Assembly: GCA_045863235.1 (NCBI GenBank)
Contig: BTUM01000053.1
Coordinates: forward strand, 1-55,043
From: Candidatus Xenobia bacterium
GTDB taxonomy: Bacteria > Vulcanimicrobiota > Xenobia > Xenobiales > QWHO01
Direction: 5' to 3'
DNA length: 55,043 bases
Made by a program: the position numbers and the translations under genes. This document shows, one piece after another, positions 1 through 55,043 of this stretch; within the stretch, counting starts at the first letter, position 1, and every line of letters begins with the position of its first letter. The notes below the pieces were generated by a model that saw nothing but the letters and a program-made list of their open reading frames with translations, had not been told where the DNA came from and ran no database searches.

Positions 1-182
1 GGGCGGGCAGGGAGGCCTCGGCCTCCGGCCAGGCTCCTCCCTCCGGGGCGGGCAGCGAGGCCTCGGCCTCTGGCCAGGCTCCTCCCTCCGGGGCGGGCAG
101 GGAGGCCTCGGCCTCCGGCCAGGCTCCTCCCTCCGGGGCGGGCAGGGAGGACTCGGCCACCTCCGGCCAGGCGCCCACCTCG
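1..182. repeat. 45-bp tandem repeat (3 near-perfect copies plus 1 degenerate) encoding PEGGAWPEAEASLPA on the minus strand
   Basis: Unit gggcgggcagggaggcctcggcctccggccaggctcctccctccg at 1-45, 46-90 and 91-135; degenerate copy from 136; in frame with the helicase-like CDS. Confidence 0.9.
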
Positions 183-3100
183 GGCGCGGGCAGCGGTGCC
201 TCGACGGCCGGCTCGGGCACGGGCGCCTCGACTTCGGGAGCGCTCGGAGCCGGCTCGGCTTTGCCTGGACGCTTGTCCAGAAAACCCCGTTTGGATCCCC
301 CACCGGAGCTCCGCTCCACCAGCCCGCGTTTGCCTTCCACGGGTGCCGCCTCGGGATTGCGCTCCACCAACCCCCGCTTGCCCTCCACGGCGGGAGCGGG
401 CGCCTGGCCCTTGGTGCCGGCTCGCTGAACCAGGCCGGCTCGCAGGGAAGGATCGGCTCCCTCGGGCCCGGAGCTGGGGGTGCCCGGCTTGGGGGTCAGT
501 CCAGCGGTCGGCTCTTTCTCGCTGGAAGCTTCCCCCTTTGGCTCGGGAGCAGCCGAGACCAGATGCGGGCGCGGTGGCGGCGGGGAAGCCACCAGTTGCT
601 TCACGCGCTCGAGGCAGGCCGTGCCTTCGCTCTCGAGGATTTCATCGAAATAGCCCGCCACCTCCACCAGGGCCAGGGTGCCGGGCTCTCCACCGGGTTC
701 CACGCGAACCCCCTGGATGGCCAGCAACCGCGCTCCCAGCTCGCGCCAGGCGAGCGGGAAGGCATTGGCGTCCCAGGTGAGCGGCTCGACCGGATCGTGC
801 AGGGTCGGCCAGCCGTCCAGGAGCTTGCCGGTCGACTCGCGCAGTCGAGCCTCGAGGGCCTGGCCGGCCAGGGGGTCCAGGGTCTCGAGCTGCAACTGCC
901 CGATCAGCCTTGAGACAAAGGGGGCCGGGTCGCGCCAGTATTCGCGGCCGGACAGTCCCAGTACGCGCCAGCCGGCCTGCTCCAGCCAGCCCTCTCGGGC
1001 CAGGTCCTCGCTCGTGTAGGTCTCGGCCTCATCGCTGTAACAGAAGAGCAGAGCCGCGCCCGAGCGTCCTTCCACCCGCAGCCCGAAGGGATCGTAACGG
1101 CGCACCCGGTAGCCGGCCCTGGTCAGATCACGCGCCAGGCTGCCCCGGAAGGTGTCGGGGAACTCATCCGGGGGGGCCGGTTTGGAAACTGCCTCGAGCA
1201 ACTTCCGTCGCAGGTCGCCCGGCACCAGGTCGCGGGCAGCGTCCAGCGCGTGCACCACGAAGACCTGCATGCGGGCCCGGGTCAGAGCGACTTTGAGCTG
1301 AGCCAGGTATTGCGGATTGTTGCGCAACGGCAGGGGACCGGAGGTTGAGCCGCGCTCAGCCAGGCAGACCAGCACCACGTCGAAACGTCGCCCCTGGGCC
1401 TGGCTCGGATCGAGCGCCGTGAAAAGCCCCTGCTCGCTTTCGTCCAGCTCTTCCTCGACGGCCTGGGCGATCCGGCGGGCCGAGGCCTGGCCGCCCAGGG
1501 TGACCACGGCCACCGTCAGGCCCACGTACTCTTCCTGGCGCAGCAGCGTTACCGCCAGCGCGGCGGCTTCCTGCTCCTGGCGATCGGCCTTTACGGGATA
1601 GCTCTTGAGCGGTTCCAGGGGATTGAAGGCCAGTCCGGGGCGACTTGGATACTCCCCTCCCAGGCGCTGGAGCAATTCGGCCACGTCGGTGGGCAGGCCC
1701 ACACCCCCGCTCAGCCGGGCTCGCTCTCGACCCAGCTCGAGCAGCGAGTGCCAGCCGTCGAAGCGCTCATCTGGCCCTCCTCGGACCGGTCCGGCGGGTG
1801 GAGGCGGACCGAGTTGCTCGGGATCACCCAGCAGCACAACCTGCTGGCCGCGGGCCAGAATGCCCAGGGCGGGCAGCGGGCAGCGGTGGGCGTGATCGAC
1901 CAGGACCAGGTCGTAGGACTCCTGGCTGGCCAGGGCCACTTCCAGTGGACAGAGGGTCAGGCCCTGGGAAGGCGTGGGGACGCCTTCGGAGAGCTGGCTG
2001 CGAATGCCCCGAATGCCCTCGGCCAGATCGTCCAGCGAGGCATCAGCCGCCGATTCCAGGAGGTACAGGCTCTGGAGGTAGTTCCAGGCCGGCTCGGCCG
2101 GGCCGGGTGGAGCGTTCTTGTCGTGGGGGCTCCGATGCTCCTTGATGGCGCTGGCCCATTCCGGGGCCACCGCATCCAGCCGCGCCAGGAGCTCGGTGCG
2201 GCGCTCATTGTAAATGGTGAAGCGCTTGATCTTGACCAGTCGGGCCAGGGCCTCGCGATAGCCCTCGATGTCTCTCGCCACCACGGAGGAACGCAAGGTC
2301 GAGCGCAGATCGCGCTGCTTGTCCGAGCCGCCGACCCCCAGTCCGACCTTACCGGTGGCCGGCACCCAGTCCAGGTGCTGCTCTTCTTTGTGGCGCAGCT
2401 CGGCCAGTTCGACAAAGTGCTGCCGCCGCCCGATCAGGGGGATCAGCATCTCGGTCAGGCCCACCCGGAACAGGCCCAACTCGCCGCCGGGAGGCAATTT
2501 GCTGCGAGTGGAATGGCTCATGGCCTTTTCCCAGCGCAATCCTACCACCCCGGCACGCTTCTGGAACTCGGCGAAGAAGTCGGGGAAGTCGCGCACGGCC
2601 TGCCGCACGGCCGGGGCCGGGTCTTCCTTGCCCACAGAGCCCTTCAGGCCCAGGCGAGCCATCAGCTTCTGGGTCTCTTCGAGGGCCTGATTGAGCAAAA
2701 GGTCGGATTTGAGCCGGGCCGCCAGCCAGCCGAAATCCTCGGCGGTGCTGGGCTTGGTGCCGTTCACCCGGGCATGCTCGAGAAAGCGCTTCCAACGGGG
2801 CTTGAAGGCCACCCAGCCGACGTTACCCTTGGTGGACACATGAGCCAGAAGCTCCTGGCAGACGGCCAGTTGCTCGTCCAGTGGACCGGCCGGCAGCTCG
2901 AACCGGGGGGCTTTGATCCGTTGGAGCAGAGGGGTGCGCTCGCGCTCCAGGCGGTCGAGCTTGACCGACAGCTCGCCCCAGGCCTGGCCATCCTCGCCGC
3001 CCTTCTTGGCGGCCCAGGCGGCCATCAGCCACCACTCGGGAGCCTGGGCCAGCATCTCCTGCAGAGGGCCGGTCACCGCCAGCAGCGCATCCAGGGCTTC

Positions 3101-3835
3101 GGGCGCGTGGTTGGTGTTGGCCCAGAAAAGCTGGTCCTCGTAGTTGCGGAAGAACTCGTCCAGCTCCTTGAGGCGGGTCAGCTCGTTGACTGACAGCAAC
3201 TTGGACGGGTCGGGCAAAGAGCCGTGCAGCTTGGAGTCACCCTCCTCCTCCAGGTCGGACAGGCTGTAAAGCTCGGCCACTTCCTGCTCGCTCAAGGGCA
3301 TCGGAATGCCCCGGTGGATTGCTCCGGGAATCCAGTCGTGGAGGCCTTTCCCCTGGCTCAGGCGGCGCTGGGCCAGGGCCAGGTTGCACTCTTTCTTGAT
3401 GCGCTCGAACTGCAGCTGCTCCAGCCGGTCGAGCCGCTTGATCAGGTCGGCTGAGCCGGGCGGCGGACCCTTGGGGAAGACGTGTCCCAGGTCGGACAGG
3501 GCTCCCGGGCATGGAGAGGTCACCAGCACCCGCTTGCCCTGCGAGAGGGCGACTCCCACCAGGCGGCTGATCAGCCAGCTCTTGCCCGAGCCCCCCGGAC
3601 CCTCGATGAAACAGAGCGGCTGGCTCTCGACCTGGCGGGCCGCCTGCCACTGGTCCGGGCTCAAGGACAGGCGCAGCCAGGGGTCGGGGAGCCCGGCCGT
3701 CCTGGAGGGCGCGTCAAAGAGCCATCCCAGCAGGCTTGGATTGGCTTGCAGGGCGGAGGTGCTCCAGGAGCCGGGCCACAGGGATTCGGTCCGGGTCAGG
3801 AGTTCGAGCAGGCTCTTCTGGGTCTCTTGAGTCAA
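1..3835 (-). CDS. Large SF1 (Upf1/DNA2-like) helicase-like protein with a degenerate Vsr/DUF559-like domain and Pro/Glu-rich repetitive tail; runs off the window's left edge
   Basis: Manual translation of a minus-strand frame that is absent from the ORF track because it has no stop in the window. Motifs: Walker A FIEGPGGSGKS (~3580-3610), YDLVLVDHAHR (~1885-1915), LLGDPEQL, QGRRFDVV, KVALTRAR, then LEQAGWRVLGLSGREYWRDP. Start uncertain (TTG 3835 or GTG 3937). Confidence 0.75.
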   Translation of the reverse strand, partial: MTQETQKSLLELLTRTESLWPGSWSTSALQANPSLLGWLFDAPSRTAGLPDPWLRLSLSPDQWQAARQVESQPLCFIEGPGGSGKSWLISRLVGVALSQGKRVLVTSPCPGALSDLGHVFPKGPPPGSADLIKRLDRLEQLQFERIKKECNLALAQRRLSQGKGLHDWIPGAIHRGIPMPLSEQEVAELYSLSDLEEEGDSKLHGSLPDPSKLLSVNELTRLKELDEFFRNYEDQLFWANTNHAPEALDALLAVTGPLQEMLAQAPEWWLMAAWAAKKGGEDGQAWGELSVKLDRLERERTPLLQRIKAPRFELPAGPLDEQLAVCQELLAHVSTKGNVGWVAFKPRWKRFLEHARVNGTKPSTAEDFGWLAARLKSDLLLNQALEETQKLMARLGLKGSVGKEDPAPAVRQAVRDFPDFFAEFQKRAGVVGLRWEKAMSHSTRSKLPPGGELGLFRVGLTEMLIPLIGRRQHFVELAELRHKEEQHLDWVPATGKVGLGVGGSDKQRDLRSTLRSSVVARDIEGYREALARLVKIKRFTIYNERRTELLARLDAVAPEWASAIKEHRSPHDKNAPPGPAEPAWNYLQSLYLLESAADASLDDLAEGIRGIRSQLSEGVPTPSQGLTLCPLEVALASQESYDLVLVDHAHRCPLPALGILARGQQVVLLGDPEQLGPPPPAGPVRGGPDERFDGWHSLLELGRERARLSGGVGLPTDVAELLQRLGGEYPSRPGLAFNPLEPLKSYPVKADRQEQEAAALAVTLLRQEEYVGLTVAVVTLGGQASARRIAQAVEEELDESEQGLFTALDPSQAQGRRFDVVLVCLAERGSTSGPLPLRNNPQYLAQLKVALTRARMQVFVVHALDAARDLVPGDLRRKLLEAVSKPAPPDEFPDTFRGSLARDLTRAGYRVRRYDPFGLRVEGRSGAALLFCYSDEAETYTSEDLAREGWLEQAGWRVLGLSGREYWRDPAPFVSRLIGQLQLETLDPLAGQALEARLRESTGKLLDGWPTLHDPVEPLTWDANAFPLAWRELGARLLAIQGVRVEPGGEPGTLALVEVAGYFDEILESEGTACLERVKQLVASPPPPRPHLVSAAPEPKGEASSEKEPTAGLTPKPGTPSSGPEGADPSLRAGLVQRAGTKGQAPAPAVEGKRGLVERNPEAAPVEGKRGLVERSSGGGSKRGFLDKRPGKAEPAPSAPEVEAPVPEPAVEAPLPAPEVGAWPEVAESSLPAPEGGAWPEAEASLPAPEGGAWPEAEASLPAPEGGAWPEAEASLPA

Positions 3836-3997
3836 GAATACGAGGTTCTGCCGCGAGGCCTGCCCGTCCTCTCGGAGAGCCAGACGGTCTGGCCGGAGAC
3901 CGAAGCTCGCCGCTGCGCGATTCAGCGAACATTTCACGATGATATGTTCACAGACGGTTTACCAACGACGGCTCGGATGGAATCTATACTGCCCCCG

Positions 3998-4657
3998 ATG
4001 CAGATCCATCCGACCTGGGCCGCCAGCACCTGGAAGAACGGCGTCGTTCATCATGACGAGGCCGACGATGTCTACGAGCTTCCCAGCGCCACGCCCGGAG
4101 TGGCCGCCCGCCTGGAGGTCAAACCCAGGCTGTGGGGGCTGCTGGGCTCCAGGGTGGAGGCGGTGGACTGCCAGGGAACGCCTCTGGATGCCTACAAGTC
4201 GTGCTCCGGAGAGCTGGTGGCCCGAGACCCCCGCACGGGCCTGGAGACGACCCTGGACCCGTCCTCCCAGAGCATCGCCGTGGCCACTCCGGTGGTCAAG
4301 CAGGAGACCAACTCCTCGCAGTACCTCTATCGCGAGGAGTATCATGCGGATTGTCGCCAGGAGGTCGACCGCGAGGGCAACATGCGTTTCGTGATCGGCC
4401 TGCACGGGCAGCGCGAGATCAATTTGCCCCCGATGAAATCAGGGGCTCCTCCGGTCACCCTGCTCGACGACAAGAGCTGGAGCCAGGTTGAACTCCAGAG
4501 GGGCTCTGAGCCATTGGCCTACGAGCTTTCCGAGGACAAGCAGGGCAACCAGACCCGCGGCCCGGCCTTGCAGGCTTCGGTCGGCTCCGAAGGACGCTTG
4601 ACCCTGGTGGGGGAGGACGGCGCCACCGTCAGCTACGAGATGTTCATCCGGGCTTGA
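3998..4657 (+). CDS. Hypothetical protein
   Basis: 3' part of ORF 3482..4657 with GC3-biased codons. ATG 3998 lies 7 nt after a TATACT box; alternative starts at 3944 and 3977. Confidence 0.6.
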   Translation: MQIHPTWAASTWKNGVVHHDEADDVYELPSATPGVAARLEVKPRLWGLLGSRVEAVDCQGTPLDAYKSCSGELVARDPRTGLETTLDPSSQSIAVATPVVKQETNSSQYLYREEYHADCRQEVDREGNMRFVIGLHGQREINLPPMKSGAPPVTLLDDKSWSQVELQRGSEPLAYELSEDKQGNQTRGPALQASVGSEGRLTLVGEDGATVSYEMFIRA

Positions 4658-4709
4658 GCCGAAGGCTCCTGGAGGCTTGCGCCGGCCAGGCCCCGAAACA
4701 AGGCGCTTC

Positions 4710-5972
4710 ATGCGAGGGATGCTGGTCGCTGTGCTGCTCTGGTGCCTCGTGGCCGCAGGGCAGGCCCAGCCGGCCCGGGTCACTTTCCGCACCATCCCCA
4801 CGGGGGCGCAGGTGAACGACCAGTACGGCCCCCTCGGCGTCAGCGGGCAGCCGCTGGTGTTGCGCCCGGCGGATCAGTATGCGGGCGGCATCTACCTGAC
4901 CTTCAAGAGCCCCGGCTATCACGACCTGAAACAGACTCTGACCTTCGCCATGGTGGCCCGCTCGGACGAGACCTACCCGCCTCCGGGCGAGGCCCCCCTC
5001 TCCCTCAAGCCCGCCTCGCCGGCCGCCTTCGCGAGCTACTACCGGGCTCCGCTCGGACTGTTGCTGGGGGGCGTGGCGGTAGCAGGGGCCTGGCTCACCC
5101 GCCTGCGCCGTCGCGAGCAACGCGTGAAAAAACTGACGGAGGTGCTCGACCAGGATGCCACCGCTTCGATGGTGGAGGCTATCCCGGGACGGCTGGGCGA
5201 CTACCAGCTGTTGGACAAGCTCGGTGGCGGCGGGATGGCCACCGTCTACCGGGCCCTCAAGGGTGACGAGCAGGTCGCCATCAAGGTGCTGCGCCACGAG
5301 GCCCACCAGGACACTGATTTTCAGGCTCGCTTTCGCCGTGAGGCCGACCTCTATCGCCAGTTGCACCATCCTCACGTGGTCATGATGCTCGACTACGGCC
5401 AGCAGCGAGATCTCTATTACCTGGTGCTCGAGCTGATGGAGGGGGGCACCCTGACGCAGAAGATTCCCCCTCAGGGGATGCCTCCCGAGGAGGCGGCCCG
5501 TATCCTCGAGCCGCTGGGCCAGGCGGTGCAGGCCGCCCACGATCAGGGCGTGGTCCATCGCGATCTCAAGCCTGACAACGTCATGCTGACCGCCCGGGGG
5601 GTGCTCAAAGTGACTGATTTCGGGCTGGGGCGCTCGCTTACGTCCACCCACCTGACGGCCACCGGCACGGCCCTGGGCACCCCCGCCTACATGGCTCCCG
5701 AGCAGGTCTGCGGCGTGCTCTTCGAGCCAGCCACCGACCAGTACGCGCTGGGCATCATCGCTTTCGAGCTGTTGACCGGAAAGCGTCCCTTCGAGGCAGT
5801 CGATCCGATCCAGGCCTGCTTCATGCACGTCAGCGAGCCAGCCCCCGCCCCGGGCGTCTCGCCCGAGGTGGATGCGGTGATCTTGCGCATGCTGGCCAAG
5901 AAGCCCGAGGAGCGCTATGCCACAGTGGCCGACGCCATGCACGAGCTCTTGGCAGCCCTGAAGCGTGTCTGA
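4710..5972 (+). CDS. Membrane-anchored Hanks-type Ser/Thr protein kinase with N-terminal signal and PEGA-like extracellular domain
   Basis: Signal-like N-terminus, RTIPTGAQV (PEGA-like), TM helix, then LGGGGMATVY, VAIK, HRDLKPDN, DFG, GTPAYMAPE. Confidence 0.9.
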   Translation: MRGMLVAVLLWCLVAAGQAQPARVTFRTIPTGAQVNDQYGPLGVSGQPLVLRPADQYAGGIYLTFKSPGYHDLKQTLTFAMVARSDETYPPPGEAPLSLKPASPAAFASYYRAPLGLLLGGVAVAGAWLTRLRRREQRVKKLTEVLDQDATASMVEAIPGRLGDYQLLDKLGGGGMATVYRALKGDEQVAIKVLRHEAHQDTDFQARFRREADLYRQLHHPHVVMMLDYGQQRDLYYLVLELMEGGTLTQKIPPQGMPPEEAARILEPLGQAVQAAHDQGVVHRDLKPDNVMLTARGVLKVTDFGLGRSLTSTHLTATGTALGTPAYMAPEQVCGVLFEPATDQYALGIIAFELLTGKRPFEAVDPIQACFMHVSEPAPAPGVSPEVDAVILRMLAKKPEERYATVADAMHELLAALKRV

Positions 5973-7482
5973 GCCGTTCGACTGGGCTCTGGACCAGCTG
6001 CGCAGCCGTTTTCCCACTGCCCAGACGCTGCTGGTGTTGATCGGCCAGGAGAAGCTCGAGGTGCAGGCTGCCCACGGGGTGGATCCCCGTCAGGTCTTCA
6101 CCACCGCGCCCCTCAGCCTGTCCCTGCTCGAGAAGGTGCGCACCACGGGCGAGCCGCTCTTGACTTCGGACGTGCGTCGCGAAAAAGAGCTCCAGGACAC
6201 CTCCAGCCTGGCCCTGTCGGGCATCCGGGCGGTCTGCTGCGTTCCCCTGCGCGACTCTGAGCGCAAGGTACAGGGGCTGCTCTACGCCGACCAGCGCATG
6301 GCGCCCCGCACCTTCGACCGCACCGATCTCTTCAAGATGGTGCAGCTGGCCCGCGAGCTCGAGCGCAGGTTGGGCTGGAGCGCGCCCACCCGGCCCGCGC
6401 CGGTGGCCCGGCCTCTCCCTGCCCTGGTCGGGCCGCCCCGGATGCTGGCCGGGCGCGGGCGGGTGATCTTTCTGCGCAGCCTGGCCACCATGCTGGGGGT
6501 AGGCATCCCCCTGGCCCGGGCTCTGGCGATGCTGGCCGAGCAGCGCGAGGGCAACCAGCTCAGCCAGGCCAGCCTGACGGTGCTGCGCGAGGTGGAGCAG
6601 GGCCGACCCCTCTCAGAGGGCATGAAGGCCTGCGGAACGGGCTGCTTCACGCCCTTTCAGCTGCAGCTGGTGCGGGTGGGCGAAAAGAGCGGCTCGCTGC
6701 TGGCCGTGCTCGACGAACTGGCCAAGCATGAAGAGCAATCGCGGGCCCTGACCCTGAAGGTGCGCTCGGCCCTGACCTATCCCCTGGTGATGTTCGTGGT
6801 GTGCACGCTGCTCTTACTGATCGTGCCGCCTTTGATGGTGCAGGGTCCCCTGCGCGCCCTGACCGAGATGGGCGGCGACACCCCGCTGTTGACCCGGGTG
6901 GTGATGGGCGTCACCGGCTTCATGGTCACCCCGCTCGGAATGCTCTTGCTGCTGCTGGGCCTCGGAGCTTCGCTATTCTCGCTCTGGCAGGCGTTGCGCC
7001 GGCCCGAGAGCCGCCTCTGGTTGCACCGCCGCCTGCTGGGTCTGGGCCCGGTGGGACACGGCTTGCGAATGCTGGCTCTGGCCCGTTTTTCGCGCAGCCT
7101 GGCGGTGATGGTGCGCACCGGGGTGCAGCTTTTGCACGCGCTGCCGCTGGCACTGGCCACCACCGCCGACCCGGTGCTGCTCGAGCAGACCTCTCAGACC
7201 ATGCGAGCCATGCAGGATGGGGCCGACCTCTCCGAAGCGCTGGCACTGGGAGGCTACTTCCCCCGCGGCTTCGTCTCGGTGCTGCGCTCGGCCGAGGAGA
7301 CCGGGCGCCTGGAGCGCACCCTGCACTGGGTAGCCGGAATTTACGAGCTGGAGCTGGAATCTTCGCTGGAGATGGCCTGCGCGATGATCGAGCCGATCCT
7401 GATGCTGGGCATGGGCATTACGGCCGGGGTGATCGCTCTGGCCGTCATGCTCCCCCTGGTGAAGCTGGTTCAGGCCCTGTGA
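5965..7482 (+). CDS. GAF domain fused to a type IV pilus/T2SS platform protein (PilC/GspF family)
   Basis: N-terminal GAF-like segment (SLALSGIRAVCCVPL...GLLYAD); two T2SSF repeats (FLRSLATMLGVGIPL...VGEKSGSL; RFSRSLAVMVRTGVQL...AEETGRL...IEP). Confidence 0.85.
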   Translation: MSEPFDWALDQLRSRFPTAQTLLVLIGQEKLEVQAAHGVDPRQVFTTAPLSLSLLEKVRTTGEPLLTSDVRREKELQDTSSLALSGIRAVCCVPLRDSERKVQGLLYADQRMAPRTFDRTDLFKMVQLARELERRLGWSAPTRPAPVARPLPALVGPPRMLAGRGRVIFLRSLATMLGVGIPLARALAMLAEQREGNQLSQASLTVLREVEQGRPLSEGMKACGTGCFTPFQLQLVRVGEKSGSLLAVLDELAKHEEQSRALTLKVRSALTYPLVMFVVCTLLLLIVPPLMVQGPLRALTEMGGDTPLLTRVVMGVTGFMVTPLGMLLLLLGLGASLFSLWQALRRPESRLWLHRRLLGLGPVGHGLRMLALARFSRSLAVMVRTGVQLLHALPLALATTADPVLLEQTSQTMRAMQDGADLSEALALGGYFPRGFVSVLRSAEETGRLERTLHWVAGIYELELESSLEMACAMIEPILMLGMGITAGVIALAVMLPLVKLVQAL

Positions 7483-7865
7483 GGCGCGGCCTGTCGCTGA
7501 CCGAGATGGTGCTGAGCATCGCGCTCATGCTGCTGGTGATCCTGTTCGTCTTCGAGCTCTACCCCATGGCCATGAGCTCGGTGCGGGCCTCGGGCCAGCG
7601 CCTGCAGGCCAACGAGCTGGCCGACACGGTGCTGGCCGACTGGATGCAGCGCGATTTCGACCTGCTGGTGGTCGGTCCGGCCCCCGCCATGGCGCCGGTC
7701 AACGGCAAAGGGACGGTGTTCCAGCCTGCGGTGGAGATTCTCCCGGTCAGCGAGCCGGGGGTCGATCCCACCATGATGCGAGCCATCCGGGTGCGGGTGA
7801 CCTGGCGCGATCGAGTCCAGCGGGAGATCGTGCGCACCCAGTGGAGGACTCGTGTCAAACGGTGA
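7479..7865 (+). CDS. Type IV prepilin-like protein (minor pilin)
   Basis: GTG start overlapping the upstream stop; class III signal RRG|LSLTEMVLSIALMLLVIL with Glu at +5. Confidence 0.8.
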   Translation: MRRGLSLTEMVLSIALMLLVILFVFELYPMAMSSVRASGQRLQANELADTVLADWMQRDFDLLVVGPAPAMAPVNGKGTVFQPAVEILPVSEPGVDPTMMRAIRVRVTWRDRVQREIVRTQWRTRVKR

Positions 7866-8499
7866 GGCGCCGCGCGTCGCAAAGAGGCGTGGCGCCGTTC
7901 AGCAGAGGGCTCACAGCCTGCTTGAGATCATGCTGGTGGCCACGCTGATGCTGGTGCTGCTGACGCTGATCGTCCAGGTGCTGGTGCCCATGTCCAAAGG
8001 CAGCGTGCGCGCCTCCGAGCAGGTGGGCCTGCAGCAGCTGGCGGCGGTGGCCATGGACCGGCTGGTGAGCGAGCTCCAGTCGGCCCCCCGCGAGGCCATC
8101 GCGGTGCTGGCACCGGCCGCCCCCACCGACCCGCCTGTGCGCCTGGCCATCCATCCCCTGGGCGGGGTGGGTCCGACCGGGCAGCAATCTTATCCCAACC
8201 AGTTTGTGCTCTACTGGTTCGACGCGGCGGCTCGCCGCCTGTGGCGCGCTCCCTGGCAGGCAGACTTTGGCTTCGAAGGGGCCACCCTGGTGCCCAGCAA
8301 CGCCCAGTTCAACTCCGCCATCGCAACCCCGCCCGCGGGGACCAGGGTTGCGGCGGCTCACGTCAACGAGTTCGAGGTCACCCTGGAGCCGCTGCGGGTG
8401 CAGATTCGGCTGGCTCTGGAGCATCCGGCCCCCGATGGGCGGCCGCCCGAAACTTTCGAGCTCAGGCGCGACGTTCTGCTGCCGAATTCGCTCTACTAG
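7852..8499 (+). CDS. Type IV prepilin-like protein (PilW/PulJ-like minor pilin)
   Basis: QRA|HSLLEIMLVATLMLVLL with Glu at +5 followed by a hydrophobic helix; start uncertain. Confidence 0.7.
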   Translation: MSNGEAPRVAKRRGAVQQRAHSLLEIMLVATLMLVLLTLIVQVLVPMSKGSVRASEQVGLQQLAAVAMDRLVSELQSAPREAIAVLAPAAPTDPPVRLAIHPLGGVGPTGQQSYPNQFVLYWFDAAARRLWRAPWQADFGFEGATLVPSNAQFNSAIATPPAGTRVAAAHVNEFEVTLEPLRVQIRLALEHPAPDGRPPETFELRRDVLLPNSLY

Positions 8500-8502
8500 A
8501 CT

Positions 8503-8688
8503 CTAGGCGGCTGGCGGTCGCTTCTCCAGGCGGTCCAACCTTGAGCGCAGCTCAGCGGTCTCTTCACCAAGTTCGCCCAGGACTCCGAAGACTTCGAGCA
8601 TCTGGCTACGCAGTGTGACCTGCTGCTCGAGCAGCGCCATCTGGACCTGCTCGAAAGCCCGGGCTATGGTCTCGCGCTGCGTGCTCAT
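8503..8688 (-). CDS. Small coiled-coil hypothetical protein
   Basis: 61-aa ORF with heptad pattern (LRSRLDRLEK), downstream of the PilX-like gene. Confidence 0.45.
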   Translation of the reverse strand: MSTQRETIARAFEQVQMALLEQQVTLRSQMLEVFGVLGELGEETAELRSRLDRLEKRPPAA

Positions 8689-8751
8689 GACCTGGTCACG
8701 ATGCCGGAAGCCTCGCTCCTCAATTCTCTCTGCGCAGTGCCTCCCAGGGCC

Positions 8752-10389
8752 TCAGCGCTCTCTCCAGTAGATCACCCGGGCCACCTCGCTCAGAGCCACC
8801 AGCTGGCTGGGGTCGAAGGTGACGATCTCGTTGGCCCCTGCCACCTGCTCGCCGGGAATGCCCAGTCCGGCCAGCACCAGCTGGTAGTCGGGGCCGATGT
8901 TGGTGCCGGTGGGGGAGACGAAGTGCCGGTCGGCCACGAATCGAGCCTGCAGGTCGGCCCTGGTCTGGTTGGGGTCCACCACCGTGGGCAGATCGGCATA
9001 GACTTCGGGCAGGCTGAAGGGCAGCCCGCCCGGCGTGTAGTGCCCGCCCACCCCGAAGCTGCCGTCGGGAAGGCGCAGGATGCTGGTGAAGGCCTCTGGC
9101 ATGGTGGTGTTGGGCGGAGGATCGTCGGTGCACCCGCCGCAGTTGTTGACCGGCACCGCCACCGAGCCGGCCCCGGCCCGTCCGAGCGGGAAGCTGAAGC
9201 GGGTGAGATCGCCCACGCCCACGACGAAGACGTCGTCCAGTGTCAAGGTCGGCGGAGGGCCCGACCGCCGGTGGGTGATCAGCCCCCCCTCCAGGCGCAG
9301 GTGCTGGGCGCTGAAGTTGCCCTCGCTGTAAAGCACCCCGCGGATCTTGGAGCTGGCTTTGCCCGAGCCGTTCAGGCTCAGGTTGCCTCCCGATACCAGG
9401 GCCACCTGGTCGGCCGAGGTCATCTGGGCCTGACCCGCGATGGTGAGTGAGCCGGTGGTGACGATCAGGCCCGTGCCCGAGAGCGAGCCGTCCACGGTCA
9501 GGTTGCCGTCCACGAACAGCACCGCGCCTACCAGCTCCAGGTTGCCCAGGTAGTGGAGCTCGCCAGTGCGCTTCCAGCGCCCGGCCAGTTGGGGAACCGC
9601 CGGGCTGACATCGGGAATGGCGCTGAAGGCCTGGCCATTGGCCTCAGGATCGAAGGAGGCGAGGGGTACCACGGGCACGTCGCTGGGCGCCTGGTTGGGC
9701 TGCACCAGGCCGCTCACGCTGGTGCCCGGGTCCAGACTGATGCTGCCGGCGGCCTTCAGATCGCCCTGAATCGTGGTGGCGGGCCCCAGTGCGATCTGGG
9801 CGTTGGAGAAGAGCACGGCCGGGTCGAGCTGATCCACCGTCACCCCGGCCGGTGGGCTGGATTCGGCCGCTCCTACCTCGAGCTGTCCGCTGCTGGCCAC
9901 CGGGCCATCGGCCGCGATGGCGTAAGGGAAAGGCGGAACATTCAGGATGGCCTCGATCTGGCAGCGCACTCCGTTGCAGCTGCCCACCGCCACCAGGTGC
10001 ACGCTCCGGACCGGCACCACCTGCCCGCCCGCGCCCAGGGTCGCGCCCCCGCCGAGCAGGTTGTTGAGCGAGAGAGGAATGCCCCGGTTGGCGGCCTCAG
10101 TGGGGTCGAAGCTGAGCACCCCCTCACAGTCGGCCGGAGCGCCCTCCCAGGCAGGCAGGGTCAGGGTCTCGAGCTGACCGGGAGTCCCCACGGTCTTGTC
10201 GCGGAAGATCCGCTCCACGCTCAGGGCCAGCACGCTGCGGGCCAGGTCGCCGGCGATGGCCTGGTTGCTCTCGCGAGCCATCAGGCCCAGGTGGGTCACG
10301 CTCAGGCTGGCTATCAAGAGGCCGATAGTGGCCAGCAGGGCCACCACGATGAGGGCCGTTCCCAGGCCCAGGCCACGGCGATTTCGCAT
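8752..10389 (-). CDS. PilX-like minor pilin with C-terminal beta-rich domain
   Basis: MRNRRG|LGLGTALIVVALLATIG: prepilin-like leader lacking Glu5 (PilX/GspK type); repeated VDGNLTV/GSLTI beta-solenoid-like segments. Confidence 0.65.
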   Translation of the reverse strand: MRNRRGLGLGTALIVVALLATIGLLIASLSVTHLGLMARESNQAIAGDLARSVLALSVERIFRDKTVGTPGQLETLTLPAWEGAPADCEGVLSFDPTEAANRGIPLSLNNLLGGGATLGAGGQVVPVRSVHLVAVGSCNGVRCQIEAILNVPPFPYAIAADGPVASSGQLEVGAAESSPPAGVTVDQLDPAVLFSNAQIALGPATTIQGDLKAAGSISLDPGTSVSGLVQPNQAPSDVPVVPLASFDPEANGQAFSAIPDVSPAVPQLAGRWKRTGELHYLGNLELVGAVLFVDGNLTVDGSLSGTGLIVTTGSLTIAGQAQMTSADQVALVSGGNLSLNGSGKASSKIRGVLYSEGNFSAQHLRLEGGLITHRRSGPPPTLTLDDVFVVGVGDLTRFSFPLGRAGAGSVAVPVNNCGGCTDDPPPNTTMPEAFTSILRLPDGSFGVGGHYTPGGLPFSLPEVYADLPTVVDPNQTRADLQARFVADRHFVSPTGTNIGPDYQLVLAGLGIPGEQVAGANEIVTFDPSQLVALSEVARVIYWRER

Positions 10390-10496
10390 TGCATGAACTA
10401 TAGCACGGGAAGTTGGGCAGGGCTCTTCAATCAGGCTGACCCTTTCGGTTACGTGCGGTTACGTGCAGTCGGGACCTCCATCACCTTGCCGCCCGG

Positions 10497-10525
10497 TAGA
10501 CCAGTTCTTTGGTTTATCGTAGAAT
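10497..10525 (+). promoter_or_regulatory. Putative sigma70 promoter of the TA operon (leaderless)
   Basis: TAGACC-17 nt-TAGAAT, ending 6 nt before ATG 10532; no SD sequence. Confidence 0.45.
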
Positions 10526-10531
10526 TATCCT

Positions 10532-10762
10532 ATGAGCAAGAAGGCGATCTCGGTGACTCTCGAGCCGGAGAATCTGCTCTGGCTCCGGGCACGAGCGGCA
10601 GCCCTGGGCTTTCGGAGTATCAGTCAAATGCTTGATCGTCTGATTATCGATGCCCGCAAACAGACCCCGGTCGAGTCGGTGGTGGGCACCATTCGACTTG
10701 ATCCGTCGGACCCCGACCTGTTAGATGCGGATGCGGCGGTTCGAGCCCTCTTTCAAGAATGA
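10532..10762 (+). CDS. Putative RHH-type antitoxin (VapB-like)
   Basis: MSKKAISVTLEPENLLWL...SISQMLDRLI ribbon-helix-helix pattern; overlaps the PIN gene start (ATGA). Confidence 0.7.
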   Translation: MSKKAISVTLEPENLLWLRARAAALGFRSISQMLDRLIIDARKQTPVESVVGTIRLDPSDPDLLDADAAVRALFQE

Positions 10763-11159
10763 GTCACGCGGCTGTTTCTGACACGCATGCTCTCTTGTTT
10801 CACGCTGCCGGGGCAAGCGGTTGGGCAAGCGTGCCGCCCGCTTCTTCGAGGAAGCAGAAAGACAAGAGTCGGTCGTCTATGTCCCCGCGGCGCTCTTGTG
10901 GGAAGTCAGTCTCCTGGCTCGAGTCGGCAAAGTCGAGCTCGGTCGCTCTGTGCGGGCTTTTTTTGAAGCTCTTTTCAGCAATCCAGCCTACCAGCCGTTC
11001 GAGCTCACGCCCGAGCAGGTCTTTATGGCCGACGAGGCCAGACCCAATGACGACCCGTTTGACGGACTCATCTGCGCGGCGGCGCGGTTTCTAAAACTGC
11101 CCCTGCTGTCTCGAGACCGCCAGATCGCCGATTGGGGCATCGTTCAGGTCATCTGGTAG
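10759..11159 (+). pseudogene. vapC: PIN-domain VapC toxin, frameshifted at a G4 run (10810-10813)
   Basis: N-terminal VSDTHALL in frame 10759; the remainder (LLWEVSLL...DPFDGLICAAA...LLSRD) is in frame 10821. One extra G restores HAAGGKRLGKRAARFF. Confidence 0.8.
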
Positions 11160-11214
11160 ACGCCGGGGACCACGCCGAAGCGGAGCCAGGTCGCTCAACC
11201 GGGCCGCTCGACAC
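11134..11214 (+). repeat. Left copy of an imperfect direct repeat flanking the Big_2 gene
   Basis: 11134-11157 matches 14138-14161 at 22/24 nt; 11195-11214 (tcaaccgggccgctcgacac) is identical to 14182-14201. Confidence 0.8.
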
Positions 11215-11280
11215 TAATTCGAAACCGAACGCATTTCTAACAGATCGTTCGCCGTGAGTAGAAGAAGGAACGTCACAAAC

Positions 11281-11309
11281 TTGCCGCTTTGTATTGATTG
11301 TGCTAGAAT
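11281..11309 (+). promoter_or_regulatory. sigma70-type promoter with extended -10 (leaderless start of the Big_2 gene)
   Basis: TTGCCG-17 nt-TAGAAT with TGn extension, ending 6 nt before GTG 11316. Confidence 0.6.
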
Positions 11310-11315
11310 TACAGG

Positions 11316-14024
11316 GTGCTCCGCCGGCTCGTCTTGCCCCTGGCATTCATGTTCCTCTGCGCGTGCAGTGGCGGCGTCACCCCTGGCGGCGGGGCCTTCC
11401 CCCGCACGATTCCGTCGGATGCCGACATCCAGGGGCGCGTCCTCACCGAGATCCGTCTGACTGCCGATGAAACCAGTTTCCCGGTGGGCTGCGTCACGCA
11501 GCTCCGCGCCTGGGGTGTGTTCGACGACGGCCACGAGGCCGACATCACGCACCGCGTCAATTGGATCAGCCTCAATCCGGGCCGTGGGAGCGTGTCCTCC
11601 ACGGGTCTCGTCACCGCCATGCACGCTGGTCCGCTGAGCATCCAAGCCAGACTGGGACCCGGCCGCGGCACGGTCGCCCTGGAGGTCTCCCGCGCTCGCC
11701 TCCAGAGCATCGAGGTGGCGCCGGCGCCGGACCGGCTTCCGGTGGGGATTGAGTCTCAATACCGATTGTTCGGAACCTACCACGACGCCACGGTTCGCGA
11801 CCTCACCGCGGTCGCCATCTGGAGCACGGACGACGCCGGGGTTGCGACGGTCGCCTCCAACGGGGTCGTGACCGGCGTCGCGCCAGGGCGCTCGAGGATT
11901 CGCGCCCGGTTCGGCGGGATCGAAGCCGAGAGCACGGTAAACGTGGAAGTGCTCGAGCTCGTCAGGCTGTCGCTAGGCTCGCTGCACGGCCCCCGATTGC
12001 CGGTCGGGACCAAGACCCGGCTCCGTTCCCGCGCGCTGTTTCAGGACGGAGTCTGGCGGGACGTCACGCGCCAGGTACAGTGGGCAAGCAACCATCCGGA
12101 ATGGGCCAGCGTGACGCCAGATGGGCTCGTGACCGCCCACGCGGTAAGCGGCTCGCCGGTCCGGCTTGTCGGCGTTCTTGGATCGTCTCGACTTGAGCTT
12201 GAGTGGTCCGTCGTCCAGGCCGAGCTTCGCTTCCTCCAGGTGTCCTCGACCGCGACCGGCCCGGCCGGTCTGACGCAGAGACTGAAGGCCACCGGACGCT
12301 ACGTGTGGAGCCCGCCCGCCGGCGGTGAGGAAGAGTTCGAGTTCGAACTGACCCCGGTGGTTGCGTGGCAGAGCTTGGATCCGAGCGTCGCCACGGTCGC
12401 CGCCGACGGGCTCACGACCGCCGTCGGCGCGGGAGTTACGTTGATCCGCGCGTCTCTGGGCGCGGTCAGCGGAGAATCTGAGATCACCGTGTCCTCGGCG
12501 GTTCTCACGTCGCTGACGCTGTCGCCCAGTCCCACCGATCTTCTGGAGGAGACCTCGCGCCGCTGCCGGGCGATCGGGACCTTTAGCGACGGCACCGAGC
12601 GCGACCTCACTGAGGTCGTCACCTGGGCGTCCAACCAGACGAACCTTGTTTTTCTCAGTAATGCTCCGGGCAATCGCGGGCTGGTGCGGGGGCTCGACCC
12701 GGGCGTGGCGTACGTCTCTGCGCGCTGGAAGGGCTTCACCAGCAGTCGTCCGGTTCGCGTCAACGTGGTCGCACTGCAGAATCTCGAGGTTCGCCCCACC
12801 GTGGCACTGAGCGCTCCCGGGGCCACACGTCGGTATCGCGCCTTCGGCCGCTACGTCAATGGTCAGTCCGCAGACCTCAGCGATCGCGTCGCCTGGGAGA
12901 GCCAGGACCCGAGCCTGGTCTCCGTTTCATCGGACGGTCGGGCGCAGGTGCTTGGAGCGGTCGGCGGGCTATCGGGAGTGAGGGCGGTGCATCCCTCTCT
13001 GGGCTCGCGGCAGGCCACACTGCACTTCGGCTCCTACGCCTTCCTCGCGAAACCGACCCTGAACGCTGTGCAGCCCTACCGGCTGGACCCTGTGGATGGA
13101 ACCCTGACGAACAACGGCGATCTGTTTGCGTCAGGCACCGCACCGTACCACCTGACTCTGGAGGAAAGCGGCCTCCGGCTTCTGATACTCTCAGGGGGGC
13201 AGCTGCGCTGCAGCCTGGTCGATCCCGCTACCGGCCAACTTACTTCTGGAGGCGCTGTCGCGGCCCCGAGCGGCGCCAAACAGGTGGTTGTGCAGCCGTA
13301 CGGAGATCTCGTCTATGTAACCTCTCCCACGGGTCTGACCTCCTACCGTTTGGGACCGGGCGGGAGCCTGTCGGCGGTCGGGGCGACGCCAGTCAGTGGG
13401 GTCTTGAGTCTGGTCGCGGATCCCCGGGGCCGCTTTCTTTATCTCGGCACCTCATCGGGTGAGCTGCGGGGCTATGCAATCGGCCCCGCTGGGGAGCTCA
13501 CGGAGGTCTACACCATCGCCGACTCGGGCTCATTCGCTCTGACGGTCAGCTCGCTCGGCCTGATCTGGCAGGCGTGGAGGTTTGATGGCGGCTCGAGCGT
13601 TAGAAATTTGGCGATCCTCGAAGATGGCAGCCTGGAGGGATTGCTGTCCCAATACTCGCGCTTCGTAGACGATTGGCCCGGCCAGCCGCCTCCGCCACCC
13701 GACGTCGTCGAGCAAGTTCTGGCGCGTTGCGATCGTTCCGGAAGGCTGGTCTATGAAGCCATCAAGCGGACCGACGGCAGTTCCGGGCAGGTCTTCTCCA
13801 CCGTAAGCGTAACGCGGGTTGACTTCCAATCGGGCGGTGGATCACGCAGCCTACCCGCCCCGTCGGTCGCGGCGATGGATGCTCCGCTGGCCAACTATCT
13901 CTATCTGGCATGCGAAGGTCGTAGCGATTTGCACATCATCCCCATGTCCCCGACCGGCAGCCTGGGCACTCCCGTGCTACTCGAGACGGGCTCACCCACC
14001 TCGGGCATCGCTGTGACCCCTTAG
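11316..14024 (+). CDS. Lipoprotein with about six Big_2 (Lig-like Ig) repeats and a C-terminal beta-propeller (lactonase-like); putative adhesin
   Basis: Lipobox-like FLCAC; six repeats of the pattern QxxAxGxFxDGxxxDLTxxVxWxS; C-terminal propeller blades (VADPRGRFLY, QPYGDLVYV). Confidence 0.8.
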   Translation: MLRRLVLPLAFMFLCACSGGVTPGGGAFPRTIPSDADIQGRVLTEIRLTADETSFPVGCVTQLRAWGVFDDGHEADITHRVNWISLNPGRGSVSSTGLVTAMHAGPLSIQARLGPGRGTVALEVSRARLQSIEVAPAPDRLPVGIESQYRLFGTYHDATVRDLTAVAIWSTDDAGVATVASNGVVTGVAPGRSRIRARFGGIEAESTVNVEVLELVRLSLGSLHGPRLPVGTKTRLRSRALFQDGVWRDVTRQVQWASNHPEWASVTPDGLVTAHAVSGSPVRLVGVLGSSRLELEWSVVQAELRFLQVSSTATGPAGLTQRLKATGRYVWSPPAGGEEEFEFELTPVVAWQSLDPSVATVAADGLTTAVGAGVTLIRASLGAVSGESEITVSSAVLTSLTLSPSPTDLLEETSRRCRAIGTFSDGTERDLTEVVTWASNQTNLVFLSNAPGNRGLVRGLDPGVAYVSARWKGFTSSRPVRVNVVALQNLEVRPTVALSAPGATRRYRAFGRYVNGQSADLSDRVAWESQDPSLVSVSSDGRAQVLGAVGGLSGVRAVHPSLGSRQATLHFGSYAFLAKPTLNAVQPYRLDPVDGTLTNNGDLFASGTAPYHLTLEESGLRLLILSGGQLRCSLVDPATGQLTSGGAVAAPSGAKQVVVQPYGDLVYVTSPTGLTSYRLGPGGSLSAVGATPVSGVLSLVADPRGRFLYLGTSSGELRGYAIGPAGELTEVYTIADSGSFALTVSSLGLIWQAWRFDGGSSVRNLAILEDGSLEGLLSQYSRFVDDWPGQPPPPPDVVEQVLARCDRSGRLVYEAIKRTDGSSGQVFSTVSVTRVDFQSGGGSRSLPAPSVAAMDAPLANYLYLACEGRSDLHIIPMSPTGSLGTPVLLETGSPTSGIAVTP

Positions 14025-14137
14025 GGCCGCCGAGTAAGACCGATTTGAGGGGGCTCCCCGGACAATCTGCCGGGACATCGAGCAAAATCTTGTCACCCAG
14101 TTCGAAGAAGGAGAGTCTGGACCGGCCATTACCGGTC

Positions 14138-14201
14138 GGGGCATCGATCAGGTCATCAGGTCGGTAGCGACACAGTCCTCGTCAACCGGGCCGCTCGACA
14201 C
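14138..14201 (+). repeat. Right copy of the imperfect direct repeat (relic of the vapC 3' end plus downstream 20-mer)
   Basis: Matches 11134-11157 and 11195-11214. Confidence 0.8.
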
Positions 14202-14289
14202 CGATTTGACGCATGGACGCGATAGTCTCTTGTAGGGAATCGGGACCAGGGGTGGAACCCCTCCCGACCATCCGAAGGGAACCAAGACT

Positions 14290-14625
14290 GTGGAAGCAAC
14301 CGTCCAGGAGGGGCTCAAGAAACCCCGCACCGATCTGAGCACCTGTATCGGCAATCCGATCCTCTTGTTCGTCAAGAACCCGGAAGCGCTGGCCGCGCTC
14401 AAGCTGCCCTTCGAGGGCGGTCAACTCGAGTGCCGCCTGGTGGGCGTCGAGCGCCAGGGCATCTGGTTCGAGCCGGACAAGTGGGTGGAGTCTGCCAGCA
14501 AGCAGAAAAAGCCTCTGCACCACGTCTTCTTGCAGTGGGAAGACGTGCTCTCCATCATGAAAGCCTACGAAACCTCCGACCTCGAGGGCGTGCGCCAGTA
14601 TCGGGGACTGCGTCCGCGCTCGTAA
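14290..14625 (+). CDS. Hypothetical protein
   Basis: 111-aa ORF with host-like codon usage, first gene of a + strand operon. Confidence 0.65.
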   Translation: MEATVQEGLKKPRTDLSTCIGNPILLFVKNPEALAALKLPFEGGQLECRLVGVERQGIWFEPDKWVESASKQKKPLHHVFLQWEDVLSIMKAYETSDLEGVRQYRGLRPRS

Positions 14626-14648
14626 GGGCGGAATCGACCGGGAGAACC

Positions 14649-15821
14649 ATGTTGCGACCCTTCCTGACTCTGGCCCTGATGGCAATGCTGGCCATCTCGG
14701 CCCTGGCCGAGCCGCTTCGCCCCATCGTGGGCAAAGAGCGAAACCATCTCGTGAGCTCGGGCGAGAACCTCTACTCCATCGCCAAGCAGTACAGCCTGGC
14801 CATCGAGCACCTGTGCTTTGCCAACAGCATGCCTATCGGCCTGGACGTGGCCGTGGGCAAGGAGCTGGTGGTTCCCACCCGACGCGTCCTGCCGGCCAAC
14901 CCGCCTGAGGACGGGCTGGTCATCAACCTGCCCGAACGTGGGGTCTACTTGTTCCGCAAGGGCCAGTTCGAGAAGTTCTACCCCGTGGCCATCGGCCAGC
15001 CGGGTCGCTTTCAGACGCCCGAGGGCAGCTTCAAGCTGGAGAGCCGGGTCGAGAACCCGACCTGGCTCCCCCCGGAGTGGGCCGGGCTGGGCGAGGTCAC
15101 CGTGCCGGCCGGGCCGGAGAATCCGCTGGGAGACCGCTGGATGGGCCTGTCCCTGCCGGGCGTCGGCCTGCACTCCACCACCAGCCCCACCTCCATCGGA
15201 GCGGCCGCCTCCCACGGCTGCATGCGGATGTACCCCGAGTCGGCCCGCGAGCTGTTCGAGAAGGTGACCGTGGGCATGCCGGTGCGCATCGAGTACGAGC
15301 CCGTCAAAGTCGGGTTGGACGAGGAGACCGGGGAGGTCTACCTGCAGGTCCTGCCCGACGTCTACAGTCGCTACGACCTGTTGAGCCACGCTCGCGAGCG
15401 CTTGAAAGAGGCGGGTGTGCTGCCCTTCGTGGACGAGAAGCTGCTCGAGCGCCTGGTGCGCCGCCAGAGCGGCCGTCCCGAGCTGGCGCTGCAGACCCAG
15501 GTCCAGGTCACCCGCGGCGGCCAGCCGCTGGATGCCCCCCTGAGCGGGATTCTCAAGGACGGCGTGATGTGGATCTCCAGCGATCTGGCCCGCACGCTCG
15601 GGCTCAACTTGAGTTGGGACGCGGCCAGCCGCTCGGTGGAGGTCTCGCGCGAAAGCTCGGTGGTGCGCTTCCCGGTGATGGCTGAAAGCGGCCCCGTCGA
15701 TCCTCCGCCGGCCTTCCTGTTCCAGGGGCGCACCCTGCTGCCGGCCCGGGTTTTGCTGAACGCATTCAGCATCCCGTTCCGCTGGGACGCTCCCAGTCGC
15801 ACCCTGCACCTCGAGGGCTGA
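14649..15821 (+). CDS. L,D-transpeptidase (YkuD) with LysM and C-terminal stalk/copper-amine-oxidase-N-like domain
   Basis: Signal peptide; LysM-like HLVSSGENLYSIAKQY; catalytic GLHST...SHGCMRM motif. Confidence 0.88.
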   Translation: MLRPFLTLALMAMLAISALAEPLRPIVGKERNHLVSSGENLYSIAKQYSLAIEHLCFANSMPIGLDVAVGKELVVPTRRVLPANPPEDGLVINLPERGVYLFRKGQFEKFYPVAIGQPGRFQTPEGSFKLESRVENPTWLPPEWAGLGEVTVPAGPENPLGDRWMGLSLPGVGLHSTTSPTSIGAAASHGCMRMYPESARELFEKVTVGMPVRIEYEPVKVGLDEETGEVYLQVLPDVYSRYDLLSHARERLKEAGVLPFVDEKLLERLVRRQSGRPELALQTQVQVTRGGQPLDAPLSGILKDGVMWISSDLARTLGLNLSWDAASRSVEVSRESSVVRFPVMAESGPVDPPPAFLFQGRTLLPARVLLNAFSIPFRWDAPSRTLHLEG

Positions 15822-15822
15822 G

Positions 15823-16269
15823 TTGTCCGAGATCACCCTGTTCTACCTCAAGTTCGTCCTGCTGGCGGGGGTGTATGCCCTGCTGGGCCTCTTGATCCGG
15901 GCCCTGGTGCGCGATTTTCCGATGCCTGCAAAGTCGAGCAACGAGCCGATTTCTCAGGCTCAGGACGCTCCCGGCTGGTGGTTGGCCGTGCTGCAGGGAC
16001 ACGAGCGGCTCGAAGGTCGCAGCCTGCGCCTGCAAGAGGAGCTCCTGCTGGGGCGCGCGCCCGAATGCCAGGTTCAGGTGAACGATCCCTTTGCTTCGGC
16101 CCGCCACGCCAGGCTGGTGCCGCGCGGCGAGGGGGTCTGGCTGGAGGATCTGGGCAGCACCAACGGCACCTACCTGGGCGCCGAGGCGGTCAAAGGCGGC
16201 GTGATGCTGCCTGAAGGCGGCCGATTCAGCATCGGAGACGTGACCTTCGAGCTGGTCAAGAGAGCGTGA
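15823..16269 (+). CDS. Membrane-anchored FHA domain protein (FhaB-like)
   Basis: N-terminal TM; GR...SARHA...DLGSTNGT FHA motifs. Confidence 0.9.
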   Translation: MSEITLFYLKFVLLAGVYALLGLLIRALVRDFPMPAKSSNEPISQAQDAPGWWLAVLQGHERLEGRSLRLQEELLLGRAPECQVQVNDPFASARHARLVPRGEGVWLEDLGSTNGTYLGAEAVKGGVMLPEGGRFSIGDVTFELVKRA

Positions 16270-17513
16270 GAGCAAGAGAGCTGGGCCTGCTCGCCGCCGT
16301 CCTGGCGGTAGTGGCCATGGCCCTGGCGCTGGCCACCCGCGCGCCTGAGTTTCGTGGACCCCCGCCCTGGAGCTGGCTGGCCCTGCAAGCATCCGGCTGG
16401 ATCACGGCCTCGCTGGTGCTGCGCTGGAAGAGAGCCGCTGGCGATCCCCTGCTGCTTCCCCTGGCCTGTCTTCTCTCCGGGCTGGGCTGGGTCATGGTCT
16501 GGCGGCTCGACCCCACCCTGGGCCAGCGCCAATCGCTCTGGATTCTGGTGGGCCTGCTGGCCTTCACCCTGACCGCCCTGGCCGTGCGCGACTATCGTCG
16601 CCTGGAAGACTACAAGTATCTCTGCCTGGTCTGCGGGGTGGTGCTGCAACTGGCGGTCATGCTCTTTGGCACCGAGATCAACGGGGCCCGGCTCTGGTTC
16701 CGGCTGGGCGGCATGCAGTTCCAGCCGGTCGAGGTGGTCAAGATCCTCATGATCTTGTTCCTGGCCGCCTTCTTGCGCCGCTACGGGCGCTGGATGCGTT
16801 TGGGGTTGCTCTCGCGCGAGGGCCGGCTGCCCCGCCGGGCGCTCCTTTTGCTGGGTCTGGGCTGGCTGGCCGCCGAGGGCGTGCTGATCCTGCAGAAAGA
16901 CCTGGGAATGGCCCTGCTCTTCATGGGCATCTTCCTGACCATGTTCTACATGGCCACCGGCCGCACCGACCTGGTGCTGATTGCGGGATTTCTCTTCGTG
17001 CTGGGCGCGGTCGGGGGGCTTCTGGCCTTCTCGCACGTGCGGGTGCGGGTGCACGCCTGGCTCGATCCCTTTGCCGACGCCCAGAATACCGGCTTTCAGA
17101 TGTCCCAGGCACTGTTCTCGCTGGGCTGGGGCGGCCTGTTCGGAACCGGCCTGGGCCTGGGCGAGCCCAACCGGGTGCCCGAAGCGGCCACCGACTTCGT
17201 CTTCGTGGCCCTGGCCGAAGAGCTGGGCTTCGTGGGGGCGGTGGCCATCCTGATCGCCTTCATGCTGCTGGTCACCCGCTCGTTCGGCGTGGCCATGCGG
17301 GCCCCGGACGAGTTCGGAACGCTGCTGGCCGGGGGTCTCTCGGTGCTGATCGCCTGGCAGAGCTTGATCCTGATCGCTGGCACCGTCAAGCTGATCCCCA
17401 TGACCGGTATCACTCTGCCCTTCGTAAGCTACGGAGGCAGCTCGATGCTGGCCAGCTTCGTCATTCTGGCCCTTTTGACGCGCATTTCGGCCCGCCCCGA
17501 GGAGCCATGCTGA
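16266..17513 (+). CDS. rodA: SEDS peptidoglycan glycosyltransferase (RodA/FtsW family)
   Basis: NGARLW, QPVEVVK, QKDLG, TDF, TGITLPFVSYGGSS; multiple TM helices. Confidence 0.9.
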   Translation: MRARELGLLAAVLAVVAMALALATRAPEFRGPPPWSWLALQASGWITASLVLRWKRAAGDPLLLPLACLLSGLGWVMVWRLDPTLGQRQSLWILVGLLAFTLTALAVRDYRRLEDYKYLCLVCGVVLQLAVMLFGTEINGARLWFRLGGMQFQPVEVVKILMILFLAAFLRRYGRWMRLGLLSREGRLPRRALLLLGLGWLAAEGVLILQKDLGMALLFMGIFLTMFYMATGRTDLVLIAGFLFVLGAVGGLLAFSHVRVRVHAWLDPFADAQNTGFQMSQALFSLGWGGLFGTGLGLGEPNRVPEAATDFVFVALAEELGFVGAVAILIAFMLLVTRSFGVAMRAPDEFGTLLAGGLSVLIAWQSLILIAGTVKLIPMTGITLPFVSYGGSSMLASFVILALLTRISARPEEPC

Positions 17514-18880
17514 TCAAGCGGCGGGTGCGCCGCCTGGCCATCCTGCTCATCTCGCTCTACCTCTTGCCGGTGGGCCAGTTGTGGTATTACCAGGTGTTGA
17601 CCGCCTCGCGCCTCAACGCGCGGCCCGAGAACAGCCGCAGCCATGAGAACCTGGAGTTGCGCGGGCGCCTGCTCGACCGCCAGGGCAAGGTCCTGGCCCG
17701 CACCGACAAGGGGCGCCGGGTCTATCCCCTGGGAGCCGCGGCCGCCCCCCTGGTCGGCTATGTGACCGGTCGCCTGGGCAGCGGCGGCCTGGAGGGAGAG
17801 CTGGCGCGGGCTCTGGCCGGCCGACCGCGCCCGCGAACCCTGGAGCAAGTGCGCCGCCTGGAGCGCGAGAAGAGCCGCCGCGGCGACGACCTGGTGCTGA
17901 CTCTGGATTCCGACCTGCAGCAGCAGGCTTACCAGCTGCTGGGCCAGGATCGGGGAGCCATCCTGGTGCTCGACCTGGCCACCGGCGACATCCTGGCCGC
18001 CGCCAGCCGGCCTGGCTTCGACCCGGCCACGCTGGAGAAGGACTGGCAGCGCCTGAGCCAGGACAAATCGGCTCCGCTGATCGATCGGGCCACCCAGGGC
18101 CTCTATCCGCCGGGCTCGTCCTTCAAAATCCTGACCATGGCTGCCGCCCTCGAGAGCTCTCAGGCCGAAGGTCCCTTTTTCTGCGCTGGCAGCCTGCCGG
18201 TCACGGGCTTTGAGCTTTACTGCGACGGCGCCCGGGCCCATGGCGCGTTGACCCTGGAGAGCGCCCTGGCCCTCAGCTGCAACGTGACCTTCGCCTCGCT
18301 GGGCCGCAAGTTGGGGCTGAAGGGGCTGGAAGACTGGATGAAGCGCTTTGGCATGCTGGAGGCGCCCATCAGGGTTCCCCTGGCGGCCGCCGGCCACGCT
18401 CCCCGGGGGCGGCCCGGGGCGGAGGAGGTGGCGGCGGCCCAGGCGGCCATCGGCCAGGCCGACATGCTGGTCTCACCGCTGGGGATGGCCCGGGTGGCGG
18501 CCGTCATCGGTCGGGGAGGCACCGACCTCCCTCCCCGGCTGCTCAAGGCCGTCAGCCGCGACGGGCGCACGGTGGACACCTATCCCGTGGGTCCACCCCG
18601 CCAGGTGGTCAGCGCGGCCACGGCCGCCACCGTGCTGCAGGCGATGCGGGCGGTGGTGGACCGGGGCACGGGCGGGGCCGCCGGGACCGCAGTGGCCGGC
18701 AAGACGGGCACCGCCGAGAACCCCCACGGGCCGCCCCACGCCTGGTTCGTCGGGGTGGCCCCGTCCGATGCGCCCCGGGTGGCGGTGGCGGTCATCCTGG
18801 AGAACAAGGGCTATGGGGGCCAGCACGCCGCACCGGTGGCCGGGGCTATCGCTCGAGCGGCTCTGCGCCTCGCTCGCTGA
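17507..18880 (+). CDS. pbpA: Class B penicillin-binding transpeptidase (PbpA-like)
   Basis: SxxK (PGSSFK), SxN (SCN) and KTG motifs; follows rodA. Confidence 0.88.
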   Translation: MLIKRRVRRLAILLISLYLLPVGQLWYYQVLTASRLNARPENSRSHENLELRGRLLDRQGKVLARTDKGRRVYPLGAAAAPLVGYVTGRLGSGGLEGELARALAGRPRPRTLEQVRRLEREKSRRGDDLVLTLDSDLQQQAYQLLGQDRGAILVLDLATGDILAAASRPGFDPATLEKDWQRLSQDKSAPLIDRATQGLYPPGSSFKILTMAAALESSQAEGPFFCAGSLPVTGFELYCDGARAHGALTLESALALSCNVTFASLGRKLGLKGLEDWMKRFGMLEAPIRVPLAAAGHAPRGRPGAEEVAAAQAAIGQADMLVSPLGMARVAAVIGRGGTDLPPRLLKAVSRDGRTVDTYPVGPPRQVVSAATAATVLQAMRAVVDRGTGGAAGTAVAGKTGTAENPHGPPHAWFVGVAPSDAPRVAVAVILENKGYGGQHAAPVAGAIARAALRLAR

Positions 18881-18900
18881 GCAACCTCACGGCCGTGCGG

Positions 18901-19860
18901 TCAAACCGCCAGCCCCGCCGTCCGCAGCACTTTGCGGGTGAAGGCCGGCAGCGCCCGGTGGGTCAGATCCTCCAGATCCACCCACTCGCCTCGCCCGGGG
19001 GGCTCCCCCTGGCCGCGATAGACGCGGCAGGTGATGCGGCGGAATGTGATGGCGTGGCGTACGGTGCCCACCAGTTCCAGGCCCTCCAGCCGTTCGGCCT
19101 CCGGGCAGCGCCACATGCCTTCCAGCAGTTCGCCGGGCCGGGCTTTCTCCAGGAAGACCTGGCCTGGGCGCAGCAGCACGGCCGCGCTCCAGTCCACCTC
19201 CTGCGAGCGCTGGGGCCGAAGGGGGGGAGGCAGCTCGCGCCAACGCAGCTTGCCGGCGCAGTCGTCGGCCAGCGGACAGGTCAGGCAGGCGGGATTGGCG
19301 GGCTTGCACACGGTCGCTCCCAGCTCCATCAGGGCCTGGGTGAAGTCCGCCGGCGCCTCGATCTGCGGCTCGATCCGAGCGGCCAGCTCGCGCCGCACGC
19401 GGGCCTGGCGCGGATCGCCCTCCAGCGCCAGAAAGCGCCACAGGACCCGGATCGCGTTGCCGTCCAGGGCCAGGGCCGGGCGGTTGAAGGCGATGCTCTC
19501 CAGGGCCGCGGCTGTGTATTCGCCCACTCCCGGCAGGGCCAGCAGTCCGACCCGGTCGGTGGGAAAGCCCCCCCGCTCCACCACGGCCCTGGCCGCGGCC
19601 TGCAAGTTGCGGGCCCGGCGGTAATAGCCCAGGCCGGACCAGGCGGCATGCAGCTCCTCTGAGCTGGCCACGGCCAGGCTGGTCCAGTCGGGAAATCGCT
19701 CCAGGAAGCGCTGGTAGTAGGCCAGCACCACCTCCACCCGGGTCTGTTGCAGCATGATCTCGGAAACCAGAATGGCGTAGGGGTCGCTTCGGTGGCGCCA
19801 GGGCAGGTCGCGTCGCCGCTCCCGATACCAGGCCACCAGCCGCTGGAAGGCGGCCTTCAT
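18901..19860 (-). CDS. mutY: A/G-specific adenine DNA glycosylase
   Basis: RDLPWR, SEIMLQQT, WSGLGYYRRARNL, HhH LPGVGEYTA, FeS motif CxxxxxxCxxCxxxxxC; start ATG 19860. Confidence 0.93.
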   Translation of the reverse strand: MKAAFQRLVAWYRERRRDLPWRHRSDPYAILVSEIMLQQTRVEVVLAYYQRFLERFPDWTSLAVASSEELHAAWSGLGYYRRARNLQAAARAVVERGGFPTDRVGLLALPGVGEYTAAALESIAFNRPALALDGNAIRVLWRFLALEGDPRQARVRRELAARIEPQIEAPADFTQALMELGATVCKPANPACLTCPLADDCAGKLRWRELPPPLRPQRSQEVDWSAAVLLRPGQVFLEKARPGELLEGMWRCPEAERLEGLELVGTVRHAITFRRITCRVYRGQGEPPGRGEWVDLEDLTHRALPAFTRKVLRTAGLAV

Positions 19861-20930
19861 CGAGTGAAGAGGCGGGTCTTCAGCTCCAGATGTCCCATGC
19901 GCGAGAGCTTGCCGCGCAGGCGGCTCTTGTTCTCGCCCCCCAACCGGGCGGAGAGAGCCCGGTTGAGCGCCTTGATGTCGTCGGAGCGCTGGATGTCGCC
20001 CTTCCAGTGTACCAGCACCCAGCCCAGGGCTTCCCGGCGCATGGCCTGCTTCTCTTGCATGAGCTGCTCCACGACCTGGGCCGGGGTGTAGTGCCGCTCG
20101 AGCGACTGGCGCAGACGGTCGCGCACGGCCGGATCGGTCTCGCGGGCCAACCATTCCAGCCAGTCGAATTGGCTCAGCTCGATCAGGTCGACCAGGCGCA
20201 GCCGCACCAGCGCATTGGGATGGGTGCGCAGCTCCCAGGCCCCGGCCGGGTCGTCCTGCACGGCCGAGCGGGCCAGGGCCACCTTGTCGGGGCAAAGGTT
20301 CCAATCGCTCTGGCCCAGCAACCAGGGCACCACCTCGATGCCGGCCTTGAGGCGGCCCTGGCGAGCCAGCTCCTGCACGGCGCCGCGCAGCTCTGGATGG
20401 GCCTCTTCGCCCACCAGAAGCTGCAGCGTGCCCAGTCTGTCGGCGGGAGAGGAGAGGGCCAGGGCCTGGTTGGCCTGCTCGCCGCTGCCGCCAAAACGGG
20501 CCAGTTCCAGGCGTTGCTCCCAGCTCAGCTCGGCCCAGCGGGAGTAGCCTTCCTCGGCCAGCAGGGCCAGGCAGGCCGCGCGCACCAGCTCGAGCTGCTC
20601 GCGGGAGGGCTCGGGGAGGCTTACCAGCTCGTAGATCTCATCCTCGATGGTGGAGTCTGCCCGCCGTCGCAGGTGGCGCACCGCTTCCAGGCGCGACAGG
20701 AAGAGCCTCCCTTCGGGACTGAGGAGCAGCTGCTGACCCAGGTGAGTGTAGGGCTCGGGACTCCAGCGGCGCACCTCCAGATGCTCCGGAACGCCTTCGG
20801 AGCGGGTACGGCGCAGCACCGTGGGCTGGGGCTGATAGCCTGGCAGGGCGCGGGCCGCCAGCTGGAGCCAGGTGCTGGTCTCAGGCGTCTCGGGCAACGA
20901 CAGCAGGGCAAGAAAGTCGGGACTGGACAT
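19857..20930 (-). CDS. Hypothetical protein with HEAT-like helical repeats
   Basis: HPNALVRLRL and ETDPAVRDRL HEAT-like segments; overlaps the mutY start. Confidence 0.65.
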   Translation of the reverse strand: MSSPDFLALLSLPETPETSTWLQLAARALPGYQPQPTVLRRTRSEGVPEHLEVRRWSPEPYTHLGQQLLLSPEGRLFLSRLEAVRHLRRRADSTIEDEIYELVSLPEPSREQLELVRAACLALLAEEGYSRWAELSWEQRLELARFGGSGEQANQALALSSPADRLGTLQLLVGEEAHPELRGAVQELARQGRLKAGIEVVPWLLGQSDWNLCPDKVALARSAVQDDPAGAWELRTHPNALVRLRLVDLIELSQFDWLEWLARETDPAVRDRLRQSLERHYTPAQVVEQLMQEKQAMRREALGWVLVHWKGDIQRSDDIKALNRALSARLGGENKSRLRGKLSRMGHLELKTRLFTR

Positions 20931-21079
20931 TGGATGGGCCCTGGTTCGACCTCGAAGAGGGGAAACCTGGCTTCAAAGTAGGAGATCGGCCGCCTTGGCG
21001 CCGAAGGTGAGCGCTTACTCGAAAGAGAATTTGCATTCTAGGCGCGCATGCGCGGGAACTACTGAGAGGAGCGTCCGGG

Positions 21080-22171
21080 ATGGACACGCAACAAGAAATT
21101 CTCGAAACTGGCGTACTCACCATTGATGACCTTTTGCATCTGATGGTGGAGCGAGGTGCCTCGGACCTTCATCTCAAGGTCGGCAGCGCCCCGATGATCC
21201 GCGTGGACGGCGAGCTTACCCCGGCCACCTACGAAATCATGACGCCCGACAGCGTCCGCGCCATGTGCGAGAGTATCCTGACCGACGAGCAGAAGGCCAA
21301 GTTCATCGCCGAGAAAGAGCTCGACCTGGCCTACAGCGTTCCCGGCCTGAGCCGCTTCCGCGTTAACATTTACATGCAGCGCGGCTCGTGGGGTACCGCC
21401 ATCCGAGTCATTCCCGCCCGCCCGCTCAGCCTGGACGAGCTGAAGATGCCCCCCATCATCAAGGACCTGGCCATGAAACCCCGCGGTCTTTGTCTGGTGA
21501 CCGGTCCCACCGGCTCGGGCAAGTCCACCACCCTGGCGGCGATGATCAATCACATTAACGAGAATCGCCGCTGCCACATCGTCACCATCGAGGACCCCAT
21601 CGAGTTCCTCCACAAGGACAAGAACTCGGTCATCTCGCAGCGCGAGATCGGCTTTGACACGCACAGCTTCGCGATGGCCCTCAAGCACGTGCTGCGTCAG
21701 GACCCCGACGTCATCCTCATCGGCGAGATGCGAGACCTGGAGACCACCTCGATCGCCATCTCGGCCGCTGAAACCGGCCACATGGTGTTCGCCACCCTGC
21801 ACACCAACTCGGCGGCCACTACCGTCGACCGCGTCATCGACATCTTCCCGCCCCACCAGCAGCAGCAGATCCGCATGCAGCTCTCGGTCACGCTCGAAGG
21901 CATCCTCTGCCAAACGCTGATTCCCAAGGCCAAGGGCGGGGGCCGCGTGATGGCGATGGAGATCATGCCAGTGATCCCGGCCGTGCGCAACATCATCCGC
22001 GAGGGCAAGAGCCACCAGCTCCCCAACGCCATCATGTCAGGCGCCCAGCACGGCATGCAGTCGCTCGACATGGCCCTGCGCAACCTCTACCAGCAGGGCA
22101 TGATCACCTACGAGGACGCCCTGGCGAAGTGCTCCTCCCCCGAGGAGTTCAATCGTCTCATCGGCAGGTAG
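21080..22171 (+). CDS. pilT: Type IV pilus retraction ATPase PilT
   Basis: GPTGSGKST, TIEDPIEF, LRQDPDVILIGEMRD, TLHTNSA, AVRNIIRE. Confidence 0.95.
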   Translation: MDTQQEILETGVLTIDDLLHLMVERGASDLHLKVGSAPMIRVDGELTPATYEIMTPDSVRAMCESILTDEQKAKFIAEKELDLAYSVPGLSRFRVNIYMQRGSWGTAIRVIPARPLSLDELKMPPIIKDLAMKPRGLCLVTGPTGSGKSTTLAAMINHINENRRCHIVTIEDPIEFLHKDKNSVISQREIGFDTHSFAMALKHVLRQDPDVILIGEMRDLETTSIAISAAETGHMVFATLHTNSAATTVDRVIDIFPPHQQQQIRMQLSVTLEGILCQTLIPKAKGGGRVMAMEIMPVIPAVRNIIREGKSHQLPNAIMSGAQHGMQSLDMALRNLYQQGMITYEDALAKCSSPEEFNRLIGR

Positions 22172-22235
22172 GTTCGCGGTCGATCTCAAACTACGGGTTT
22201 TCGGTCGCATTTTGCCTTAGATCCGGAGTTCGAGT

Positions 22236-23303
22236 ATGAACGTAGAAGAACTCTTCACCTCGATGGTGGAGAAGCGGGCCTCGCACATTCACCTGGTGCC
22301 GGGAAGCCCTGTGATGATGAGGTTGAACAACAACCTCGTGGCCGTGGACGGGCAGATCCTTTCTCCCGCCGACACTCGTTCCATTGGCGAAGCCATTATG
22401 AACGATCAGTTGCGCGAGGAGTTCGACAGGAACATGGAGACCGACTTCTCGTTCTCCGTGCCGGGTTTGAGCCGCTTTCGCGTGAACGTGTTCCGCCAGC
22501 GCGGCTCGGTGGCCATCGTCATCTCCACCAACCCTCCGGCTCCGCCTACCATCGAAGAACTGGGGTTGCCCGAGGCGCTCAAGACGCTGGCCCTGGAGGT
22601 GGACGCCGGCCTGGTGCTGATCACTGGCCCCAAGGCCTCCGGTAAGTCCCACACCATGGCGGCCCTGGTCAACTACATCCTGGAGATGCGCACCTGCCAG
22701 ATCGTCTCCATCGAGAACCCGATCGACTTTCTGCACAAGAACAAGAAGGGCGTCATCTGTCAGCGCGAGATCGGCACCGACACGAACTCCTACTCGACGG
22801 CCTTCAAGTCGCTGCTCCACCAGGGGGCCGACATCCTGGTGGTGTCGGGACTCGATGAGTTCGATGTGGTGGACCGCATCCTCAGCATGGCCGCCGGCGG
22901 GAACCTGGTGCTGTGTACCGCTCAGGCTCCCAACGCCCAGGTGATGCTCGAGAACCTGATCGACTTCTACCCCCCGCATCGTCAGCAACAGGCTCGCACG
23001 ATGTTGAGCGTGGGTCTGCAGGCGGTCGTGTCCCAGATCCTCTGCAACAAAGCCGGTGGCGACGGCCTGGTCCCTGCCTTCGAAGTGTTGCTTGGAACGG
23101 CCCAGGTCAAGTCGTTGATCAAGGACGGCAAGTTCTTCCAGGTGCAGGGCGTGATGTCCACCTCCGGCCGCGAGCAGGGCATGATCAGCCAGGAGATGGC
23201 TTTGCGAGCTCTGCTCAAGAAGAACCTCATCACGCAAGATGAGGCGCTGCGTCGTTCGGTGCGACCCGAAGAGCTCAAGAAGGTCATGGCGCTGCCCTAC
23301 TGA
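22236..23303 (+). CDS. PilT-family paralogue with degenerate catalytic motifs
   Basis: Collinear with PilT (SRFRVNVFRQRG, QREIG) but with GPKASGKS, IENPIDF, DILVVSGLDE and TAQAPNA. Confidence 0.85.
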   Translation: MNVEELFTSMVEKRASHIHLVPGSPVMMRLNNNLVAVDGQILSPADTRSIGEAIMNDQLREEFDRNMETDFSFSVPGLSRFRVNVFRQRGSVAIVISTNPPAPPTIEELGLPEALKTLALEVDAGLVLITGPKASGKSHTMAALVNYILEMRTCQIVSIENPIDFLHKNKKGVICQREIGTDTNSYSTAFKSLLHQGADILVVSGLDEFDVVDRILSMAAGGNLVLCTAQAPNAQVMLENLIDFYPPHRQQQARTMLSVGLQAVVSQILCNKAGGDGLVPAFEVLLGTAQVKSLIKDGKFFQVQGVMSTSGREQGMISQEMALRALLKKNLITQDEALRRSVRPEELKKVMALPY

Positions 23304-23309
23304 CCTGCG

Positions 23310-24593
23310 ATGCTCGACCCCAAGCTTTTGCGTCGCGACCCGGATGCTGTTCGCGCGGGGCTCGCCCGGCGCCAGATGGATCTTGCCCCTGTGGAGCGCT
23401 GGCTCGAGCTCGATGCCGAGCGCAAGACCCTCACCACCCGCACCGACCAGCTCAAGAATGAGCGCAATCAGGTCTCGACCGCCCTGGGCAAGATCAAGAA
23501 AGAAGGCGGCGACATCTCCGAGCAGTCGGCCCGCATGCGCGAGGTGGGCAACGAGATCAAGGCCAACGACGCCCGCCTGGCCGAGGTGGAGGGCGAGCAG
23601 AAGAGCCTGATCGAGGCCCTGCCCAACCTGCCCGATGCCCGCGTGCCCGATGGCCCGGACGCCGCCGCCAACGTGGTGGTGCGCAGCTGGGGCACCCCCA
23701 AGAAGTTCGATTTCCCCGCCAAGGCCCACTACGACTTCGGTGAAGAGCTGGATATCCTCGATTTCAAGCGCTCTGCTCGCATGTCGGGCTCGCGATTCTG
23801 GCTGCTCAAGGGCTTTGGCGCCCGCCTCGAGCGGGCGCTGGCCAGCTTCATGCTCGACGTGCACACGACCGAGCACGGCTATCACGAGATCCTCACCCCC
23901 GTTCTGGTGAACGCCCAGACGCTCTTTGGAACGGGCCAGCTGCCCAAGTTCGCGGCCGACCTGTTTCATTGCAGCGATACCGACCTCTATCTCATCCCCA
24001 CGTCCGAGGTGCCCATCACCAACCTGCACGCGGGTGAGATCCTCGAAGCTGGTGAGCTCCCCCGCTACTACTGCGGCTGGTCTCCATGCTTTCGCTCGGA
24101 GGCCGGCGCGGCTGGAAAGGACACGCGCGGCCTGGTTCGGGTCCACCAGTTCCACAAGGTGGAGATGGTCAAGCATACCCACCCCGACCGGTCCTTTGAA
24201 GAGCTCGAGAAAATGGTGCAGAACGCCGAGACGATTCTGCAGCGGCTCGAGCTGCCCCACCGCGTGGTGCTGCTGTGCACCGGCGACATGGGGTTCTCCA
24301 GCGCAATGACTTATGACCTGGAGTTCTGGTCACCCCCGCAAGACCGCTGGATCGAGATCTCGTCGTGCTCCAACTGCACCGACTTTCAGGCCCGTCGGGC
24401 CGCCATTCGTTTTCGGAACGCCCCGGGCGAGCCCACCGAGCTCGTGCACACCCTGAATGGCTCGGGGCTGGCCGTAGGCCGGACCATGGTGGCCATCCTG
24501 GAGAACTACCAGGAGGCGGATGGGAGCCTGACCATCCCGAAGGCACTGAGACCTTACCTTGGAGGGATGGAGCGCTTCAGGCGTGCTGGTTGA
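23310..24593 (+). CDS. serS: Serine--tRNA ligase
   Basis: N-terminal coiled arm, LIPTSE, FRSEAG, RVHQFHKVE, EISSCSNCTDFQARR, TLNGSGLA. Confidence 0.97.
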   Translation: MLDPKLLRRDPDAVRAGLARRQMDLAPVERWLELDAERKTLTTRTDQLKNERNQVSTALGKIKKEGGDISEQSARMREVGNEIKANDARLAEVEGEQKSLIEALPNLPDARVPDGPDAAANVVVRSWGTPKKFDFPAKAHYDFGEELDILDFKRSARMSGSRFWLLKGFGARLERALASFMLDVHTTEHGYHEILTPVLVNAQTLFGTGQLPKFAADLFHCSDTDLYLIPTSEVPITNLHAGEILEAGELPRYYCGWSPCFRSEAGAAGKDTRGLVRVHQFHKVEMVKHTHPDRSFEELEKMVQNAETILQRLELPHRVVLLCTGDMGFSSAMTYDLEFWSPPQDRWIEISSCSNCTDFQARRAAIRFRNAPGEPTELVHTLNGSGLAVGRTMVAILENYQEADGSLTIPKALRPYLGGMERFRRAG

Positions 24594-25779
24594 GGCACAC
24601 CCCCTGTTCGCTCCCCGACCCCGGCCCACCAGCGGTCCCCTGTGCGAGCGCCTGCACGCCGACATCGCCATCGTGGGCGCCGGGCCGGCTGGCCTGGCCG
24701 CCGCCCTCACCCTGGTCGGACACGATCTGGAAGTCGTGCTGCTGGAGGCCGACGCTCTCGGGGCGCAGGGCGAGTCGCTCGGCCCCGGGGTAGCTCTGCC
24801 CGGCCTGGGGGAGCACTATGACACGATCTGCAGCTCGCTGGGCCAAACCTCGGCCCACTGCTGGTTCGACTTGAGCCTGGAAGGAGTGGCCGCCCTGGAG
24901 GGCTGGCTGCAGGATTTTCAGCGCGGCGGTCTGCTCGAGCTGGCTGCCAACCAGGCCGAGTTCGAGGAGATGAAGCGTGGCATCCGGGCCATGACCGAGG
25001 ACGGTTTTCAAGCCCGCATGATGAGTGACGCGGCGGCCACCAACCTGGTCAGCGTGGCCGGGAACGCCGGGGCGACCTACCTTCCGGGTGCCCTGACCTT
25101 CGACCCCGCCCTGGCCCTGCAGCGGCTGGGCGAGCTCTTCGTGACGCGCGGAGGCCGCCTGTTCGAGCTCTCGCGGGTGGAGCGGCTGGGCCTGGACGAA
25201 GGGGCCGGTGTGGTTCTGCACACCGACCGGGGTCAGGTCGAGGCCGAGGTGGCCCTGCTCGCCCCCGGGGCGGGGCTCAATGAGCTGGTTGGGCCGGGTA
25301 TGGACCGCCTGGTCTTTCCCCTGCGGGGCCAGTGCCTGGCCACGGCGCCTGCGCCAGCCAGGCTGGAGGGCACAACGGTGGTGGTCAGCGCCAACCGGAG
25401 CCACGAGATCTATCGCTCCCTGAAGGATGGCGGCATTCTGGCGGCCGGCATCAATCCCAGCTCGGGTTGGGGAGAGAAGACCTATAAGCTGGAAGTCGAT
25501 AGAGTCTTCCAGAGCCACCTCGAGAAGTCCATGCACGAGCGGTTGCCTGAGTCCAGGGGCCTGGAGGTCACCCACCGCTGGGCCAAGGTCTACAATTACA
25601 CGGCTGATGGCTTGCCGCTGCTCGGACCCCTGCCGGGAGACATTCGCCTGCACCTGGCGACCGGCTTTGCAACACGCTCCTGGAGCACGGGCGTGGGGGC
25701 GGGCCAGATGCTGGCCCGAATGCTGCTCGGCGAGACCGTGCGCTTTCCTCACGGCTGCTCGCCGCGGCGCTTTCTCTAA
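24583..25779 (+). CDS. FAD-dependent oxidoreductase (DAO/glycine oxidase family)
   Basis: IVGAGPAGLAAA Rossmann motif; PLRGQ; TADGLPLLG. Confidence 0.85.
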   Translation: MLVEAHPLFAPRPRPTSGPLCERLHADIAIVGAGPAGLAAALTLVGHDLEVVLLEADALGAQGESLGPGVALPGLGEHYDTICSSLGQTSAHCWFDLSLEGVAALEGWLQDFQRGGLLELAANQAEFEEMKRGIRAMTEDGFQARMMSDAAATNLVSVAGNAGATYLPGALTFDPALALQRLGELFVTRGGRLFELSRVERLGLDEGAGVVLHTDRGQVEAEVALLAPGAGLNELVGPGMDRLVFPLRGQCLATAPAPARLEGTTVVVSANRSHEIYRSLKDGGILAAGINPSSGWGEKTYKLEVDRVFQSHLEKSMHERLPESRGLEVTHRWAKVYNYTADGLPLLGPLPGDIRLHLATGFATRSWSTGVGAGQMLARMLLGETVRFPHGCSPRRFL

Positions 25780-25791
25780 AGACGAGTCGCT

Positions 25792-26841
25792 CTATGCCTG
25801 GAAGGAGGCCAGCACCTTCTTGAAGATCGGCAGCAGGGTAGGATCATGCTTGCCGCCCGCGTTGGCGAAGAACTCTTCCTGGAACTCGGCCATGGGCACC
25901 GCTTTGTTGCGGTCCATCCACTGCTCCTCGTAGTCCTCCACCAGGGCCAGGATGCGGGCGCCCAGAGGGATCTGGTTGCCCTTCAAGCGATCGGGGAAGC
26001 CCGAGCCGTCCCAGCGCTCGTGGTGGTAGCGCACCAGGGGCGCGATCTTGGTGAGGATCTTGATCTTGGCGATCACGTTGGCCCCCACCACCGGGTGCAT
26101 GCGATCGCTGCGCGGCACGAAGGCCGAGCGCATCAAGAGCTTGCCGATATCGTGGAAATAGCCACCGTACCAGACGTTCTGGAAATCCTCACCTTCCAGG
26201 CCCAGTTTGCGGGCGATGGCCGTGGCCATGCGGGTCAGGCGGATGACATGCCCTTCTGACTCGGGCTCGAGGCATTCCAGGGCGCTCATCAGGATCTCGA
26301 CCGATTGCTGGAAGTAGTTCTGGAGCTGGTCCATGACCGTCAGATTCTGCAGGGCCACGGCGGCGTGGCTGGCCAGCACCTCCAGAATCTCGCGGTCTTG
26401 CTCGTTGAAGCCGCCCGGCTTGTTGATGGCTTCCACCACGCCAAAGCACTTATCGCCCCACACGATGGGCACGGCCAGCAGGGACACGGTCGGATTGGAG
26501 GTGGCCTTGTCCACCCCTTTGTAGTGTCGAGGGTCGGAGGGCACGTCGTTGATGATTTCCGATTCCCGGCTCAACAGAACGTGCCCCGCGATACTGGGCC
26601 GATCGAGCGGCACCCGGATGGTCTCCACCAACTGCCCCATGTCTCCGGCATGCTTGCGGAAAAAGAGCTCGTTGCGCTCGTGGTCGTGCAGCAGAATGGA
26701 GGCCTCGTCGGCCTCGGTGATCTCCTGGCTGCAGGCGGTAATGCGGCCGAGCAACTCGTCCATGTCGGTGCTGGTGGCCATCATCTGCTCCATCTCGAGC
26801 AGGCGGGTGAACTTGCTGACGCGCTCTTCGATGCTCTGCAT
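25792..26841 (-). CDS. GAF + HD-GYP-like domain protein (partly degenerate)
   Basis: GAF (SLLAVPIVW...GVVEAINK), FHDIGK, HHERWDGSGFP; start MQSIEERV at 26841. Confidence 0.85.
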   Translation of the reverse strand: MQSIEERVSKFTRLLEMEQMMATSTDMDELLGRITACSQEITEADEASILLHDHERNELFFRKHAGDMGQLVETIRVPLDRPSIAGHVLLSRESEIINDVPSDPRHYKGVDKATSNPTVSLLAVPIVWGDKCFGVVEAINKPGGFNEQDREILEVLASHAAVALQNLTVMDQLQNYFQQSVEILMSALECLEPESEGHVIRLTRMATAIARKLGLEGEDFQNVWYGGYFHDIGKLLMRSAFVPRSDRMHPVVGANVIAKIKILTKIAPLVRYHHERWDGSGFPDRLKGNQIPLGARILALVEDYEEQWMDRNKAVPMAEFQEEFFANAGGKHDPTLLPIFKKVLASFQA

Positions 26842-26842
26842 A

Positions 26843-28438
26843 TCAGTTGTCGGTGGTGACACGCAGCAACTCTTCATAAGTGGTGATGCCGTTGAACACC
26901 TTGCGCAGACCGTCGTTATAGAGCGAGCCCAGTCCGCAGTTCTTCTTGGCCTCGGCCTCCAGCTCGAGCTGGGTGGCTTCGCGCACGATCATGTCGCGCA
27001 GCGTATCGTTGGTCTTGAACACCTCGTAGATGCCCTGCCGGCCCTTGTAGCCTGATTGGTTGCAGTTGGGGCAGCCGCGCCCTCTCTGCATCTGGGCCTT
27101 GCTCGGGTCAAAGCCGTAAGTCTCGAAAATCTGCTTCATCTTGTCGTTGGGCAGATGGGGCTCGGCACACTTGGAGCAGACTCGGCGCAGCAGGCGCTGG
27201 GCCAGCACCCCGTTGAGGGTGGCCGAGACCATGAAGGCCTCGATGCCCATGTCGGTCAGACGCGAAATGGAGGCAATGGCCGAGTTGGTGTGCAGCGTGG
27301 AAAGCACGAGGTGGCCCGTCAGGGCTGCCTCGACGGCGATCTGGCCGGTCTCCTTGTCTCGGATCTCGCCCAACATGATGATGTCGGGGTCTTGCCGCAA
27401 GAAGGCCCTCAGCGCTCGGGCGAAGGTCAGACCCGCCTTGTTGTTGGTCTGCACCTGCACGATCCCCTTGATGTTGTACTCGACCGGATCTTCCACGGTC
27501 AGAAGCTTGGAGTCGGGCGTGTTGAGCACGTTGAGCGTGGCATACAGGGTCGTCGACTTACCCGAACCGGTCGGGCCCGTCACGAGCACGATGCCGTTAG
27601 GCTTCTCGATCAGCCCTTTCCAGAGCAGAAGGTCGGCGTCGTGATAGCCGAGCTGAGTCAGGTCGACCCGCGTCGAGCTTCGGTCGAGAATACGCATCAC
27701 CGCGCTCTCGCCGTGCACGGAAGGCAGGGTGGAGACGCGCAGGTCCAGGTCTTTGCCGCCCACGGAAAGAGCGATGCGGCCGTCCTGGGGGACGCGTTTC
27801 TCGTCGATGCGCAGGGCAGCCATGATCTTGATGCGCGCCATGACCGCTGGCAAGAGGGCTACCGGGATGTTGCTCATCTCCTGGCTGAGCATGCCGTCCA
27901 CCCGGTAGCGTACGATCACCTCGTCCTCGAAGGGCTCGATGTGAATGTCGGAAGCCTTCTTGGTGATGGCGTTGACGATGATGTGGTTGGTCAGCTTGAT
28001 AACCGGCTGGTCGATCTGGGCCTCGATGTTGGCGTCGTGGTCTTCCTTCTCTTCCTTGATGTCGATGCCGGCGTCGGAGGCCTGGTCGACCAGCTCTTTC
28101 CAGCGCTGGTCCTCGCCGTAGACGTGGTCGATGGCCTTGATGATGTCGACTCCGCGGGCGAGCACCGCGTCCACTTCAAAGCCGGTGCGAATCTTGATGT
28201 CGTCGATGGCGAAGACGTCCAGTGGATCGGCCATCGCCAGCGTCACCCGCCGCTCCAGCTTGCCGATGCAGACCAGCTTGTAGCGCCGCGCCATGGCCTC
28301 GGGAATGATCGTCCCGACCTCTTTGTCCAGCTCCAGCTCCATCAAGTTGACAAAGCGGACGCGCATGCGCTTGGCTTTTGCCTGGAGGTCGTCGTCGCTC
28401 TCGTCGAGTTGGCTCGATGCCAGTTCCTGCGTTTCCAT
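26843..28438 (-). CDS. pilB: Type IV pilus assembly ATPase PilB/GspE family
   Basis: ASDIHIEP, PQDGRI, GPTGSGKST, LRQDPDIIMLGEIRD, TLHTN, tetracysteine CSKC/CPNC. Confidence 0.9.
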   Translation of the reverse strand: METQELASSQLDESDDDLQAKAKRMRVRFVNLMELELDKEVGTIIPEAMARRYKLVCIGKLERRVTLAMADPLDVFAIDDIKIRTGFEVDAVLARGVDIIKAIDHVYGEDQRWKELVDQASDAGIDIKEEKEDHDANIEAQIDQPVIKLTNHIIVNAITKKASDIHIEPFEDEVIVRYRVDGMLSQEMSNIPVALLPAVMARIKIMAALRIDEKRVPQDGRIALSVGGKDLDLRVSTLPSVHGESAVMRILDRSSTRVDLTQLGYHDADLLLWKGLIEKPNGIVLVTGPTGSGKSTTLYATLNVLNTPDSKLLTVEDPVEYNIKGIVQVQTNNKAGLTFARALRAFLRQDPDIIMLGEIRDKETGQIAVEAALTGHLVLSTLHTNSAIASISRLTDMGIEAFMVSATLNGVLAQRLLRRVCSKCAEPHLPNDKMKQIFETYGFDPSKAQMQRGRGCPNCNQSGYKGRQGIYEVFKTNDTLRDMIVREATQLELEAEAKKNCGLGSLYNDGLRKVFNGITTYEELLRVTTDN

Positions 28439-28453
28439 GGGTTGGCCCCTCCT

Positions 28454-30127
28454 TTATCCTTTGTCTGAAGGGGGCGGCTCTTTACCCTCTTCGCTGATTT
28501 TGTCTTTGATGATGTCGCGGAAGACCTCGAAGAGATCGGGGTCGAAGTGCCCGTCCTTCATTTTCTCCATGATCTCGAAGGCCTCGGCGGTGGTGAAATT
28601 CTTGGTGCGATAGACGCGCTTGGTGGTCAGGGCGCTCCATACATCGGCGATGGTCATGACCCGGGTCAGCAGGGGAATGCCGGTTCCATCCCGCTTATCC
28701 TCCTCGCGCCCGCTCTTTTTGTCGGGATAGCCGCTGCCGTCAAACTTCTCGTGGTGGCCGCGCACGATGGTCACCAGCTCGTCCATGCCGGGCACGTTGC
28801 GGAAGAACTCGGCCGACCAGGCAGCGTGGGTCTTCATGATCTCGAACTCTTCGTCGGTGAGCTTGCGGGGGGCATTGAGAATCTCTTCGTCGATGTAGAT
28901 CTTGCCCACGTCGTGCAATTCGGCCCCGATGCGATAATACTCTTGCTCTTTTTTCTCCAGGCCCAGCTTCTGGACGATCTTGAGGCCCATGTTGCGCACG
29001 TCCATCGAATGGCGGAACGTGTAGTTGTCCTTGCGGTCCAGGGCGATCACCATCATCCGCATGACGTTGAGCTGGGCTTCCACCGACAACAGCTTGTAAA
29101 GCTCGATGTTCTTCTCCAGGGCCGCCACCACGCGCGGATTGTAGAGCTCTCCGGAGCGGCTGCGGATGATCTCCAGCGCCTCGGAATCGGTCTTTCCCTG
29201 GTAAGCCCGGCTGCGCAGCATCAGGTAGTCGTCGGCCACCTTGAGGATCTGGGCTTCGAGTGGCATCTTTCGGTAGTCGGACTCTCCCAGGAAGCGGATG
29301 AAGGAGAGGTTCTCGTGCAGGTTCTGGTTGGGCTCGAGAATCTCCACCGCCAGCTCGAAGATTCGCTTCAGCTTGGCCTGCTCTTCCGGGTCCAGAGCCT
29401 GGCCGTGGCGTTCCTTGCGCACGAGTTGGCCGGCCAGCGAGACCTTGCCGATCTCGTGCAGGTAGCCGGCGAACAGGATCTCCTCGCTGACCATCGGGCA
29501 GAGCATCTTGCTCATCTCGCGGGCCAGCTGGCCGGTTTCTTTGCAGTGCTCGACTTGCTCGGGTCCCCCGGCTGCCTCGTTGAGCTTCATCAATAGATCG
29601 ATGTAGCCGTAATCGAGCTCGAGCCGCCGACCGGCCCGGAACTTGCCACGATTCTCCTCGCTCGAGCCCTCGCCTTCGAGCAGCGAGACCCGGGTGGCCC
29701 GCAGCCGGTCCATCTTCTCGGCCAGTTCGGGAATGCGCCGGGTCAGCTGGATGAAGTCTTCCCGGATCAAGACCAGGGCCTCCACATCATCCACCGCCTT
29801 GACGGTGGCCGAGCGGGGCTGATCCACCATGAGGGCCATCTCGCCGAACCCCTCTCCCAGACCCAGCTCGCTGAGAACCAGCTCCTCGTCGTTGACCGAC
29901 TTGAGCACGCGCACGTGCCCATTGCGGATGACATAGAACGAGTCGCCCATGTCCCCTTCCTTGACGATGACCGAGCCGCCCGGAAAGCGCTGCACCTGGA
30001 AGCGCTCGGCGATGGTCTCGATCACGTCGCGGTTCAGAGAATAAAAGAGCGGGTTGTTGGCGATGAACTCAGCCACGCTCGAGGAGGGCGTCAAGCTGGT
30101 TTCTATGTCGGTCAGTGACTCAGCCAT
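28454..30127 (-). CDS. cNMP-binding domain + degenerate HD + HD-GYP phosphodiesterase
   Basis: GEGFGEMAL...PRSATV; first HD module LHEIGK; second module LHDVGK...HHEKFDGSGYP...IADVWSAL..KRVYR. Confidence 0.9.
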   Translation of the reverse strand: MAESLTDIETSLTPSSSVAEFIANNPLFYSLNRDVIETIAERFQVQRFPGGSVIVKEGDMGDSFYVIRNGHVRVLKSVNDEELVLSELGLGEGFGEMALMVDQPRSATVKAVDDVEALVLIREDFIQLTRRIPELAEKMDRLRATRVSLLEGEGSSEENRGKFRAGRRLELDYGYIDLLMKLNEAAGGPEQVEHCKETGQLAREMSKMLCPMVSEEILFAGYLHEIGKVSLAGQLVRKERHGQALDPEEQAKLKRIFELAVEILEPNQNLHENLSFIRFLGESDYRKMPLEAQILKVADDYLMLRSRAYQGKTDSEALEIIRSRSGELYNPRVVAALEKNIELYKLLSVEAQLNVMRMMVIALDRKDNYTFRHSMDVRNMGLKIVQKLGLEKKEQEYYRIGAELHDVGKIYIDEEILNAPRKLTDEEFEIMKTHAAWSAEFFRNVPGMDELVTIVRGHHEKFDGSGYPDKKSGREEDKRDGTGIPLLTRVMTIADVWSALTTKRVYRTKNFTTAEAFEIMEKMKDGHFDPDLFEVFRDIIKDKISEEGKEPPPSDKG

Positions 30128-30185
30128 GGAATTCTCCGTCGTTTCCGGTTTCGCTTAATACTCGATCGCCAACCGCTTGTTCCTG

Positions 30186-32393
30186 CTAGAGAAGAGGAGA
30201 CTGCTCGTGCAGGGGAGCCGCGCCCGGGGCTACCTGGCTGACCAGGTTCAGTTTCGAAGCGGTCGGATCGACGAGCACACCATAAACTTTGAGCGGCTCA
30301 CGCTTGCCTTTGAGCTCGATCTCCTCGAGATACTCCATGACCACGTCCGGATCGCTCTTGGCCATCTCGTAGGTGCTCTCGGTGATCAATACGGGCGAGT
30401 CGAGCTCCTTGGACTTGCCCTGCATGCGCGAAGCGGTGTTGGTGGGGTCTCCGATGGCGACATACTGCTTGTGCTGGGCCGTCCCCAGGCCGCCGAAGGC
30501 CACCATGCCAGTGCAGATACCGATGCCGGTCTCGGGCATCGGGCGACCCTGGCGCAGCCACTCTTTACGCTGCTTCTCCAGCTCGTAGATGATGGCCGCG
30601 GCGGCTTTGCAGCCGGCGGCGGCGTGATTGGGCTGGGAATTGGGCTTGAGCCCGAAGACCGCCATGAGGGCGTCGCCCTGATAGTCGAACACCGCCCCCC
30701 CGAAGCGCTCGAGCAGGGGACCGAGCAGGGCGAAGTAGTCGTTGAGGCGGTCGATCACCTCGACCGAGGTCAGCTTCTCGGCCATGCTGGTGTAACCGCG
30801 CAGGTCGCTGAACAGCACCGTCAGCTCGGTTGCCTTGCCGCCCAGCACCAGGCCGTTGGTGGCCAGCAAATCGTCGTAATCCACCGGGGTGAGCTCTTTG
30901 AGGATGCCCTGCACGTTGCGGATCACCTCGTCGCGCTGCGCGATGCGGCGGTTGCGGGTCACGACGTGGGCGATGTTGACGGCCATGAAGGACGTGGCCA
31001 TGGCCCCCAGAGGGAGAATCAGAGGCCAGTCGATGGAGTTGATGTACAGGGCCCGATTGAGCAGGAACGTCATGCCGAATGCGGCGGCCAGGAGCAAAGA
31101 TGCATGTCGGAAGCTGAAGGTCGAGATCAAGAATCCGGCCAGCAGCGAGCAAGCCAGGATGAAGGCCAGAACCCAGCCCACGGAGGGCTCTCGGCGGAAC
31201 GAGTTGTTTAAAATACCGGCAATCGTGTAGGCGTGAATCTCAAGTCCACTCATCGGCCCGGCCGGGGTGCGCTTCAGGTCGTATCCGGCCGTGGTGGTGA
31301 CGCCCACAATGGCCGCAAAGGGCCGCTTCCGGGGTTGGCCGGCCGAGTCCAGGATCGGTTTGCCGTCGGGCCCCATCTCCGGGCCGATGAGGCCACCCTG
31401 GATCCCACGCAGGCCGCCGGCGTGGGTATCGGAGCTCAGGGCATAGACCAGGGGGATATAGAGAAGGACTTTGTCCAGGGTAAAGTTCGAGTCGCTTTCA
31501 TTGGCTTGGGTTCGGTAGAAGCCGGGCATGAGCTCCTCGAGCTGCTCCTGCGAGCTGAGGGACTGGTCTTTGCGGGCATAGCTGGCGAACTGGATTCGTC
31601 CATAGGTAATCTGGGCTTTGACCTTCTCGGGGCGCCCGTCCACTGATCGGGTCAACTCCATCGTTTCTTCTTCGCGGCTCAGGCCGGCCAGTACCTCGGC
31701 AGGGGTCTTCCCCTGGATTCTGGCGGCGATCTCGATATCCCAGGCGTAGTAGGTTGTTCCTTCGATGGTGACCGAAAGAAGGGCACGACGCATGATGCCG
31801 TCGTAGTCACTCCATTCCTGGGTAAAGCCGGTCCTTTGGAGGTACTCCTCGATCGTGCCGGTCATCAGGCTGTCGTGAAGCATCTCGACCTTGGTGGAGC
31901 CCAGGTCGATCACGTAGGGCACCACGACTTGCTTCTGGGTCAGGACTTCCTTGAGGATCTTGTCCGACTCCGGAAAGTCGGACCGGTTGAAGAACAGGAT
32001 GTCCAGCCCCACAGTGGTGGCTCCAGACTCGACCAGGGCGGCGACGATCTCCTGGTAATGGGCCCGGTTGATCGGCCATGTCCAGTCCAGGGCCTCCAGG
32101 CTGAATTCGTCGATGGCCACCACGACCAGCTTATCTCGCACTCGGGCCAGATCCTCGGTAACCCTTCGTTCCAGGTCCGTTTTGAAAAGCTGAAACTGCA
32201 GGCTCTGGTCAAAGGGCATCAAGAGGGCCCGGCGATTTTCGTCCTGGTCCAGGCTCAGTCGCAAGCTGTTGCGATCATAGGCATAGGGGACGAAGAATAG
32301 CAGCCCCACCAGCAGGCATGCCCCCAGGGCCCACAGCCGCTCGGAGCGGGTGTAGTCGGTGCGAACCAGCGAGGGCAGACGCAGGCGCTTCAA
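30186..32393 (-). CDS. CHASE2-domain class III nucleotidyl (adenylate/guanylate) cyclase
   Basis: CHASE2 (VVAIDEFSL...WP..R...GLDILF, DYDGIMRR, MSGLEIHA), 3 TM helices, FSDLRGYT, QGDALMAVFG, IGDPTNTASR. Confidence 0.9.
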   Translation of the reverse strand: MKRLRLPSLVRTDYTRSERLWALGACLLVGLLFFVPYAYDRNSLRLSLDQDENRRALLMPFDQSLQFQLFKTDLERRVTEDLARVRDKLVVVAIDEFSLEALDWTWPINRAHYQEIVAALVESGATTVGLDILFFNRSDFPESDKILKEVLTQKQVVVPYVIDLGSTKVEMLHDSLMTGTIEEYLQRTGFTQEWSDYDGIMRRALLSVTIEGTTYYAWDIEIAARIQGKTPAEVLAGLSREEETMELTRSVDGRPEKVKAQITYGRIQFASYARKDQSLSSQEQLEELMPGFYRTQANESDSNFTLDKVLLYIPLVYALSSDTHAGGLRGIQGGLIGPEMGPDGKPILDSAGQPRKRPFAAIVGVTTTAGYDLKRTPAGPMSGLEIHAYTIAGILNNSFRREPSVGWVLAFILACSLLAGFLISTFSFRHASLLLAAAFGMTFLLNRALYINSIDWPLILPLGAMATSFMAVNIAHVVTRNRRIAQRDEVIRNVQGILKELTPVDYDDLLATNGLVLGGKATELTVLFSDLRGYTSMAEKLTSVEVIDRLNDYFALLGPLLERFGGAVFDYQGDALMAVFGLKPNSQPNHAAAGCKAAAAIIYELEKQRKEWLRQGRPMPETGIGICTGMVAFGGLGTAQHKQYVAIGDPTNTASRMQGKSKELDSPVLITESTYEMAKSDPDVVMEYLEEIELKGKREPLKVYGVLVDPTASKLNLVSQVAPGAAPLHEQSPLL

Positions 32394-32404
32394 GTCTCAG
32401 GCCA

Positions 32405-33403
32405 TCAGGGCGGGCAGGGGGCAGCGCAGTGCCCGCCCTGTGGCGGTGGGCAACTCGAGGTCGGCGGTTGCGGATTGATCAAGAGCGGCACCCCGGTACC
32501 GCTCTGAAAACCGGTCTCGATCCCGCCTCCGGCCTCGGTGTAGGTTCCCTTGACGATCTGCTGGCCTCCTCCGGAGTCGGGCTGGCCGAGGATGTCGGCT
32601 CCACCGGTGCCCTTCACCAGGTCGATGTTGGCATCCAGCGCGCCGTCGCTGAGGTCGATACTGCGGGTCTTGTCGCCCTCTTGCACGGTATAGCTCTGCT
32701 GGCCCTTGCTGGAGTCTTTCTGAATGGGACACTCGGTGCCTGTCTTGACCTGGCCGGCCTGGTCGATGACGGCCGCGTTCCCGGCCACGATCACAACAGG
32801 ATCGCCCAGATCAGGCTTGACCTCGACCACGCCTTCCATGACGACCAGGCGGGTCTCGCCCGGCGCGGCCCCCAGATCGAAGTTAGACTGGAATCCTGCG
32901 CCAGGTGCCCAGCCCGTTTTGGCGTCCACGGGATTGTACTGCGAGACCCAGGCGGTCCCTCGGGCGCTCAGGACCGCGTTCGGGGTTCGTACCTGATACC
33001 GCCGAATCTTCTTGTCGACCGGTGCAGCTTTGGTTCGCACGCTCCCTTCGGGCAGCCAGACGATACAGCGCACCTCATCGGGATTGTCCAGGAACTCGAG
33101 AATCGAGATCAGAGTGCGGGGCCCTACCTTGCAATTGACCGCGCCGTCGATCGTGCGGCACTCGGCAACAGCACCGTCGTAAGTGCGGGTCCATCCGGTG
33201 CGCTGAACCCAGGCAAACCGGGCAACCTTCTGCCAGCCCTGGTCAAAGTTGTCGGTCGGAGCCGCGGGCAGACGGATGTCGACCAGGCCGACCCGACGCT
33301 CGACTTCGGCCACGTCGTTCTCATCGGCCGCCAGTGGCTGCAGGGCCAGAACGGCCAGGAGGAGCCACCGTATCACATGGAGGGCTTTCGGCAAGAAACC
33401 CAC
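32405..33403 (-). CDS. Exported FecR-domain protein
   Basis: Signal-like N-terminus; YQVRTPNAVLSARGT FecR motif; VMEGVVEV; start uncertain (GTG 33403 or 33376). Confidence 0.75.
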   Translation of the reverse strand: MGFLPKALHVIRWLLLAVLALQPLAADENDVAEVERRVGLVDIRLPAAPTDNFDQGWQKVARFAWVQRTGWTRTYDGAVAECRTIDGAVNCKVGPRTLISILEFLDNPDEVRCIVWLPEGSVRTKAAPVDKKIRRYQVRTPNAVLSARGTAWVSQYNPVDAKTGWAPGAGFQSNFDLGAAPGETRLVVMEGVVEVKPDLGDPVVIVAGNAAVIDQAGQVKTGTECPIQKDSSKGQQSYTVQEGDKTRSIDLSDGALDANIDLVKGTGGADILGQPDSGGGQQIVKGTYTEAGGGIETGFQSGTGVPLLINPQPPTSSCPPPQGGHCAAPCPP

Positions 33404-33470
33404 CCCGCTTCCTGAAGATCTTCCCAAATAGGTTGGCTCCGGGTTGGGGAATCCCTGCGGACCTGGGACA

Positions 33471-33502
33471 AACAAAAAGCCCGGCCATCTCTGGCCGGGC
33501 TT
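33471..33502 (-). terminator. Rho-independent terminator after the FecR gene at 33527-34465
   Basis: 11-bp stem aagcccggcca/tggccgggctt, 4-nt loop, U-rich tail on the minus strand. Confidence 0.75.
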
Positions 33503-33526
33503 GAGCCTGAATTCCCCTCTGTTTGC

Positions 33527-34465
33527 TTAGCGCCCGCGCCCGAAGGGGCTCAAGCCACCCGAGGAGTTGCCAGAGCTGGTCGGTCCGGTGCCGGGAGACG
33601 AGCTCGCGCCCGGCAGGAGGATCTCGAGCAACAAGCTGCCGTTCGTCTCCACGCCCGGCGCGATCAAGAGCGGCCCGCCAGTGACATCGTAGAGGTAGTT
33701 GTCGAGATACTCGGTGTAGAAGCCCTGAGGCCCGATGTTGGAGATGTAGTAGGTGCTTACCACCCTCTCCTGGTAGTCCGGGTCGGGCGTCAGCAGGGGC
33801 TCGGGAACGTCGCCCTGGAAGTGGAAGTCGGGGTCATTGTATCGGAACTGGGACGCGCCGCCGGTCGCCACCAGCGTGTCGCCCCGGCCCAGGGTGCCGA
33901 ACAGGTTGCCCTGAGTGTCGCGAACCTCGACAAATCCCGAGAAGACCTTCATCAAAGTGAACATGCCGCCCTGGGCCATCAAGTCGCCGTCGGAGACGAG
34001 CGAGGCGGTGTGAGGCAAGCCAGCATACGAGTCAGCCACTTGGACCAGGAAGTCGGTGCCGCGGGCAGCCAGGACGGCCGAATTGGTGCGCACCTCAAAC
34101 TTGTCGCGAGGCCTTTTGGCGACCTTGAAGCGGGCCGTGCCCTGCTTGACGATGGCTTCAGAGGAAGGCGAGTCGGGGTCGAACTTGGCCACGTCCACGA
34201 TGGTATTGGGACCCATCAGCACGGCACTGCCGCCCAGGCTGCCGATCTTGGCGATCGAGTCGGCCATCGTCTCCACCAGGCCGGCTGCCATATATCGATT
34301 GGTCAGGACGTTGACGGGCTGGTTGCTGTTCACCTCGTAGCTGCGCACCACACCCTGGCGTCGGACGATAATTTTGCGCTCATCAGCCGTCACAGGCCCC
34401 CACAGAAAACCGGCCGCCACCAGGCCGATCACCGCCAGCTTGCTCCAGTTGCGAAATGTCTTCAT
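33527..34465 (-). CDS. Exported FecR-domain protein
   Basis: Signal peptide; FEVRTNSAVLAARGTDF motif; VFSGFVEV. Confidence 0.8.
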   Translation of the reverse strand: MKTFRNWSKLAVIGLVAAGFLWGPVTADERKIIVRRQGVVRSYEVNSNQPVNVLTNRYMAAGLVETMADSIAKIGSLGGSAVLMGPNTIVDVAKFDPDSPSSEAIVKQGTARFKVAKRPRDKFEVRTNSAVLAARGTDFLVQVADSYAGLPHTASLVSDGDLMAQGGMFTLMKVFSGFVEVRDTQGNLFGTLGRGDTLVATGGASQFRYNDPDFHFQGDVPEPLLTPDPDYQERVVSTYYISNIGPQGFYTEYLDNYLYDVTGGPLLIAPGVETNGSLLLEILLPGASSSPGTGPTSSGNSSGGLSPFGRGR

Positions 34466-34571
34466 GCTGTCCCTCTTCTGTTACTGGTCCCCCTCGCGAG
34501 GGTGCGATCCGAATCTTCTTCAAGTTCGGGCCTCTCAACCTACGCCGGCCCGGTTCCGAATTCCTCTTTAT

Positions 34572-34605
34572 CAAAGAGAAAGGCCCGGCATTCACGCCGG
34601 GCCTT
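34572..34605 (-). terminator. Rho-independent terminator downstream of lexA
   Basis: 10-bp stem aaggcccggc/gccgggcctt, 6-nt loop, followed by a U-rich run on the minus strand. Confidence 0.7.
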
Positions 34606-34641
34606 CTATGGAGTCGCTTTCGTGCGCGCGTCCGCGCGGGT

Positions 34642-35226
34642 CTAAACTTCGGGGAACTTGCGAATTACCCCGACGACCCGACCCAAGATCTCCAAGTCGG
34701 CTCGTCCCTCAGTAGCTCTGCTTCCATTGGTAAAACGGCATAACGTCGGACGATCTCCGTCGTCGGTCAGCACCATGTCGCCTTCACGTGCCCCGGAGGA
34801 ACCCCGGTTGACGATCACCAGATCGCCAGGCATGATCGCTTCGTCACGATACCTTTCGCTGTCTACTGGAAACAGAAAAGATTCCCGATTTCCCACCAGC
34901 TCGAGCGGCAGGGAGATAGTTCTCTTGTTCCCATCAGGGTCGGAACCGACCCCGACAGGAATCTCCACCAACCGAATCCCCGTCCCTTTGGGACCATCCA
35001 GAAGCTCAATGCTCCTGGGTTTGGAAGGATTCCGACGCAGATACCCCTTCGTCTCTAAGCTACGAAGGTGACTGTGTACTGTCGAACTGGACGACAAACC
35101 CACCGCTTCTCCGATCTCTCGGATCGACGGAGGGAACCCCCGGGATTGCACCGACTGGCGGATGAACTCCAGGATCTGCTGTTGTCTACGACTCAAGCGA
35201 CTCTTACTCTGAGTAGATCCAGGCAT
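34642..35226 (-). CDS. lexA: LexA-like repressor with degenerate autoprotease domain
   Basis: Gram-positive-type HTH (RGFPPSIREIGEAVGLSSSSTVHSHL...KGYLRRNPSKPRSIE); C-terminal S24-like fold ending ILGRVVGVIR. Confidence 0.85.
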   Translation of the reverse strand: MPGSTQSKSRLSRRQQQILEFIRQSVQSRGFPPSIREIGEAVGLSSSSTVHSHLRSLETKGYLRRNPSKPRSIELLDGPKGTGIRLVEIPVGVGSDPDGNKRTISLPLELVGNRESFLFPVDSERYRDEAIMPGDLVIVNRGSSGAREGDMVLTDDGDRPTLCRFTNGSRATEGRADLEILGRVVGVIRKFPEV

Positions 35227-35268
35227 TTCCGGCCTTTACCTCCTAAGGGGGGGGTGCGATGCGTTTGG

Positions 35269-35298
35269 AGTATACCACCGGGGGGGTCGCCCACGCAA
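35269..35298 (-). promoter_or_regulatory. Putative sigma70 promoter of lexA
   Basis: Minus strand TTGCGT-18 nt-TATACT with TG extension; SD AGGAGG at 35239-35244. Confidence 0.55.
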
Positions 35299-35547
35299 CC
35301 GATGGAAGGGGCGAAAATTCGTTCTTTAGCTGTGAAATTGTTACTTAAAGTGTGTCGAACTTTACCTGTGGTTGGCAGGGGGGGCGCTCTGTCTGACTTT
35401 CAAAAGCACGGGCGGGGTGGGAAAAAATTTCTCGATGTAGCAAAAAATCTTTCCCAAAGTGCAGAGATGATGACGATCTGGTGACGGGCATCGGTTGAGT
35501 GCCTCAGCCGTTGCCGGTTCGGTCATTGGTCGGTCAAGTTTCTTCAA

Positions 35548-35590
35548 GAAAATAACAAGGCAGCCGTTCGCCTAAGACGAACCGCTGCCT
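35548..35590 (-). terminator. Terminator after the STAS gene
   Basis: Hairpin aggcagc-g-gttcg...cgaac-g-gctgcct followed by tgttatttt on the minus strand. Confidence 0.6.
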
Positions 35591-35649
35591 GCTATGGAGG
35601 CGTTCTGACGCTTTCAGGTGTCTATACTTTGAGTATAGGGGAGCGCAGA

Positions 35650-36003
35650 TCAGGCGCTGGGAACCAGAACCTTGACCGCTTCTTCCTCAGTCTTGAAGAT
35701 CTCGAAGATCTTCACCAGTCCGGTGATGTTAAATATCTTCTTGATCTGGGGGTTGGTGCAGATGAGCAAGATGCGCCCATCGTGCTCGCGCACCTTCTTG
35801 AGGGCCCCGATCAGGACCCCCAGGCCGGTGCTGTCGATGTAACGCACCCCTTCAAGGTTGATGACCAGGTTGTAACGGCCCTGGTCAATGAGCTCGTTGA
35901 TCGTTTCCTTGACGCGCGGAGAGGTATAAACGTCGATCTCGCCCTGAACCTCTACGGCGTGGGCACCGTCTGATATCGGTCGCGAGTTGACCTTGATGTC
36001 CAC
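35650..36003 (-). CDS. Anti-sigma factor antagonist (STAS; RsbV/SpoIIAA family)
   Basis: GEIDVYTSP, VRYIDSTGLGVL (phospho-Ser motif), IFNITGL. Confidence 0.93.
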   Translation of the reverse strand: MDIKVNSRPISDGAHAVEVQGEIDVYTSPRVKETINELIDQGRYNLVINLEGVRYIDSTGLGVLIGALKKVREHDGRILLICTNPQIKKIFNITGLVKIFEIFKTEEEAVKVLVPSA

Positions 36004-36110
36004 CTTACTATCCTCCTGTGGTTACAGCGCCGCTCGTGGGAACCCACGACCATCATACTCCGACCGGCCCCTTCGGCGCTACCCGGGCCCAATCGATCAA
36101 GGCAGCGTTG

Positions 36111-36383
36111 TCAGGCGCGCTGCTCGGGCTCACCCTCGGAACGCGTCGTTTTGCGGCGCTCGTCGTAGAACGATTTGCCCTTCTCGACCAGCTCTTGATA
36201 GTCTTCCTTCAGATCGGCTGCGAAATCGGAAGCCCGCTCCTGCATGTCCTTGGCCGTCTCGCGCAGCAACTGGCGGGTTTTCTGGCCCGACTGGGGAGCC
36301 AGAATGACGGCGACGGAGGCACCGATCACCGCTCCGACCAGAAGTCCGAAAGCGAAACCGATTCCTTCTCTGCGATTCTCCAT
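36111..36383 (-). CDS. YtxH-domain protein
   Basis: FAFGLLVGAVIGASVAVILAPQSGQKTRQLL signature. Confidence 0.85.
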   Translation of the reverse strand: MENRREGIGFAFGLLVGAVIGASVAVILAPQSGQKTRQLLRETAKDMQERASDFAADLKEDYQELVEKGKSFYDERRKTTRSEGEPEQRA

Positions 36384-36481
36384 CAGGGCCACCTTCCTTT
36401 ACCGAACGCTCGCTCAGCGAACAGACAAACTGTTGAACTCGGCCCGGCTTCGAAGTGCCCGAAGACGAATCCTTCCCCAAA

Positions 36482-37726
36482 TCAACCCGTTCGAAGGGCT
36501 TCCACCGGACTGAGTCGGGCAGCCTGGCGGGCCGGGTAGGCACCGGCCAGAAGGCACCCGATCACCCCAAAGCTGAGCCCCGACAGAAGGATCAGGGCTG
36601 TGGGGGCAAACAGGCGATCGTTGATCAGCACCCCGCTGGGCCCGAAGTGGGCCACCGCCCACTGGGTCAGGTATCCGCCCACCAGTCCGAGCAACAGGCC
36701 GGCCAGCGAGCCGACCAGGCCCAGAGCTCCGGCGCGGGCCAGGTAGATCCAGCGGATGTCGTTCTGGGTGGCCCCGACGGCGCGATAGAGGCCGATGAAG
36801 CGGGCCTCCTCGCGAACCTGCAAGGACAGTCCGGTCGAGATGCCGACGCCAGCGATCAGTAAGATGGCGGCCGCGAAACCCACCAGGGCGATGCGCGCCC
36901 AGATCACGCCCGTGGCGATGCGGCGGGCCATCTCCAGGCCCGGGGTGACCAGCCCCAGTTCCTCGACAGCCGCGGCCACGGCCTCCACGCGCTCGGGGGT
37001 ATCCACCTCCAGGGTGACCGAGTAGTAGGTGAGTGGCTTGCCCTCCCACTGCTCGACCACCTCCAGGGGAAGAGCCGGGCCACTGACGGCGATCTGGTCC
37101 GAGACGCCCACGATCACGCAGCGACGGCGGACAGACTGGCCGGGGCTGAAGCTCGAGGTGCCCACCAGAAGCTCGAAGTGGCGACCCACGATGGCCTCCG
37201 GGGTGAGGGTGGGCAGACCGGTGTGAATGGAGATGCCTGCATTGACGATCTCCACAGCCGCCAGTGGAAACACAGCGGTGTAAGGCTCCGTCAGCGTGGG
37301 CGCGAAGCTGCGCCCGGAGGCCACCTGGCTGGACACCAGGCCCGGATCCACGCCCTCGACGATCATGTCGGTCACGACCGACTGGCCCCCGTAGCTGGCG
37401 TAGAGCTGGCAGGGCTGGGGCAGGCGAGCCTGGCGGTAGACCGCGGTCACTCCTGGCAGGGCCCGCAACTTCTCCACCGTGGCCTGGTTGATCGAGCTTT
37501 GAAGGGCCAGCGGGCCAACCTTGAAGCTGGAAGGTTGGACCTTGATCCGATTCGGCAGCGAGCCCACCACGCGTTTTCTCAGCAACTCCTCCACCCCGCT
37601 GGCCAGGCTGAGGAAGTAGACCAGGCAGGCCACCCCCAGAGCCACGCCCAGCGCCAGAGGCCAGTTGCGCCAGGGAGATGCGCCCGCTTCGCCCAGCGCC
37701 AATCGCGTGAGGCGGGTGCGCCTCAT
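36482..37726 (-). CDS. ABC transporter permease (MacB/FtsX family)
   Basis: LALGVALGVACL N-terminal TM, periplasmic domain, FtsX-type IGLYRAVGA C-terminus; start ATG 37726. Confidence 0.85.
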   Translation of the reverse strand: MRRTRLTRLALGEAGASPWRNWPLALGVALGVACLVYFLSLASGVEELLRKRVVGSLPNRIKVQPSSFKVGPLALQSSINQATVEKLRALPGVTAVYRQARLPQPCQLYASYGGQSVVTDMIVEGVDPGLVSSQVASGRSFAPTLTEPYTAVFPLAAVEIVNAGISIHTGLPTLTPEAIVGRHFELLVGTSSFSPGQSVRRRCVIVGVSDQIAVSGPALPLEVVEQWEGKPLTYYSVTLEVDTPERVEAVAAAVEELGLVTPGLEMARRIATGVIWARIALVGFAAAILLIAGVGISTGLSLQVREEARFIGLYRAVGATQNDIRWIYLARAGALGLVGSLAGLLLGLVGGYLTQWAVAHFGPSGVLINDRLFAPTALILLSGLSFGVIGCLLAGAYPARQAARLSPVEALRTG

Positions 37727-38391
37727 CGGACGAACCTGCCGGCGGCCATCTCGACGGTGCGCTCGGCCACGTTCAGAATGGACATGTCGTGGGTCACCAC
37801 GACCAGAGTGACCTGCTCGCTCTTGTGCAACTCGGACAGGAGTTCGAGCACCACCGAGGCGGTCTCGCCGTCGAGGTGGCCGATGGGCTCGTCGGCCAGC
37901 AATATCGGGGGGCGGTTGACCAGGGCACGAGCGATGGCGACGCGCTGACGCTGGCCGCCGGAGAGTTGGGATACCGACCGGTCCTCCAGGCCTGCCAGGC
38001 CCAGGCGCTGCAACAGCTCGCGACAACGAGCCAGACCCTCAGTCATGGGTGTGGAGGTGAAGTAGAGCGGAATGGAGGTGTTCTCCAGCGCGGTTCGCGA
38101 TGGATGCAGATGAAACGATTGGAACACGAAGCCGATCTTGCTGGATCGATAAGCCGACAGCTGGCGGTCGTCGGACCGGCTGAGCTCCAGGTCACCGACC
38201 CGCACCGAGCCGGCCGTGGGGCGCTCCAGGCCTCCGATCAGGTTGAGCAGCGAGGTCTTGCCCGACCCGGAGGGGCCCACGACGGCCAGAAACTGGCCCG
38301 CCGGCACGGTCAGGTCCACTTCGTCGACCGCCCGGGCACGGGCGGCATACTCCAGCGTCGCTCCCTTGAGCTCGATCAGCGGCCGGTCCAA
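37723..38391 (-). CDS. ABC transporter ATP-binding protein (LolD/MacB-like)
   Basis: [41 protein letters not shown]; start TTG ~38391. Confidence 0.92.
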
Positions 38392-39425
38392 AGATACAAG
38401 AACCGGGGCGAGTCGAAGGTGACCTCGCGCAGCATCTCCTCGAGACTGGGCGGGGCCGGACGGGCGCTCATGCTGAACAGGTCGGCCAGGCTGGGCTCCT
38501 TCTTGTAGCGGACCACCTTGGCCTCGGGCGCATTGCCCAGCTCGCGGCACTTGGCAAAGGCGTCCTCTTGATAGCCGATCTGATCGACCAGCTTGACCTC
38601 CAGGGCCTGGGGCCCGGTGAAGACGCGCCCGTCGGCCAACTCTCGCACCTTCTGCTCGGGGATCTTGCCCTTGCGCCCTTCGGCCACCACGGCCACGAAG
38701 CGCTCCCACATTTCGCTGATCAGGCCCTGCAGCAGTTTTCGCTCGGCTGGCGTCATGGGCCGGTAAGGAGAGCCGATGTCCTTGAACGACTCGCTGCTGT
38801 CAGAACGCAGAGATTTGATGGTCTCGACGTCGACTCCCAGCTTGCCCATCAGCTCGCTGACCTGGAAGAACTGGGAGATGACCCCGATGGATCCGGTCAC
38901 CGTCGTAGGGTGGGCGATGATGTGGTCGCTGGCCATCGAGATGTAGTAGCCCCCGCTGGCCGAAACGTCCCCGAACAGGGCCACGATGGGCAGCCCGGTT
39001 TCCTTGCGGAAGAGCTTGAGCTCGTTGTAAATGCGATCGCTCTCGGTGACGCCCCCGCCTGGACTGTTGACCGACAGCAGGATGGCCTTGACGTTCTCGT
39101 CCTTCTTGATCTTGCGCAGTTGCGAGCGGATGGAGTCGAAGGTTCCTGGCCGGGCGGTTCCATCCACCCCATCCATGATGACTCCCTTCACCGAAAGCAT
39201 CACGATCTTGTCGTCCGCTTTGGACTCTCCGTCCACCAGCGTCTCCTGGTAGCGCGTGGAGCCGCCCAGGCCCGAGCCTGCGTCCTCTCCGGCCACGGCG
39301 ACCAGCAAGACCAGGTTCACCAGCAGGCTTCCCATCAGGAGGAGAAACATCAAGGCCGCCAGCCAGGGGAAGCCCCCTTTACGGGCCGGGGAGGCGACGG
39401 GTGGTGGGGGTGGTGGGGTCAGCAT
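38376..39425 (-). CDS. sppA: Signal peptide peptidase SppA (S49)
   Basis: [30 protein letters not shown]. Confidence 0.92.
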
Positions 39426-39431
39426 CTCTCG

Positions 39432-40343
39432 CTATCCTTTGAACAACGCGGTCAGGAAGAACACCAGGTTGGCGGGCCGCTCGGCCAACCTGCGCATGAA
39501 ATAGGGATACCACTGCGAGCCGAAGGGCACGTACACGCGGACGTTGTAGCCCTCGCGACGCAACTGGACCTGGCGCTCGCGGCGAATGCCATAGAGCATC
39601 TGGAACTCGAAGCTGGCGGGGTCGATGTTGTGCTCGCGAGCATACTGGATGGTGGCCTGGATCATCTGCTCGTCGTGGGTGGCGATGGCCGGGTAGGTGC
39701 CGTGCGAGAGCAGATCCTTCATCAGGGTGACGAAGTTCTCGTTCACTTTGTTCCGGTCTTGATAGGCGATCAGGGGGGACTCGTGGTAGGCGCCTTTGCA
39801 CAGCCGGACCCGGCCCTTGATGTCGTTGGCCCGGGCCACGTCGGCCCGGGTCCGGTGCAGGTAGGACTGCAACACGACGCCCACGTTCTCGTGTCGCGAG
39901 CGCACCTTCTCGAAGATCTGCATGGTGGCTTCGGTGTAGTCGGAGCCCTCCATGTCGATGCGCACGAAGATGTTGTGGCGAGAGGCTGCGGTCAGGATGC
40001 GCTCGAGATGGGCCATGCACACTTCCTGGCCATGGTCGAGCCCGAGGGCTGTCAGCTTCAGCGAGATGTGGCTCTCCAGCCCGGCGGAGGCGATGGCCTG
40101 CACCACCTCGAGGTACTGGGTGGCTGACTCCTCGGCTCCCTCCAGAGTGTCGGCGTTCTCGCCCAGGAAGTCGAGCGTCACCATCAGATCCTCGGCCCGC
40201 AGCGAGCGCACCGCGTTCAGCGCGTCCTCGAGCCCCTCGCCTGCCACGAAGCGCCGGGCCACCCGACGGGCCAGGGGGAACCTTACCATCATGCTCTTGA
40301 GCCAGCGACTGGAGGCCAGGGCCAGCAGGATTGGTCGTAACAT
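39432..40343 (-). CDS. Monofunctional proline dehydrogenase
   Basis: RFVAGE, SLKLTALG, RIDME, RLCKGAY, ATHD, FQMLYG, YFMRRLAERPAN; start ATG 40343. Confidence 0.93.
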   Translation of the reverse strand: MLRPILLALASSRWLKSMMVRFPLARRVARRFVAGEGLEDALNAVRSLRAEDLMVTLDFLGENADTLEGAEESATQYLEVVQAIASAGLESHISLKLTALGLDHGQEVCMAHLERILTAASRHNIFVRIDMEGSDYTEATMQIFEKVRSRHENVGVVLQSYLHRTRADVARANDIKGRVRLCKGAYHESPLIAYQDRNKVNENFVTLMKDLLSHGTYPAIATHDEQMIQATIQYAREHNIDPASFEFQMLYGIRRERQVQLRREGYNVRVYVPFGSQWYPYFMRRLAERPANLVFFLTALFKG

Positions 40344-40443
40344 CGTCGTTTCGTCCGTTAAAAAATTGGGCGGCAGCTTTCTTGCTCGGGCCGCCAGTCC
40401 CTGCCTGCAGGAGCCAGCTTGCGGCTCCGTCAAAGCCTGACGG

Positions 40444-40746
40444 ATGTCCGAACGCCTCTACTTCCGCACCCGACAGTGGGTCCCGGTCAGCAACACCGAG
40501 GTGGTCACGCTCTACGAGACCGACCTCGAGCACCGGGTGCTTCGCTACCTGGTCGAAGGAGGAGGGCAAACCGACCTTTTTCGCGGCCCGAGCTACCGTC
40601 TGGAGCCGTCCTCGGCCCTCGAGCCCTGCCCGGCCGAGGATTTTCTCAGCCGCTGGAGCCCCGACCGTTCCCCCTCGCGGACCGCCCTGCCCGATCTGGT
40701 AGACCAGGAGGGCGACGGTCCCTCCGAAGAAGTCATGCCTTCGTGA
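40444..40746 (+). CDS. Hypothetical protein
   Basis: 100-aa ORF overlapping the next gene's start (GTGA). Confidence 0.55.
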   Translation: MSERLYFRTRQWVPVSNTEVVTLYETDLEHRVLRYLVEGGGQTDLFRGPSYRLEPSSALEPCPAEDFLSRWSPDRSPSRTALPDLVDQEGDGPSEEVMPS

Positions 40747-41537
40747 GCGATTCGAGGCGACGGTGGATCTGCGTGGGGGAGGAGCCAGCGGTGCGCCTGG
40801 CTGCGCTCGACTACGGTCCGCGCGATGCTCCCACTTTGTTCTTTCTTCACGGCGGCGCCGGTAGGGCGACCCAGTGGCGCCACCAGATGGACTACTTCTC
40901 CAGCCGCTTTCGGGTCATCAGCTATGACTTCCGGGGCCACGGCGAGAGCGAGATCGCTCCCACCGGCTACACCTTCGACCTGATGGTGCGAGATTTCGAG
41001 CTGGCCCTGGAGGCCCTGGAGGTGCCCTCGCGCTTTGCGCTGATCTCCCACTCCTTTGGCGGGGCGGTGGCGGCCGGCTATGCCGCCAAGCGGCCCGAGC
41101 GGCTCGAGCGGCTGGCGCTGGTGGCCACCGCCGGCGAGATCCCCCTCTCGCCCCTGACCTCGGTTCTGCTCAAGTGTCCCGTGGTCATGCTGGAAGCCGT
41201 GCGCAAGGTGTTCAAGAACCAGATCAACTGCCCGCCCGGAGTGCTCAAGCAGCTGGTTCCCAACCTCATGCGCTGGCGCGGCTGGGACCTCTACGCCAGC
41301 ATCAACGTGCCCACCCTGGTTCTGTCGGGAGAGCTGGACATGCTGACCCGGCCCCGGGCCATGCGCCGGATGGCTGACCTGATTCCCCATTGTGAGTTCG
41401 TCAGTCTGCCCTTTTGCGGGCACCTGCCCCAGCTCGAGCGTCCGGCCGCGGTCAACCGCATTCTGGAGCGATTCGTGGAGCCGGAGCGAAAGCGCACCTG
41501 GAGGGGCACGCTGGACGCGCCCGAGGGGGCTGCTTGA
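40743..41537 (+). CDS. Alpha/beta hydrolase
   Basis: FLHGG, DFRGHGES, SHSFGG nucleophile elbow, GELD, GHLPQLE. Confidence 0.9.
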   Translation: MSDSRRRWICVGEEPAVRLAALDYGPRDAPTLFFLHGGAGRATQWRHQMDYFSSRFRVISYDFRGHGESEIAPTGYTFDLMVRDFELALEALEVPSRFALISHSFGGAVAAGYAAKRPERLERLALVATAGEIPLSPLTSVLLKCPVVMLEAVRKVFKNQINCPPGVLKQLVPNLMRWRGWDLYASINVPTLVLSGELDMLTRPRAMRRMADLIPHCEFVSLPFCGHLPQLERPAAVNRILERFVEPERKRTWRGTLDAPEGAA

Positions 41538-43183
41538 CCGACTGGGCCCGCCACTACGACGAAGGGGTCCCTTCCCAGCTGACCTTCACCCCTCGCCCGC
41601 TCACCGAGCTTCTGGCCGAGTCTTCCCGTCGCTGGCCCCGTCGCGCGGCCATCTGGTCCGAGCAAGGGGCCCTGAGCTATGAGCAGCTCCTGGCCGAGGT
41701 GCGCAAGTTCGCCTCTGCGCTCGTCAGCATCGGCCTGGCGCCGGGAGAGCGGGTGGCCCAGCTTCTGCCCAACTCGCCCCAGGCGCTGGTGGCTCTCTAC
41801 GGCACCCTGTGGGCAGGAGGGGTGGCCACGCTGGTGGCTCCCGAGACGCCCATCGCGCTGCTCGAGCGCCAGCTCAAGGACGCTCGCCCCCGGGTCGGGG
41901 TGGTCCCCTCGCCGCTCTCGCTCGAGCTCGAGGAGGTGCTGCGCCGGGCCAACATCGAGTCCTTCATCCTCAGCTCGGGCCGCGAGTACACCCGTTACCT
42001 GCGGGGCTGGCTTCGGGTGGCGGCCCGGCTGGCCGCCGGTCGACCCGAGCGGCGCTACCTTCGCTGGCGCCGACTGATGCGCGAGGCGAACGAGACGTTC
42101 CCGCGCGTCGACGTCGATCCTGCGGCCCCGGCGGTGATCGTCTACACCGGTGGCACCACCGGCTCGCCCCGGGGCGTGGTGCTCTCGCACCGGGCCCTGG
42201 TGGCCAACACCGAGCAACTGTCCGCCTGGGACGCTCGGCTGCGTCCGGGTCAGGAGCGCTTGCTCTGCGCGCTGCCCTTCTACCACGCCTACGGTTTGTC
42301 GGCGGCGGTGAATTTGTCCATGGCCAACGGGGGCACCTTGCTGCTTCCCCCCGAGCCCACTCCCGACTCGATCCTCGAGACCATCTCCCGCTTTCGCCCC
42401 TCCCTCTTTCCCGGCGTGCCGGTGCTCTACGCCGCCTTGCTCAATACCCCACGGCTGCGCTCCTATGGTCTGAGCAGCATCCGAGCCTGCATTTCCGGAG
42501 CCGCGCCTCTGCCGGTGGAGATCCAGGAGAGCTTTGAAAAGGTGAGCAAGGGTCGGCTGGTCGAGGGCTACGGGCTGACGGAGGCGGGCCCGGTGACCCA
42601 CGCCAACCCGCTGGAAGGTCCACGCCGAAGCGGCTCCATCGGCCTGCCTCTGCCTGGCACCGAAGCCCTGGTGGTGGATCTCGAGAGCGGGGAAGAGTTG
42701 CCTCACGGAGAGGTGGGCGAGCTGCTCGTGCGGGGTCCTCAACTCATGGATGGTTACTTTGAGGCTCCCGAGGCGACCGCCAGGGTGCTTCGGGGCGGCT
42801 GGCTGCACACGGGGGATATGGCCCAGCGCAATCAAGATGGATTCTTCTACCTGATCAACCGGCGCGGAGACGTCTTGCGCCGCGACGATCGCCTGGTGTT
42901 CCCGCGCGACGTCGAGGAGGTCATCTACGAGCACCCGGCCGTGCAGGATGCCGCCGTGGTGGGCTGGCCCGCGGCCGGAGAGGGGCCCGGCCCCCACCCC
43001 TGCCAGGAGCTGCGCGGCTTTGTCTGTCTGCGGCCCCAGCGCCAGGCCTCGGGGGAGGAGATCCGGTCGTTTTGCGAGCGCCGCCTGCCCGCCTCGATGG
43101 TGCCCGCCAGGGTTGAGATTCTGGCCCAGCTTCCCCGGACGCGGCTGGGGAAATTGTTAAGGCGAGAACTCGGACGTTCATAA
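41534..43183 (+). CDS. Long-chain fatty acid--CoA ligase (AMP-binding)
   Basis: YTGGTTGSPRG, EGYGLTE, WLHTGD, LPRTRLGK. Confidence 0.9.
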   Translation: MTDWARHYDEGVPSQLTFTPRPLTELLAESSRRWPRRAAIWSEQGALSYEQLLAEVRKFASALVSIGLAPGERVAQLLPNSPQALVALYGTLWAGGVATLVAPETPIALLERQLKDARPRVGVVPSPLSLELEEVLRRANIESFILSSGREYTRYLRGWLRVAARLAAGRPERRYLRWRRLMREANETFPRVDVDPAAPAVIVYTGGTTGSPRGVVLSHRALVANTEQLSAWDARLRPGQERLLCALPFYHAYGLSAAVNLSMANGGTLLLPPEPTPDSILETISRFRPSLFPGVPVLYAALLNTPRLRSYGLSSIRACISGAAPLPVEIQESFEKVSKGRLVEGYGLTEAGPVTHANPLEGPRRSGSIGLPLPGTEALVVDLESGEELPHGEVGELLVRGPQLMDGYFEAPEATARVLRGGWLHTGDMAQRNQDGFFYLINRRGDVLRRDDRLVFPRDVEEVIYEHPAVQDAAVVGWPAAGEGPGPHPCQELRGFVCLRPQRQASGEEIRSFCERRLPASMVPARVEILAQLPRTRLGKLLRRELGRS

Positions 43184-43282
43184 ATCGGCAACAGATTTCA
43201 AGATCTGCTAATGTCCAGTTCACGACCTCTCAGCCCTGTGGTGGGATAGAATCCTCAGAGAAGCGAGCGGAGGAACCCACTG

Positions 43283-43990
43283 ATGGAAATTCAACCCACC
43301 CAGGCTGTCACCAGCTCCCTGACCTTCCCCCAGGTTTTCAACGGCTCGATCACGCCGGCCGCCGCGTTGACGGTCGAAGCCTCGCCCTGGAGGACTCCCG
43401 AGCGCTCGCTGGCCAACGAGAATCTCCATCAGTTCTGGAGTGAGCTGTCTTTGGAGCAGCCGGTGCTGCCTTTTTTCGGGCGCTTCCTGCAGGGGGCCGG
43501 CGTCCCGGGCGCGGGCGGGACCCATGCCGAGGGGGAGGGGGACCATCGCCCGGCTCCCGTGACGGAAGGCAATACCGGGGACGCTAGCGGCCCGGCGCGG
43601 CCCCCCGCTTTGACGACGGCGGTGGGGGAGGGGGACCAGCAGACCCCCCCCGTTCTCGCCGGGAACAGTGGTGACGCCAGTCTCGGCTCCGCGCCGCGCT
43701 CGTTCTCGATGGCCAAGCACGAGACCGATCGAGATGAGCCGGCTGTGGTGGCTCAACCTGTGGTTGCGCCTGGCGGGGTCTGGCCCCGCTCGGCCAGCCA
43801 GGCCAAGCACGAGACCGATCGGGACGAGCCAGCCGTGGTCGCTCAGCCCGTCGTGGCGTCGGGCGGGGTCTGGCCCCGCTCAGCCAGCCAGGCCAAGCAC
43901 GAGACCGATCGAGACGAGGCTCCGGTCCAGGGCCAGCTGGGCCAGGCGGGCAACCAGGCGGCCTTCTTCAATCGCTTTCTGAAAGCTTGA
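43283..43990 (+). CDS. Putative graspetide (microviridin-class) multi-core RiPP precursor
   Basis: Leader-like PFFGRFL (43469-43489; cf. microviridin PFFARFL); three (S)xAKHETDRDE repeats; overlaps the ATP-grasp ligase start; SD GGAGG. Confidence 0.8.
   Translation: MEIQPTQAVTSSLTFPQVFNGSITPAAALTVEASPWRTPERSLANENLHQFWSELSLEQPVLPFFGRFLQGAGVPGAGGTHAEGEGDHRPAPVTEGNTGDASGPARPPALTTAVGEGDQQTPPVLAGNSGDASLGSAPRSFSMAKHETDRDEPAVVAQPVVAPGGVWPRSASQAKHETDRDEPAVVAQPVVASGGVWPRSASQAKHETDRDEAPVQGQLGQAGNQAAFFNRFLKA
43694..43918 (+). repeat. 90-bp intragenic tandem repeat (30 aa) carrying AKHETDRDE
   Basis: gccaagcacgagaccgatcg at 43712, 43802 and 43892. Confidence 0.92.
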
Positions 43991-44943
43991 GCATCCTGAT
44001 CGTCACCTACTCCGAGGACCACGAGGGGATCGACCTGGTGGCCTCGGAGCTGGTTCGTCTGGGGCACGAGGTGATGCGTCTGGACACCGACCGTTACCCC
44101 CAGGAGGTGACCGTGAGCACTCGGTACGAGGGCTCCTCCCGACGCCGTCTGGTTCGGGTCGGCCACGAGACGATCTCCCTGGAGGACTGCACGGCCGTCT
44201 GGTACCGGCGCTTTCGAGCCGGCGAGAAGCTGTTCGAGGCAGGGCTGGGTGATCAGCTGGATGGGGCCTATAAGGAATCCCGCCAGACCCTCTGGGGCAC
44301 CATCGCCAGCCTGCCCGTCAAGCAGATGAATCCCTGGCAGGCCGTGCGCCTGGCCGACTTCAAGGAGGTCCAGACCGACTGGGCGCTGGATGAAGGCTTG
44401 AAAATGCCGCGCACCCTCTTCAGCAACGATCCCGCGCAGGTGCGCGACTTCTACGCCGACCTGGGCGGCCGGATGGTCGCCAAGATGCAGTCCAACTTCA
44501 CGGTCGTTCGCCAGGGCGATCATCAGGTGGTCTACACCAGCCCCGTGACGGCGGAGGATCTGGCCAGCCTGGACGGCCTTCGCTATGCTCCCATGATCTT
44601 TCAAGAGCAGGTGGACAAGAGGCTCGACGCCCGGGTCATCGTAATCGGAGACGAGCTCTACGGGGCCTGCGTCGATCCGGGGGACGAGCTGGACTGGCGC
44701 AAGGAGGGCGAGACCTTGATGCCTCGCTGGACCCCCTGGGAAGTTCCTCGCGAGGTTCGCGGGCCTCTGCTGGGCTTGATGGGCCGGCTGGGCCTGTGCT
44801 ACGGGGCTGCCGATTTCGTCGTTACGCCGGACGGGGAGTGCCTGTTCTTGGAGGTCAACGCCTCGGGTGAGTGGCTCTGGCTCGAGCAGCAGGCAGGCCT
44901 GCCACTCTCGGCTGCTCTGGCCCGGTTTCTGGCCGGGAGATGA
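43987..44943 (+). CDS. mvdD: MvdD/MdnC-like ATP-grasp RiPP maturase
   Basis: ILIVTYSED...RLDTDRYP, AVWYRR, PRTLFSNDP, KMQSNF...VVYTSPV, PMIFQE, DWRKEG, LCYGAADF, FLEVN.GEWLWLE; collinear with the microviridin ester-forming ligase MdnC as I recall it. Confidence 0.88.
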   Translation: MSILIVTYSEDHEGIDLVASELVRLGHEVMRLDTDRYPQEVTVSTRYEGSSRRRLVRVGHETISLEDCTAVWYRRFRAGEKLFEAGLGDQLDGAYKESRQTLWGTIASLPVKQMNPWQAVRLADFKEVQTDWALDEGLKMPRTLFSNDPAQVRDFYADLGGRMVAKMQSNFTVVRQGDHQVVYTSPVTAEDLASLDGLRYAPMIFQEQVDKRLDARVIVIGDELYGACVDPGDELDWRKEGETLMPRWTPWEVPREVRGPLLGLMGRLGLCYGAADFVVTPDGECLFLEVNASGEWLWLEQQAGLPLSAALARFLAGR

Positions 44944-45128
44944 GCTGAGGATTCTCTCCACGGAATGCCGTGCGCGGTCTCTATCTGGAAGGCGCTGGCA
45001 GGACCCTCCTCGTTTTCTGTCCCCCCGGCCTCCAAAGATTTTCCAAGGACGCTCCCGCTAAGCTGAGGTCGCGTCGGTGGCCGTTCGGACGATGGCCCGG
45101 TAGCAGGTGTGCAGGGAGGAACCAGGCG

Positions 45129-45701
45129 ATGATGGGTGGCGCAAGTGCGACGGGAATAGCCCAGCTGGCATTGACCGAGCAGCGCTCGGCGGTCTTGCTC
45201 CAGGGAGTCCAGTCGGGCCAGATCAACGCGGACGAGTTTCGTGAATTGCAGATGTTGATCAACCGGCAGGCCGAGGCGGGTGGCAAAGGCGTCGAGTTGT
45301 CGGGCGAGTACCCGGACAGCACAATTGGTAAGGCTTTCGCCGATCAAGCCACCACCCGTGCCATCCAGGAGGACATGGGGGAGGCTCAGGCCCAGTTCGA
45401 CCAGCTCTATCAGGAGTATACGCACGGGGACTATCACCCCTCGACCTTTCCGGAGGACGGGGTCGAAAGTCGCCAGGTGCAACAGATCGACTCGCTCTAT
45501 GAAGGCCTGAAGAACGGCTCCGTAACGGGAGACGAGGCCAGGGCGGTGCTCGGCACCCAGGTCTGGGCCAGCTTCTTCCTGGGCAAGGCCCAGTCTGACG
45601 GCCAACTGGACGAGTCCGAACGAGTGGATGTTCACGAGAGGCTCAACACGGCTGGAGCAATGCTGAACACCGCTCGCACTGGCGAGCTGCGGCTGTCATG
45701 A
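45129..45701 (+). CDS. Hypothetical protein with two helical repeats
   Basis: SD GGAGG; repeats LLQGVQSGQINADE and LYEGLKNGSVTGDE. Confidence 0.65.
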   Translation: MMGGASATGIAQLALTEQRSAVLLQGVQSGQINADEFRELQMLINRQAEAGGKGVELSGEYPDSTIGKAFADQATTRAIQEDMGEAQAQFDQLYQEYTHGDYHPSTFPEDGVESRQVQQIDSLYEGLKNGSVTGDEARAVLGTQVWASFFLGKAQSDGQLDESERVDVHERLNTAGAMLNTARTGELRLS

Positions 45702-46048
45702 CCCCGCCGCGCGGGATCACGCCGCTGCTGCAATGGCTGCTCATCGAGGTGCTCGAACGACCCCGCGCCGAGTTGATGACCCACCTCGAGGAAGTCGTGC
45801 TCCGACTCGACAGCCTGGAGGACCGACTTCCCCGGGTGGCGGGCCTGGAGGAGATCGAGTCACGCTTCCTGGAAGCCGGCGAGGCCTACCGCGAAGCCGT
45901 CTTCGCCCTGGTTGCCCAGATCGAGCACCGGGTTCAGGGGCGCTGGGCCTACGCAGCCCGCTGCGTGCGTCATGGCGCCGCGCTGCTCGAGCAGGCGGAC
46001 GCGCTCAACTACCGCCTGCGACAGCGCGTCCTGGGACGGGTCGCCTGA
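45698..46048 (+). CDS. Hypothetical helical protein
   Basis: ATGA overlap with the upstream gene; host-like codon usage. Confidence 0.6.
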   Translation: MTPPRGITPLLQWLLIEVLERPRAELMTHLEEVVLRLDSLEDRLPRVAGLEEIESRFLEAGEAYREAVFALVAQIEHRVQGRWAYAARCVRHGAALLEQADALNYRLRQRVLGRVA

Positions 46049-46303
46049 CGGCCGGCGGGGAGAAGGCTCCTCGGGGAAAACGTCACTGAGGTGGTTGGCC
46101 CAGGTGCGCTAGAATGAAGTCACGGTTCCCCGAACCCGCACGAATCGCAAGAAACGTCGCTCTTACCCGGGGAGCCTACATGGGGGCTCACGAATGAAGC
46201 CCCGTCGTGTTCTCAGTGCTTGCCGAGAGGCGTTTTGAGCACCGCGTGATCACCGTACCCGAGCTTACCTGAACGGGAGTCGGGGCACCGAGGCCCGAAG
46301 ATT

Positions 46304-46516
46304 GTGAATATGAAGGCGCACGAAGAGCTTGGCATGACCCTGGAGCAGTTCGAGTTGTTCCAAGCTTTGACACAGGGCTTTCCCCATCAGAACGAGGATG
46401 GAGTGGACCTTTCCCTCCTCCGGCAGAACCTCGCCATGACGCCTGGCGAACGTTTGGAAAAGCTTCAGGCCGGGGCAAGGTTCCTGCTCGAGATCGAGCG
46501 TGCCAGAACCGCCTGA
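46304..46516 (+). CDS. Small partner protein of the nucleotidyltransferase (putative antitoxin-like)
   Basis: GVDLSLLRQNLAMTPGERL motif; overlaps the next gene; start may be 46310 or 46334. Confidence 0.6.
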   Translation: MNMKAHEELGMTLEQFELFQALTQGFPHQNEDGVDLSLLRQNLAMTPGERLEKLQAGARFLLEIERARTA

Positions 46517-46994
46517 GTTTCGCAGGATCCTCGAAGTTCTGGTTGGGAATTCCGTCGACGTAGTCGTGATCGGTGGGGTCGCGATGGCCTTGCACGGGTC
46601 GGCGCACCTTACTCGCGACATCGACTTCGTCTACGCGCGAGACCGGTCGAATCTGGAAGCATTGGTCACTTCACTGGCCCCTTTTCATCCGGTACTCCGC
46701 GGAGCACCAGCGGAATTGCCCTTTCGTTGGGATAGCCGAACCCTTGAGCTGGGGCTCAACTTCACCCTCAGCACGGACTTGGGAGATCTCGATCTACTCG
46801 GACGGGCACCGGGCGCGCCTCCGTACGCCGAGCTTCGGGAACGAGCCGAGGTTATGAACGTTAACGGGTTGGCAGTCCCGGTCGCGTCGCTGGATGATCT
46901 TCTGTCCATGAAACGCGCGGCCAACCGCCCGAAAGACCGAGATCACGTGCGCGAACTCGAAGCCTTACGCAAGTTGAAGTTCCCCGAGCCATGA
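46500..46994 (+). CDS. Minimal nucleotidyltransferase-fold protein (DUF6036/AbiEii-like)
   Basis: VIGGVAMALHG...TRDIDF, DLDLL, LLSMKRAANRPKD. Confidence 0.8.
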   Translation: MPEPPEFRRILEVLVGNSVDVVVIGGVAMALHGSAHLTRDIDFVYARDRSNLEALVTSLAPFHPVLRGAPAELPFRWDSRTLELGLNFTLSTDLGDLDLLGRAPGAPPYAELRERAEVMNVNGLAVPVASLDDLLSMKRAANRPKDRDHVRELEALRKLKFPEP

Positions 46995-47470
46995 CCAGGC
47001 GCACTTATGGCGCTTTGGTGATACTCACGGCTATAACTATGCTTGTCGTCGGCTGTGCAAAGTCGGAACCCAGCGAAGATGAGCTCGCAGAACAGACGAT
47101 GCGCGATATTGCCGAATCGCATATCCAGGGGAACGTCCCTGCTGACAAGGACTTTCGCGCCTTCTTGGAGCGCGATCTGGCCGCCTATTTCGGGCACCGA
47201 GCGGGCAAGCAAGTGACGGTGGATTACGAGATGCTGCGCGACGGACCGACCCAAACTGGGATTGGCTACCCCAAGTTCTTCGCCTGGGTCAGTGTTCGAG
47301 AAGCTGACAGGGTCTTGGAGGAAGGGGCGGTAGTCCTGGCGGCTGTGGACAAAGAGTCGTTCTCCGTTAACGACTACCACGAGGCAAGCTCCATAAAGCA
47401 GGCACCGCTGACGGTCCGGGACAGCTTCCCTCCTCCGGTGGCCGAAGCGATTTTGAGTAGGGTGAAGTGA
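46991..47470 (+). CDS. Putative lipoprotein
   Basis: Lipobox LVVGC after a hydrophobic signal. Confidence 0.7.
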   Translation: MTRRTYGALVILTAITMLVVGCAKSEPSEDELAEQTMRDIAESHIQGNVPADKDFRAFLERDLAAYFGHRAGKQVTVDYEMLRDGPTQTGIGYPKFFAWVSVREADRVLEEGAVVLAAVDKESFSVNDYHEASSIKQAPLTVRDSFPPPVAEAILSRVK

Positions 47471-47710
47471 ATTCCGGCCCGACCGGGCAGATACCTACGA
47501 CACCAGCCGGAGGATGGCGTGAAGATCGAGTTCATCGGCGAGCCGGACCGTGAAAGGTCGGATTGAGGACTCGTACGGAGGGAAGGTCCATTCCGAATGA
47601 AAGCCCTTGAGGGCTCGGTTATCGAGTGGCAGAGTGCCCAAGAAGGGACGCGAACTTCTCGGCGGGTAGATGCCAAGGGTACGCTCCTCCCGGGCACGAA
47701 CTCATTGACG

Positions 47711-48316
47711 ATGCTGGAGTTCACCTCGGAGCAACGCGTAGTCCTGGACCCATGTAGTTGGGAGACGTATGAGCGCATTCTGGCCGAGCATGCTGACCGG
47801 AGCGTTCCGCGATTTACTTACTGCGATGGAGTTCTGGAAATCATGAGCCCTTCTCCCGAGCATGAAGAGATGAATGAGGGGGTCAAGCAGATCATCTGGG
47901 TGCTTTGCGAGGAACTCGACCTGGAGGTCCGTCCACTAGGCTCCACCACGCAGCGTCGGAAGACCTTGGCAAGGGGCGTCGAGCCAGACTCTTCTTATTT
48001 CTTTGGCAACACGGAGCGGGAGCCACTTGATTGCCCCCCGGACCTGATGGTCGAGGTCGAGATCAGCCGTTCCGCCCTTGACAAGATACCCATTCTTGCC
48101 GGGCTGGGCGTGCCCGAGCTCTGGCGGTGTGGGCCGGAGGGGAGCCAGATATTTCATTTGCGCGGCCAAACCTATGAAGCGGCAGAACGCAGCGCTTTTG
48201 TGCCTCTGACGGCCGGCGACCTCACCCATCTCCTGGCTCGCAGAGGACAGTTGAAGCAGAATGTCTGGCTGAAGGAGCTGCGGGCTTGGGCTCGAGCCAG
48301 ACAGCCGCACTCCTGA
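47711..48316 (+). CDS. Uma2 family (PD-(D/E)XK) endonuclease
   Basis: SWETYE, LEIMSPSPEHE, GVEPDSSY, PDLMVEVEIS, LGVPELWR. Confidence 0.88.
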   Translation: MLEFTSEQRVVLDPCSWETYERILAEHADRSVPRFTYCDGVLEIMSPSPEHEEMNEGVKQIIWVLCEELDLEVRPLGSTTQRRKTLARGVEPDSSYFFGNTEREPLDCPPDLMVEVEISRSALDKIPILAGLGVPELWRCGPEGSQIFHLRGQTYEAAERSAFVPLTAGDLTHLLARRGQLKQNVWLKELRAWARARQPHS

Positions 48317-48391
48317 CTTCAGTGTGACCAACGCTCTCACGCAGGATGCTGCTGCGTCGCGGCTCCGGGCATCCTCACGGGGCTCAATTGA

Positions 48392-48802
48392 TCACCGCTT
48401 GACCACCATCCTGGAGAATTGAGCGCTTACTGCCCCCAGAACCGCGCCTGCGGCCCACGGCACCAGACACGAGCGAGCAGCGGCATCCATAGCGCGGTTT
48501 CCACAGCCCCCACCTCCGGCCAGGCCAAATCCTACGTGACTCAAGAGAGGAAGCCCGATTGCCGAGCCGCCGAGAGCCAGGCCCCAGGATATCCCGAGTC
48601 CCAGGCTTCCTCGACCTCCGACCCATCGTGTCAGACAGTAGCCACTTATGACTGTGGCCGCCAGGAAGAGAGTCCCTCCGGCCCAGGGATTCTGCTGGCG
48701 GGTCAATCCAGCCATCAGCAAGCCTATCGGGTAAAAGACGAATGGCCAGAGCATTCCAAACGTCACAGGGCCGGCGATCATCCCGGCAAGAAAACGTGCC
48801 AT
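48392..48802 (-). CDS. Hypothetical membrane protein
   Basis: Four hydrophobic segments. Confidence 0.55.
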   Translation of the reverse strand: MARFLAGMIAGPVTFGMLWPFVFYPIGLLMAGLTRQQNPWAGGTLFLAATVISGYCLTRWVGGRGSLGLGISWGLALGGSAIGLPLLSHVGFGLAGGGGCGNRAMDAAARSCLVPWAAGAVLGAVSAQFSRMVVKR

Positions 48803-49109
48803 GCTTTCCCTACGCAGATGGCAACCCGAGAGTTCAACGCTCTTCCAGGTTCATCAAGCTCGTACCCTGGGAACCTCCACGGGGCCTCTGGAGAGAGGCC
48901 CTGCCGGGTGACGTGCGCACTTTGCTGGGGAAGAGCCCTGGATTCCTAATCCGGTCGAGACAGGCTTCCTCGGTCAAGAGTAGTCCGAACACGGACTCCT
49001 TCGAAGGCAGCCCCGAGCGAGAGCACCACGACAAGGTCCTCAGCCAGACCTGCGGGCTGCGAATGCGGCAGAGGAACGCGGGGACCCGGAGCAGAATCCG
49101 CCGGACGCT

Positions 49110-49571
49110 ATGAAAAACTTCCTTTTCTGCTCGCTCCTCGTGCTGGCGACCACCCTGGTGGCGCTGGCCGCTTCTTTGATCGTGCCCGGGAAGGGCATTC
49201 CCGAGGCCTCGCTGGGCGCCACCCGGGCCCAGGTGGAGGCCAAGCTCGGTCCCCCGCAAGACCTGGACCGCAACGAGTTTCGTCCCAGCGACGTCTACGC
49301 GCTCTACTATTCTCGCGGCATCGAGCTGGTCTACACCAACGACCGCGTCTCCATGATCACCCTGCACCCAGCTGACAAGCAGTGGAAACCCTACGCCGGC
49401 GCCACCCGCGAGGGCCTGTCGGTGCTCAGCAAGCCGGCTGACGTGCCCAAGATGATGGGTCAGCCCAGCGCCGCTCGGGACGGGGTGCTCAACTACGCCA
49501 AGCTCGGCCTGGTGGTGCAGATCAAGAACAATCGCATCGATTCCCTGATCCTGCGTCCGCCCGGAGCCTGA
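49110..49571 (+). CDS. Exported hypothetical protein
   Basis: Signal peptide; IVPGKGI..LGATRAQVEAKLG; internal duplication. Confidence 0.75.
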   Translation: MKNFLFCSLLVLATTLVALAASLIVPGKGIPEASLGATRAQVEAKLGPPQDLDRNEFRPSDVYALYYSRGIELVYTNDRVSMITLHPADKQWKPYAGATREGLSVLSKPADVPKMMGQPSAARDGVLNYAKLGLVVQIKNNRIDSLILRPPGA

Positions 49572-49574
49572 AGC

Positions 49575-50294
49575 TTGCGTCCGGAACTGGCCGAGGCTGC
49601 CCGCATCCTGGGCCGGGCCAGGCGCATCGCCGTGCTCACCGGGGCCGGTGTGTCGGCCGAGAGTGGCGTACCCACCTTCCGGGGCGAGCAAGGCCTCTGG
49701 AAGAGCTATCGCCCAGAGCAACTGGCCAATCCGTTGGCCTTTTCGGGCAATCCCGAGCTGGTCTGGGAGTGGTATCGCTGGCGCCAGGGCATCGTCCAGG
49801 AGTGCGAGCCCAATCCGGCTCATCACGCCCTGGCCCAGCTCGAAGGCACCGGAAGAAGCGTCACCCTGATCACCCAGAACGTGGACGGGCTGCACCGCCG
49901 GGCCGGCAGCGAGAACGTGCTCGAGCTGCACGGCAACATCTTCCGCACCCGGTGCACCCGCGAGGGGGGCGTGCGACAGTTCGAAGGCAAGCTCAAGTGC
50001 GAGTGCGGCGCCTGGCTGCGCCCCCACATCGTCTGGTTCGGGGAGCAACTCGACCCGGTCATCCTGGAAGGCGCCTTCTCGGCGGCCCGGCGAGCGGAGG
50101 TTTTCCTCTCCGTGGGGACCTCCTCGCTGGTCGCCCCCGCCAACATGCTGGCCGGGATGGCCGCTCAGGCCGGAGCCACGGTGATCGAGGTGAACGTCGA
50201 GCCCACGCCCCTCACCGTTGACGCCGACTTCTTCCTCCAGGGACCCGCGGGGGAGGTGCTGCCGAGACTCTTGGCAAAAGAGCCGCCACCATGA
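49575..50294 (+). CDS. cobB: NAD-dependent protein deacylase (class III sirtuin)
   Basis: GAGVSAESGVPTFR, WYRWR (YxxR), TQNVDGLH, ELHG, RPHIVWFGE, GTS. Confidence 0.93.
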   Translation: MRPELAEAARILGRARRIAVLTGAGVSAESGVPTFRGEQGLWKSYRPEQLANPLAFSGNPELVWEWYRWRQGIVQECEPNPAHHALAQLEGTGRSVTLITQNVDGLHRRAGSENVLELHGNIFRTRCTREGGVRQFEGKLKCECGAWLRPHIVWFGEQLDPVILEGAFSAARRAEVFLSVGTSSLVAPANMLAGMAAQAGATVIEVNVEPTPLTVDADFFLQGPAGEVLPRLLAKEPPP

Positions 50295-51655
50295 TGACAG
50301 AACCCCTGCGCGTGGCCATTGTCGGCTCGGGTCCCACCGGATTCTACACCGCCGAGTGGCTCCAAAAAGAGTTGCAGTCTAACGTTCGGATCGACATGTT
50401 CGATCGTCTGCCTACCCCCTACGGGTTGGTGCGGGGGGGGGTGGCGCCCGACCACCAGAAGATCAAGTCGGTCACGGCCATCTACGACAAGATCGCCGCC
50501 CAGCCGGGTTTCCGCTACTTCGGCAATGTGGAGTACGGGCGCGACGTCACGCTGGAAGACCTGCTCGCTCACTATCACCAGGTGGTGTTCTGCACCGGAG
50601 CTCAGTCCGACCGCTCGATGGGAATTCCCGGAGAGGACCTGGAGGGAAGCTACGCCGCCACCGACTTCGTGGGCTGGTACAACGCTCATCCCGACTATCG
50701 CCAGCACTCCTTCCGACTGGAGGCCGAGAGAGTGGCCGTGATCGGAGTCGGCAACGTGGCCGTCGACGTGGCCCGCATCCTGTGCCGCACTCCTGAGGAG
50801 CTGGCCGCCACAGACATCGCCGAGCACGCCCTGGAAGCTCTCAAGCAGAGCGGGGTCAAAGAGGTCATCATGCTGGGCCGGCGTGGGCCGGCCCAGGCCG
50901 CCTTCACTCTGGTCGAGGTGCGCGAGCTGGGCGAGATGAGTGGGGCTGACGTCTCGGTGCCGCCAGCCGACGTGGAGCTCGACCCCGCCAGCCTGGCCGA
51001 GGTGGAAGCCGACAAGATGACCGCCAAGAAGGTCGAGGTGCTGCGCGAGTTCTCCCAGCGCGCTCCGGGGGGCAAGCCCCGTCATTTGAGCATTCGTTTT
51101 CTCCAGTCGCCGGTCGAGGTGGTGGGGGATGAGCAGGGGCGGGTCAAGGCCCTCAAGCTGGTGCGCAACCGGCTCGTCGAAAAGGACGGCAAGGTGATCT
51201 GCCAGGCCACCGACCAGGTGGAGGAGCTGCCGGTGCAGATGGTGTTCCGCTCGGTGGGCTACCTGGGCGTGGCTCTGCCCGGTCTGCCCTTCGACGCTCG
51301 CTCGGGCACGGTGCCCAGCGAAGGGGGACGGGTGGCCGGCCTGACCGGCGTCTACGTGGCCGGCTGGATCAAGCGCGGACCCAGCGGCGTGATCGGCACC
51401 AACAAGCCCTGCGGCAAAGAGACCGTGGAGAAGATGAGAGAAGATCGCGAAGCGGGCAAGATGAGCGCCCCCAGCAGCGAGGACATGGCTGAGTTTCTGG
51501 CCCGCAAAGGGGTACGGGTGGTGAGCTATCCGGACTGGCAGCGCCTTGACCAGCTCGAGGTCACGCGCGGACAGGCTCTGGGCCGGCCGCGCCTGAAATA
51601 TTCTCGCATCGAGGAGATGCTGGGCGCTCTGGATGCGGAGGTCTCCCCGGCATGA
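50291..51655 (+). CDS. Ferredoxin--NADP+ reductase (adrenodoxin reductase/FprA family)
   Basis: VGSGPTGFY, PYGLVRGGVAPDH, GVGNVAVDVAR, GWIKRGPSGVIGTN. Confidence 0.92.
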   Translation: MMTEPLRVAIVGSGPTGFYTAEWLQKELQSNVRIDMFDRLPTPYGLVRGGVAPDHQKIKSVTAIYDKIAAQPGFRYFGNVEYGRDVTLEDLLAHYHQVVFCTGAQSDRSMGIPGEDLEGSYAATDFVGWYNAHPDYRQHSFRLEAERVAVIGVGNVAVDVARILCRTPEELAATDIAEHALEALKQSGVKEVIMLGRRGPAQAAFTLVEVRELGEMSGADVSVPPADVELDPASLAEVEADKMTAKKVEVLREFSQRAPGGKPRHLSIRFLQSPVEVVGDEQGRVKALKLVRNRLVEKDGKVICQATDQVEELPVQMVFRSVGYLGVALPGLPFDARSGTVPSEGGRVAGLTGVYVAGWIKRGPSGVIGTNKPCGKETVEKMREDREAGKMSAPSSEDMAEFLARKGVRVVSYPDWQRLDQLEVTRGQALGRPRLKYSRIEEMLGALDAEVSPA

Positions 51656-52590
51656 AGGTCACCATCGTGGGCGGCGGCGGCCGCGTTGGCTCCAACACGG
51701 CGTTCGTGCTGCAGACCTGGGGAGTTGCCTCGGACCTGGCCCTGATCGATGTCTCGGCCGAGGGGGCCGCCGGCGAGGCCCTGGACCTTCTGCACGGAGC
51801 CTCTTTCACCGCTCCCCAGCGCTGGAAGTCGAGCAGCGAGTATGACGTGGCCGAAGGCTCGGACGTGGTGGTCATCACCGCAGGCCTTCGCCGCAAGCCG
51901 GATGAGACTCGGCTCGACCTGATCAACCGCAATGCCAGGCTCTTCCTGGACATCCTGGAGAGCCTGCGCAAGATCCCCCTGCCGGCCCACTGCTCGCTGG
52001 TGGTGGTCACCAATCCGGTGGACATTCTGACCCAGATCGCCTACGAGCGCTCGGGATTTCCGCCCCAGCGCGTCATCGGCCTGGGCACGGTGCTCGACAC
52101 TTTGCGCTTTCGCTCACTTCTGGCCGACCACTTCCAGGTGGACGCGCGCCAACTGGGGGCTCTGATTCTGGGTGAGCACGGCGACTCGATGGTCCCCATC
52201 TGGTCCACTGCCAACGTCAACGGGGTGCCCCTGCCCAGCCTGCCCGGCTATGACCAGGCGAAGGTGCAGGCCATCTTCGAGCGGGCTTCCAAGAGCGGAG
52301 CCGAGGTCATCAAGCTCAAGGGCGGGGCCGGCTATGCCGTGGGGGTGGCCATTGCCGAGGTGATCCGGGCCATCGCGAGCGACTCCAAGAGCATTCTGCC
52401 CATCTCCACCATGCAGACCGGCCTCTACCGTCTGAAGGGCGTCTGCCTTTCGGTGCCTACCGTGGTGGGCCGGGGCGGAGCCGAGAAGCAACTCGAGATG
52501 GAGCTGTGGCCCAAGGAGCTGTCCGGCCTGCGCCGCTCGGCTGACGCCCTGCGGGAGATCTGGGACAAGGTCAAGCTCTCTGGTGGCTGA
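51652..52590 (+). CDS. LDH/MDH superfamily dehydrogenase
   Basis: VGGGGRVG, TAGLRRKPDETRLDL, VVTNPVD, GTVLDTLRF, GEHGDS. Confidence 0.92.
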   Translation: MKVTIVGGGGRVGSNTAFVLQTWGVASDLALIDVSAEGAAGEALDLLHGASFTAPQRWKSSSEYDVAEGSDVVVITAGLRRKPDETRLDLINRNARLFLDILESLRKIPLPAHCSLVVVTNPVDILTQIAYERSGFPPQRVIGLGTVLDTLRFRSLLADHFQVDARQLGALILGEHGDSMVPIWSTANVNGVPLPSLPGYDQAKVQAIFERASKSGAEVIKLKGGAGYAVGVAIAEVIRAIASDSKSILPISTMQTGLYRLKGVCLSVPTVVGRGGAEKQLEMELWPKELSGLRRSADALREIWDKVKLSGG

Positions 52591-52673
52591 GCTGCCGTTG
52601 GTTCAAACGCCGTCGATCAGAGACCGACTTCGGGCTCACAGCGCTCGTCGGTACAATCGGTCATTGCCTTAAG

Positions 52674-53654
52674 CTAGCCTTTCTTGGCCCGCGCCGGAGT
52701 CTTCCGGGCGCTGTCCACTGCCAGCGTCATCAACGCGACCATGTGGTGCATCAGGGCGTTTACGTGGATGGCTGTGATCATCGTTGGATCAAGATGCGGC
52801 ACGAAGCAGACAATGTCCCCGCCCACCATTTCCAACCCCTTGAGGCCCAGCAGGATCTGCATGGTCTCGTTCACGCTCAGGCCGCCGGCCTCCGGGTCGG
52901 CTACGGCAGGGGCGTCGGCCAGCGTCAGGACGTCCAGGTCGAAGCTGAGATAGAACGGGTCGTCGCCCAGGACCCGCTTGATTTCCTTGATGGTGGCGGG
53001 AATGCCGATCTCCAGAATCTCGCTGAGCGGCATCATCCGAAAACCTGCCTGCTCGGAGAAGGCGTCCATGTCGACCGAGAGGCATGGTCCATTCAAACCC
53101 ACTTGCAGAGTGCGCTTGGGGTCGATCAGGCCTTCTTCCATGGCGATACGGGCCCAGTTGCCGGCATGGCAATGAAGTTCCAGAGCATCCCCATACGTGT
53201 CGGTGTGGGAATCGAAGTGGAGAACGCCCAGTGGGGCCTTGCGCCGGGATTTCGGCCCTGCGATGGCCCGCAATACTGGCAGCGTGCAGCCGTGATCGCC
53301 ACCGATGGTGAAGGGTCGCGCGCCCCTGGCATCCAGCTCGTGGTAGAAGTGTTCGATCTCCAGCACCGCGTTGTCGCAGATGCCGCTGTTGATCGGCACG
53401 TCGCCGAAGTCTCGAATGCGCGCGACGTCGGCCAGACTGATGCCGAATTCGCGATGCATCCGCCGATACGGTTTGGACCGGTGCCGGACCGCGCGCGGCG
53501 CCAGGTGCTGGGTTCGCTCCATCGGATTGTGGGCCCACGGAAGCCCCACCAGAGCGATGTCGGCCTCGTCCCCAGGGGCGGCCAGAGGACAGCCCAGAAA
53601 CGTCGGGATCCCCTCCCAATACAGCAAGCTCCCCACGGCGTTGTCAAGATTCAT
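52674..53654 (-). CDS. Ureohydrolase (agmatinase/guanidinobutyrase family)
   Basis: GGDHG, HFDSHTD, SFDLDVL, PEAGGL; start ATG 53654. Confidence 0.88.
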   Translation of the reverse strand: MNLDNAVGSLLYWEGIPTFLGCPLAAPGDEADIALVGLPWAHNPMERTQHLAPRAVRHRSKPYRRMHREFGISLADVARIRDFGDVPINSGICDNAVLEIEHFYHELDARGARPFTIGGDHGCTLPVLRAIAGPKSRRKAPLGVLHFDSHTDTYGDALELHCHAGNWARIAMEEGLIDPKRTLQVGLNGPCLSVDMDAFSEQAGFRMMPLSEILEIGIPATIKEIKRVLGDDPFYLSFDLDVLTLADAPAVADPEAGGLSVNETMQILLGLKGLEMVGGDIVCFVPHLDPTMITAIHVNALMHHMVALMTLAVDSARKTPARAKKG

Positions 53655-53831
53655 AGCGCACCTCCAGGGCGGCTTTCCTTCGGGAGGCATAAATAGGGAC
53701 CTCCACAGCCTGGACCTCGTCGCATTTCACGGGGAACGTTCGCGAACCAGGAGCTCGAAGCTCGACGGGTGTGATCCAGGCCACAGTCAAACGGCCAGGT
53801 GATGCGGTAAAATCGGGGTGGAGGTGACCAT

Positions 53832-54215
53832 ATGCCCGTCCTGATTCACGATAGAGCGCGAACCTATCATCCCGTCGGTCGCGTTGAAGATAATGGAGTC
53901 CTGTATGTCGGCCTGCGTGGCCACAAGCCGATCGGTCGATTCGATCGCGACGGCCTGGTGCACGATACCGCCACTGGTTGGCACCCGATCGGCCGCGTGC
54001 AGGCTGACGGCCTGGTGCACTCGTGCCCCTTCTCCTACAGCCCGGTGGGCCACGTCGAGAAGGGGGGCATCGTGCACGACCGCCCGTTCAGCCGCCACGC
54101 CATCGGCCACGTGGAGGCCGAGGATCCTCAGATTCTCGAGTATTCCGAACTGGCCGGGGCAGCCTTCTTGCTGCTCTTGTGTCGCCATCGCGTGGTGGTG
54201 AGTGCGGCCGTGTAG
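53832..54215 (+). CDS. Beta-flower-like repeat protein
   Basis: Five (P/A)(I/V)G(R/H) repeats of about 19 aa with DGLVH-type turns; C-terminal AGAAFLLLL; SD GGAGG. Confidence 0.7.
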   Translation: MPVLIHDRARTYHPVGRVEDNGVLYVGLRGHKPIGRFDRDGLVHDTATGWHPIGRVQADGLVHSCPFSYSPVGHVEKGGIVHDRPFSRHAIGHVEAEDPQILEYSELAGAAFLLLLCRHRVVVSAAV

Positions 54216-54254
54216 GGCTTGCTCCTGGGGCCCTGGAGAGGGTAGCATGGCCTG

Positions 54255-54512
54255 GTGGGTGACCTCAAAGACCCCCGGTTGATGTACCTTAAAGCCTTCT
54301 TGTTCCTGGTGGCCGGCACCGTTTCGGTGGCGGCCCTGTTTCTGAGGAGCCCCACCCTGGAGACCGCTTTCCTGCTGGGGGTGGCGGTCTGGTCGTTTTG
54401 TCGCCTCTACTACTTCATGTTCTACGTGATCGAGAAGTACGTGGACAGTCAGTACCGTTTCGACGGCATCCCCTCTTTCTTGCTCTACCTCATTCGCAGG
54501 CGCCGTTCATAA
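54255..54512 (+). CDS. Small hypothetical membrane protein
   Basis: Two TM helices and a distinctive FCRLYYFMFYVIEKYVD segment. Confidence 0.7.
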   Translation: MGDLKDPRLMYLKAFLFLVAGTVSVAALFLRSPTLETAFLLGVAVWSFCRLYYFMFYVIEKYVDSQYRFDGIPSFLLYLIRRRRS

Positions 54513-54601
54513 ACTCGTTACACGTCGGCAACCATTTGCTAAACTGCCTACCTGGACGAGGGGCCCTTTACGGGGGACAATGAGCGAGAAGGAGAGTGCT
54601 C

Positions 54602-55043
54602 ATGTCGCAGATCAACGGGTTCGGTCAGGTCAACAACAACGTTTCGTTCCGCTTCGCGTCGGTGGGCGTGCGGGCCGATCAGGCCCAGGCGGGCGCCTTC
54701 GCCGGTCCGGTGGACGGGAGCCTGGCGGTCCGGGCCTTCATCGAGCAACTGAGTGGCTCGCTCGACCAGTTACACGCCGGCTGGGGAGGGATCGCGGGCG
54801 CGGTTCCCCAGCGTCCCCAGCCCTTCTTCGGGCACCTCCTCCAGGGCCAGCACCCGGGTTACGCCACGACCCAGAAGTATCCCAGCGACGCCGAGGATGG
54901 CGGCGGTGGCGGCGGCGGCGGCATCGTGACCACGCTCAAGTTCCCTTCCGATAGCGAGGACGGCGGAGGGGGCGGCGGCATCGGAACCACCCAGAAGTAT
55001 CCCTCCGACGGCGAGGACGGCGGTGGCGGCGGCGGCATCGGCA
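54602..55043 (+). CDS. Multi-core microviridin-type precursor peptide (partial; runs off the right edge)
   Basis: SD AAGGAG, ATG 54602; manual translation gives ...PQPFFGHLLQGQHPGYATTQKYPSDAED-G8-IVTTLKFPSDSED-G6-IGTTQKYPSDGED-G6-IG...; absent from the ORF track because there is no stop. Confidence 0.9.
   Translation, partial: MSQINGFGQVNNNVSFRFASVGVRADQAQAGAFAGPVDGSLAVRAFIEQLSGSLDQLHAGWGGIAGAVPQRPQPFFGHLLQGQHPGYATTQKYPSDAEDGGGGGGGGIVTTLKFPSDSEDGGGGGGIGTTQKYPSDGEDGGGGGGIG

Follow-up and report, generated by a model that had tools for sequence, protein, structure and literature searches.

The locus described here raises a simple question, namely which rings a single MvdD-like ATP-grasp ligase would close in a precursor whose cores carry no YPSD motif. 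It lies in a window of 55,043 nucleotides (the whole stretch of DNA that was analysed) from contig BTUM01000053.1 of a Candidatus Xenobia bacterium. A sequence-only reading had described a 235-aa ORF with PFFGRFL that overlaps an ATP-grasp gene, and this is borne out. The ORF called as the multicore precursor (P0001, 235 aa; orthologue P0004 is 76% identical) runs from 43283 to 43990 on the forward strand, as do all features given below, and is preceded by a Shine-Dalgarno-like GGAGG (43269-43273) in the sequence 9 nt 5' of its start. The ATP-grasp peptide ligase (MdnC/MvdD ester clade, 318 aa) occupies 43987-44943. Its TTG start and the precursor stop share 4 nt, and this overlap is kept in all three genomes that hold a ligase of the same subclade. 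These two genes are the whole cluster. The contig (C53) has one ligase match, and an MvdC/MvdD pair sits in another cluster on contig C57.

Upstream of the precursor lie an alpha/beta hydrolase gene (40740-41537) and an acyl-CoA ligase gene ending at 43183, and a tailoring role was considered for both, such neighbours having been reported for group 1 graspetides (PMC13097080, in part). Both are syntenic in G003, a genome of the same genus, and neither was found in the 17 kb around the orthologous locus of G004; they are therefore not counted as cluster members. No C39 peptidase gene is found within the locus (two are present on other contigs of the genome), and the product may act as a single multivalent chain. 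A search for a sigma-70-like promoter at the locus found none, and three terminator-like sites there are all within the range of shuffled sequence. Contigs from metatranscriptome X14 span 43284-44010 with little coverage beyond that (12 of 30 bins), and those from RNA run X5 cover 30 of 30 bins, as DNA would; assembled contigs cannot prove transcription in either case. A canonical microviridin precursor begins 9.7 kb downstream of the locus, within the window, and its cluster appears to run on into C57 with the MvdC/MvdD pair. G003 shows the same arrangement, plus the beginning of a second ligase gene. A further contig of the same genome, C84, has a sister ligase (∼50% identical) on YPSD cores, and another, C45, encodes a peptide made up of the leader only.

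The precursor starts with a conserved leader (aa 35-69, 43385-43489) that ends in PFFGRFL (43469-43489), and over 36 codons of this leader the comparison with G003 gives 11 synonymous and no non-synonymous changes. Three 30-aa repeats ending in AKHETDRDE had been noted before. They are there, at a spacing of exactly 90 bp (30 aa), and Tandem Repeats Finder reports them with period 90, 2.3 copies and a score of 332, but they are only three of five cores, the two upstream ones having been missed. Core 1 is THAEGEGD (43520-43543) and core 2 TTAVGEGD (43613-43636), both in the register [T/S]-x-A-x-x-E-x-D. Core 3, SFSMAKHETDRDE (43700-43738, AKHETDRDE from 43712), is followed by cores 4 and 5, which both read SASQAKHETDRDE (43790-43828 and 43880-43918, AKHETDRDE from 43802 and 43892). 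Cores 2 and 3 each have a linker anchor 9 residues ahead of the donor, GNTGDA (43568-43585) and GNSGDA (43661-43678) respectively. The three 9-codon copies of AKHETDRDE differ at synonymous sites only, and positions 3-11 of the KHETD cores show only synonymous change, both between genomes and between repeats. Pfam and NCBIfam give no match to the precursor, its structure model is disordered (pLDDT 0.44), and all its ESM Atlas matches score below 0.9 by features. What marks it as a graspetide precursor is its place next to the ligase, its leader and cores, and the position of the donors ahead of the acceptors; its modification by the ligase is predicted.

Orthologous loci were found in three of the 44 genomes of the class, namely the window genome, G003 (ligase 88% identical) and G004 (64%). 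When 1.84 billion representatives were searched with a profile, four matches came up, and three of them are family members; the fourth (P0127) is a long repeat protein without leader or core and was dropped as false. The resulting set has five precursors, two of which (P0125 and P0126) are protein matches without genomic context, so that their partner ligases are not visible. PFFGRF[LM] is present in all five. At 24 of 24 E-x-D sites a Ser or Thr stands 5 residues and an Ala 3 residues upstream, a count to be read with the knowledge that the five precursors are not independent, since P0125 is almost identical to the precursor of locus L009 and repeats within a gene are homogenised. The common register, [T/S]1-x-A-x-x-E6-x-D8, fits the GEGD and the KHETDRDE cores of the window alike. 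Of the 24 cores, 18 have x-G-E-G-D as their ending and the other six K-H-E-T-D-R-D-E; the window precursor has two of the former and three of the latter. In 9/9 occurrences, ahead of both kinds of core, the anchor G[ND][TS]G[DN]A is found at a distance of exactly 9 residues from position 1, and P0126 reads R-R-S-F-S-D-A-I-G-E-G-D where the window reads P-R-S-F-S-M-A-K-H-E-T-D. By this register, anchor and alignment, the GEGD and KHETD cores are homologous without a gap.

Within this register Glu6 and Asp8 are found in all 24 cores, and Lys4, Thr7, Asp10 and Glu11 are confined to six. Position 7 is Gly or Thr throughout; Ser at -2 occurs in 11 cores, all KHETD cores among them, and a Ser donor is also seen in three of the five GEGD cores of P0126. 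The KHETD core has the look of the family scaffold to which a microviridin-spaced Lys, Thr, Asp and Glu have been added. The AKHETDRDE codon pattern was found in two of the 401 genomes searched in the phylum (the window genome and G003), with three copies each; a reversed-pattern control gave none among the matches listed, and the pattern exceeds chance. Scans with the ligase alignment gave five loci in metagenome contigs and four in genome contigs, with no new precursor type among them, and a plasmid search with P0126 returned chance matches only.

The assignment to graspetides with an MvdD-like ligase is supported by family models and by solved structures. The best NCBIfam model is TIGR04184 MvdD (308.8 bits, below its cut-off of 475), ahead of MvdC (239.4) and RimK (40.8), and the ligase passes Pfam PF21068. 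Compared by sequence with solved structures, it is closest to MdnC (E 6.9e-68), then to MdnB-type entries and CdnC (1e-49 to 3e-51), with PsnB at 1.3e-14. With the AlphaFold model (mean pLDDT 92.9), Foldseek puts MdnC at ranks 1-8 (TM 0.91) and PsnB from 18 onward, RimK being far below MdnC. K126, K166, Q206, D236-W237-R238 and D276 do not vary among 120 homologues, and E289 and N291 hardly do; going by the literature on MdnC, we take these to be the catalytic residues. The leader contacts of MdnC, E191, D192, N195 and V182 (PMC7823629, in part), have E190, D191, S194 and V181 as their equivalents here. Judged by its sequence, the locus has one intact ester ligase of the MdnC/MvdD type, from the RiPP macrocyclase branch and with its active-site residues kept.

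Close relatives are few. Among 169 homologues at E 1e-60 or better, seven, the window ligase included, are at least 64% identical to it; the ligase of locus L040 (Vulcanimicrobiota bacterium) is 63% identical, and one homologue bears the label Candidatus Xenobia. A maximum-likelihood tree was built by quick search without bootstrap from 90 rows (locus ligases and 43 homologues out of the 120 listed, with no group-2 ligase). In it the subclade at 64% identity or more is monophyletic (SH-aLRT 100, stem 0.82) and nested in a 24-row group (SH-aLRT 97) and a 28-row group (81). Where precursors of those groups are visible, their cores are T-x-[RA]-Y-P-S-D-S-D, with one ligase per ∼4 kb fetched; MvdC-type and group-5 ligases (L064 and L065) fall elsewhere. 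By its position in the tree the window ligase branches off, on a long stem, from single ligases of the marinostatin type. At 22 positions, E179, E214, T218 and L253 among them, the subclade departs from a residue with at least 80% conservation across the other 113 sequences; for example, E179, 97% conserved elsewhere, is replaced by His or Arg and E214 by Asp. These changes at otherwise conserved positions suggest that the substrate site of the subclade ligases has been remodelled.

The reading that we prefer, and to which we give about an even chance, is that ester rings are anchored on a six-residue [Thr/Ser]1-Glu6 loop, with optional Ser(-2)-Asp8 and Thr7-Asp10 esters. The ligase would dock on the PFFGRFL helix, and probably on the C-terminal AFFNRFL too, and would use ATP to phosphorylate acidic side chains, after which omega-esters would be closed in each of the five cores. 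The obligate ring would be the six-residue lactone from donor 1 to Glu6, the equivalent of the inner ring of plesiocin. Where Ser is present at -2, a Ser(-2)-Asp8 ester could close an outer hairpin ring; in the KHETDRDE cores Thr7-Asp10 may supply a small microviridin-type ring, and Lys4 is most likely left free. The family would have been derived from marinostatin-type loci of the lineage (T-x-[RA]-Y-P-S-D-S-D, one ligase), its ligase being remodelled. Residue 2 (His, Thr, Met, Gln and Gln) would be P1 of a substrate-like serine-protease inhibitor loop, P1 being assigned by analogy with position 5 of microviridin (PMC7823629, in part). Against the reading, the P1 residues that the same source, in the part available, discusses for microviridins do not resemble His, Gln, Thr or Asp.

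The donor1-Glu6 ring is supported as the obligate one by the likeness of the GEGD loop to group 2, together with reported six-residue lactones. Orthologue cores of the form T-Q-A-[LIV]-G-E-G-D match group-2 cores such as TTQAIGEE (PMC8939145 supplement, in part), and plesiocin closes its six-residue T32-E37 ring first (bioRxiv 2021.03.09.434688, in part). Catalogued single-donor cores, ITMAIGEGGG, offer just one Thr-Glu pair (PMC13097080 supplement, in part), six-residue TxxxxD lactones are reported for microviridin class 2, which are MvdD-type systems (PMC12848669, in part), and one CdnC enzyme adds extra esters beside a microviridin core (PMC10125368, in part). Against it, Asp8 is no less invariant than Glu6, and K4, T7, D10 and E11 stand at the exact microviridin spacing from D8. 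Since both acids are invariant while several cores hold one donor, it follows from the residues present that one conserved acid must be idle in several cores.

The choice of acceptor can be approached by aligning the cores with YPSD cores, allowing one gap, which is placed either as a ring contraction (E6 = D7 of the YPSD cores) or as an insertion (D8 = D7). For the GEGD cores contraction wins all eight comparisons; for the KHETD cores insertion wins all eight, the margin being narrow with sister cores and 13-18 points with canonical two-ligase cores, and scores from the core alone tie at ∼11. K-H-E-T-D-R-D-E had been lined up position for position with K-Y-P-S-D-x-E-E, which has support for the KHETD cores taken by themselves but loses to contraction for the T-x-A-[IVL]-G-E-G-D cores that share their anchor. 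The view of HE as a mere replacement of the YP turn is not supported, the Glu being common to all 24 cores and the Lys, second Thr and final Asp/Glu belonging to only six.

These alignments also bear on a second reading, an expanded microviridin ring that extends the shifted ring of the sequence-only reading to all five cores, in which an eight-residue lactone would run from donor 1 to Asp8, Thr7-Asp10 would form the small ring in KHETDRDE, and Glu6 would serve in recognition only. Besides the insertion result for the KHETD cores, core-only scores against YPSD cores peak at the Asp8 offset (11.0-11.2 in two of four sets), the first ring made by MvdD uses an Asp acceptor (PMC7823629, in part), and both partners of the small ring are jointly missing from the GEGD cores. 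We consider this reading possible though less probable than the first, for it explains neither the retention of Glu6 in all 24 cores nor the match between the GEGD loop and the group-2 inner ring, and contraction takes every comparison made with the GEGD cores.

A KHETD core counts four donors and four acceptors, and SxSxAKHETDRDE could in principle be a tetracyclic cage of Ser1-Glu6, Ser(-2)-Asp8 and Thr7-Asp10 esters and a Lys4-Glu11 lactam, the last made by the window ligase or by an MvdC-type enzyme in trans. All eight residues are unchanged in six of six KHETD cores of two genomes, and the nearby canonical microviridin cluster, with its MvdC/MvdD pair on C57, could provide such an enzyme, an arrangement that G003 has as well. 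These six cores, however, stem from two close orthologues and are weak evidence, the window ligase belongs to the ester clade, and four rings within 13 residues would be sterically demanding. The locus has no lactam ligase, and MvdC is reported to require both lactones plus a TxKxPSD motif (PMC7823629, in part), which speaks against the Lys-Glu amide that the sequence-only reading took over from microviridin. We therefore regard the cage as improbable.

It is very improbable that only the GEGD cores are cyclised and that the KHETDRDE repeats are a recent expansion, unmodified or serving as spacer. Such cores are indeed restricted to two of the 401 genomes searched and have Ser in place of the usual Thr donor, but donor, Ala, Glu and Asp are all retained in them at the family spacing, Ser donors are also found in the GEGD cores of P0126, and their purely synonymous change over positions 3-11 holds across genomes and repeats. 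A RimK-like or inactive ATP-grasp enzyme, with the upstream ORF not its substrate, is barely credible: the score below the curated TIGR04184 cut-off and altered residues such as E179 and E214 point that way, against which stand a rank for RimK far under MdnC in sequence and fold, intact catalytic residues, and the overlap with a leader-bearing precursor in three of three subclade genomes.

Under the preferred Glu6-anchored reading the C-terminus of the precursor may also matter. It ends in AAFFNRFLKA (SAFFNRFLKA in the G003 orthologue), and by motif comparison the leader-like AFFNRFL at 43961-43981, which had been overlooked earlier, is a candidate second docking site for the ligase. FFxRFL gives five matches in the genome's 16.7 million six-frame residues, and two of the five are in the precursor ORF. 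The tail is found in two of the five family precursors, the two with KHETD cores, and is absent from the other three. Compared with G003, the last 10 codons have no non-synonymous and just one synonymous change, which makes for a weak test, and the 14-codon linker before them has four non-synonymous changes. Complex prediction for the ligase and the final 32 residues of the precursor scored 0.02 against a mark of 0.32 and was counted neither for nor against docking. Recognition sequences that flank the cores occur in other RiPP classes. For graspetides, a leader has been shown to work when placed C-terminally, a position called unnatural, and in an engineered three-core graspetide full modification increased when there was a leader at the N- as well as the C-terminus (PMC13003496, in part). 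Among the matches listed, no title or abstract start points to a natural C-terminal graspetide leader; a supplement alignment of PMC8939145 (in part) has a repeated leader within its thuringinin row, which could be an artefact or a precedent.

The core had been said to lie outside the described graspetide groups, and it is indeed absent from the readable parts of the 2022 and 2026 catalogues. Motifs of the KHETD and GEGD types have no matches in the 11 readable supplements of PMC8939145, in which control motifs are found. The predicted-graspetide table of PMC13097080, which states 21,584 predicted graspetides, has no KHETD within the rows covered (ungrouped rows to start ∼76,000), and its 14 GEGD matches in covered rows, with long cells covered to 400 characters, include none from the [T/S]xAxxExD family. 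A full-text literature search for the motifs gave only unrelated work among the matches listed. This is a small but real graspetide family, apparently uncatalogued, with an MvdD-derived ester ligase, [T/S]xAxxExD cores, a derived KHETDRDE core and, at the C-terminus, a candidate docking motif. Uncharacterised core types are now common among graspetides, which number 43 groups (PMC13097080, in part). Because the family is small, its value is mechanistic and for engineering rather than one of ecological breadth. Specificity of graspetide ligases for the core of their own group has been reported (bioRxiv 2021.03.09.434688, in part), and an MvdD-clade ligase beside cores with a group-2 loop, together with the C84 sister ligase on YPSD cores, makes a ready pair for mapping the control of ring size, with about 20 subclade-specific ligase positions as candidate determinants. 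The C-terminal FFxRFL would be a natural counterpart of the two-leader design engineered in 2026 for multicore modification, and if the products inhibit proteases, His and Gln at P1 would suggest unusual targets. That all of this comes together, in an MvdD-type ester ligase switched to a plesiocin-like loop, hybrid cores of this species with three or four rings in a topology new to graspetides, and a natural C-terminal docking motif that raises completion of the distal cores, we think rather unlikely.

Several known systems resemble the locus in part. The tricyclic group 1 microviridins have a PFFARFL-type leader, as does the window precursor with PFFGRFL, but their TxKxPSDx(D/E)(D/E) core is found in none of the five window cores and their paired ester and amide ligases are not in the window cluster. 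Class 3 microviridins (myxomiditide, MyxF) have (KxxE)n before TxKxPSD, whereas the window core has K-x-E and no TxKxPSD. In group 5, compared from catalogue rows, the repeats T-K-T-x4-E-x-D-D space their donors and acceptors as S-x-[ST]-x4-E-x-D does, but the likeness is partial: this pattern, with Ser, is present in 11 of the 24 family cores, and TKT and the DD end are absent from the family. The leader differs, and the group-5 ligases (L064, with a precursor catalogued as group 5, and L065) are far away in the tree. Chryseoviridin and other class 2 microviridins are closer in that one MvdD-type ligase (CdnC) makes six-residue rings on mixed cores in one precursor, as described in the parts of the literature available; these precursors keep a TxKxPSD core, which is missing from the window precursor, where Glu is the candidate acceptor. 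The engineered fuscimiditide precursor ThfA15 (PMC13003496, in part) has its tandem cores flanked at either end by a recognition sequence, much as leader-like motifs flank those of the window precursor, but it is artificial and works with a different ligase, whereas the second motif of the window precursor is natural and its docking role putative.

The two closest comparisons are with group 2 and with the marinostatins. Plesiocin (group 2, TTxxxxEE, PsnB) is likewise multicore with a single ligase, and its inner ring is matched by the T-x-A-[IVL]-G-E loop of the window's GEGD cores. Most cores of the window family, however, have no adjacent TT or EE for an outer ring, none of the 24, with Gly or Thr at position 7, shows TTxxxxEE, the KHETD cores differ in the loop, the plesiocin leader is LFIEDL (bioRxiv 2021.03.09.434688, in part) against PFFGRFL here, and the window ligase is distant from PsnB. 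From the marinostatin-type, ester-only systems of group 1 the locus differs in its cores, which have [T/S]xAxxExD instead of YPSD or TxxYPSDxD, in the long stem and remodelled positions of its ligase, and in the additional leader-like motif at the C-terminus. What it has in common with them is the PFFxRFL leader, one MvdD-clade ligase, tandem T-x-A cores and acids spaced two apart, and it is among the T-x-[RA]-Y-P-S-D-S-D loci of this lineage that the window ligase nests.

In the window's 235-aa graspetide precursor, the linkers at 43568–43585 and 43661–43678 carry G[ND][TS]G[DN]A, a motif kept across the precursor family at a constant spacing to the core. This motif holds a spare donor and a spare acceptor. 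Precursors of this lineage have long N-termini rich in Ser, Thr, Asn and Gln; speculatively, these could be export signals. In the window's genome, FHIPEP (FlhA/SctV-type) matches above the cut-off lie on contigs C27, C80, C3, C1, C106 and C107; one is full-length and five are partial. The window itself starts, at the contig start, with a 45-bp tandem repeat of 4.2 copies (1–193).

The leader has a homologue that stands alone. This leader-only gene lies on the minus strand of contig C45 in the window's genome (9479–9688; L085:1489–1698), with counterparts in genomes G002 (L081:1405–1620) and G003 (L086:1489–1698). Its products of 69–71 aa lack a core and end in a degenerate PHFGRF, and the match to the leader of the window's precursor is 59% over 29 aa. 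The product could serve as a free activator in trans.

On contig C84 of the window's genome, a marinostatin-type locus (L001:6314–9161) combines seven TxxYPSDxD cores without Lys with one ligase, which is about 50% identical to the window's ligase and is a natural control enzyme. Contig C114 of that genome (9085–9870; L003) encodes a microviridin-type precursor on its own: it has five TxK[YF]PSD cores, and no ligase match was found on the contig. Paired divergent ATP-grasp genes follow a long Glu-Lys repeat protein, possibly a lactam substrate, on contigs C45 (L005:5335–8623) and C108 (L006:5492–7831). For a sister ligase in genome G004 (contig C107, L071:5756–6697), no precursor was recognisable within 9 kb.

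A canonical multicore microviridin precursor (plus strand, PFFGHLL leader, TxKxPSD cores) appears to be divided by the contig end between the window (54602–55043) and contig C57 (1–1017; L002), with at least 15 cores on the C57 part, and is followed there by an MvdC/MvdD pair. Repeated VK[IV]RADDD motifs are spaced among the TxKxPSD cores in L002:1–1017 and in a second locus, L031:68–1501. These motifs are similar to corallotide's Lys99-x3-Asp103 site, as indicated by mutant primers. The table in PMC13097080 already enters a precursor of similar type, in group 1.
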